In this document: piece after piece, positions 1 through 30,911 of the stretch
Layout of the letters: the number at the start of each line of letters is the position of its first letter
Numbering within the stretch: the first letter of the stretch is position 1
Origin: a virus
Lineage: Duplodnaviria > Caudoviricetes
Virus record (IMG/VR): IMGVR_UViG_3300037424_001954
Span: 1-30,911 of that record
Strand: one strand, 5' to 3'
DNA length: 30,911 nucleotides
Position numbers and translations under genes: made by a program
The notes under the pieces: model-generated
Databases searched by the model: none
Seen by the model: only the letters and a program-made list of their open reading frames with translations
What the model was told of the DNA's origin: nothing

Positions 1-126
1 CCCCTGATGGAGATTATGCAAGGACACATCCCGGACGAGGAGAGCCCGGACGGTGATTGCTGGGAGACATGGGAAGAACTCAGCGAGGCGGCAGCCGATG
101 AAGTTTACGGTGCCATAGCGCCATAA
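1..126 (+). CDS. 3' end of an acidic hypothetical protein (probable cassette ORF, partial)
   Basis: Frame 1 is open (PLMEIMQGHIPDEESPDGDCWETWEELSEAAADEVYGAIAP*); its TAA at 124-126 lies within the attC core CCATAAC. Confidence 0.65.
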   Translation, partial: PLMEIMQGHIPDEESPDGDCWETWEELSEAAADEVYGAIAP

Positions 127-205
127 CACGCCGATAAGCGGCGGAGAGAACTGCCCCGACAGGGGCCGGACGGTGAAACCGTCCGCTTGATTGGGCTGGT
201 TAGCC
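121..205 (-). other. attC site (85 bp)
   Basis: Minus strand reads GGCTAAC-CAGCCCAATCAAGCGG...CCGCTTATCGGCGT-GTTATGG: RYYYAAC...GTT cores around an imperfect inverted repeat. Confidence 0.85.
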
Positions 206-252
206 CTAAACAGCCACTATTCCGCGCCATTACAAACGAGGAGAAACCTATC

Positions 253-594
253 ATGACCGGAGCTGAGATCATCGCCGCGGAGCGACAACGGCAAATCGAG
301 GAAGAGGGGTGGTCGCCTGAACACGATGACGAGCACGGGCGCGGACAACTTGCCCGTGCTGCTGAAAACTATGTCCGGTTTGCGGCAGAACCCGATGTCG
401 CACGGGATTACCAGAGAAAAAACGGGCATACCCCTGGTGGGTGGCCGTGGCACTGGAGCTGGTGGAAGCCGAGCCAAGGGAGTACCTCGGCCGACCGTAT
501 CCGGGACCTGGCAAAGGCTGGTGCGCTGGTCGCCGCAGAAATTGACCGGCTGCAACGGGGAGAAGAGCGCGGCTTTTTAGTGGCACAGGGCTAA
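253..594 (+). CDS. Phage accessory protein (cassette ORF), 'AAERQRQIEEEGWSPEHDD...WPW..WWKP...L.KAGAL..AEIDRL' family
   Basis: ATG 253 follows GAGGAG; the motif is a recurrent phage hypothetical domain; the stop TAA is supplied by the attC core. Confidence 0.8.
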   Translation: MTGAEIIAAERQRQIEEEGWSPEHDDEHGRGQLARAAENYVRFAAEPDVARDYQRKNGHTPGGWPWHWSWWKPSQGSTSADRIRDLAKAGALVAAEIDRLQRGEERGFLVAQG

Positions 595-647
595 CGCTTG
601 AGGTCAAGGGCTCGCGTAGCGAGTCCGCTTGCAGCGATTTGTTAAGC
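589..647 (-). other. attC site (59 bp, classic 59-base element)
   Basis: Minus strand: GCTTAAC AAATCGCTGCAAGCGGACTCGCTACGCGAGCCCTTGACCTCAAGC GTTAGCC; resembles aadA-type attC ending TCAAGCGTTAG. Confidence 0.9.
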
Positions 648-664
648 CACCGATGGAGGAACTG

Positions 665-1054
665 ATGGAACAAAACCCTTGTGACGCCTGCCGGAATGCG
701 GATTGTGCAAAGCTGATCAACCCCTGTACTGATCGATTGTGGTTTGCTCACACACAACTTCGATGGATACCGGTTTCAGAAATGCTGCCAGTGAGCGGCC
801 GAAAGGTCATCTCTTTTTATCGAAACGATAACGGCAAGCCCCGCCGGATAATGGCGTATCACGCTGACCCGTTTTCCATCGAAAGCGACGATGATGACCA
901 GCATGAAGCGTTCGAGTACAGCGAAGAAAATGATCAATATTATTTGCGCGAAGGATGGTACGAAAACAACGAGTTCGATGATGTCAACTGGTGTGTTTCC
1001 GGCTGCATTACGCACTGGATGGAGTTGCCACCGCCGCCCGTTGAGGTGGCTTAA
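665..1054 (+). CDS. DUF551-like phage protein (cassette ORF)
   Basis: RWIPVSEMLP...ITHWMELPPPP motif; GGAGGA RBS before ATG 665; stop TAA lies in the attC core. Confidence 0.8.
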   Translation: MEQNPCDACRNADCAKLINPCTDRLWFAHTQLRWIPVSEMLPVSGRKVISFYRNDNGKPRRIMAYHADPFSIESDDDDQHEAFEYSEENDQYYLREGWYENNEFDDVNWCVSGCITHWMELPPPPVEVA

Positions 1055-1106
1055 CGCTTGAGATCAGCCGCCCGTCTTTTGGGTCGGCTGGAGCGATTGG
1101 TTCACT
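1049..1106 (-). other. attC site (58 bp)
   Basis: Minus strand: AGTGAAC CAATCGCTCCAGCCGACCCAAAAGACGGGCGGCTGATCTCAAGC GTTAAGC. Confidence 0.88.
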
Positions 1107-1152
1107 GGCACCGGACCCCGCTTTTTCCCGCTGATACAAACTGGAGGATGTA

Positions 1153-1752
1153 GTGAGAATATTGGTAGGCTGCGAGGAAAATGGCAAGACGCGGGACGCA
1201 TTTGCTGCTCTTGGGCATGACGCATGGAGTTGTGATCTTCTGCCGTCGCGCAGGCTAGGTAATCACCTGCAAATGGACATCTTCCGGGCACTAATAAAAC
1301 ACGGGCCGTGGGACGTGGTTATCCTGCACCCTGATTGTACAAAGCTGACCGTTGCTGGAAATCGCTGGTACGGCGAGGGGACGGCGGGCTACCCGTACCG
1401 CATTGCGGCGATGGAATGGACGGCGATGCTGTGGAACGTAGCGAAGATGATCGCCCGCGTAGGCGTGGCTCTGGAAAACCCGGTGGGCGTACTCGGCAAG
1501 ACACCGATGGGGAAGCCGAGCCAGTACATACACCCGTGGCAATTCGGCCACGGCGAGACGAAGAAAACCTGCCTCTGGCTGCACAACCTGCCGCCACTGG
1601 CGGCGACGAAGATCGTTGAAGGCCGGGAACAGCGGATTTGGAAAATGCCGCCAAGCGAGGACCGCAAGCGGTTGCGAAGCGAGACTTACGACGGGTGGTC
1701 CGAAGCGATGGCCGCGCAATGGGGCAGATACGCCGAGCAGGTAGCGGCTTGA
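1153..1752 (+). CDS. Phage DNA cytosine (C5) methyltransferase-like protein (cassette ORF nearest attI)
   Basis: MRILVGCEE..., AWSCDLLP, HPDCT (PC-like catalytic motif) and ENPVG motifs typical of short phage C5-MTase-like proteins; GGAGGA RBS with GTG start. Confidence 0.72.
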   Translation: MRILVGCEENGKTRDAFAALGHDAWSCDLLPSRRLGNHLQMDIFRALIKHGPWDVVILHPDCTKLTVAGNRWYGEGTAGYPYRIAAMEWTAMLWNVAKMIARVGVALENPVGVLGKTPMGKPSQYIHPWQFGHGETKKTCLWLHNLPPLAATKIVEGREQRIWKMPPSEDRKRLRSETYDGWSEAMAAQWGRYAEQVAA

Positions 1753-1784
1753 TGCCCTTGCGGGGCCTTTAAGCGGGCGGTGCC

Positions 1785-1821
1785 AGTGAACAATGATTCT
1801 ACCGCTTAAATGCGGCCTATC
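1785..1821 (-). other. attI candidate 1
   Basis: Minus-strand core GTTCACT (1785-1791) complements the AGTGAAC of the first attC. There is no attC hairpin on the intI side; instead a 30-bp block is repeated exactly at 8494-8523. Position just 5' of intI is canonical for attI. Confidence 0.75.
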
Positions 1822-1863
1822 TCTCACCCCTGAATAGCCATAACTCCAAGAAAGGAGCGGATC

Positions 1864-2865
1864 ATGAACACGGCACCGTCCGGGCAACCCCCGCATTCGA
1901 CTGAGCAGCACAAACCGAAGGTGCTGGACCTGATCCGCAACCACTGCCGGGTGAAGCATCTGAGCGACAAGACCGCGGCCACCTATTGCGGGTGGGTGCG
2001 GCGCTTCAGTCTGTTTCACCACAAGCGGCCGCTCTCGGCCATGGGGACGCCGGAGATCGAGGAGTTCCTCACCCACCTGGCCACGGGGCACAACGTGGCG
2101 GCCTCGACGCAGAATCAGGCCTTCAACGCCCTGCTCTTCCTCTACACCCACGTCATCCCCAAGGATCTGGGCAAGATCGACGCCATCCGCGCCAAGAAGC
2201 CGAAGCGGCTGCCGGCGGTCTTCACCCGGGCCGAGGTGGCGGCGGTGCTGGGGAATCTCTTCGGCACCGAGAAGCTGATGGGGCTGCTGCTCTACGGCTG
2301 TGGCCTGCGGCTGAACGAGTGCTTGGCGCTGCGGGTGAAAGACATCGATTTCGACCGGCAGACAGTGACGGTGATGGAGGGCAAGGGGAACAAGGACCGG
2401 GTGGTGATGCTGCCGCAGTCGGCCGCCGAGCTGCTGCGGGCGCACCTGGCGCGGGTGGCCGAGCTGCACCGGCAGGACGCTGCCAACCATATCGGCGTCT
2501 CGCTGCCGGGCGCCCTGGAGAAGAAATATCCCTCGGCGCCGTTTGCCTGGCCGTGGTACTGGGTTTTCCCGGCTCGCAAGGTCTGCACGGACCCGCGCTG
2601 GGCGCTGGAGCGGCCGAAGCGGCACCACATCCACGAGACGGTGCTGCAGAAGGCGATGAAGGCGGCGATCGGCAAGGCGCAGGTGGCCAAGCACGCCGGC
2701 TGCCACACGCTGCGGCACAGCTTCGCGACGCATCTGCTCGAGGACGGCTACGACATCCGCACGGTGCAGGAGCTGTTGGGGCATGCCGACGTGCGCACTA
2801 CGATGATTTACACCCACGTGATGGGCAAGGGCTGCAGCGTGAAGAGTCCGGCGGATCGGCTCTGA
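1864..2865 (+). CDS. intI: Integron integrase (tyrosine recombinase)
   Basis: STQNQAFNALLFLY, GLRLNE, GKGNKDR, integron-specific insertion (ALEKKYP...WPWYWVFPA...RHHIHE), HTLRHSFATH, VQELLGH, TTMIYTHV; catalytic R-K-H-R-H-Y intact; AAGGAG RBS. Confidence 0.95.
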   Translation: MNTAPSGQPPHSTEQHKPKVLDLIRNHCRVKHLSDKTAATYCGWVRRFSLFHHKRPLSAMGTPEIEEFLTHLATGHNVAASTQNQAFNALLFLYTHVIPKDLGKIDAIRAKKPKRLPAVFTRAEVAAVLGNLFGTEKLMGLLLYGCGLRLNECLALRVKDIDFDRQTVTVMEGKGNKDRVVMLPQSAAELLRAHLARVAELHRQDAANHIGVSLPGALEKKYPSAPFAWPWYWVFPARKVCTDPRWALERPKRHHIHETVLQKAMKAAIGKAQVAKHAGCHTLRHSFATHLLEDGYDIRTVQELLGHADVRTTMIYTHVMGKGCSVKSPADRL

Positions 2866-2902
2866 GTATTTCTTTCGATTCAATGACCAAGGCGGGATTG
2901 TA

Positions 2903-5900
2903 ATGACCGACGACTTCCAGCGCGTCAAAAGCGCCCTCTCCATCCACAACGTGATCACCGGCCAGACGGCCCTGGCGATCAACGCCGCCGGCCACCTGGA
3001 ACACTGCCCCTTCTGCTCACACAAGGACTGCTTTTCCATCCCGAAGGGGAAGGAGTTCTTCAAGTGCCACAGCTGCGATCGCGGCGGCGACGTCTTCACC
3101 TTTTTGCAAGAGCTGCACAGCCTGGACCAGGCGGGCGCCCTGAAAATGGCGGCGGAGCTGGCGAACATCGCCCTGGACGAGCGCAAGGAGAAGCGCGGGC
3201 CGCGCCTGACGGTGGTGGACAAGATACGCCTTGCGGCCGCCGAGTACTATCACGGCCACATGCTGGAGAACGGCGGCAAGGCGTATTTTCTGGAGAAGCG
3301 CGGGCACAGCCTGGAGACGGCGCAGAAGGAGAAGCTGGGCTGGAGCGACGGCCACCTGCTGGACCACCTGCGCACCCAGGGCTTTGAGCAGAAAGACATT
3401 CTGGAGAGCGGCCTGGTGCGGGAGAAGGAGATCGAGGGCGGCACGCGCCTGCTCGACTTTTTCGGCAAAGGCCTGGCGATCTTCCCCCACTACGCCGGCG
3501 GCCGGGTGCTGCATTTTACCCAGAAGGACGCCCGGGAGGTGCCGAAGGAGGAGAAGCTCAAGTACCAGCTGCCCAACGATAAGCGGGACAAGCGCTGGTC
3601 GTTCTACGGGCAGGACGCCCTGGAGCGCTTCGAGGAGATCATCCTCGTCGAGGGGGAGAATGACCGGCTGCAGGTGCTGAACGCCGGCCCCTTCGGCGTG
3701 ATGGGGATGATCGGCCAGATCAGCGACGATCAGCTCAAGGCGCTCTCCTCCCGCGGCCGGGGCAAGCATCTTTATCTGTGGATGGACAACGACGAGGCGG
3801 GCGTCAAGTACATCCGCAAAATCTGCCGCTCGCTGCCGGCGGAGATGGTGGTCAAGGTGATCGCCTACGGCAAGCCGGGGGACGATCCGGATTCATATCT
3901 CAAGGCCTTCGAGGGGGACCGCAAGCGCGAGGTGCGCCGGCTGCAGCTGGAGTCGGTGGATTACATCAGCTGGGAGATCGCCCAGGGGGCCAATCTGCCC
4001 AACCTCGAGGAGAAGCTGCGCCACCTGCAGGCGCCGGGCAAGGACGAGAAGGGCAACGTCTTCCGGCTGATCGGCCGGCAGCCGGCGATTCAGCAGGACA
4101 TTTTTAAGGAGAAGCTGCTGGCCCTGGGCTTTAGCGAGAAGGCGGTGGAACAGCAGTTGGATTTCAGCGCCGATCTCTACAAGCAGATCAGCGACCACCT
4201 GGGGATGCTGGACAACCCGAAGGACGCCGACCCGATCGTGCTGGGCGAAATCTGCTTCAAGTTCTTCGCCCACCACGGCCGCTTCTATTTCGACCGGGAA
4301 AACCGGGTCTGGCTGATTTATCAGAATCGCACCTACGAGGTGGGCAACGATGTGGCCTTCAACTCGCTGATGTTGAAGATGACCCGGATGATCTACAGCA
4401 AGGCGCCGGGGGCGCAGGTCTGGGACGCGCTGAAGCATACGGCGTACCTGAACGGCCGGCAGATCAACCTCTGCCAGTGGATCCACACGGACGTGGTGAA
4501 GGATACCATCTACCTAAACCTGAACAGCTCGGGCAACATCATCCTGAAGGTCTCGAAGGACCGGGTGGAGGAAATCCAGAACGGGATGAACGACGATCAC
4601 GTGCTGCTTTCCTCGAGCCACAAGATCCATCCCATGACCTGGCTGCCGGACGTGGACGTCCAGGAGGGAATGCTGGCGCTGAAGACGCTGATCTTCGACA
4701 ACCTGACGGTGAAGAAGGAGCAGAAGTATTTGATTCTGGCCTGGCTGATCTCGGGCTTTTGTCCGGACATGGCGCCGTACCAGTTCCTGATGAAGTTCGC
4801 CGGCTATGCCTCCAGCGGTAAATCGACGGCCTCGAAGCTGATCACGGCCCTGGTGTACGGCAGCGAGCAACTCAGCGACCCGTCGGGGGCGGCGGCGTTT
4901 TCCTCGGCGGCGAAGAACCCGATCCTGGTCATCGACAACCTGGAGAACAAAGACCTGACCCGCGGCATGCAGAAGTTCCTGCTGCTGGCGGCGACGCGCG
5001 GCCAGAAAGAGAAGCGGGCGGCGGGGACGGATACCGACACGGTGGACGAGAGCCCGCGGGCGCTGATCAACGTGACGGCGATCGAGCCGTTCACGCTTTC
5101 GGAGCTGATCAGCCGGACCTTCGAGATCACCTTCGATCGGCGAGTCTTTGGCTCGGACGACTTCCACGAGTCGGAGGTGCTCGAGCAAATCAAGAAAAAG
5201 CGGGACCTGATCCTCTCGGCGCTGGTGCGCTTCATCCAGCGGGAGATTCTGCCCCACCTGGACCAGCGCAAGGAGTACATGACCATCCTGAACAAGTCCT
5301 TCAAGGGGCATGCGAAGGACCGCACCAACGCCTACCTGGCGCTACTGATGCTGATTCTCTCGAGGATGCTGAAGTACATCCCGCATTATGGCCCGGAGGA
5401 TCTGCTCTACGGCCTGGAGACGGGGGAGCCGGACATCTACCGAGCCTGGATCGAGGAGCAGAACTCGGCGGCGAAGGAGACGGAGATCGGCAGCAATAAC
5501 ATCCTGCAGCTGCTGGGCGGCCTGATGCGCGAGTATCTGCAGTGGTTCAAGGGGAAGAGCCTGACGGCAGGCCCGGTGACCGGGTATGACGAGCCGATGT
5601 TCGTCCTGGAGCATCCGGAGTATGGCCTGACGGTGCTGAAGAGCGCGCCGGGGATCTACTGCTCGGTCTGCTCGCAGCAGGCCGAGGCCTGCGCCTGTGG
5701 CGGTGAGCGCTACACGCGGTCGACCATGGAGTTCGAGGCGACCAGCGCGGAGATCGTCGACGCCTTCGACCGCTACGCTAAGCTGACGGGCAAGCGCAAT
5801 CCCTATGATAGTGCGGCGGTGTTCGGGGCCCGGCTGCGTAATGACCTGGGGCTGCTCAAGAAGGACGGCTGGGAGGTGATCACCAAGGAGGGGATCGAGC

Positions 5901-5962
5901 CGTACTACCGGCGCGTGCAGGGCAAGCGCTTTCTCAAGTTCCGTTACACGGTGATCCGGTAG
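2903..5962 (+). CDS. Phage primase-helicase (CHC2-type Zn finger + Toprim + P-loop NTPase)
   Basis: CPFC...CHSC Zn finger, VEGEND and MDNDEAG Toprim motifs, Walker A GYASSGKST, Walker B ILVIDN. Confidence 0.88.
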   Translation: MTDDFQRVKSALSIHNVITGQTALAINAAGHLEHCPFCSHKDCFSIPKGKEFFKCHSCDRGGDVFTFLQELHSLDQAGALKMAAELANIALDERKEKRGPRLTVVDKIRLAAAEYYHGHMLENGGKAYFLEKRGHSLETAQKEKLGWSDGHLLDHLRTQGFEQKDILESGLVREKEIEGGTRLLDFFGKGLAIFPHYAGGRVLHFTQKDAREVPKEEKLKYQLPNDKRDKRWSFYGQDALERFEEIILVEGENDRLQVLNAGPFGVMGMIGQISDDQLKALSSRGRGKHLYLWMDNDEAGVKYIRKICRSLPAEMVVKVIAYGKPGDDPDSYLKAFEGDRKREVRRLQLESVDYISWEIAQGANLPNLEEKLRHLQAPGKDEKGNVFRLIGRQPAIQQDIFKEKLLALGFSEKAVEQQLDFSADLYKQISDHLGMLDNPKDADPIVLGEICFKFFAHHGRFYFDRENRVWLIYQNRTYEVGNDVAFNSLMLKMTRMIYSKAPGAQVWDALKHTAYLNGRQINLCQWIHTDVVKDTIYLNLNSSGNIILKVSKDRVEEIQNGMNDDHVLLSSSHKIHPMTWLPDVDVQEGMLALKTLIFDNLTVKKEQKYLILAWLISGFCPDMAPYQFLMKFAGYASSGKSTASKLITALVYGSEQLSDPSGAAAFSSAAKNPILVIDNLENKDLTRGMQKFLLLAATRGQKEKRAAGTDTDTVDESPRALINVTAIEPFTLSELISRTFEITFDRRVFGSDDFHESEVLEQIKKKRDLILSALVRFIQREILPHLDQRKEYMTILNKSFKGHAKDRTNAYLALLMLILSRMLKYIPHYGPEDLLYGLETGEPDIYRAWIEEQNSAAKETEIGSNNILQLLGGLMREYLQWFKGKSLTAGPVTGYDEPMFVLEHPEYGLTVLKSAPGIYCSVCSQQAEACACGGERYTRSTMEFEATSAEIVDAFDRYAKLTGKRNPYDSAAVFGARLRNDLGLLKKDGWEVITKEGIEPYYRRVQGKRFLKFRYTVIR

Positions 5963-6275
5963 CAAGTCTCCAAACCGGTTGCAAGTGGTTGCAAGTCTCC
6001 CCTGGAAGGGGAGCATCTGAGGCGAAATTAGAGCCTCAGGCCCTTTTAATAAGCTCTGCCGCGCGCAGGGGGCGCATTTTTCAGAACTTGCAACCTTGCT
6101 ACTAAATTAAGTTAAATAGTTGATTTTATTATAGTTATGTTGGTTGCAAGTCCGGTTGCAAGTTGGTTGCAAGTTGGTTGCAAGTTGGTTGCAAGTCTCG
6201 GCGGGTTTTGGAACTTGCAACCAAGCGCAAAGCCAGCAACCATGCGGGTTTGAGGGGTAAAGTAGCAAGGTTGCA
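5958..6275. repeat. Iteron cluster, probable phage replication origin
   Basis: GGTTGCAAGT at 5977, 5987, 6142, 6154, 6165, 6176, 6187; inverted copies at 6086 and 6213; variant GGTAGCAAGT at 5958; AT-rich core ~6101-6141; 15-bp inverted repeat 6089-6103/6261-6275. Confidence 0.8.
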
Positions 6276-6284
6276 GCTTGAAAA

Positions 6285-6608
6285 ATGGGGGTCATCTTGG
6301 TGGAAAAGCTAAATATGCAGTATGAGGCACTGTGCAGGGTTCTTGATCAGATGTCGGGTGGTGCGCCCGTGTTGAAGGTCGATTTATTCTTTATTCACGC
6401 ACATTTACAGGAATCATGTCAGGTTGAGATGGGGGCCGTTTTAAGAAATAAGGATAGAATCAGGAGGTTTCTTTCCGTGGTGGAGGTGCACCAGGCTGCC
6501 GGTGAACTCCTCGGCCCATGGCGGGTGTCTTCGGAGATGGTGATATTTAACCGGATGCGCGCACCGAGATCCGTCCTTTATACCTTTTCTCGGGAAGGTG
6601 GTTCGTGA
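6285..6608 (+). CDS. Hypothetical protein
   Basis: 107-aa ORF co-oriented with its neighbours in AT-richer DNA; start uncertain; no recognised motif. Confidence 0.45.
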   Translation: MGVILVEKLNMQYEALCRVLDQMSGGAPVLKVDLFFIHAHLQESCQVEMGAVLRNKDRIRRFLSVVEVHQAAGELLGPWRVSSEMVIFNRMRAPRSVLYTFSREGGS

Positions 6609-6997
6609 AAAGAGAGTTGTCGGTAGTTCTTTCAAGGGGTAAGTCAGGTCATTCCAGCCCTTGTCCTGTCTGCGTTTGATTCGACCCTGTGCTGGCTGTC
6701 GTCGGGTGTTTAAAAACAATGTAAAGAAATCCGACTGGAATTGACGGAATGGTGAGTTACACGTTCTTGCAAAAGGTATAACTGATGGTCGGATGGTGGG
6801 CAGGAATTCAGATAGTTGCGGAAGGTGGTCAACGTGAAAGGTATAACTGGAATGGAAAAGGGCGGGATCTGGGCCAGGCCGACCCACCCCCCCCGTCAAA
6901 GATTCAGGCAAAAATCCGGATCGCTGCCCCCGGTGCCCGTCTATGATCGCTGCCCTTGTCTAAAACCCTTTTCGAAAAGCGGGGGGGGCGGGGGGAG

Positions 6998-7975
6998 ATG
7001 AGTCTCGACAGCCTGTTTTTCGATTGGATGGAGTTCCTGCAGATTCAGAAAGGGCACCGGCCCCGCGGCGTGCTCCAGTATGAGCGAGTGATCCGCTCCT
7101 TCTTTCACTGGCTGGAGGGGCAAGGGAAAGAGATCAACCCGGGCCGGGTAACGCGGGAGGTGATCGGCGAGTGGCTGCGGGATCTCTTCTACGAGCAGGG
7201 CAACATCTCCAACCGCTCCCGGGCCTCGAAACTCTCGGCTCTGCGCTCCTTCTTCGGTTATCTGAAATATGTCGGCTTGATCGCCGCCGACCCGACCAAG
7301 GGCATCCCGTCGCCGAAGATCCAGCCGTCGCTGCCGCAAAAATTCAGCACCGAGGAGCTGCGCATGCTTTTCTCCGCGCCGGCGCGGGACACCACCCAGG
7401 GACTTCGCGACCTGGCCATCCTCAAGACGCTCTACGCTTCGGGCCTGCGCGTCAGCGAGCTGGTGAGCCTCGATTGTGCGCACCTGGTCGACACCGGCGG
7501 GTACATCCGCCTGCAGGTGATGGACGGCAACGCCAAGGGCGGCAAGGGCCGCACCCTGACCCTGCGTACCAATCCATCAAAGACGCTGCGGGAATGGCTG
7601 TTGCTGCGCCGGGAGATGGGCGTCGCCGACGATGCCCTGTTCGTTGCCCTGCGGGCGGGCAGGGGCCGGCGGCTCTCCGAGAGGTCAATCCTCAACGTGA
7701 TCAAAAAATATGCCGCCACGGTCGGAATCGACAGAGCCGATGCCTTCTGCCACAAAATGCGCTCCACCTTCGCCACCGATCTTTACGACAGCGGCCACGA
7801 TAAATGCAGCCGCTGCGGACACCCGGTGCAGTACGTCGGCCTGATCGAGTTGGCTGTGCTGATGGGGCACGAGGATGTCAAAACCACCATGGGTTACGTC
7901 GCTATTTCCGAGAGGACGCTCCGGAGGACGGCGATTCCCGATAAGCGTTTTAATGAAATCGAACAGGAGGATTGA
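6998..7975 (+). CDS. XerC/D-like tyrosine recombinase
   Basis: SAM-like N-terminal domain (SRASKLSALRSFFGYL), GLRVSEL, KGGKGR, HKMRSTFAT, LMGH, TTMGY; ATG 6998 follows a G-rich RBS. Confidence 0.88.
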   Translation: MSLDSLFFDWMEFLQIQKGHRPRGVLQYERVIRSFFHWLEGQGKEINPGRVTREVIGEWLRDLFYEQGNISNRSRASKLSALRSFFGYLKYVGLIAADPTKGIPSPKIQPSLPQKFSTEELRMLFSAPARDTTQGLRDLAILKTLYASGLRVSELVSLDCAHLVDTGGYIRLQVMDGNAKGGKGRTLTLRTNPSKTLREWLLLRREMGVADDALFVALRAGRGRRLSERSILNVIKKYAATVGIDRADAFCHKMRSTFATDLYDSGHDKCSRCGHPVQYVGLIELAVLMGHEDVKTTMGYVAISERTLRRTAIPDKRFNEIEQED

Positions 7976-8241
7976 TGACCAGGAGCGACAACGCGGAGGT
8001 GGTGGAGCAGCTCTTCGACCGGTTGCATGGCGAATTCGGACGGCTGGCGCCGCAGATCATCCAGGTAATCACCGAGATGGTGGGTCGAACTCGGGTGACC
8101 TTTCCAGGCCTCGACGACCTTTACCGGGCCGAGAGGAATAAGCGGATCCGGAAGGAGTTCACCGGCGCGAACTATGAGGAGCTGGCGATCAAGTACCGCC
8201 TGCGAGTGCGCCAGGTGCGGCGGGTGATTCGGCATGGGTAA
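7972..8241 (+). CDS. Mor/C-family transcription activator (late-gene activator)
   Basis: GRTRVTFP...ERNKRIRKEFTGANYEELAIKYRLRVRQVRRVI matches the Mor family HTH pattern; overlaps the recombinase stop. Confidence 0.85.
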   Translation: MMTRSDNAEVVEQLFDRLHGEFGRLAPQIIQVITEMVGRTRVTFPGLDDLYRAERNKRIRKEFTGANYEELAIKYRLRVRQVRRVIRHG

Positions 8242-8292
8242 CGACTGACTTCAGCCGCGAGCGGAGCGAGTCCGCTGGAAGGATTGTTATGC
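8236..8292 (-). other. attC site (57 bp) overlapping the Mor stop codon
   Basis: Minus strand: GCATAAC AATCCTTCCAGCGGACTCGCTCCGCTCGCGGCTGAAGTCAGTC GTTACCC; shares GCGAGTCCGCT (+ strand) with the attC at 589-647. Confidence 0.85.
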
Positions 8293-8495
8293 CAAAAACC
8301 AAATGCCCAGGGTCAAAACAAAAGCCCCGGGTTGAATTCCCAGACACCGTGACCAGACGGTTCACTGATGGAGGGCATTCGCATCAAAGCGTTATCCACC
8401 ACTGCCCCGCTGGATGTGGCCGTGGATGGGGCCGCAATAACCGGGAAAACGGCTGGCCAGATTTGCCAATTCCTGTCCATTTCGTAGAGGCATAA
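8289..8495 (+). CDS. Small Cys/His-containing hypothetical protein (lone cassette ORF)
   Basis: 68-aa ORF filling the interval between GTTATGCC (8286) and GGCATAA (8489-8495) exactly; RBS-like GGAAGGA lies inside the attC. Confidence 0.65.
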   Translation: MPKTKCPGSKQKPRVEFPDTVTRRFTDGGHSHQSVIHHCPAGCGRGWGRNNRENGWPDLPIPVHFVEA

Positions 8496-8523
8496 TGATT
8501 CTACCGCTTAAATGCGGCCTATC
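8489..8523 (-). other. attI candidate 2 (core lacks AAC)
   Basis: AATGATTCTACCGCTTAAATGCGGCCTATC (8494-8523) is identical to 1792-1821 and abuts the cassette end GGCAT. Confidence 0.7.
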
Positions 8524-8543
8524 CCCGGAGCGTGGAAATGATT

Positions 8544-8586
8544 TAGTGTCCTCCCCTGCCAGATCATGACCTTGTTTTCTGATAAT
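8544..8586 (+). promoter_or_regulatory. Putative late promoter / Mor-type activator site 1
   Basis: 31-bp motif 8544-8574 matches 13586-13616 at 30/31 positions; followed by GATAAT (8581-8586); upstream of the terminase operon. Confidence 0.65.
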
Positions 8587-8633
8587 CAGCCCTCTATGGC
8601 GTGGAAAAGCATCCACCCTGGAGGGCTTTTTTC

Positions 8634-9464
8634 ATGGACATTCAGGATAAACAGACCGCCCTGCGGCTGATCCCGTCGCAAAAGGAAGACCTCAAGCGCC
8701 GCATCGATGCCGGCGAAAGGGGGCTGGCCGACGAGCTGGAGCATCTTATGTCGCTGGAGGCGCGCCTGCGCACGGCGATCGAGACGGCCGACGAGGACGA
8801 GCCCGACCCGGTCATGGAGCGCCTGCGGGTCAAGCGCAGCTACACCATGACGCCGGCCGCCCTGGAGCAGCGTCTGGCCGCCTCCGCAAAATCGACGGGG
8901 CCGACCACCGAGGAGGGCAAGGCCCGCTGCAGCGGCAACGCCTGGAAGCACGGGCTGCATGCCAAGAAGCGTCTGCTCGGCCTCGGCAAACCCTGCAAGA
9001 GCACCTGCCAGAAATACCCCTGCTCCCTGGTCGATGAGGGCGACGTCTCGCCCGGCGGCAACTGCATCGACAAGGAATACTTCCTCACCACTCTGAACGC
9101 CCTCTCCAGCGCCATGCAGGCCGGCGACCTCACCGACCTCAAGCACGTGGTCACCCTGCAGCTCGGCGGGACCCTGCAGGTGATCGACGAGCTGCAGGCC
9201 TCGATCCTCGAGTATGGCGTCTATATGAAGTCCGAGAAGATCGACAAGGATGGCAAGGTGACCGGCTACGAAATCAAGCCCAACCCGTCGCTGCTTCCGC
9301 TCTCCAACCTGCTTAAGGCCGCCGGCGTCACCATGCCCGACTTCATGGTCACCCCGGCCGCCGTCGAGAAGATCAAGACCGACAAGGAGACCGTCGACAC
9401 CCTGGCCGACATCTTCCGCGGCGCCGGCAACGCGCTGGCCCAGGCGAAGAAGAAGAAGGCCTGA
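8634..9464 (+). CDS. Probable terminase small subunit
   Basis: Directly upstream of terL; STGPTTEEGKARCSGNAWKHG motif; C-terminal 'EIKPNPSL' segment; Cys cluster. Confidence 0.6.
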   Translation: MDIQDKQTALRLIPSQKEDLKRRIDAGERGLADELEHLMSLEARLRTAIETADEDEPDPVMERLRVKRSYTMTPAALEQRLAASAKSTGPTTEEGKARCSGNAWKHGLHAKKRLLGLGKPCKSTCQKYPCSLVDEGDVSPGGNCIDKEYFLTTLNALSSAMQAGDLTDLKHVVTLQLGGTLQVIDELQASILEYGVYMKSEKIDKDGKVTGYEIKPNPSLLPLSNLLKAAGVTMPDFMVTPAAVEKIKTDKETVDTLADIFRGAGNALAQAKKKKA

Positions 9465-9468
9465 GCGG

Positions 9469-11271
9469 ATGCTGATGCAGCCCCTGGAATCGTCCGAGGA
9501 TTTGAAAAAAGGCATCATCGTGCCGGCCGAGATTTTCGACCGCACCCTGCGCGAGCTCGACTGGACCTGGCACCAGGCCGCCCGCGGCGAGCTGCCGCCG
9601 CCCTTCACCTCGCTGCAGGAGTTCCAGCTGGCCATCATCTGCGCCGATCCGCTGCTGTGGTGCACGGCTTTTCTGCGCGAGCCGACCGATCCCGACCACA
9701 AGGATCCTTACTCCTTCTTCGAATACCAGCTGGAATCGTTGCGCTGCGACACCTCGGTGGTGCACCAGGACGGCGCCGAGGTCGGCAAGACCCGCGAGAT
9801 CGTCGCCTGGAGCCTGTGGAAGAGCTTCACCTGTCCCAATGGCTCGGGCCTGATCGGCGCGCCGCTGCAGATCCACCTAGACGAGATCATCGACGCCAAG
9901 CTCGACCAGCTGCACACCTTCAATCCCAGCCTCGGCAAGAGCCTGGTCAAGCACAAGAAACAACCCTACACCCAATTCACCTACGCCAACCGGTTCAAGG
10001 AGGACTTCCGCCCGGCCGGTTTCGACGGCAACGCCTACCGCGGCGTGCATGCCGAGACCTACGGCATTGTCGACGAGGCGGCCAAGAAGAAGAACAAGCC
10101 GCAGTGGACCGAGTTCTGGCGCTCTCTCAAGCCGTCGGCCTCGGCCCGCATCTACTCGGTGCCGGACGGCGACCGGGAAAGCGGCTACTACAAGCTGACC
10201 ATGCGCGCCGGCGGCAAGGCGGCCGACGGGGACAAGGCAATCGTCGGCGACAATTACGCCTGGACGCTCTTCCGCTGGGGCAAGGATCTGATGCCGCCGC
10301 CGTTCTGGACTCCGGAGCGCCGGCGCTTCTATATCGACCAGTACGGCGGCGAGGACTCCCCCGGCTTCCGGCACAACGTTCTGGGCGAGCACGGCGACCC
10401 GGAGAACACCGTCTTCCCCTGGCACCAGTTCCGCCTCTGCATCAAGGACGTCCCCGAATACCGGGCGCTCAAAGTGCTGGTCGACGCCGCCCGGGACACC
10501 GTCACCGTCGAGGGCTACAGCTGCCTCTACGAGTTGGGCGGCGAAGGGCCGATCCCGAAACACCAGATCCTCCTCGAGGAGGTTTTCAGCGCCGCCCAGC
10601 TTTTTGCGGTGGACAGCGAAAATAACAGCCAGTTCAAAGCCCTGATCCGTTCCTTCTTCGTGGCGGTACCTGGGGCCAAGCGCGGCGGCGGCGACTTCGG
10701 TTTTTCCCAGGACCCGACCGAGATCTACGCCAAGAACATTATCGGCAAGCGCGAGCGGCTCGTTGCCCGGCTGCAGCTCAAGCAAGTCACCTACGACCAG
10801 CAATGTCAGGCGATAGACGCCATGGACGATATGTACGGCCCGGCTGAGTCGCTGGTCTGGGGGACGGACTTCGGCAACGCCGGCAGCGCCATCGCTCATG
10901 ACCTGCAGGGGCTTTCCCAGTACGCGGACAAGAACTATGACGACCGGCTCAAGGGCTTCATGTTCCAGTCGACCACCGACAACGTCGACGACCAGGGCGA
11001 GCCGATCACCGACGCCAAGACCGGCAAGCCGGCGAAGATCACTCTGAAGGAGCTGGCCACCGATCTGCTGGTCAAGAAGATGCAGCGCCAACTGCTCGAA
11101 TACCCGCCGGATCAGGACATCATCCTCGCCTACACCAACCACACCTGCCGCATCGGCGAGCGGCAGCGCATCTACAACAAGGAAAACGACCACCTCATCG
11201 ATGCCGACCGGGCGCAGCAGCTCGCCGGCGTGCTGGGGAACGACGTGGAGGATCTGTTCGACTGCGGGTAG
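9469..11271 (+). CDS. terL: Terminase large subunit
   Basis: P-loop-like AEVGKTRE, Walker B GIVDEAA, RNase H-like nuclease motifs GGDFGFSQDPT and DHLIDA; lies before the portal. Confidence 0.85.
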   Translation: MLMQPLESSEDLKKGIIVPAEIFDRTLRELDWTWHQAARGELPPPFTSLQEFQLAIICADPLLWCTAFLREPTDPDHKDPYSFFEYQLESLRCDTSVVHQDGAEVGKTREIVAWSLWKSFTCPNGSGLIGAPLQIHLDEIIDAKLDQLHTFNPSLGKSLVKHKKQPYTQFTYANRFKEDFRPAGFDGNAYRGVHAETYGIVDEAAKKKNKPQWTEFWRSLKPSASARIYSVPDGDRESGYYKLTMRAGGKAADGDKAIVGDNYAWTLFRWGKDLMPPPFWTPERRRFYIDQYGGEDSPGFRHNVLGEHGDPENTVFPWHQFRLCIKDVPEYRALKVLVDAARDTVTVEGYSCLYELGGEGPIPKHQILLEEVFSAAQLFAVDSENNSQFKALIRSFFVAVPGAKRGGGDFGFSQDPTEIYAKNIIGKRERLVARLQLKQVTYDQQCQAIDAMDDMYGPAESLVWGTDFGNAGSAIAHDLQGLSQYADKNYDDRLKGFMFQSTTDNVDDQGEPITDAKTGKPAKITLKELATDLLVKKMQRQLLEYPPDQDIILAYTNHTCRIGERQRIYNKENDHLIDADRAQQLAGVLGNDVEDLFDCG

Positions 11272-11280
11272 GGAGATCGT

Positions 11281-11397
11281 ATGAAGGTTGTCAGAATTTA
11301 TTGGCTCACTATCAAGTACTGGTTGCAGGGTGACCGGTGGAATTTCGCGAAGCAATACGCGCAGGTCATTGTCTGCGGTTTCCGGCGCAGCGCATAA
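11281..11397 (+). CDS. Small hypothetical peptide (38 aa)
   Basis: MKVVRIYWLTIKYWLQGDRWNFAKQYAQVIVCGFRRSA; GGGAGA RBS; fills the terL-portal gap. Confidence 0.5.
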   Translation: MKVVRIYWLTIKYWLQGDRWNFAKQYAQVIVCGFRRSA

Positions 11398-11406
11398 GGA
11401 GAAAAA

Positions 11407-13572
11407 ATGAAACTCTTCGGCTTCGACATCCGCCGGGCCAAGGCCGTAGCGGAGGACATCGCCACCCGGCCGCAGTACACGCCGACCGCCGCCCAGGGGC
11501 CGCTCACTCCCTGGTTCCAGGATTACCACCTGCGCAAGGTCAGCGGCGATTTCTACGAGGCGCTGCGCGAGGGGATCCCGGTCATCGACTCGGCGATCCG
11601 CCGGCTGATCTCCCTCAACGGCACGGTGCGCGTGATCGGCGACAACGCCGCCCTGGTGCGCGAGCTCGAAGATTTCGTGCTCAACGTGCCGGTGAACGAT
11701 CACCAGAAGGGTATCCACGCCTTTCTCGAATGCTTCTGTAACGAGATGTTCGAGCAGGGCTTTTCCCTGCCCGAGTTCGTGGCCACCGCCGCGATGGACG
11801 ACATTGCCGAGCTGCGCGTGCCGGACAGCAAGCAGATCCTCTTCCGCCGCAACGCCGCCGGCAAGACCGAGCCGTGGTACCGCCACTTCAGCGGCTTCAC
11901 CCCGCCGGGCGCCCGCTACAATTCGCCCGGCACACTGGTCGAGCGCATCCTCACTGCCACCTACGGCCAGCCGGTCTACCTCGGCAGCGGCTGGGAGGAG
12001 AAGCTCAACCCGGCCAACAAGCTCTATTTCTCCATCAACAACGAGAACACCGACCCCTACGGGGTGTCGATCATGCGCTCGATGGAGTTCTGTGCCAAGC
12101 TGCTGATGACCATGCAGAACAGCCTCGGCAACGTCTGGGAGCGATTCGGCGACCCTTCCTATCACGTCAAATACAAGACCAACAAGAAAGACCTCGGCGG
12201 CGATGCCCTGGAGACCCGCCGGCAGAAAATCCAGACCGACTTCTCCGCCGCCATCCGCGCCAAGCGAGGGGGGAAATCCGCCGACTTCGTCACGGCGCTC
12301 AGCACCGACGCCGAGATGGAGATCAAGGTGATCGGCGCCGAGGGGCAGGTCCTCGAACTGGAAGTCCCCGCCCGCCACGTGCTCGAGCAGATCGTCAGCA
12401 AGACCAACCTGCCGGCCTGGATGCTCGGCATCTACTGGAGCACCACCGAGCGCATGGCCACACTGGAGGTGGAAGCCGCCCTGCAGGACGCCAAGGTGCG
12501 CCAGTTGGCGATGCTGCCCGAGCTGATCCGCCTCTTCTCGGTTTTCCTGCGGCTGCGCGGGCGCACCTGGAAGAGCGTCACCACCAGCCTCGACAAGCCC
12601 GGCGACTGGGGGATCGTCTTCGAGACGCCGAACCTGCGCGACATGGTGGCCCAGGCCCAGGCCCGCTTCCTCAACGCCCAGGCCGACCAGATGCAGAGCA
12701 CGGCCGGCGAGCGGGAGGCGATCACCGTCAACGCGCCTAAAAAATCCGTAGGGGCGAAGCATGCTTCGCCCGCCTGCGCCTGTGGCTGCAAGGGGGCGGT
12801 GCACGGCGCCAAGGAGCTGCACCGCCCCGAGCCGTGGCCGGAGCTGGACGCCGTAGAAACCGGCTACGAGGACCGGCTGAAGTCCGACTGGGAGGATCTG
12901 CGCGGCCGCATCTACACCATCGCCAGGCTCACCGATACCGACCTCGCCGCCGGCATGCGCAGCGCCAAGGGGCCGGAAGACGCCTTCACCTTCGCCGTCG
13001 AACAGCGCGCCCGGGCGCTCGATGCGCTCAAGGATTTCATCGGCGAGTATGCCACGGCCGCGGAGGGCTCGCCGCTCGTCTGGTACTACGGCCAGGCCTA
13101 CAGCCTGGGGCTGATCCAGGCGGCGCGGATGGTCGGCGAGGCGCGGCCGATCCTCGACCTGATCAAGAACAAGGAAATCTTCGACGAGCTGGCCAGGAGC
13201 GGCTTCGAGCTGGTGAAGAACGGCGCAACGAAAACCATTCAGAACAGAATCCTTGCCGAGATGGAGGCGCACGCCATCGCCGGCAGCAACCCGATGAGCG
13301 TCGCCGCCCGGCTGAAGAAGCTCTTCGGCGACCAGAACGCGAGCTGGGAGCGCCTCGCCCGCAGCGAGATGAGCATGGCGGCCGAGCAGGCGAAGGAGGA
13401 TGAGTGGAAAGAGTGGGGCGTGGAGAAGATGGACTTCGTCCCGGCGCCCGACGCCTGCCCGATCTGTGCGGCGATGGAAGGGGAGTATCCGATCGATCAG
13501 TGTCCGCTGCCGGTTCGGGACACGCACCCGCGCTGCCGGTGCAGCCGCCGCCCGGCGGCGTCCGAGGCGTGA
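11407..13572 (+). CDS. Portal protein fused to a MuF/SPP1 gp7-like minor head domain
   Basis: Follows terL; portal-like DPYGVSIMRS motif; C-terminal RLARSE...DACPICAAMEG...HPRCRC is the Phage_Mu_F signature. Confidence 0.82.
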   Translation: MKLFGFDIRRAKAVAEDIATRPQYTPTAAQGPLTPWFQDYHLRKVSGDFYEALREGIPVIDSAIRRLISLNGTVRVIGDNAALVRELEDFVLNVPVNDHQKGIHAFLECFCNEMFEQGFSLPEFVATAAMDDIAELRVPDSKQILFRRNAAGKTEPWYRHFSGFTPPGARYNSPGTLVERILTATYGQPVYLGSGWEEKLNPANKLYFSINNENTDPYGVSIMRSMEFCAKLLMTMQNSLGNVWERFGDPSYHVKYKTNKKDLGGDALETRRQKIQTDFSAAIRAKRGGKSADFVTALSTDAEMEIKVIGAEGQVLELEVPARHVLEQIVSKTNLPAWMLGIYWSTTERMATLEVEAALQDAKVRQLAMLPELIRLFSVFLRLRGRTWKSVTTSLDKPGDWGIVFETPNLRDMVAQAQARFLNAQADQMQSTAGEREAITVNAPKKSVGAKHASPACACGCKGAVHGAKELHRPEPWPELDAVETGYEDRLKSDWEDLRGRIYTIARLTDTDLAAGMRSAKGPEDAFTFAVEQRARALDALKDFIGEYATAAEGSPLVWYYGQAYSLGLIQAARMVGEARPILDLIKNKEIFDELARSGFELVKNGATKTIQNRILAEMEAHAIAGSNPMSVAARLKKLFGDQNASWERLARSEMSMAAEQAKEDEWKEWGVEKMDFVPAPDACPICAAMEGEYPIDQCPLPVRDTHPRCRCSRRPAASEA
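12748..12771 (+). repeat. GTAG-type REP-like palindrome within the portal-MuF linker
   Basis: GTAG-GGGCGAAGCATGCTTCGCCC, a perfect 20-bp palindrome preceded by GTAG. Confidence 0.6.
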
Positions 13573-13585
13573 CCCCCTTGATAAA

Positions 13586-13628
13586 TAGTGTCATCCCCTG
13601 CCAGATCATGACCTTGAATTTTGGTAAC
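13586..13628 (+). promoter_or_regulatory. Putative late promoter / Mor-type activator site 2
   Basis: TAGTGTCATCCCCTGCCAGATCATGACCTTG with GTCAT-N13-ATGAC dyad; upstream of the protease-capsid operon. Confidence 0.65.
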
Positions 13629-13672
13629 AACGGCGCAACGACTTGAAAAGCGCTGAAACCGTGGAGGTAGCC

Positions 13673-13903
13673 ATGCCCCCGAAAAAAGGAAGCACCACGA
13701 AGATCGGCCAGACGGCCACCGCCCCCGCCGCGAAGGAATTCGCCGGCAGCGGCATCGAGGGGCAGAAGGGCGCCCCCGCCGCCGAGGAGGAAAAACCCGC
13801 CTTCGACACGGCCGGGGCCTCGTCCCTGGTGACCATGCGGGGCGGCAAACCCTGCCGGGTCTGGTTCCGCGCCGGCAAGGAAATCGGAGCCGAAGATGCC
13901 TGA
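13673..13903 (+). CDS. Hypothetical protein (76 aa)
   Basis: GGAGGT RBS before ATG 13673; overlaps the protease start. Confidence 0.65.
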   Translation: MPPKKGSTTKIGQTATAPAAKEFAGSGIEGQKGAPAAEEEKPAFDTAGASSLVTMRGGKPCRVWFRAGKEIGAEDA

Positions 13904-15014
13904 CGCCCTCCGCCAGAAGGTTTTCGGCCTGAAGATGGCCGCCGGCTCCGGCGCCGAAGTCTCGCCGGAGATGCTGGAGAAAATCAACCGCTTCGCCCTG
14001 ACGCCGCTCACGGCCGAAGATGTCTACGTGCGCAAGCTGCTGTTGGCGCACAACTGCATCGACCGGGACAACGAGCGCTTCCCGGACGAGATGCTCGGCC
14101 AGTTCGCCGCGACCATCGTCGGCAAGTCGTTGCTGGTCGGTCACAACCGTAAGGAGACCGGCACCGGCCTCTTCTTCGACGCCTCGACCGAGGCGATGAC
14201 GCCCGAGCAGTTCACCACGCTCACCAGCGAGAAGTGCCGCCTGCCCGAGGGGATGACCGGCGTCAAGGCGCTGTGGGCCTGGTTCTACACCCTCAAGACG
14301 GCGAGCAGCGAGGAATGGCTCAAGTGGATCGACGGCGGCATCACCCGCCACTGCTCGATCGGCTTCGCCGCAGCCGGTCTCAACCCCATCCGCAAGGACC
14401 CCAACGGCCCCGCCCTCTACTGGGAGTACACCACCCCGGGCGAGGCCCTCGAAGGATCGCTCGTTTGGCTCGGCGCGCAGCACGGCGCCACCGCCCAGAA
14501 GGCCGCTAAGGCATCCCACCAGGACAAAGGAGACAGAGAGATGAAGAAACTGCTGGCACTGCTCGGCGGAATTCTGGGTAAGAGTTTCGCCGACGACACC
14601 ACCGATGAGCAGGCGGTCGAGGCCGTCAAGGGCGCCATCAAGGCCAAGGAGGACGAGGTCCGCGCCGAGCTCAAGACCGCCGTCGAGGACGGCAAGGCGT
14701 TCCGCAAGTCGCTGGTCGACGATGCGGTGAAATTCGGCGCCCTGATCGACGAGGTGCCGACCGACGCCGACGCGCAGAAGAAGGAGGCCGACTTCCTCAC
14801 CGGCCTGCCGATCGACCGCCTGAAGCTGCTGCGCGACAAGTACGAGACCCGCGCCCGGGAGAAATTCCCCACCCACGCCGTCTTCGCCGGCAAGGATCAG
14901 GGCAACCGCGAGAAGCGCGGCGAGCAGGGCAAGGAGAAGACCAAAACGGCCACCGGCAAGAAGGACTTCACCGACCCGGCGCACAACGAGCTGTTCGGCA
15001 CCGTTGGGCGGTAG
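13896..15014 (+). CDS. Prohead maturation protease with C-terminal scaffold domain
   Basis: IDRDNERF, LLVGHN, CSIGF and EGSLVWLGAQ motifs of HK97-type proteases; charged helical C-terminus with an internal RBS/ATG (MKKLL). Confidence 0.75.
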   Translation: MPDALRQKVFGLKMAAGSGAEVSPEMLEKINRFALTPLTAEDVYVRKLLLAHNCIDRDNERFPDEMLGQFAATIVGKSLLVGHNRKETGTGLFFDASTEAMTPEQFTTLTSEKCRLPEGMTGVKALWAWFYTLKTASSEEWLKWIDGGITRHCSIGFAAAGLNPIRKDPNGPALYWEYTTPGEALEGSLVWLGAQHGATAQKAAKASHQDKGDREMKKLLALLGGILGKSFADDTTDEQAVEAVKGAIKAKEDEVRAELKTAVEDGKAFRKSLVDDAVKFGALIDEVPTDADAQKKEADFLTGLPIDRLKLLRDKYETRAREKFPTHAVFAGKDQGNREKRGEQGKEKTKTATGKKDFTDPAHNELFGTVGR

Positions 15015-15018
15015 ATCC

Positions 15019-15042
15019 GGGCGCAGCATGCTGCGCCCCTAC
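15019..15042 (-). repeat. GTAG-type REP-like palindrome (intergenic)
   Basis: Minus strand GTAG-GGGCGCAGCATGCTGCGCCC; differs from the 12748 copy by one compensatory base pair. Confidence 0.6.
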
Positions 15043-15074
15043 AAGGACCATTCATTCAAACGGAGGATAGAGCC

Positions 15075-15803
15075 ATGAAAAGATTTTCGTTCAACCCCCT
15101 GATGTCCCTGGTGACGGTGGCCCTGGTGCTGCTGTGTGCCGGGCTCGCCTGGGCCGGCGTCATCGATCCGGTCGTCGCCGGGCTGCCGCTGTTCGGCCTG
15201 GCCGGCGCGATCAAGGTGCGCGACGGGCTGGAGCACATCCGGACCATCAAGTACACCCACAGTTCCGCCACGGTGACGGACACCATCTATTACCTCAACG
15301 GCATGATTCTGCTGGCGATGAACTCGGTGGCCGAGAACATCGCGAATGTCTTCGTCTGCTGCGGACTCATCGAGTACACCAAGGTTTCGACCGAGGTCTG
15401 GACCGGCGGCCAGAAAATTTACTGGGATCCGGCGGCCGCCAAGTTCACCAACGTGCGCGCCATCGGCTGCATCCTGGCCGGCTACGCCGCCGAGGCCGCC
15501 GCCAACCCGACCGCCACCGGCTTTGTCGTCCTGGCGCCGGAGATGCGGGCCGCCTCCGGCCCCAGCCATTCGGTCATCGCCGCCGGGCGTTTCACCACCG
15601 CCGGCGGGGATGCCACCGAGACGATCACCGTCACCGGCGCCGTGGCCGGCGACATCGTCGTCGCCACTCTCTCCCAGGTCGGCAGCACCCCGCGGACCAT
15701 CCTGACGGCGATCACCGGCACCGACGCCATCACCGTCACGATGAGCGGCGACCCGGCCGCCGACCACAAGATCGACTACGCCGTCCTGCGGGCGGTCATC
15801 TGA
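15075..15803 (+). CDS. Capsid decoration/cement protein (DUF2190-like) with hydrophobic N-terminal extension
   Basis: Lies between protease and capsid; WTGGQKIYWD...AGYAAEAAA motif. Confidence 0.6.
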   Translation: MKRFSFNPLMSLVTVALVLLCAGLAWAGVIDPVVAGLPLFGLAGAIKVRDGLEHIRTIKYTHSSATVTDTIYYLNGMILLAMNSVAENIANVFVCCGLIEYTKVSTEVWTGGQKIYWDPAAAKFTNVRAIGCILAGYAAEAAANPTATGFVVLAPEMRAASGPSHSVIAAGRFTTAGGDATETITVTGAVAGDIVVATLSQVGSTPRTILTAITGTDAITVTMSGDPAADHKIDYAVLRAVI

Positions 15804-15860
15804 TCACGCGGGGCGGCCTGAACCGGCCGCCCCTTCACCATCTACAGGGAGGATCCCGCC

Positions 15861-16895
15861 ATGCCCCACAGAACGCTGAAACTCTTCACCGCCGAGACCT
15901 GCACCGCGATGAAGGAAATGGACGTGCAGGAGCGCCGGCAGAAGCTGTGCGGCGTGCTGACCGCCTTCTTCCAGAACAAGATGCCCAACACCCCGCTGGC
16001 GGTGGAGATCGCCAAGGAGATGGGCGTCGACCAGGAGCTGGTGACCAAAATGTTCACCTTGCTCGCCGCCAAGGGCGCCACCGGCCCGTCGGATGCGCAG
16101 AACGTGATGAACCGCCAGCTGGTCACCGCCGGCGTCTTCTACCCCGGCGTCGTCGATCCGCTGCTCGACTTCGGCTTCGAGGAGCTCTTCGACTTCGTCG
16201 ACATGCGCAATGCCCAGCAGACCAACTTCGACATCCTGGACGTGACCAACGCCATCACCTTCGCCGAGGTGAAGAGCGGCGAGCGGATGAAGAAGTACGG
16301 CATCTCCGACGGCAAGAGCACCGTCGAGAAGATGGTCATCGCCGCCGCCATCGGCATCCTCGACGACTGGATCAACTATAACCAGTACTGGAACCTCAAC
16401 CAGGCGGCGATCGAGGCGAAGAGCAAGTACTTCGACAAAATGGCCACCGACCACTACGCGGTCATCGCCGCTGCCGCCCAGGCGCAGGCCTTCGCCACCG
16501 ACGACATCACCACCATCAACAACGCCTGCGCCGACATCCTGGTCGACTGCGCCGCCAAGGGATTCACCCTGACCGGCAACGAGACCTTCGAGCTGCGCGC
16601 CAACATCACCCTGAAGCAGCGCATCGAGAAGGCCTTCAGCCTCACCTTCAACAGCCCCAACGAGGACAATAACCAGTTGGTGCACACCCTGCAGCGCAAG
16701 TACAGCACCAAGCTGGCGACCACCGAGTACTACGTGGTGCTGCCCCGCCGCAAGCTCAAGCGCGGCATCTGGAGCGATCTGTCCGCCGAGACCGACCGCG
16801 ACATCCTGATACGCGGCACGGATGTGGCCTACGTCGGCGAGTACAACATGGCCGTCGGCGAGGTGCAGCAGGTCCGCAAGTGCGCCCTGTCGTAA
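15861..16895 (+). CDS. Major capsid protein
   Basis: 344 aa, position after protease and decoration genes, strongly biased codons, GGAGGA RBS, followed by a terminator. Confidence 0.72.
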   Translation: MPHRTLKLFTAETCTAMKEMDVQERRQKLCGVLTAFFQNKMPNTPLAVEIAKEMGVDQELVTKMFTLLAAKGATGPSDAQNVMNRQLVTAGVFYPGVVDPLLDFGFEELFDFVDMRNAQQTNFDILDVTNAITFAEVKSGERMKKYGISDGKSTVEKMVIAAAIGILDDWINYNQYWNLNQAAIEAKSKYFDKMATDHYAVIAAAAQAQAFATDDITTINNACADILVDCAAKGFTLTGNETFELRANITLKQRIEKAFSLTFNSPNEDNNQLVHTLQRKYSTKLATTEYYVVLPRRKLKRGIWSDLSAETDRDILIRGTDVAYVGEYNMAVGEVQQVRKCALS

Positions 16896-16916
16896 CCGGG
16901 GCGATAGCCTGAGCAC

Positions 16917-16946
16917 GGGGGAGGAAGCGAACTTCCTCCCCCTTTT
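16917..16946 (+). terminator. Rho-independent terminator after the capsid gene
   Basis: GGGGGAGGAAG-CGAA-CTTCCTCCCCC-TTTT. Confidence 0.75.
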
Positions 16947-16973
16947 CAGACCCTCGACCCGGAGCCCGCCCGC

Positions 16974-17402
16974 ATGCCCAAGATCACCACCACCGACCTC
17001 GGAAAAATGGGCTTCAAGCCGGCCATGTTCGACGTGGACGAAACCGGCTGGGGCGAACTCGCCACCGAGATCATCGGCGAGCAGTCGGCCCTGCTGCAGG
17101 GGCGCATCGGCGCGGCCCTCTACGCCTCGACCGACGCGGCGATCGCCGCCCTGGTCAAGCGGGCGGAAAAGGCGATCGCCGCCGCCGACCTCTACCAGGT
17201 GCGCTTCAACCGCATCGCCGAGACCATCGACAACTCGGACGGCGCCGACGCCACCAAGCTGCGCCGGACGCAGAAGCAGTATGCGGACGAGGCCGAGAAG
17301 CTCATCGAGCGCATCCTCTACGGGGCGCAGGCCGCCACCTCGGACGACTTCGCCTTCGGCGCCGCCGTCTCCTCCCATTACGACGACGCGGAGAGTGCCT
17401 GA
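16974..17402 (+). CDS. Probable head-tail adaptor
   Basis: Helical 142-aa ORF directly after the capsid gene; positional inference. Confidence 0.55.
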   Translation: MPKITTTDLGKMGFKPAMFDVDETGWGELATEIIGEQSALLQGRIGAALYASTDAAIAALVKRAEKAIAAADLYQVRFNRIAETIDNSDGADATKLRRTQKQYADEAEKLIERILYGAQAATSDDFAFGAAVSSHYDDAESA

Positions 17403-17875
17403 TGCTCGCCATCCGCGCCGACATCCAGGGCGACAAGGTGGTGATCCAGGGCCTTTCCTATTTCGCCGGGCGCTTTCCCGCCGCCGTCGAGCGCGGCCTC
17501 GGCCGTATCGGCAAGGGCGTGTTCCGGGAGGCGCACGGCTACCTTTCCGGCCCCGGTGCGAAGGCCTCCGGCATCAGCCCGGGCGGCTACCCGGTGCCGG
17601 TGCGCACGGGGCATCTGCGGCGGCTGCTCGGCTGGCTCAAACCCGGGCAGAGCAAATCGGCCGAGGGGCTCACCTTCACCGCCGGCAAGATGGAGATCGT
17701 CGTTTTTAACAGCGCCGAGTATGCCCGGACGATCCACGAGGGGACGGGTTCCTCTTCGGATTACGGCGAGCGGGCCTTTCTTGTCGACGGCTTCCGCCGC
17801 TTCAACGGCAACGGCCGGGCCGCCGAGATTATCGAAGAGGAAGTAGGCAAAGAAATCAGCAAGGGGGGCTTTTGA
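17402..17875 (+). CDS. HK97 gp10-like neck/tail completion protein
   Basis: PVRTGHLRR and NSAEYARTIHEGT motifs. Confidence 0.7.
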   Translation: MLAIRADIQGDKVVIQGLSYFAGRFPAAVERGLGRIGKGVFREAHGYLSGPGAKASGISPGGYPVPVRTGHLRRLLGWLKPGQSKSAEGLTFTAGKMEIVVFNSAEYARTIHEGTGSSSDYGERAFLVDGFRRFNGNGRAAEIIEEEVGKEISKGGF

Positions 17876-18177
17876 GTTTGCCGATCGAGACCATCATCAT
17901 CGCCGTCGCCAACGTCGGAGCGGTTATCTTCCTGGTCAAGCGGGTGGTCGACCGGGTGGACAGACACAGCGACATCCTGCCGCAGGTGGTGGAGTCGCTG
18001 CGGACAATTAGTGAATCGCAGAAGACCACCGCCGCCGGGCTCAAGGAGCTGTTTAACAGCCGCAACGAGCATGCCGAGCGGCTCAAGGAGATCGAGACCA
18101 CCCACAAGATCAACAAGTGCGACGCCGGCGGCCGCCGGGTCTACGATCCGGCGTGCCGGACGGCGGTGGGGGGATGA
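17872..18177 (+). CDS. Membrane-anchored coiled-coil protein (holin-like lysis accessory)
   Basis: One N-terminal TM segment plus coiled coil; upstream of the amidase. Confidence 0.55.
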   Translation: MSLPIETIIIAVANVGAVIFLVKRVVDRVDRHSDILPQVVESLRTISESQKTTAAGLKELFNSRNEHAERLKEIETTHKINKCDAGGRRVYDPACRTAVGG

Positions 18178-18347
18178 TGGACGCCTGTTTCTGCAACCGC
18201 GACCGCCGGCAGCAATGCTGCGTTGCCGAATGTAAGACGCCGAGCTCCGGCGAGAACGGCTGCTATCCCTGCCATTGCTCACGCGGCGCCGAGCGCTGCC
18301 TGCACACCGGGCAGCTCAAGGCCGACCGCCAGAAGGGACGCCCATGA
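18174..18347 (+). CDS. Small Cys-rich hypothetical protein (57 aa, 9 Cys)
   Basis: ATGA overlaps with both neighbouring genes. Confidence 0.55.
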   Translation: MMDACFCNRDRRQQCCVAECKTPSSGENGCYPCHCSRGAERCLHTGQLKADRQKGRP

Positions 18348-18790
18348 AACGCTTCACCACTCCGCCCTCCGGGATCTGCATCCATCACAGCGCCACGCCC
18401 GACGGCGACCATCTCGACACGGCGGCGATCCGCCGCTACCACATCCAGGCCAACGGCTGGGACGACATCGGCTATCACGCCCTGGTCGAGCGGGTCGGCG
18501 GCGAGGTGCGGGTCATCCCCGGCCGCCCGATGGAGTTCCAGGGCGCCCACTGCCCGGAGCTCAACGCCACGCATCTGGGCCTGTGCATCGTCGGCAATTA
18601 CGACCTGGCGCCGCCCGACTCCGATCTGCTCGATGCCGCCGCCGCCTGGTGCCGGCAGCAGATGGAGCGCTACGGCATGGCGCTCAAGGACATCGCCTAC
18701 CACTGCGACTGGTCGAGTAAGACCTGCCCGGGCCGGCAGTTCCCGAAGGGCGGCTTCTTGCTCGCGCTGGCTGGAGAGGAGAGACCCTGA
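18344..18790 (+). CDS. Endolysin, N-acetylmuramoyl-L-alanine amidase (Amidase_2)
   Basis: IHHSAT, GWDDIGYH, GAHC and H...KTCPG Zn-binding motifs. Confidence 0.9.
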   Translation: MKRFTTPPSGICIHHSATPDGDHLDTAAIRRYHIQANGWDDIGYHALVERVGGEVRVIPGRPMEFQGAHCPELNATHLGLCIVGNYDLAPPDSDLLDAAAAWCRQQMERYGMALKDIAYHCDWSSKTCPGRQFPKGGFLLALAGEERP

Positions 18791-19209
18791 TGGACATCAC
18801 CGGACTCGGCACCGCCATCGTCGGCATCGGCGGCAAGCTCATCGACAAGTTCATCCCCGACCCGGCGCAGAAGGCCGCGGCGCAGCTTGAGCTGATGCAG
18901 ATGCAGCAGACCGGCGAGCTCAAGCAAATCGAATTGCAGATGAGCGCCATCCTCGCCGAGGCGAACTCAACCGATCCCTGGACCAGCCGGGCGCGGCCGT
19001 CGTTCATGTATGTCATGTACTTCATGATTCTGGCCGCTATCCCCATGGGGTTTCTTCACGCGTTTCGCCCCGACCTTGCAATCTCCATTGCCGAGGGGAT
19101 GAAGGCATGGCTTGCGGCACTCCCGGAAGAACTTTGGTGGCTCTTCGGCGCCGGCTACCTCGGCTACACCGGTGCCCGGACCTTCGACAAAAGGAAAGGC
19201 AAGAACTAA
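18790..19209 (+). CDS. Holin (3TM GTA-holin-like family)
   Basis: LIDKFIPDP...EANSTDPWTSRARP...LPEELWWLFGAGYLGY..ART.DK pattern with TM segments. Confidence 0.8.
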   Translation: MDITGLGTAIVGIGGKLIDKFIPDPAQKAAAQLELMQMQQTGELKQIELQMSAILAEANSTDPWTSRARPSFMYVMYFMILAAIPMGFLHAFRPDLAISIAEGMKAWLAALPEELWWLFGAGYLGYTGARTFDKRKGKN

Positions 19210-19258
19210 CCCCGCCCGGCGATCGTCGATCCTGGGCTGAATCCGGAGGCCGCTTTTC

Positions 19259-19699
19259 ATGCCATCTTTCGTCCCCACCCTCGCCGACGTGATCGAAACC
19301 CTGGAGGACGATACCGACCTGCAGAGCTTCGCCATCACCAAGTGGGGCAAGGAGATTACCGTCAAGCGGGCCTACAAGCGCCGGGTCGAGATCAAGCTCA
19401 GCGAGCTGCCGATCATCCTCGTCACCCGCCCCCGCCGCACCGCCCGCGAAGGCCTGGCCCGCCGCAAGGACTATCAGCACACCGTCCGCCTCTACGCCGG
19501 ATTCCACCAGACCGACCGCGACAAGGCCAACGATGAACTGATCGAGTTCGAGGAGCTGATCGACGCCGCCCTGATCAAAGACCGCACCCGCAGCAACACC
19601 GCCTCCGATACCGAACTGAACGCCGCGGAGAACGACGAGGGGGAGAACCACCCCACCTATTTCTCCGTGCTGGATTACGAAATTCTGAAACGCCACTAG
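19259..19699 (+). CDS. Probable tail terminator/completion protein
   Basis: 146 aa directly before the tail tube gene; ELPIILV motif; positional inference. Confidence 0.55.
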   Translation: MPSFVPTLADVIETLEDDTDLQSFAITKWGKEITVKRAYKRRVEIKLSELPIILVTRPRRTAREGLARRKDYQHTVRLYAGFHQTDRDKANDELIEFEELIDAALIKDRTRSNTASDTELNAAENDEGENHPTYFSVLDYEILKRH

Positions 19700-19711
19700 A
19701 GGAGACCCGCC

Positions 19712-20824
19712 ATGGCCATCAAGCAGAAACGCAACACCACCGTCTACGCCAAGATCCAGGCCAACAAGGGCGAGGCCGCCGTCATCGCCGCAGCCAATGC
19801 CCTGGACCCGGTGGGGGATTCCCCTTTCGTTCAGCCGAAAGGCGAGACGATTGATCGCGGGCTGATTCGCGGCAGCCGCTTCCCCTCAAAAAAGGCGATC
19901 GGCGGGCGATGGGGCGAGGGCTCGCTCAACCTGGAGCTGCGCGGCTCGGGCGTGGCCGGCACCGCGCCGGAGTTCGGTCCGCTGATGCTGACGCTGCTTG
20001 GCTCCGAACTGACCAACGCCGCCGGCACGGTGGCCGACATCGCGGCCACGACCACCGAATTCGACAGCGCCCTCTCCCTCACCGTCGGCCAGTTGGTGCG
20101 CGTCGCCATCGGCACGGGCTACGAGGTGCGGCGGATCGCCACCAAGAGCGGGGGCGGCCCCTACACCTACACCGTGCAGCGGGCCTTCAGCCAGGCACCA
20201 GCCGACGCCGCGGTGATCACCGCCGGGGTGACCTACACCCACCTGGGCAGCGAAGCAGAGAAATATTTCACCCTCGATCAGTACCTCGACGGGCTGCGCC
20301 TGCTCTGCGTCGATGCGGTCTGCGAGTCGCTCGCCTTCGGCGTGACCGAGCGCGAGGTGATCAAGGGACAGTTCGGCCTGCGCTCGCTCTCCTGCGCCGA
20401 ATCGGCGGCCGCCGACGCGCTGACCCCGGTCTGGGACGACACCGCGCCGCTGATCGGCACCGAGTGCAACCTGCTGCTGGCCGGGGCCGCCCTGAACATG
20501 AAGGGCTTCGAGTTCAGCCTCGCCACCCGCCGGGCCCGGGGCGGCATCAACACCGCCGGGTTCGGCGAAGCGCCCTGGAAGTCGCTGTTCGAGGCGCCCG
20601 GCAAATTGACCCCCTGGGTGGAGGATGCCGCGCCGCTCACGGCCTTCTTCGCCGCCACCCTGGCCGATATCGAGATGACCAAGGGGAGTGCAGCTGGTAA
20701 CATCCTGCACGTGCTCCTCGAGGATATCCAGTACACCGGCGCCGACGTCGGCGACGACGAGGGGGATTTCTCATGGGATCTGCCCTTCGAGATCACCGGC
20801 GCGGTGTCGATCGGGCTGTTCTGA
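19712..20824 (+). CDS. Tail tube (major tail) protein
   Basis: Beta-rich 370 aa; GEGSLNLELRGSGVAGTAPEFG motif; GAGGAG RBS; no sheath gene seen. Confidence 0.7.
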   Translation: MAIKQKRNTTVYAKIQANKGEAAVIAAANALDPVGDSPFVQPKGETIDRGLIRGSRFPSKKAIGGRWGEGSLNLELRGSGVAGTAPEFGPLMLTLLGSELTNAAGTVADIAATTTEFDSALSLTVGQLVRVAIGTGYEVRRIATKSGGGPYTYTVQRAFSQAPADAAVITAGVTYTHLGSEAEKYFTLDQYLDGLRLLCVDAVCESLAFGVTEREVIKGQFGLRSLSCAESAAADALTPVWDDTAPLIGTECNLLLAGAALNMKGFEFSLATRRARGGINTAGFGEAPWKSLFEAPGKLTPWVEDAAPLTAFFAATLADIEMTKGSAAGNILHVLLEDIQYTGADVGDDEGDFSWDLPFEITGAVSIGLF

Positions 20825-20851
20825 CCATTTTGCCGGCTCCGGCAAAATGGT
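20824..20851. repeat. Perfect 13-bp-arm inverted repeat
   Basis: ACCATTTTGCCGG-CT-CCGGCAAAATGGT directly after the tail tube stop. Confidence 0.7.
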
Positions 20852-20913
20852 AGTGGACACAATATCTAGTGCCCGTCCAGCTGGGTACCGGCACAACATG
20901 TAGGGGTTCTCCC

Positions 20914-21057
20914 ATGCGGACATTCTTCAAAGGCCTCTGGCATCTGCTCCGCCGGCCGCGATTCTTCCTCAAGGTCTGGCGCGAGAGCTACCGCAAACTG
21001 AAAGCGGACCCTCCTTCGCCAAAGGCTTCGGCGGGCAAGGGGGCCAAGCGTGGCTAA
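20914..21057 (+). CDS. Small basic hypothetical peptide (47 aa)
   Basis: MRTFFKGLWHLLRRPRFFLKVWRESYRK...; overlaps the tape measure start. Confidence 0.4.
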   Translation: MRTFFKGLWHLLRRPRFFLKVWRESYRKLKADPPSPKASAGKGAKRG

Positions 21058-22486
21058 AAACCGCGTCCAGATCATCATCAGTGCCCTCGATAAGGGCGTC
21101 ACGGCGACGTTCGGCCGGGTCGCCAGCGGCGTCAAGTCGGTCAAGGACTCTGTGTTTTCCCTCAAGGGTCTGCTCGCCGGCGGACTGGGCGCCCTCGGCC
21201 TGGGGGTGCTGGGCAAATCCTTCCTCGATGCCTCCCGCACCACCGAGAATTTCCGCATCCGCCTGGGTGTGCTGCTCGGCTCGGTGAAGGAAGGCAACCG
21301 CCTCTTTGACGAGATGGCGAAGTATGCCGCCAAGGTCCCCTTCGAGTACGAAGAGATCATGGCCTCGGCGACCCAGCTCGCCGGCATCCTCAAGGGCGGG
21401 GTGAAGGAAATCAAGGAGTGGATGCCGCTGATCGGGGATCTGGCCGCCGCGGCCGGCCTCGACATCAAGACCACCACCGAGCAGGTCAGCCGCATGCTCT
21501 CGGCTGGCGCGGCCTCGGCCGATCTCTTCCGCGAGCGCGGCATCCTCGCCATGCTCGGCTTCCAGGCGGGGGTCAGCTACAGCGCCGACGAGACCAAGAA
21601 AAAACTGATGGAGATGTGGCAGGCGCCGGAGAGCCGCTTCCGGGGCGCCACCGAGAAGCTGGCCCAGGGCTTCGACGGCATCATGTCCATGATCGCCGAC
21701 AAGTGGTTCGCCTTCCGCAACAAACTGATGGACTCGGGCGCGTTCACCGGCCTGAAGGAAACCTTCAAGGCGATCAACGCGGTCCTCGATAAGGCATTCG
21801 ACAGCGGCAAGGTGGACGAGTGGGCGGCCAGGATCGGCACGGCGGTGGTCGACGTCGGCCGCTGGATCATCACCACCATCCCCCGGGCGCTGCTGCTGGT
21901 GCTCGAAGGGGCGCACCAGGTGGGCAAATCCTTCAACGGCTGGTCGATGCTCTGGAGCGAGCTGCGCATCCAGTTCGCCGGCTTCATGGAATTCCTCTGG
22001 TCCAACCTGAACCGGGCGCGGGAGGCGACCACCGGCCTGCTGGAGGCGGCGAACGTCGGCGGCATGTTCGATGAGCAGATCGCCAACAGCAAGCGCATCG
22101 GCGAGGAGCAGCGGCTGATCCTCGCCGCCATCGCCGAGGACAAGGCCAAGGCGCTGCGGGACCAGCAGGCGGCCATCAAGAAGCAGGACGAGCAGAACCG
22201 GGCGGTCGAGGGGTACAGGAAGCAGATCGGCGAGCTGCAGACGGCGTTCAATGAATTCGTCAAACAGGTCGACGAGCGCATCGCCAAGGAAAAAGAACTC
22301 GCCAGCGTCCACACGGCGTCGACGAATCAGCAGATCAGCGACGTCGACCGTTATATTGCCAAGCTCAAGGAAGCCAAGGCCGCCAAGGTGGAACTGATCA
22401 GCCTCGACTTCCGCGGCGGCAACTACGGCGGCAGCCTCGACGGCCTGGAATCCGCCGTCCGCCAGGCCGAACGCACGGGAGGGTAA
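21050..22486 (+). CDS. Tape measure protein (short, 478 aa)
   Basis: VQIIISALDKG N-terminus, tape-measure domain (YAAKVPFEYEEI...LIGDLAAA), helical/coiled-coil composition. Confidence 0.82.
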   Translation: MAKNRVQIIISALDKGVTATFGRVASGVKSVKDSVFSLKGLLAGGLGALGLGVLGKSFLDASRTTENFRIRLGVLLGSVKEGNRLFDEMAKYAAKVPFEYEEIMASATQLAGILKGGVKEIKEWMPLIGDLAAAAGLDIKTTTEQVSRMLSAGAASADLFRERGILAMLGFQAGVSYSADETKKKLMEMWQAPESRFRGATEKLAQGFDGIMSMIADKWFAFRNKLMDSGAFTGLKETFKAINAVLDKAFDSGKVDEWAARIGTAVVDVGRWIITTIPRALLLVLEGAHQVGKSFNGWSMLWSELRIQFAGFMEFLWSNLNRAREATTGLLEAANVGGMFDEQIANSKRIGEEQRLILAAIAEDKAKALRDQQAAIKKQDEQNRAVEGYRKQIGELQTAFNEFVKQVDERIAKEKELASVHTASTNQQISDVDRYIAKLKEAKAAKVELISLDFRGGNYGGSLDGLESAVRQAERTGG

Positions 22487-22489
22487 GCG

Positions 22490-22741
22490 ATGAAAACCGA
22501 ATCCCTGCAGCTCTGGAAACGCTGCGTCGCCTGGCTCATCCGCATGGACGTGCTGGCGCAGGATAAATGGTTCGGCGGTAAGAAAGAGACCATCAGCGCC
22601 CATCTCGGCTACATGCAGGCCAGGCATGGCGGCCGCATCCCCTATCGCCGCCGGCCGCTGCAGGCGGCGCTCTCGCGCCTGCTCGACTGGATCGACACGG
22701 ACCATTGCAAAAACGCCTATCTCAGCCGGCAGGGAGGCTAG
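22490..22741 (+). CDS. Hypothetical protein
   Basis: 83-aa ORF coupled between the tape measure and tail-tip genes; ETISAHLG...DHC motif. Confidence 0.65.
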   Translation: MKTESLQLWKRCVAWLIRMDVLAQDKWFGGKKETISAHLGYMQARHGGRIPYRRRPLQAALSRLLDWIDTDHCKNAYLSRQGG

Positions 22742-25183
22742 ATGCTCCCCACCGGGTTTAAAATCGAAATCGAAGACGCCGCCCTCGACTGGCAGGATGT
22801 CACCGAGTCCGTCCAGTCCCTCACCGACGGCACCGGCAGCGAGGGGCAGGTGATCCCGACCATCACCCTGGTGTTCGCCGCCGATGTCGACGAGCTGGGC
22901 GCCCTGCTCGATCCGGAGGTGAACCGCGACCGCCCCCGCCTGCGGGTGACCGACGGGGCTCTGGTCACCTGGTGGCTGCTCGAAGGCCACGACGGGCAGG
23001 TGCGCAAGGGCCTGCGCTATCCGGTGCTGCAGGGCCGCGCCGCCGCTGGCCGCTGCGTCGATTTCCGGCCGCTCTCCTACGAGTGGCCCTTTGATCTGCT
23101 GGCCAGCCAGATCGCGCAGCAGGCCTGCGCCCAGGATGTCGCCAACCAGAGCGGCGCCGTGGTGCCGGTGCGCTGGCTGGCCTCCCTCGACCCGACCATC
23201 CCCGGCAAGCGCTACCGCGTCGCCAAGAAAAACCGGCTGGAGATTGTCAAGGAGATCGCCGCCGCCTGCGCCGCCTCGGTCCGCGTCTCGGCCGACGGCC
23301 AGGCCTTGGAAGTCTACGACCGCCCGGCCCGGGCCTTGACCGCCGCCGCGGTGCTTGATTTTGCCGAGGCGCTGTCTCTGAGCTACCGGATGGAGCGCAT
23401 CGACGCCCCGGCCAACGCCTGCCGCGTCCAGGGCGAAGTGCCGGACTACACCCGCCCCACCCTGCCGCGCCTGGAGGTGGAGATCATCCCGCCCTACATC
23501 GAAGCCAACGGCACGGCGACCGCCATCGCCCGGGCGCGGGTGTTCGACGGCAGCGGCCGGGCCGTGCAGCACCAGTCGGTCACCGACGAGGCGATCGCCG
23601 CCGGCAGCTATACCGAGATCCCCGTCAGCGGCTGCTTCGCCGTGCAGGGCGTCTGGGTCAACAGCGGCACGCAGGAGGAGCCGGTCAAGGGCGCCCGCAT
23701 CGAGCCGACCTCCTTCACCGCCTCCGTCATCACCGTCCCCACGCAGGCCTCGCAACTCTTCATCGTCTCCTATACCCGCGCCGAGTCCGTTTCGTGGAGC
23801 CTCGCCGATTATCAGGACCGCATTGACGGCGAGGCGCAAACTTCAACCGGGGCGATCACCGTTTCGACCGCCCAGCCGATCGGCCGGGTGCGCGGGGTGT
23901 ACCGGGCGAGCGATACCAACCGGACGGGCACCGACTATTTCACCGGCGGCTCGGCGACGCCGAACACCACCGCGATCACCCTCGGCATCTCGCCGGGCGC
24001 CGCCGGCACCGCCCTGATTGTCGATTATGATAAATACCACGGCCTGCCGGTCGTGGCGTCGCTGTCGCCGTCCTCCAGCCTCTGCGATGCGGGGGGATTC
24101 GCCGAGACGGTCATCGGCGCCGGCGAGACGGTCGGCACCGCCGTCGTCACCGCCGGCGCCCTGGGGCAGGAGGGCAGCGGCGAGCTCGCGCTCATCGGCA
24201 GCGCTATCGGCTCGCTCACCGTCACCATCGACCCGGCCGTGCTGCGGGCCCGGGCGGGCGATACGGGCAGCCCCGAGCTGGTGATCGATGAGGCCTGCAC
24301 GGTCGCCATCGATACCGACTCGGGGCAGAGCCACCGCTATGTGCCCGTCGACCGGAAGGTGCTCGGCGTGCAGTCGGTGGTCATCGACGGCCAGCCGCAG
24401 TCGGTCGCCTGGTGGAGCAACCCCGCCGAGGACGACCATCGCATCTACCTCAACGGCGGCGGCTACGGCTCCGCCGGGGCACTGGCCAGCTACACCTCCA
24501 TCGTCGGCGAGGTGGAGGACGACCAGTCGGCGACGGTCACCGCCGTCGTCCTCGATGCCGCAGGCCTGCCGGTCAGCGACGGCACGCCGGTCAAGTTCGA
24601 GCTGCTGGGGCAGACGGCCGGCGCCGAACTGGACGCCTATACGGGCTACACGACGGACGGCGAGTGCGCGGCGACCCTCACCGCCGGCGGCCTCGCCGAA
24701 TTCATCGTCCGCGTCACCGCCGGCCCGTTCCATTATGACGGGGTTGTCCGGGTGGTCGAAAACCCCAGCGCCGAGGAGGAGGGCGCCGAAACGGGCAGCG
24801 GCACCATCATCTGGCCTCGGCGCACCCGCTGCGGCACGAATTTTGTCGCCAACGCCGAGGATAAATGCTGCCGCGAGGTTCTCAAGGATTATGATGGTTT
24901 TGACGGGAAGGTTTGTGGCCGTCGGCGACTGATCGGCTGCGAAGGCGAGCCGCTGGCAGGGGTCAAGATAAGCATATGTAACAAAGAAATCTTAGTAGAG
25001 ACCGACGATGACGGCTGGTTCTCGTTCTGCTGCGGCGAAGAGGGACAGAATACCGGCGTGGCCCTGCTGAATGGCGAGCTGAAAGAAATTTCCTGGACTA
25101 TCGACCCGGCCGGCAGCGAGACACGAGGCCTCCCCGGACGCTTTTTCACCGAGGGCTGCGCGTCTCCGGAGTCCGACACATGA
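22742..25183 (+). CDS. Tail tip/baseplate protein with Ig-like (Big_1/invasin-type) domains and Cys-rich C-terminus
   Basis: Hub-like N-terminal region; TVTAVVLDAAGLPVSDGTPVKF...TTDGECAATLT Ig-like motif. Confidence 0.65.
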   Translation: MLPTGFKIEIEDAALDWQDVTESVQSLTDGTGSEGQVIPTITLVFAADVDELGALLDPEVNRDRPRLRVTDGALVTWWLLEGHDGQVRKGLRYPVLQGRAAAGRCVDFRPLSYEWPFDLLASQIAQQACAQDVANQSGAVVPVRWLASLDPTIPGKRYRVAKKNRLEIVKEIAAACAASVRVSADGQALEVYDRPARALTAAAVLDFAEALSLSYRMERIDAPANACRVQGEVPDYTRPTLPRLEVEIIPPYIEANGTATAIARARVFDGSGRAVQHQSVTDEAIAAGSYTEIPVSGCFAVQGVWVNSGTQEEPVKGARIEPTSFTASVITVPTQASQLFIVSYTRAESVSWSLADYQDRIDGEAQTSTGAITVSTAQPIGRVRGVYRASDTNRTGTDYFTGGSATPNTTAITLGISPGAAGTALIVDYDKYHGLPVVASLSPSSSLCDAGGFAETVIGAGETVGTAVVTAGALGQEGSGELALIGSAIGSLTVTIDPAVLRARAGDTGSPELVIDEACTVAIDTDSGQSHRYVPVDRKVLGVQSVVIDGQPQSVAWWSNPAEDDHRIYLNGGGYGSAGALASYTSIVGEVEDDQSATVTAVVLDAAGLPVSDGTPVKFELLGQTAGAELDAYTGYTTDGECAATLTAGGLAEFIVRVTAGPFHYDGVVRVVENPSAEEEGAETGSGTIIWPRRTRCGTNFVANAEDKCCREVLKDYDGFDGKVCGRRRLIGCEGEPLAGVKISICNKEILVETDDDGWFSFCCGEEGQNTGVALLNGELKEISWTIDPAGSETRGLPGRFFTEGCASPESDT

Positions 25184-26313
25184 GCAGCCGCGACATCTCC
25201 ATCTGCGACCCGGCAAAAGAGCCGCAGGCCACGCCCGAGATCCGCGTCTGCGATGAGGCCAAGAGGCCCCGAGCCACACCCGATATCCGGATCTGCGACG
25301 AGGTGGCCGACTGCCCGCCGGACGCGCCCGCATTCGCGTACGAGGTCGACAGCGAAAACAATCAGATGCGGGTCACCTCCGGACAGGCGCCGCTGCGGCG
25401 CATTCTCGGCACGCCCTGCGGCACCGGCCAGCCGGGGGACGAGGTCGCGATGAACCAGTGGGTGGGTGTTTCTTGTAAGTGTTCCACCCGCATTCAGGAC
25501 GCCTGCGGGCGGGCGACGGCCCCGGTCTATGGCGAGCCGACCACGCCGGCGCCCGCCCTCAGCGGCCCGGACGTGCTGGCCGTCGGCGCCGTCTATACGG
25601 TCAGCGACGGCAGCCCCGACTTCGGCTGGTTCGTCCCTGCGGCCTTCACCATCAGCGAGGACACCCGCTCGGTCACCATAACCGATCTGCAGGGCTCCTG
25701 CGGCGGCACGATCACCGCCACCGACCAATGCGGGAGGTCGGCCTTCAAGGGCGTCACCGTCGGCGGTGTCCTCACCCTCACCGGCACCGACGCCCCCGTG
25801 GTCGGCAGCCAGTACAGTGCCAGCGGGGGGAAGGCGCCCTACACCTGGAGCATCTCCTGCGGCGCGATCAGCGATACCGGCCAGGTGACCAGCCTTTCCG
25901 GCTGCTGCGGCAGCGGGACTGTGACGGTAACGGATAGCTGCGGGCAGAGCGTGAGTATCGAGGTGCGGTTTCCGACGGGGCAATGGGTGCAGATCCACCA
26001 GGATGACGGGGAGTGCGGGAGCTCCGACCCGGCACACGCCAACGAGGGCTGTTGGGACCACTATGCGGCGGGTGTGATAAATAAAGTCTATCACTGCGCG
26101 GCGGAAGGGTATCCAACGTGCACCGCAATCACTGGCCAACTGAAAATAGTTACAGTTTATGGATCGGTCAGTCAGGACGGGGTGTATTCCGGCTACAACT
26201 ATTGGTGGGTGGACGCGACGGGAGAGCCGGCCGACAATTGCGGATGTACTCCGGATGGCACCCGGCGGCTCTTTGCCTGGCATAACACGATTTACGAATG
26301 GAGATGCCCATGA
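25180..26313 (+). CDS. Cys-rich tail/receptor-binding protein with Ig-like repeats
   Basis: 21 Cys in 377 aa; SASGGKAPYTWSIS Ig-like motif; three N-terminal (D/E)I.(I/V)CD repeats. Confidence 0.6.
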   Translation: MSSRDISICDPAKEPQATPEIRVCDEAKRPRATPDIRICDEVADCPPDAPAFAYEVDSENNQMRVTSGQAPLRRILGTPCGTGQPGDEVAMNQWVGVSCKCSTRIQDACGRATAPVYGEPTTPAPALSGPDVLAVGAVYTVSDGSPDFGWFVPAAFTISEDTRSVTITDLQGSCGGTITATDQCGRSAFKGVTVGGVLTLTGTDAPVVGSQYSASGGKAPYTWSISCGAISDTGQVTSLSGCCGSGTVTVTDSCGQSVSIEVRFPTGQWVQIHQDDGECGSSDPAHANEGCWDHYAAGVINKVYHCAAEGYPTCTAITGQLKIVTVYGSVSQDGVYSGYNYWWVDATGEPADNCGCTPDGTRRLFAWHNTIYEWRCP

Positions 26314-26555
26314 GCAACACCGACCGTGGAGAGGGGAAAATCGTCACGGTGACGGCTAAAGCTCCGGATGCGGCTGTTGTCCAAACCGCAGGCCCGCCGG
26401 GTGACCGCGGTCTCGGCGACACTGTCGCCCGTCTCACCCACGCCACCGGCCTCGACAAATTGGCGCATTTTTACACACAGGTGACCGGCCGGGACTGCGG
26501 CTGCAAGGGGCGGCAAGAGTTGCTGAATCGCCTCATCCCCTACGGGAGGAAATAG
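26310..26555 (+). CDS. Phage hypothetical protein (GLGDTVA...DCGC..R...LN.LIPY family)
   Basis: ATGA coupling; recurrent small phage protein motif. Confidence 0.65.
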   Translation: MSNTDRGEGKIVTVTAKAPDAAVVQTAGPPGDRGLGDTVARLTHATGLDKLAHFYTQVTGRDCGCKGRQELLNRLIPYGRK

Positions 26556-27329
26556 ATGGATCTGCAATTACAGAGCAGCCAGGTCAAGCAGATCCGCGAG
26601 CGGGCCGGCCTGGTCTATATTTTCAGCGCCAGCGGCGTCGACATCTACCGGCAGAGCGACTGGCGGCGTATTGCCTGGGCGGTACTCGCTGGCTGCCGGG
26701 GCGGCGCGGTGAGCGACCTCGGCGTCTGGCTCGCCACCGCCTACGGACTCTGGCACCTGCCGCACGGCGTCACCGGCGCCGCGAGCAGCCGGCTCACCCT
26801 CACCTACACCGACGCCAGCGCCACCGCCCTGCAGTCGGCCGACGTGCTCGGGATGTGTGCGACCGGCAGCGCGCTTTTGATCGTCACGGCCGCCGGGATC
26901 GATTACCTTCCCACCCTTGGCGAGGTCTATCGCTATACGGCGGCAGGCTGCCCCGGCGCCTGCGCCATCGGCGGCGGCCGCATCGCCTACGCCGTCGCCG
27001 CCGGGCTGCATCTGCTCGATGCTCCGGCCGCCGACTGGACCGCCGGCGACGCCACAGTGCTGACCGCCGCCGGTTCGCCCGCCATCCTCTCGGATACCGT
27101 GCGGGCGCTCGCCTGGGGAACGGATTTGTTTATCGGCACGGCTGCCGGGCTCAACATCTATGACCCGGTCGCTGAAGCACTGGCGGCCATCACCACGGTT
27201 CTGGGCACAGTCCTCGACGTGCGGGCGATTTCCCTCACGCCAGGAGCGATCGCCGGCGACGGATCTGTCGCGTTCGGCACCAGCGACGGCCTGGGCGGCG
27301 GGCAATTCGGCATCCTGCGATTGGAGTAA
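26556..27329 (+). CDS. Beta-rich putative tail protein (paralog of the next gene)
   Basis: Colinear similarity to 27332-28750, including the end GTSDGLGGGQFG. Confidence 0.65.
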   Translation: MDLQLQSSQVKQIRERAGLVYIFSASGVDIYRQSDWRRIAWAVLAGCRGGAVSDLGVWLATAYGLWHLPHGVTGAASSRLTLTYTDASATALQSADVLGMCATGSALLIVTAAGIDYLPTLGEVYRYTAAGCPGACAIGGGRIAYAVAAGLHLLDAPAADWTAGDATVLTAAGSPAILSDTVRALAWGTDLFIGTAAGLNIYDPVAEALAAITTVLGTVLDVRAISLTPGAIAGDGSVAFGTSDGLGGGQFGILRLE

Positions 27330-27331
27330 AT

Positions 27332-28750
27332 ATGGACCTCACCCTCCTCGGAAGCATCGTCAAGAAGATCATCAGCTACGGCGCCAACCTCTATCATTTC
27401 ACTGACGCTGGTGTGGATGTGCACCGCCAGAGCGACGGCGTGCGCATCGCCTGGGCGGCGTTGGCCGATGTCACGGCGGGCGCCGTCAACGATAACGGGG
27501 TGTATCTGGGCACCAGCGCTGCCGGAGTCTACCTGCTGCCACATGCGGCGGTCACCACCGGCGGCGATCAGGCGGGCGCGCTGGTGCAGACCTACACCAC
27601 CGGCAGCAGCCCCAGCCTGCAGAGCAACCAGGTCAACGGCATGGCCGGACGGGGGACGGCTCTGCTCGTCGGCGACGCCGCAGGGTGCAGCTACCTGCCC
27701 ACGGCAGGGACAGCGTATCAGTACGCCCACGCTGACGGGGTAGGAGTATGCGCCATCGGAGCCACGGAAATCGCCTACGCGATTGTGACGGGCGGCGGCC
27801 GCACGGCCGACCTTCCGGCGGCAAACTGGACGGATTTCGATGCCGGCATAATCGGGCAGCAGTTTCCCGGCGGACTGGGACGAGGGCTGACCTTTTCCGG
27901 TGACGGGACCTATATGGGCATTTCCGGCGTGCCGCTGGCAGGCAGCGACGTGCTGACCATCGAGGCATGGGTGTGTCCTATCACATTGACCGGCACGCTG
28001 ACCATTTTCTGTGACGAGCCAAGTTCGGGTGGGGACATCAGAAACCATCTGCGTCTATCGAACGGCGTCCCGGTCTTCGACAATTATCCACCCTCCGGGG
28101 GGGCGCTGTCAGGGCCGTCTGCTCTGCCGGTAAACCAGTGGTCGCACGTGGCGATCATCATCAACGCTCCCAACCGTTGGCTGGTGGTGAACGGCGCAGT
28201 GGTCGCCTCGGACTCTGCCGCCGAAATCTACTCGGGTGCAGCTATCGGCCGGGCTACAGTGGGGGACCGCCGGGGGGTCGGCGGGGAATATTTCCAGGGC
28301 AGGATATCGGAAATGCGTGTATGGGATATTGCCAGATCTACTACGGATGTCGCGACTGACTACAGGGTGCCATTGGTAGGGGACGAGCCCGGACTCCAGG
28401 CGTATTGGCGCATGACGGAATCTGGCGGGACCATGTCCGACAGCACCGGAAACGGGTTCACGGGGGCTGTGACGGGAGCGACCCCCGGCCCGGCAAACCC
28501 GTACGTCGTCAGCGACACGATCAGCGACATCGCCTACGGCGCTGACCTGTTCATCGCCACCGACTCCGGGGTCTCGACCTGGGCCGGCGAGACCGGAACC
28601 AACATCACCACGCCCCTCGGGACCGTGCTCGATGTCAAATCGATCCATCCGATCAGCACCGCCACCAAAAACAGCGGCCTGCTCGCCTACGGCACCAGCG
28701 ACGGTCTGGGCGGCGGGCAGTTCGGCGTGCTCGACCTCGCGGAGGCATAG
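27332..28750 (+). CDS. Putative tail protein with inserted LamG/concanavalin A-like domain
   Basis: LTIEAWV...NQWSHVAI...YFQGRISEMRVWDIARS...GLQAYWRM LamG motifs inside a paralog of the upstream gene. Confidence 0.75.
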   Translation: MDLTLLGSIVKKIISYGANLYHFTDAGVDVHRQSDGVRIAWAALADVTAGAVNDNGVYLGTSAAGVYLLPHAAVTTGGDQAGALVQTYTTGSSPSLQSNQVNGMAGRGTALLVGDAAGCSYLPTAGTAYQYAHADGVGVCAIGATEIAYAIVTGGGRTADLPAANWTDFDAGIIGQQFPGGLGRGLTFSGDGTYMGISGVPLAGSDVLTIEAWVCPITLTGTLTIFCDEPSSGGDIRNHLRLSNGVPVFDNYPPSGGALSGPSALPVNQWSHVAIIINAPNRWLVVNGAVVASDSAAEIYSGAAIGRATVGDRRGVGGEYFQGRISEMRVWDIARSTTDVATDYRVPLVGDEPGLQAYWRMTESGGTMSDSTGNGFTGAVTGATPGPANPYVVSDTISDIAYGADLFIATDSGVSTWAGETGTNITTPLGTVLDVKSIHPISTATKNSGLLAYGTSDGLGGGQFGVLDLAEA

Positions 28751-29644
28751 ATGGAGCCCATTGCCGGCGACACCACAGCGGTCTGGATCTCCGACGGCGG
28801 CAACACGGTTGCCTACAACGACGTGCTGCTGCTCCTTGGCGGAGCGACACTCATCTACTCCGCCCCCGGCGACACCCTCGCCTGCTGGCTCGACGCCGAG
28901 CTGCAGGCGGCGATTCGCGGCGGCGTCCTCGAGGAGTACTCCCGCATCACCGCGCTCTCGCCGCCGCCGGAGGCCAGAGAGGTGCGCCGCGACTGGGGCC
29001 TCTACGCCGAGATCACCGACAGCCTGGGCGGCATCGAAACGGGAACCGTCACCTGCAAAATCGACGGCCAGACGGTCGCCGCCACCGTCACCGCCATCAC
29101 GGACGGCTACCGGGTGGAGTACACCCCGCCGGCCCTGGCCGCCTACCGCGAGCAGATTCGCGTCGTTCTCGCCGCCGTCGATGCCGACGGCTACATGATC
29201 AGTCGCGCCTGGTCGTTTTCCACCGAGGCCGCCCCGGCCGCCACGGTCACCGACGCGCCGCCGCCGAACGTCGTCTGCATCCGCGACATCGGCCTCACCG
29301 CCGCCGAGGCCGACGAGACGATCGAGGCCGTCCCCGTCACCTGGCTGGAAGACCTCACCAGCCCCCTCTACATCACCGAGGCGCAGGCCCGGGAGGTCGG
29401 CCGGGTCGCCATCGACGAGCGCACCTACCACCGGCACGTCCGCAGCGTCGCCGTCCTCGCCAGCGATGCCGCAGGCCTCCCCCTGGCCGGTCTGCAGCAG
29501 GGCTCAATCATCACCCTGACCTGCCCCGCCATCGGCATGGCCGCGAAAAAATGCGAGATCCTCGCCGCCCAGCGCCAGGCCGAGCGCGCCGGCGAAGAGG
29601 ACATGACATACACCCTCACCATCGCCTACTACGAGGCCGTCTGA
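28751..29644 (+). CDS. Hypothetical virion protein with an Ig-like segment
   Basis: 297 aa, coupled to both neighbours; ITDSLGGIETGTV...WSFST beta-sandwich-like part. Confidence 0.6.
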   Translation: MEPIAGDTTAVWISDGGNTVAYNDVLLLLGGATLIYSAPGDTLACWLDAELQAAIRGGVLEEYSRITALSPPPEAREVRRDWGLYAEITDSLGGIETGTVTCKIDGQTVAATVTAITDGYRVEYTPPALAAYREQIRVVLAAVDADGYMISRAWSFSTEAAPAATVTDAPPPNVVCIRDIGLTAAEADETIEAVPVTWLEDLTSPLYITEAQAREVGRVAIDERTYHRHVRSVAVLASDAAGLPLAGLQQGSIITLTCPAIGMAAKKCEILAAQRQAERAGEEDMTYTLTIAYYEAV

Positions 29645-29898
29645 TGAGCCTGGAATCCCTGAAGAACCGCCTGAACGTCGACCAGCGCAACATCCTGGTC
29701 GGCACCGTCATCGAGGACAAGCAGTCCACCGTCCGCGTCCGCACCGCCAGAGGCGAAATCCGCGAGGCCGCCAAGCCGGACGGCGCCAGCTACGCCAGCG
29801 GCCAGCGCCTGGAGCTGCGCACCGACGGCCGCACCGTCACCGTCCAGGGCGTGGCGCAGCTGGCCGAGCTCGGCGGGGAGGTGGTGTTCGTGGTGTAG
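29644..29898 (+). CDS. Small beta-rich hypothetical protein (84 aa), last phage gene
   Basis: TGATG coupling; GTVIEDKQSTVRVRT OB-fold-like pattern. Confidence 0.6.
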   Translation: MSLESLKNRLNVDQRNILVGTVIEDKQSTVRVRTARGEIREAAKPDGASYASGQRLELRTDGRTVTVQGVAQLAELGGEVVFVV

Positions 29899-30000
29899 AA
29901 CTCCATTGACAGCCGGGCGGCGATAGGGTAAATACAGAGGCGCTACAGCGGGTTTCCGGCCTCCGCGCCGGGGGCATGTAGCGAAAAAAGCCGGAATCGA

Positions 30001-30028
30001 TTGCAATATCATCCGGTTGCAGGATAAT
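30001..30028 (+). promoter_or_regulatory. Sigma70-like promoter for the tRNA
   Basis: TTGCAA-N16-GATAAT ending 5 bp before the tRNA; a second TTGACA lies at 29906-29911. Confidence 0.45.
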
Positions 30029-30033
30029 TGCAC

Positions 30034-30109
<76 letters not shown>

Positions 30110-30114
30110 CTTGT

Positions 30115-30155
30115 AAAAAACGGGGGCCGGCACATTGTGTCGGCCCCCGTTTTTT
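30115..30155 (+). terminator. Rho-independent (bidirectional-type) terminator
   Basis: AAAAAACGGGGGCCGGCACA-T-TGTGTCGGCCCCCGTTTTTT. Confidence 0.85.
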
Positions 30156-30169
30156 ACTCAGCTTTTGCC

Positions 30170-30199
30170 TTGACAAACTTTAATGATTTTGATTAAAGT
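30170..30199 (+). promoter_or_regulatory. Sigma70-like promoter of the cytochrome gene
   Basis: TTGACA-N18-TAAAGT in AT-rich intergenic DNA; AGGAGG RBS downstream. Confidence 0.55.
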
Positions 30200-30241
30200 T
30201 ATCCCGCTTTAATATTTCCCACAAACAGGAGGAGAAGAATC

Positions 30242-30511
30242 ATGAAGAAACTGCTCGTTGCTGCAATGCTCGTCGCCTTCGCCGCCTCGACCGCCATGGC
30301 CGCCGACACGGTCACGCTCGAAGCCAAAAACGGAAACGTCACCTTCAACCACAAGAAACACAGCGAGTCGATGGAGTGCAAGATCTGCCACGGCGAAGGC
30401 ACCCCTGGCAAGCTTGAGCTCGACAAAGACAAGGCCCACGCCCTCTGCAAGGACTGCCACACCACCAAAGCCGCCGGCCCGACCAAGTGCGGCGACTGCC
30501 ACAAAAAGTAA
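30242..30511 (+). CDS. ppcA: Periplasmic triheme cytochrome c7 (PpcA family)
   Basis: Signal peptide (…AMA|AD), GNVTFNHKKH, three CxxCH motifs (CKICH, CKDCH, CGDCH), GPTKCGDCHKK end. Confidence 0.93.
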   Translation: MKKLLVAAMLVAFAASTAMAADTVTLEAKNGNVTFNHKKHSESMECKICHGEGTPGKLELDKDKAHALCKDCHTTKAAGPTKCGDCHKK

Positions 30512-30532
30512 TCGTCTGCTTTTCCCTTCCTT

Positions 30533-30557
30533 AAAAGGCCCCGTTCGGGGCCTTTTT
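30533..30557 (+). terminator. Rho-independent terminator
   Basis: AAAAGGCCCCG-TT-CGGGGCCTTTTT. Confidence 0.8.
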
Positions 30558-30651
30558 CTATTTTTAACCGTCTTTGTAAAAAAACCGGGAGCCTGCGTTC
30601 CCGCAGGCCCCCGGTTCCATGACGAGGAAACGTTATCAGCCGCCTCTCCCC

Positions 30652-30911
30652 TCAGGGAACGCCGGCACTGGTCGTATAGCTGAATCCTTCCTTGTAAAAA
30701 GCGACAGAATCTCTCTGCTCCGTTGCACAGCGCAGCCAGAAGGCAGCCTGTTCATAGTCGCGCGGCACACCCTGTCCGGTCTCATACATCAGCGCCAGGC
30801 GGCGCTGGGCCTCAACCTCCCCTTGACCTGCCGCAAGACGCAGCCACGGCAACGCTTCAGCATATTCCTGGCGGTCAAGGAAGTATTCGCCGAGCAGGAC
30901 CTGCGCCTCAA
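30652..30911 (-). CDS. Sel1-like repeat protein, 3' part (host)
   Basis: Frame is open to the window edge: EAQVLLGEYF...WLRLAAGQGEVEAQRRLALMYETGQGVPRDYEQAAFWLRCATEQ. Confidence 0.85.
   Translation of the reverse strand, partial: EAQVLLGEYFLDRQEYAEALPWLRLAAGQGEVEAQRRLALMYETGQGVPRDYEQAAFWLRCATEQRDSVAFYKEGFSYTTSAGVP

Follow-up and report, generated by a model that had tools for sequence, protein, structure and literature searches.

The integron of a phage was confirmed to carry its cassette genes reversed relative to bacterial cassettes, with the genes antisense to attC and directed towards intI. The phage very probably contains a working integron, in which a normal platform is combined with mirror-built cassettes and the array is placed in the early operon. 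The window, which is the whole virus record of 30,911 bases, was found to contain portal, tail, lysis, primase and Mor genes, all on the plus strand (PHROG matches). The left end of the window fell within the cassette array, with the promoter region upstream out of view. A tRNA-Thr(CGT) gene (30034..30109, plus strand), the probable right border of the prophage, was found to be followed by a PpcA-like cytochrome c7 gene (30242-30511), and the window most likely represents the prophage plus a little host DNA at the tRNA-Thr/cytochrome end. The cytochrome c7 gene points to a Geobacter/Desulfuromonas-like host; the primase was matched at just 35-37% in 6 of the 401 genomes sampled around a Desulfuromonadaceae genome, and no host was identified thereby. 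The Rfam models gave the tRNA and one chance match over the window, and nothing more.

The gene intI (1864..2865, plus strand) was found to encode an intact integron integrase of 333 aa (TIGR02249, 401 bits at a cut-off of 265), the best solved relative of which was PDB 2a3v (E 6e-78). In the alignment with IntI1 and the IntI of Vibrio and Shewanella, the residues R149, K174, H281, R284, H307 and Y316 were found to be retained. The IntI-specific insertion was present in the window IntI and absent from the other tyrosine recombinase of the phage, and the insertion and the catalytic residues together are those of the integrase of a complete integron. The intI gene was followed after 37 nt, on the same strand, by the DNA primase gene (2903..5962, plus strand; phrog_47, TIGR01391 partial).

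The attI site (1785..1821, minus strand) was found 73 nt before the start of intI, with the G|TT crossover between 1791 and 1790. It adjoined intI as in a complete integron, and the original prediction that attI lies 5′ of intI as usual was borne out by this minus-strand G|TT at 1791. The attI core, GAAC, contained no stop codon. In eight phage relatives, which were chosen by the 7-nt motif directly after AAC, attI was found to be conserved to the right of AAC and variable to the left of it, the pairwise identity being 43% over the 30 nt after AAC and 25-28% over the 25 nt before it. An upstream ORF of at least 65 aa was closed by the TAA of the attI core in six of these eight. A pattern scan for the window attI gave one metagenome contig and no viral contig. 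For a LexA box, by which intI would be under SOS control, five patterns, which may not represent the box of the host, gave no match in 1701-1900.

Four attC sites were placed on the minus strand by the covariance model, namely attC1 (121..205, 12.2 bits, E 0.67, spacers 6/5) belonging to cassette C, attC2 (589..647, 27.8 bits) belonging to cassette B, attC3 (1049..1106, 34.4 bits) belonging to cassette A, and attC4 of the second array (8236..8292, spacers 4/6), which scored 46.5 bits on the minus strand and 10.8 on the plus strand. The attC1 site was weak, and the three strong sites had E values of 1e-4 to 3e-9. On the plus strand, a single weak match of the model was found at 961-1001 (15.4 bits), inside ORF2. 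The model had been trained on 25 bacterial attC top strands (6 of class 1, 1 of Shewanella and 18 from bacterial genome loci). The claim that the canonical sense of attC is that of the minus strand thus survived the strand test, in which no canonical polarity was found on the plus strand. Folding of both strands had been suggested for the same purpose; when unconstrained it failed to tell the polarity, which was told by the covariance model and the geometric scorer. The geometric scorer, which has no training set and called the right strand for the class 1 and Shewanella control sites, gave minus/plus scores of 13.5/11.6 for attC2, 13.5/10.5 for attC3 and 13.8/10.4 for the site behind Mor. Five block-shuffled windows contained no site at score 14, which is a loose control as the real sites score just below 14. 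The bottom strand of attC-aadA7, as given in Table S3 of PMC9892861, was found to start like the plus strand of the window at attC2 and attC3. Since the minus strand is the attC top strand by the model, the scorer and aadA7, the plus strand is the bottom strand, and from the sequence it is predicted to be the strand recombined by IntI in this phage. The R″, L″, L′ and R′ boxes and the extrahelical bases of a complete integron were present in one orientation, attC1 being marginal. The fold probabilities of the four sites were 9e-3, 1e-4, 4e-3 and 4e-6, the last being that of attC1, which folds into a branched form when unconstrained, against 0.08-0.5 for the class 1 controls.

Chance hairpins or an assembly artefact are a practically negligible explanation of these sites. 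It could draw on attC1 alone, and against it stand the three strong sites beside an intact intI and attI, the contigs of a public run (X1) which covered the window without differences, and the recurrence of the layout in unrelated contigs.

The cassette ORFs had been claimed to lie all on the plus strand and to point towards intI, and every cassette ORF with a protein-family match was found to do so. The 3′ end of cassette D contained ORF0 (1..126, plus strand), a 41 aa open frame truncated by the contig end and without a family match. It was followed by ORF1 (253..594, plus strand, 113 aa), a common phage domain of unknown function (phrog_6628, E 6e-27), ORF2 (665..1054, plus strand, 129 aa), a DUF551 protein (PF04448 over the cut-off; phrog_924, E 1.5e-10), and ORF3 (1153..1752, plus strand, 199 aa), which is phage DNA methyltransferase-like (phrog_757, E 1.5e-57). 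All three family-matched ORFs were on the attC bottom strand, and the cassettes are therefore not canonical expression units. The minus-strand ORFs of both arrays had no PHROG or Pfam match (0 of 6), and among the array ORFs of the window and its relatives, which were hand-picked candidates, PHROG matches were found for 9 of 28 on the plus strand and 0 of 14 on the minus strand. The minus-strand ORF 217-555, which was the sole canonical call in the window, was rejected as it had no family match.

The TAAC at 124, 592, 1052 and 8239 was found to close the frames 1-126, 253-594, 665-1054 and that of Mor (7972-8241), the TAA of ORF0 (124-126), ORF1, ORF2 and Mor being located in the R′ box of attC1, attC2, attC3 and attC4, respectively. 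ORF3 was found to end with TGA at 1750-1752, 38 nt before the attI core. The proposal that attC cores double as stop codons thus applies to ORF0, ORF1, ORF2 and Mor and fails for ORF3, which leaves three of the four early cassettes. Mor had been treated as a cassette gene, and this part has to be corrected: the Mor-family activator (7972..8241, plus strand; PF08765) is a fixed phage gene whose stop lies within the R′ box of the attC of the next cassette, and it was found in relatives both with and without an array behind it. Among model matches of at least 20 bits (matches below 20 bits, four Rctr41k control matches, one partial match and one opposite-strand duplicate being left out), the TAA of R′ was the exact stop of an ORF of at least 50 aa in viral arrays at 30 of 62 sites and in bacterial arrays at 3 of 60, the corresponding counts for the TAA of R″ being 7 of 62 and 12 of 60. 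The overlap of stop and core is hence commoner in phage arrays, but not special to them as the original prediction had treated it, since the other box is used by ordinary cassettes (the same 12 of 60).

The limits of the cassettes were derived from the position of the attI crossover and from cassette-end complementarity, and were found to be 1055-1790 for cassette A, 595-1054 for B and 127-594 for C, with D extending up to 126. Cassette A, the one adjoining attI, was found to begin with 14 nt that are fully complementary to the R″ side of attC3, and the ends of B and C were complementary over 11 and 9 nt, respectively. Further evidence was taken from public assemblies, as contigs only, from 4 of 13 listed runs. 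In run X1, from which the window may stem, successive contigs were found to overlap by 30 nt, with ends at 127 and 1791, both at the C of AAC, and the depth was found to fall from 22.4 to 13.7 and 11.7 over the contigs joined at 127 and 1791; the overlap ends and the depth drops were read as branching of the assembly just past the crossover. Two contigs, a minor one of X1 and one of X3, which belongs to another study, matched the window from 1789 rightwards and were unlike it on the left, an X2 contig began at 1789, and a further X3 contig matched 593-1066 only, i.e. attC2 and ORF2. Among the pieces listed, none ended at the plus-strand GTT (199, 641 and 1100), which are the cut points of the opposite polarity; one loose X3 contig end was found at 1103. 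The breaks at the minus-polarity crossovers (127, 593 and 1789-1791) identify the mobile unit as attC plus the ORF behind it. In the same manner, the cassettes common to the viral loci L020 and L036 (81%) and to L034 and L052 (93%) were found to begin at the attC upstream and to end at the AAC that follows. The contig breaks may stem from co-occurring strains and locate the crossover without dating the activity; at the population level, cassettes were exchanged as units at the crossover, as in a complete integron, and were turned over among strains. New cassettes had been predicted to join the promoter-distal, intI-proximal end, and on this point the model, the end complementarity, the attI conservation and the contig breaks agree.

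These units also bear on a reading in which the phage IntI has switched its strand preference, so that the cassettes are functionally ordinary, with the gene followed by attC, and the hairpins merely look reversed. Behind each ORF come TAAC and a hairpin, which is also the order in ordinary cassettes, the end complementarity of the inner cassettes is symmetrical and therefore blind to polarity, and the window IntI was placed in a virus-only group of 23 (support 0.73). However, ORF3 is followed by attI and no attC, the breaks and the shared units end at the plus-strand AAC and, among the pieces listed, never at the plus-strand GTT, and inverted arrays were also found with IntI from elsewhere in the tree or without a full-length IntI in the record (L052, L053). 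A switched preference is accordingly considered very improbable.

The sites could also be relics which were dropped at TAAC stops by off-target integration, the genes between them not being true cassettes. IntI is described to insert at sites as short as GWT (10.1101/2022.09.11.507474), a TAAC stop gives GTTA on the other strand and leaves the gene unbroken, and most members of these gene families are found as ordinary phage genes, with attC matches in 1 of 92 loci. Against this, complementarity of 9-14 nt was found between the cassette ends, a cassette related to that of ORF3 has other ends, which again complement each other, and whole units move between phages and positions. This account is improbable, though less so than a switched strand preference; off-target integration may explain the first making of cassettes, not their present state.

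The original prediction had called for a survey of ORF orientation in homologous phage arrays. Orientation was compared in 37 viral loci containing relatives of IntI, in 21 containing relatives of the primase, two loci being in both sets, and in the best 80 among 563 bacterial loci with IntI. By ORF length, the 62 viral sites were found to be 32 inverted, 11 canonical, 3 ambiguous and 16 uncalled, whereas the 60 bacterial sites were 0 inverted, 47 canonical, 1 ambiguous and 12 uncalled, the bacterial loci of this control also having supplied 18 of the 25 training sites of the model. The 20 viral loci with a call were 13 inverted, 4 tied and 3 canonical and the bacterial loci were canonical in 19 of 19 (Fisher p 4e-7, to be read with the reservation that sites within a locus, a few duplicate contigs and the loci are not fully independent). 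With the geometric scorer, 29 of 63 viral sites came out as inverted and 9 as canonical, and of 57 bacterial sites none was inverted and 41 were canonical. The canonical calls of the loci L010 and L015 were rejected because their family matches lie on the inverted strand; two of the three canonical viral loci are thus mis-calls, since ORF-length calling mislabels GC-rich cassettes. Canonical cassettes were found in the phage arrays of TJE1 and Rctr41k, and one canonical site was found in L054. Three close relatives (L001, L003 and L029) contained intI and attI and no attC by either the covariance model or the geometric scorer, PH101 contained no attC in the first 45 kb of 132 kb, and P12002L contained one weak inverted site (17.6 bits). 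The inverted layout is general among the phage arrays sampled.

In the FastTree phylogeny (117 sequences, 314 columns, three duplicates dropped), in which deep support was weak, other viral IntI with inverted arrays were located outside the virus-only group of the window IntI. Inverted arrays across the tree indicate that the inversion tracks the phage context more than the IntI lineage.

The gene order in related phages suggests that the array belongs to an early operon. One strand of L041 and L030 was found to carry, one after another, an antirepressor or CII-like gene, small ORFs, intI and the primase gene; the repressor of L038 was found upstream, divergent and pointing away. The cassettes are, on this analysis of gene order, probably read from the upstream early promoter of the phage, as had been proposed. 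The leaders between the attC end and the start codon were 17-47 nt long and contained a ribosome-binding stretch, and several ORFs of relatives were found to start inside attC. It might be supposed that each cassette has its own promoter and that no early transcript is needed, and cassettes of Xanthomonas carrying symE and sRNA-Xcc1 are described to face away from Pc (10.1101/2025.06.18.660453). The short leaders, the starts inside attC and a consensus scan which found no plus-strand sigma-70-like site in 1-3000, the promoter type of the host possibly being different, speak against it, and individual promoters are judged improbable, although marginally less so than the relics of off-target integration. 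The same consensus scan found no leftward sigma-70-like site in attI or intI, which is weak evidence, and gave two minus-strand sites inside ORF3 against an expectation of 0.7 ± 0.9.

The favoured mechanism, a normal platform with mirror-built cassettes, may be set out as follows. The platform is normal, with intI directed away from attI and the attC top strands leading away from intI, and each cassette carries attC in front of its gene, the sense strand of the gene being the bottom strand, which is predicted to recombine. IntI would recombine in the ordinary way, whereby new cassettes would land beside intI. The TTA at the start of the top strand of a cassette would serve as the stop codon of the gene. 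The array would be located within a repressor-controlled early operon, with one transcript presumably running through all cassettes into intI and primase; since such a transcript has to extend as far as the primase gene, no cassette would be left unread, whatever its rank. IntI would presumably be made at induction, when replicating phage DNA supplies single strands, and the weakly folding sites would recombine mainly on single-stranded DNA during replication. An ordinary bacterial cassette captured by the phage would be expected to be antisense and silent, and a cassette of the phage that entered an integron of the host would be directed away from Pc.

It is also conceivable that replication, rather than expression, selects the orientation, in that a bottom strand on the lagging-strand template raises folding and shuffling; the premise is that the genes are co-directional with the fork, the sense strand then being the lagging-strand template. 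Bottom strands on the lagging-strand template are reported to recombine more often (PMC5371416), and the sites of the window fold weakly and would gain most from single-stranded DNA. Replication alone does not explain the co-direction with intI and primase, and as the whole account it is rather unlikely, at perhaps one chance in a few; selection by replication is compatible with the favoured mechanism and may act jointly with it.

In the usual teaching, the choice of strand at attC serves to direct the genes away from attI, so that they are expressed from Pc. The integron of the window was found to agree with the canonical integrons (IntI1/attI1 of class 1 and the chromosomal integrons of Vibrio and Shewanella) in the IntI family insertion, the location of attI 5′ of intI, the attC geometry, the array leading away from intI, the insertion at attI and a stop which often overlaps an R box. 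It differed from them in that the phage genes are antisense to attC and directed towards intI, that attC precedes its gene, that the phage stop uses R′ (bottom strand) and not R″, and that no leftward promoter was found. Correct orientation towards Pc is described as essential, and cassettes inserted facing the promoter as never seen (PMC5027507); the statement concerns whole cassettes which are flipped, whereas in the window attC is correctly placed and the gene alone is reversed.

Phage genomes with integrons and CALINs have been published by Qi et al. 2023 (PMC9892861). The integrons described there share with the window the presence of attC sites and arrays in phage genomes, a DNA methyltransferase cargo and bottom strands, which were active with IntI1 in that work; the three complete integrons, however, are of bacterial types (Vibrio, class 1 and Shewanella), whereas the IntI and the cargo of the window are of phage type. 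The orientation of genes relative to attC goes unremarked in its results and discussion, and arrows may be shown in its figures or Dryad file. Of the phages in that paper, MW202573 was found to be inverted, with three minus-strand sites among plus-strand genes in the first 30 of 34.6 kb and one annotated gene ending 5 nt into an attC, and TJE1 was canonical. In the reverse integrons, e.g. those of Treponema, intI and the cassette genes also lie on one strand, but intI is oriented as attC and the cassettes are ordinary (PMC4889954, PMC13323075), whereas in the window intI runs against attC as usual, and it is the genes that are turned round inside their cassettes. With intI on the plus and attC on the minus strand, the window does not have the common orientation of an inverted-integrase integron, of which Rctr41k (KX853513) is a phage example, and its main array adjoins intI and hence is no CALIN. 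In the open-access literature, subscription papers being outside the scope, no account was found of phages whose array genes lie systematically in the antisense direction of attC, and the layout is apparently undescribed so far. To this layout the window locus adds an intact platform, assembly evidence at the level of the crossover, a bacterial control set and a second attI.

The second attI copy (8494..8523, minus strand) was found to be a 30-nt exact repeat of 1792-1821, with a core 3 nt shorter than that of attI in this strain. The second array (8236-8523) lies 5.4 kb from intI and has this attI copy as its own. Between Mor and the copy, one cassette was found, consisting of attC4 and about 200 nt, with a start complementary to R″ over 7 nt. 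It contained a possible cassette ORF of 68 aa (8289..8495, plus strand), of which the coding is only putative: the ATG was inside the R″ box with a purine-rich stretch in attC ahead of it and the TAA at the cassette end, and neither a Pfam or PHROG match nor, in the locus search, a relative was found. The near-identical phage L033, with a primase protein 100% identical, lacked 8233-8524, and the sister contig L242, 95% identical over 8494-9369, contained the attI copy at full spacing with a different cassette, whose attC (28.5 bits) was opposed to two ORFs, the second ending in TGA at the core. An X2 contig matched from 8494 with unlike DNA before it, and L052 and L053 contained inverted arrays in the same slot behind Mor and no IntI over the cut-off, the records being 61% and 87% complete. 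The delta-attI cassettes known from class 1 and class 2 integrons likewise hold, at a second place, a short stretch identical to the attI of the element itself, which is usable in recombination (PMC12901181); the copy in the window differs in that it is 6.7 kb from intI, lies before the terminase genes and heads its own array.

The cassettes of bacterial integrons include anti-phage ones, and the messenger-RNA model has been proposed for the origin of cassettes. It is tentatively suggested, at somewhat below even chances, that temperate phages keep their own mirror-image cassette pool, which shares the IntI chemistry of the host pool while the two are mutually silent, and that the cassettes are built directly from the DNA of ordinary phage early genes, which would be joined at the TAAC stop. 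If so, host cassettes, including the anti-phage ones, would land antisense in the phage, and phage cassettes would go unread in host integrons. As recombination would act on the sense strand, cDNA made from the mRNA would be of the wrong polarity, and the phage arrays would offer a direct test of the messenger-RNA model. The layout would be a second way to run an integron, with all cassettes expressed, the newest last and IntI inside the lytic operon, and phages would gain a programmable swapping of early accessory genes, e.g. methyltransferases.

The origin of the cargo was traced in viral loci that contain a relative of at least one of ORF1, ORF2 and ORF3; 97 were collected and, less five duplicates, 92 were scanned. 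The attC matches, five in number and all on the minus strand, were found in L147 only, where the relative of ORF3 (81%) formed an inner inverted cassette with a different attC and its own complementary ends. The relatives of ORF1-3 were thus mostly without attC, and the cargo comes from phage early genes of the ordinary kind. The relatives of ORF1 at 81% identity were plain operon genes outside cassettes, and with such non-cassette relatives the states before and after cassette formation can be compared, which bears on how cassettes arise.

The segment behind the fixed activator gene Mor (8233-8524) was found to contain a one-cassette array headed by a second copy of attI (8494-8523), and it was found to differ between the sister strains compared, as the whole segment was absent from locus L033 and a different cassette was present at the second attI copy in locus L242. 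A contig assembled from the public sequencing run X3 was found to connect the two ends of the ORF3 cassette (window 1146-1760) around a non-matching middle, and the sequence may represent a retained cassette frame with a different gene inside.

Among the relatives, locus L003 contained a tandem pair of intI genes (5767-6594 and 9061-10059), each with one attI, separated by a stretch of closely packed ORFs; no attC was found in this locus. In locus L036, intI was reduced to a C-terminal fragment (3912-4037; 51-aa open frame) adjoining an inverted array of seven attC sites. The published phage CALIN of MW202573 (2069-3738) was also of the inverted type. In the GenBank virus Rctr41k (KX853513), a region at 4680-10101 was found to hold an integron integrase, which carries the annotation xerD, followed downstream by an array of long attC sites in canonical sense; this virus was absent from the tables of Qi 2023 (PMC9892861) that were consulted.

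A second, XerC-like tyrosine recombinase (6956-7975), with a small cysteine-containing insertion close to the C end, was found immediately upstream of Mor and was conserved throughout the phage family. A 42-nt motif was found twice, upstream of the terminase genes (8544-8585) and of the head genes (13586-13627), with the copies 88% alike and conserved in relatives; it is likely the Mor-activated late promoter. Downstream of the primase gene, an AT-rich inverted repeat (6088-6149), with related repeats at the same position in relatives, is possibly a replication origin. The right end (30034-30911), which contained a tRNA-Thr, a cytochrome c7 and a Sel1-repeat gene, is probably host DNA past the prophage end.

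Follow-up and report, generated by a model that had tools for sequence, protein, structure and literature searches.

An exact 30-bp copy of an attI-type site heads a cassette behind the late activator gene of an integron-carrying phage

The window analysed here is one whole phage contig of 30,911 bases. It carries, in order, three cassette genes, the integron integrase gene intI, the genes of a primase, an Xer-like recombinase and a Mor activator, and then the head and tail genes (Table 1). IntI scored 401.4 bits against TIGR02249 (curated cut-off 265), and its residues 24–333 aligned to PDB 2A3V with an E value of 5.6e-78, the IntI-specific insertion region included. The catalytic R, K, HxxR, H and Y motifs are present, as read from this alignment. 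The Xer-like recombinase is not an IntI: it reached only 51 bits against TIGR02249, and XerC/D-type models scored best; near position 7528 it has a two-residue insertion that is missing in four relatives and in a contig from run X8. Relatives were gathered with the first late gene as anchor, and 7/10 of their loci are labelled Geobacteraceae, Desulfuromonadales or Deltaproteobacteria, which hints at a host in this group.

Table 1. Coordinates of the features discussed, with the evidence for each
Feature	Position	Strand	Evidence or remark
Array-1 attC, long type, weak score	121..205	-	13.2 bits, E 0.39; X1 contigs stop after AAC at 127
Cassette gene, phage protein of unknown function	253..594	+	9 PHROG families
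Array-1 attC	589..647	-	29.1 bits, E 1.6e-5; outside training set
Cassette gene, DUF551 protein	665..1054	+	Pfam PF04448, E 4.8e-9
Array-1 attC	1049..1106	-	Model R1 21.9 bits (untrained on it); model R2 37.6 bits (trained on it)
DNA methyltransferase gene, array-1 first cassette	1153..1752	+	phrog_757, E 1.5e-57; cassette ends complementary
attI copy 1 (crossover triplet 1789-1791 plus 30-mer)	1789..1821	-	Homologous motif in related phages
Integron integrase IntI, intact	1864..2865	+	TIGR02249; PDB 2A3V alignment
Phage primase, between the two attI sites	2903..5962	+	Pfam and PHROG matches
Xer-like tyrosine recombinase	6998..7975	+	XerC/D-type models score best
Mor-family late activator	7975..8241	+	PF08765, E 1.7e-11; stop codon overlaps attC core
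Site-2 attC; plus strand holds RBS-like GGAAGGA and ATG	8236..8292	-	26.7 bits, E 7e-5
68-aa cassette gene, small Cys/His family without Pfam name	8289..8495	+	11 homologue matches
attI copy 2, exact 30-bp copy, crossover triplet missing	8494..8523	-	Same 30-mer in L089
23-bp remnant resembling a second mor 3' tail	8524..8546	+	Comparison with L001, L047, L050, L058
Conserved late-promoter-like block	8547..8633	+	Conserved ahead of first late gene in relatives; putative promoter role
First late gene, small-terminase-like by position only	8634..9464	+	No family in Pfam, NCBIfam or PHROGs; anchor for relatives

Three further features of the window were recorded. A 23-bp exact repeat (8552-8574 and 13594-13616), inside a longer conserved block, stands ahead of both the first late gene and a second late operon, and the pair is likely to represent two Mor-dependent promoters. 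Past the primase, at 6088-6276, tandem 11-bp repeats and inverted copies flank an AT-rich core, and this region looks like a replication origin. The 600-aa gene at 9469-11271 has 69% identity to its counterparts in the relatives L001 and L002, against 91-98% for its neighbours, and reads as a swapped module.

The preliminary description of this DNA had drawn attention to a 30-mer said to occur exactly twice, each time directly after a cassette end. This held. The 30-mer matches at 1792-1821 and 8494-8523 and nowhere else in the window, even with up to three mismatches allowed, and it gave no match in 100 shuffles; the chance expectation for such an exact 30-bp pair is about 4e-9. At both copies a cassette end directly precedes it. 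Copy 1 stands 42 bp upstream of intI and copy 2 110 bp upstream of the first late gene. Copy 2 is an integrase-less attI copy, 6.7 kb from the early-region integron and between mor and the late promoter. The attI and attC sites are on the minus strand; the cassette genes are encoded on the opposite, plus strand. The exact 30-mer had no match in the viral contigs, where a degenerate form occurs at three loci, each adjoining intI; among 141 collected loci the degenerate form was found in four, and the 30-mer was absent from three further records searched. Metagenome and genome collections were scanned by protein rather than by the 30-mer, and further carriers of copy 2 may be missed there.

Copy 1 is the cassette entry point of the intact IntI. 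It is a non-hairpin site adjoining the divergent intI, it ends in a GTT crossover, and a homologous motif stands before intI in related phage integrons. Position 1789 is where contigs from three of the four runs compared (X1, X3 and X8) start to match the window. Those of X1 break off directly behind AAC, at 127 and again at 1791, yet are continuous through site 2. Different cassette neighbours in those populations fit the breaks at 127, 1789 and 1791, a hint of cassette shuffling in the source population. With IntI beside copy 1 and genotypes diverging at its AAC, the proposal that the 30-mer is attI-type DNA is borne out. An accessory direct repeat, DR1-like by analogy, is present upstream of the attI core. 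At −29 to −31 from the crossover, read on the cassette strand, G[AT]T was found in 18 of 27 phage attI candidates, compared with a mean of 3.8 and a maximum of 10 for other three-base windows; the 27 anchors were chosen by eye and include close pairs. The outer edge of the duplicated 30-bp segment is the G of this conserved distal box.

The cassettes of the window are arranged back to front. All four cassette genes with database homologues lie opposite to the attC strand, against the canonical orientation of gene towards attC. They face the integrase and point away from where Pc would read, so that a Pc promoter would not be expected to drive them; no sigma-70 match was found in 8150-8700. Some cassette genes have homologues that are ordinary genes of phage operons, which suggests that the cassettes package phage early genes: one stands in an ordinary phage operon in L156 (4001-4162), and L003 holds a homologue of the 253..594 gene at 2245-2535, with no integron there.

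The attC sites were located with home-made covariance models built from other loci. Over the whole window six matches had E values of 5 or less; 1049-1106, 589-647 and 8236-8292 ranked highest, and the last two were scored by a model trained without them. Model R1 alone missed the site at 8236-8292, and a strict hand-written attC pattern scan missed every attC of the window, so the covariance models were used instead. The single cassette placed earlier on the Mor stop codon is indeed there: the core AAC of the site-2 attC (8240-8242) overlaps the stop codon (8239-8241) of a gene assigned to the Mor family by Pfam. The attC also supplies, as read directly from the sequence, the RBS-like GGAAGGA (8277-8283), 5 nt upstream of an ATG at 8289 that belongs to the core GTTATG. 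The plus-strand fold of this attC pairs AAC with GTT at −7.7 kcal/mol (z −0.54), no better than shuffles.

The 68-aa ORF of the site-2 cassette runs from core to core, with its start in one and its stop in the other. A full HMMER search gave 11 matches at E<=0.001 (best 3e-12, 48% identity), while a word-index search found no homologue. Six homologues of 52-125 aa were aligned, five long low-identity matches being excluded, and H37, C39, C43, W47, N50, G55, W56, P62 and H64 are invariant in the seven aligned sequences. Third-position GC of the ORF is 0.51, compared with 0.81-0.91 in the flanking core genes. With these homologues the ORF is a real gene. A 55-aa ORF on the minus strand (8313-8480), which would have the canonical orientation, was set aside because the plus-strand ORF is the one with homologues.

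At copy 2 the AAC crossover triplet, which a working attI requires, is missing, as had been noted. The X1 contig over 6167-10000 has no differing letters and no gaps relative to the window and carries the same 3-bp loss, which is thus present in a second assembly; X1 could, however, be the very data from which the window came, and rare variants are lost in contigs. A misassembly is disfavoured, on the basis of contigs rather than reads. No intact GTT triplet was seen at copy 2, the triplet being absent in the window and GTC in L089, the other carrier of the copy. An ATT triplet precedes the crossover of this attI, and the junction in the window is what a join after the A of ATT, instead of after the G of GTT, would give. 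What remains of the core begins with A and is 3 bp nearer to the left box. The loss could have arisen by excision of a former first cassette in an attI x attC reaction that was out of register, with the cut at ATT before GTT, or alternatively by slippage at the ATT/GTT tandem. Insertion is disfavoured as its cause, because three bases would then remain at the attC end, where they are absent. According to the accessible part of PMC2811028, attI1 with an ATT triplet recombines at 3.4e-3 of wild type and attI1 with GTC at the wild-type level. Given this low value, and a core that starts with A and is shifted by 3 bp, copy 2 of the window is likely to be inactive, and the loss probably fixes the cassette in place. 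The term 'locked', used for this copy before, has its limits: the intact attC could still enter attC x attC or attC x secondary-site reactions.

Next we compared the junction between mor and the late genes in close relatives. In L001 and L002 the mor stop leads straight to the promoter block, and attC, cassette and 30-mer are all absent; an X8 contig shows the same join without insert. Since close relatives lack attC, cassette and 30-mer alike, the copy-2 insert is best described as a lineage-specific inserted platform and not as a fixed second platform of the phage family. The main idea of the earlier description is largely right, in that the copy is attI-type DNA and cassettes vary behind it; one IntI may serve both copies. 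The predicted empty allele, a bare attI on the mor stop, was not found in the viral-contig searches or the relatives examined; the cassette-free L001, L002/L088 (L088 appears to be the same contig as L002) and the X8 contig are without the 30-mer too. The 23-bp remnant likewise had no match in viral contigs.

A different cassette at site 2 was found in L089. This contig has the identical 30-mer ahead of the same late promoter, with 108/110 bases identical down to the late gene. In the late gene itself 692/735 bases are identical (94% at the nucleotide level), which makes L089 a distinct genotype. Its first cassette differs, containing two unrelated small ORFs with an attC at the end (one that was in the training set), and such a change of first cassette requires a crossover at attI. 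The cassette at this position thus does vary among relatives, whereas a lack of such variation had been named as grounds for refuting the earlier reading. Cassette exchange at site 2 rests on L089, a single 1507-bp contig that stops short of mor; a deletion or misassembly across the 30-bp repeat could have linked array 1 to the late genes in this contig. The single relative found for the L089 cassette protein is an ordinary phage operon gene, with no attC in the 600 bases inspected, and does not place the L089 array. On these data site 2 would work like a second attI served in trans.

The shortness of L089 and its lack of mor leave room for a more passive history, in which a piece of array 1 (attI edge, first cassette and attC) was copied once into the mor end and was never an entry site, L089 being a deletion or misassembly. 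The non-canonical triplet in both known copies 2 and the mor-like tail on both sides of the insert would agree with this, as would the length of the copy: 30 bp is less than half of the 65-bp attI1 (PMC12901181, part available), and optimal recombination needs the full attI1, according to the portion of PMC3518468 at hand. However, beyond the 30-mer the flank of L089 matches the window and is unlike that of the cassette-free L088, which shares its assembly prefix; a genome with copy 2 must therefore exist there regardless. A random copy is, moreover, not expected to stop at the conserved distal box, and partial attI sites down to −11 recombine with IntI1 (PMC12901181, same part). We regard a never-active fragment as rather unlikely.

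The position of the 30-mer, 42 bp before intI at site 1 and 110 bp before the first late gene at site 2, also raised the possibility that it is a promoter or operator of intI and of the late genes, with cassette adjacency incidental. In favour of this, the 30-mer includes an inverted repeat of small size (z between about −2.3 and −2.5), and in some relatives the plus-strand reading of the distal box is similar to a −10 hexamer. But the late promoter block is intact in relatives without the 30-mer, the absence of sigma-70 matches around site 2 speaks against such a role, and variation begins exactly at the AAC edge of the 30-mer at site 1 and likewise at site 2. As an explanation of the duplicated sequence this is scarcely credible, whereas a promoter role at site 1 could be compatible with an attI role.

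More widely in the family, 45 loci were scanned, of which 33, near duplicates among them, hold mor and the first late gene. Most of these 33 have no attC in the interval between the two genes; three do at E<0.05 (L084, L132 and L135), and intI lies within the interval in two (L132 and L138, the best attC of L138 reaching only 12.5 bits). The mor/late junction is a family hot spot, with arrays or whole integrons in other members. In L132 (7000-9890) and L138 (7600-9300) complete integrons stand between mor and the late promoter, with the cassettes back to front. L084 has an attC array there (8139-9930) that ends in an attC-like hairpin with no attI shown; several of its attCs are long and contain the start of the next gene, and with four attC matches and no IntI above cut-off in a 42-kb record that is 87% complete it classes as a CALIN. 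L135 (4800-6310), together with L151, represents a prophage in which intI and its array occupy the early site; a second array lies remote from it, and the head of this one differs in sequence and carries a GTT repeat of its own at −28. It was rejected as a second case of identical attI copies because this head is unlike the attI beside its intI. Other inserts occupy the same junction in L003 (8575-9910), which has no integron in its early region, and in L033 (12024-13365), where the start of the promoter block is present on both sides; by eye only, their content is Rha/antirepressor-like and RadC-like. In L020 (9282-9459) and L023 (9122-9233) a second copy of the first cassette's tail lies further down the array, as expected after cassette duplication. 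Finally, L006 carries a duplicated attI-intI unit in one phage (5690-6603 and 8984-10059), with the first integrase cut short.

The order mor, cassettes, attI, intI, late promoter in L132 and L138 would suit a history in which a complete integron once stood between mor and the late promoter, and intI was then deleted or moved to the early region, leaving attI and one cassette. The duplicated unit of L006, with one intI truncated and an attI close to that of the window, could be read in the same way. Against this, no intI remnant follows copy 2, just 23 bp separating it from the promoter block; the IntIs of L132 and L138 are 40-41% identical to that of the window, and their attI differs; and the two copies, being perfectly identical, suggest that site 1 was copied recently. 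We therefore think it very unlikely that site 2 is the residue of an integron.

We consider it probable that this phage has a native early integron and acquired a second attI by off-target IntI recombination, that cassettes were exchanged there in trans, and that the slot was closed by the 3-bp loss. That the copy stops precisely at the conserved distal box, 30 bp away from the crossover, points to an off-target integrase reaction, and both edges of the insert fall on integrase-type triplets. Copy 2 would be the product of IntI crossover at two triplets, the GAT in the distal repeat box and a GTT on the mor stop codon. By one route (A), a unit of attI plus cassette would be excised at the distal box and then reinserted on the mor stop. 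By the other (B), attI would recombine with the mor stop of a second genome to give a cointegrate that duplicates the segment from intI to mor, after which the duplicate would be deleted from the distal box to the mor tail. Route B would explain why the 23 bases past the 30-mer resemble a second mor tail: eight consecutive bases of the remnant recur at the end of mor in L001, and the remnant, like mor in L047, L050 and L058, terminates in TAG ahead of the promoter block. The duplicated attI-intI unit of L006, with one truncated integrase, offers a parallel for this route. The same IntI would later have exchanged cassettes at copy 2 in trans, and the back-to-front genes may be read from the xer-mor transcript, with attC supplying the RBS and start codon and no Pc promoter involved.

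Published activities of IntI1 make such reactions plausible in kind. IntI1 inserts at GWT genome sites and excises at nearby non-att sites (bioRxiv 10.1101/2022.09.11.507474, available section), it recombines secondary sites with each other (bioRxiv 10.1101/2022.04.29.490043, likewise in part), and attI1 has accessory direct repeats (DR1) like the distal box (excerpts of PMC12901181 and PMC3518468). Two observations count against a clean origin of this type: the outer junction has two C more than a clean crossover into an L001-type mor tail would give, and the edges match the right-hand attG motif, as given in the part of the published account available, at only 3/4 and 2/4 bases. Mu-like transposition was set aside as the origin, since none of 28 scanned proteins matched a transposase.

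Two attI sites with one IntI in a phage are already known. In the Shewanella prophage vB_SspM_M16-3 (MZ568829), an integron and a remote CALIN each start with the same attI (Qi et al. 2023, PMC9892861, part available), and on checking the sequence we found two exact 28-mers, at 14594 and 38588. Like the window, M16-3 combines a single intI with two attI cores of identical sequence, and the second core stands among phage genes at the head of cassettes of its own. It differs in that its attI copies share about 100 bp of diverged sequence, compared with exactly 30 bp here, and that its genes lie on the cassette strand, whereas those here are back to front. M16-3 has an IntI of the Shewanella chromosomal type and is itself described as inactive in PMC9892861, the cargo here being of phage type; here, unlike in M16-3, relatives show presence, absence and exchange of the insert. 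KX853513 (Virus Rctr41k) has an IntI-like gene annotated xerD at 4686-5639, which is absent from the PMC9892861 tables that were available. A CALIN requires at least two attC without a nearby integrase, two being the number set by Qi et al. (PMC9892861, same part), and site 2, with one attC, falls outside this class.

The delta-attI cassettes of class 1 and 2 integrons are a second comparison. They carry a partial attI remote from intI, for which an unusual crossover inside attI was proposed, and they recombine with IntI1; the partial attI replaces attC behind the gene inside an array and mostly keeps 8-12 bases (PMC12901181, as far as available). Copy 2 keeps 30 bases, joins the phage backbone and heads an array, and with a partial attI that borders the backbone and heads a cassette it is not of this kind. 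A lone cassette whose attC core lies on a GTT at the end of an ordinary gene is also seen in attG insertions (bioRxiv 10.1101/2022.09.11.507474, available section), but these carry no attI along, whereas here an exact attI copy heads the cassette. With classical integrons (IntI1/attI1; Vibrio IntIA, PDB 2A3V) the window shares the IntI family, an intI divergent from attI, putative attC hairpins and a direct repeat of R-like type that lies some 30 bp from the crossover (in attI1, DR1; PMC12901181 and PMC3518468, both in part); it differs from them in cassette genes that face the integrase, probably out of reach of Pc, and in two entry sites. The literature searched, which leaves most subscription journals outside, yielded no description of phage cassettes arranged back to front, nor of an attI copy that is cut at the accessory repeat. 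Three features appear to be new here: the minimal 30-bp attI copy, the reversed orientation of the cassette genes and a junction at which other family members have arrays or whole integrons.

A textbook integron has one attI, and orphan arrays (CALINs) or orphan attI sites are usually ascribed to loss of the integrase gene. The present locus offers a recent case, exact to the base, in which close relatives show all three states: without insert, with one cassette and with another. With both edges on integrase-type triplets, the idea that IntI copies its own attI becomes testable with short synthetic sites, and the 30 bp are a candidate minimal attI for a phage IntI group. A broader reading, which we put forward tentatively and do not yet favour, is that the integrase propagates the site at which it docks: an off-target crossover at the accessory repeat of attI would release a minimal attI of 30 bp, from which a working platform could start elsewhere, and the family would keep slots in two transcription units, closable by out-of-register reactions. 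If this is true, the two units would be the early operon and the one behind the late activator, with back-to-front cassettes read by phage transcripts. The locus also suggests a use of integrons by phages beyond the carriage of host cassettes, namely the reshuffling of small genes of their own.
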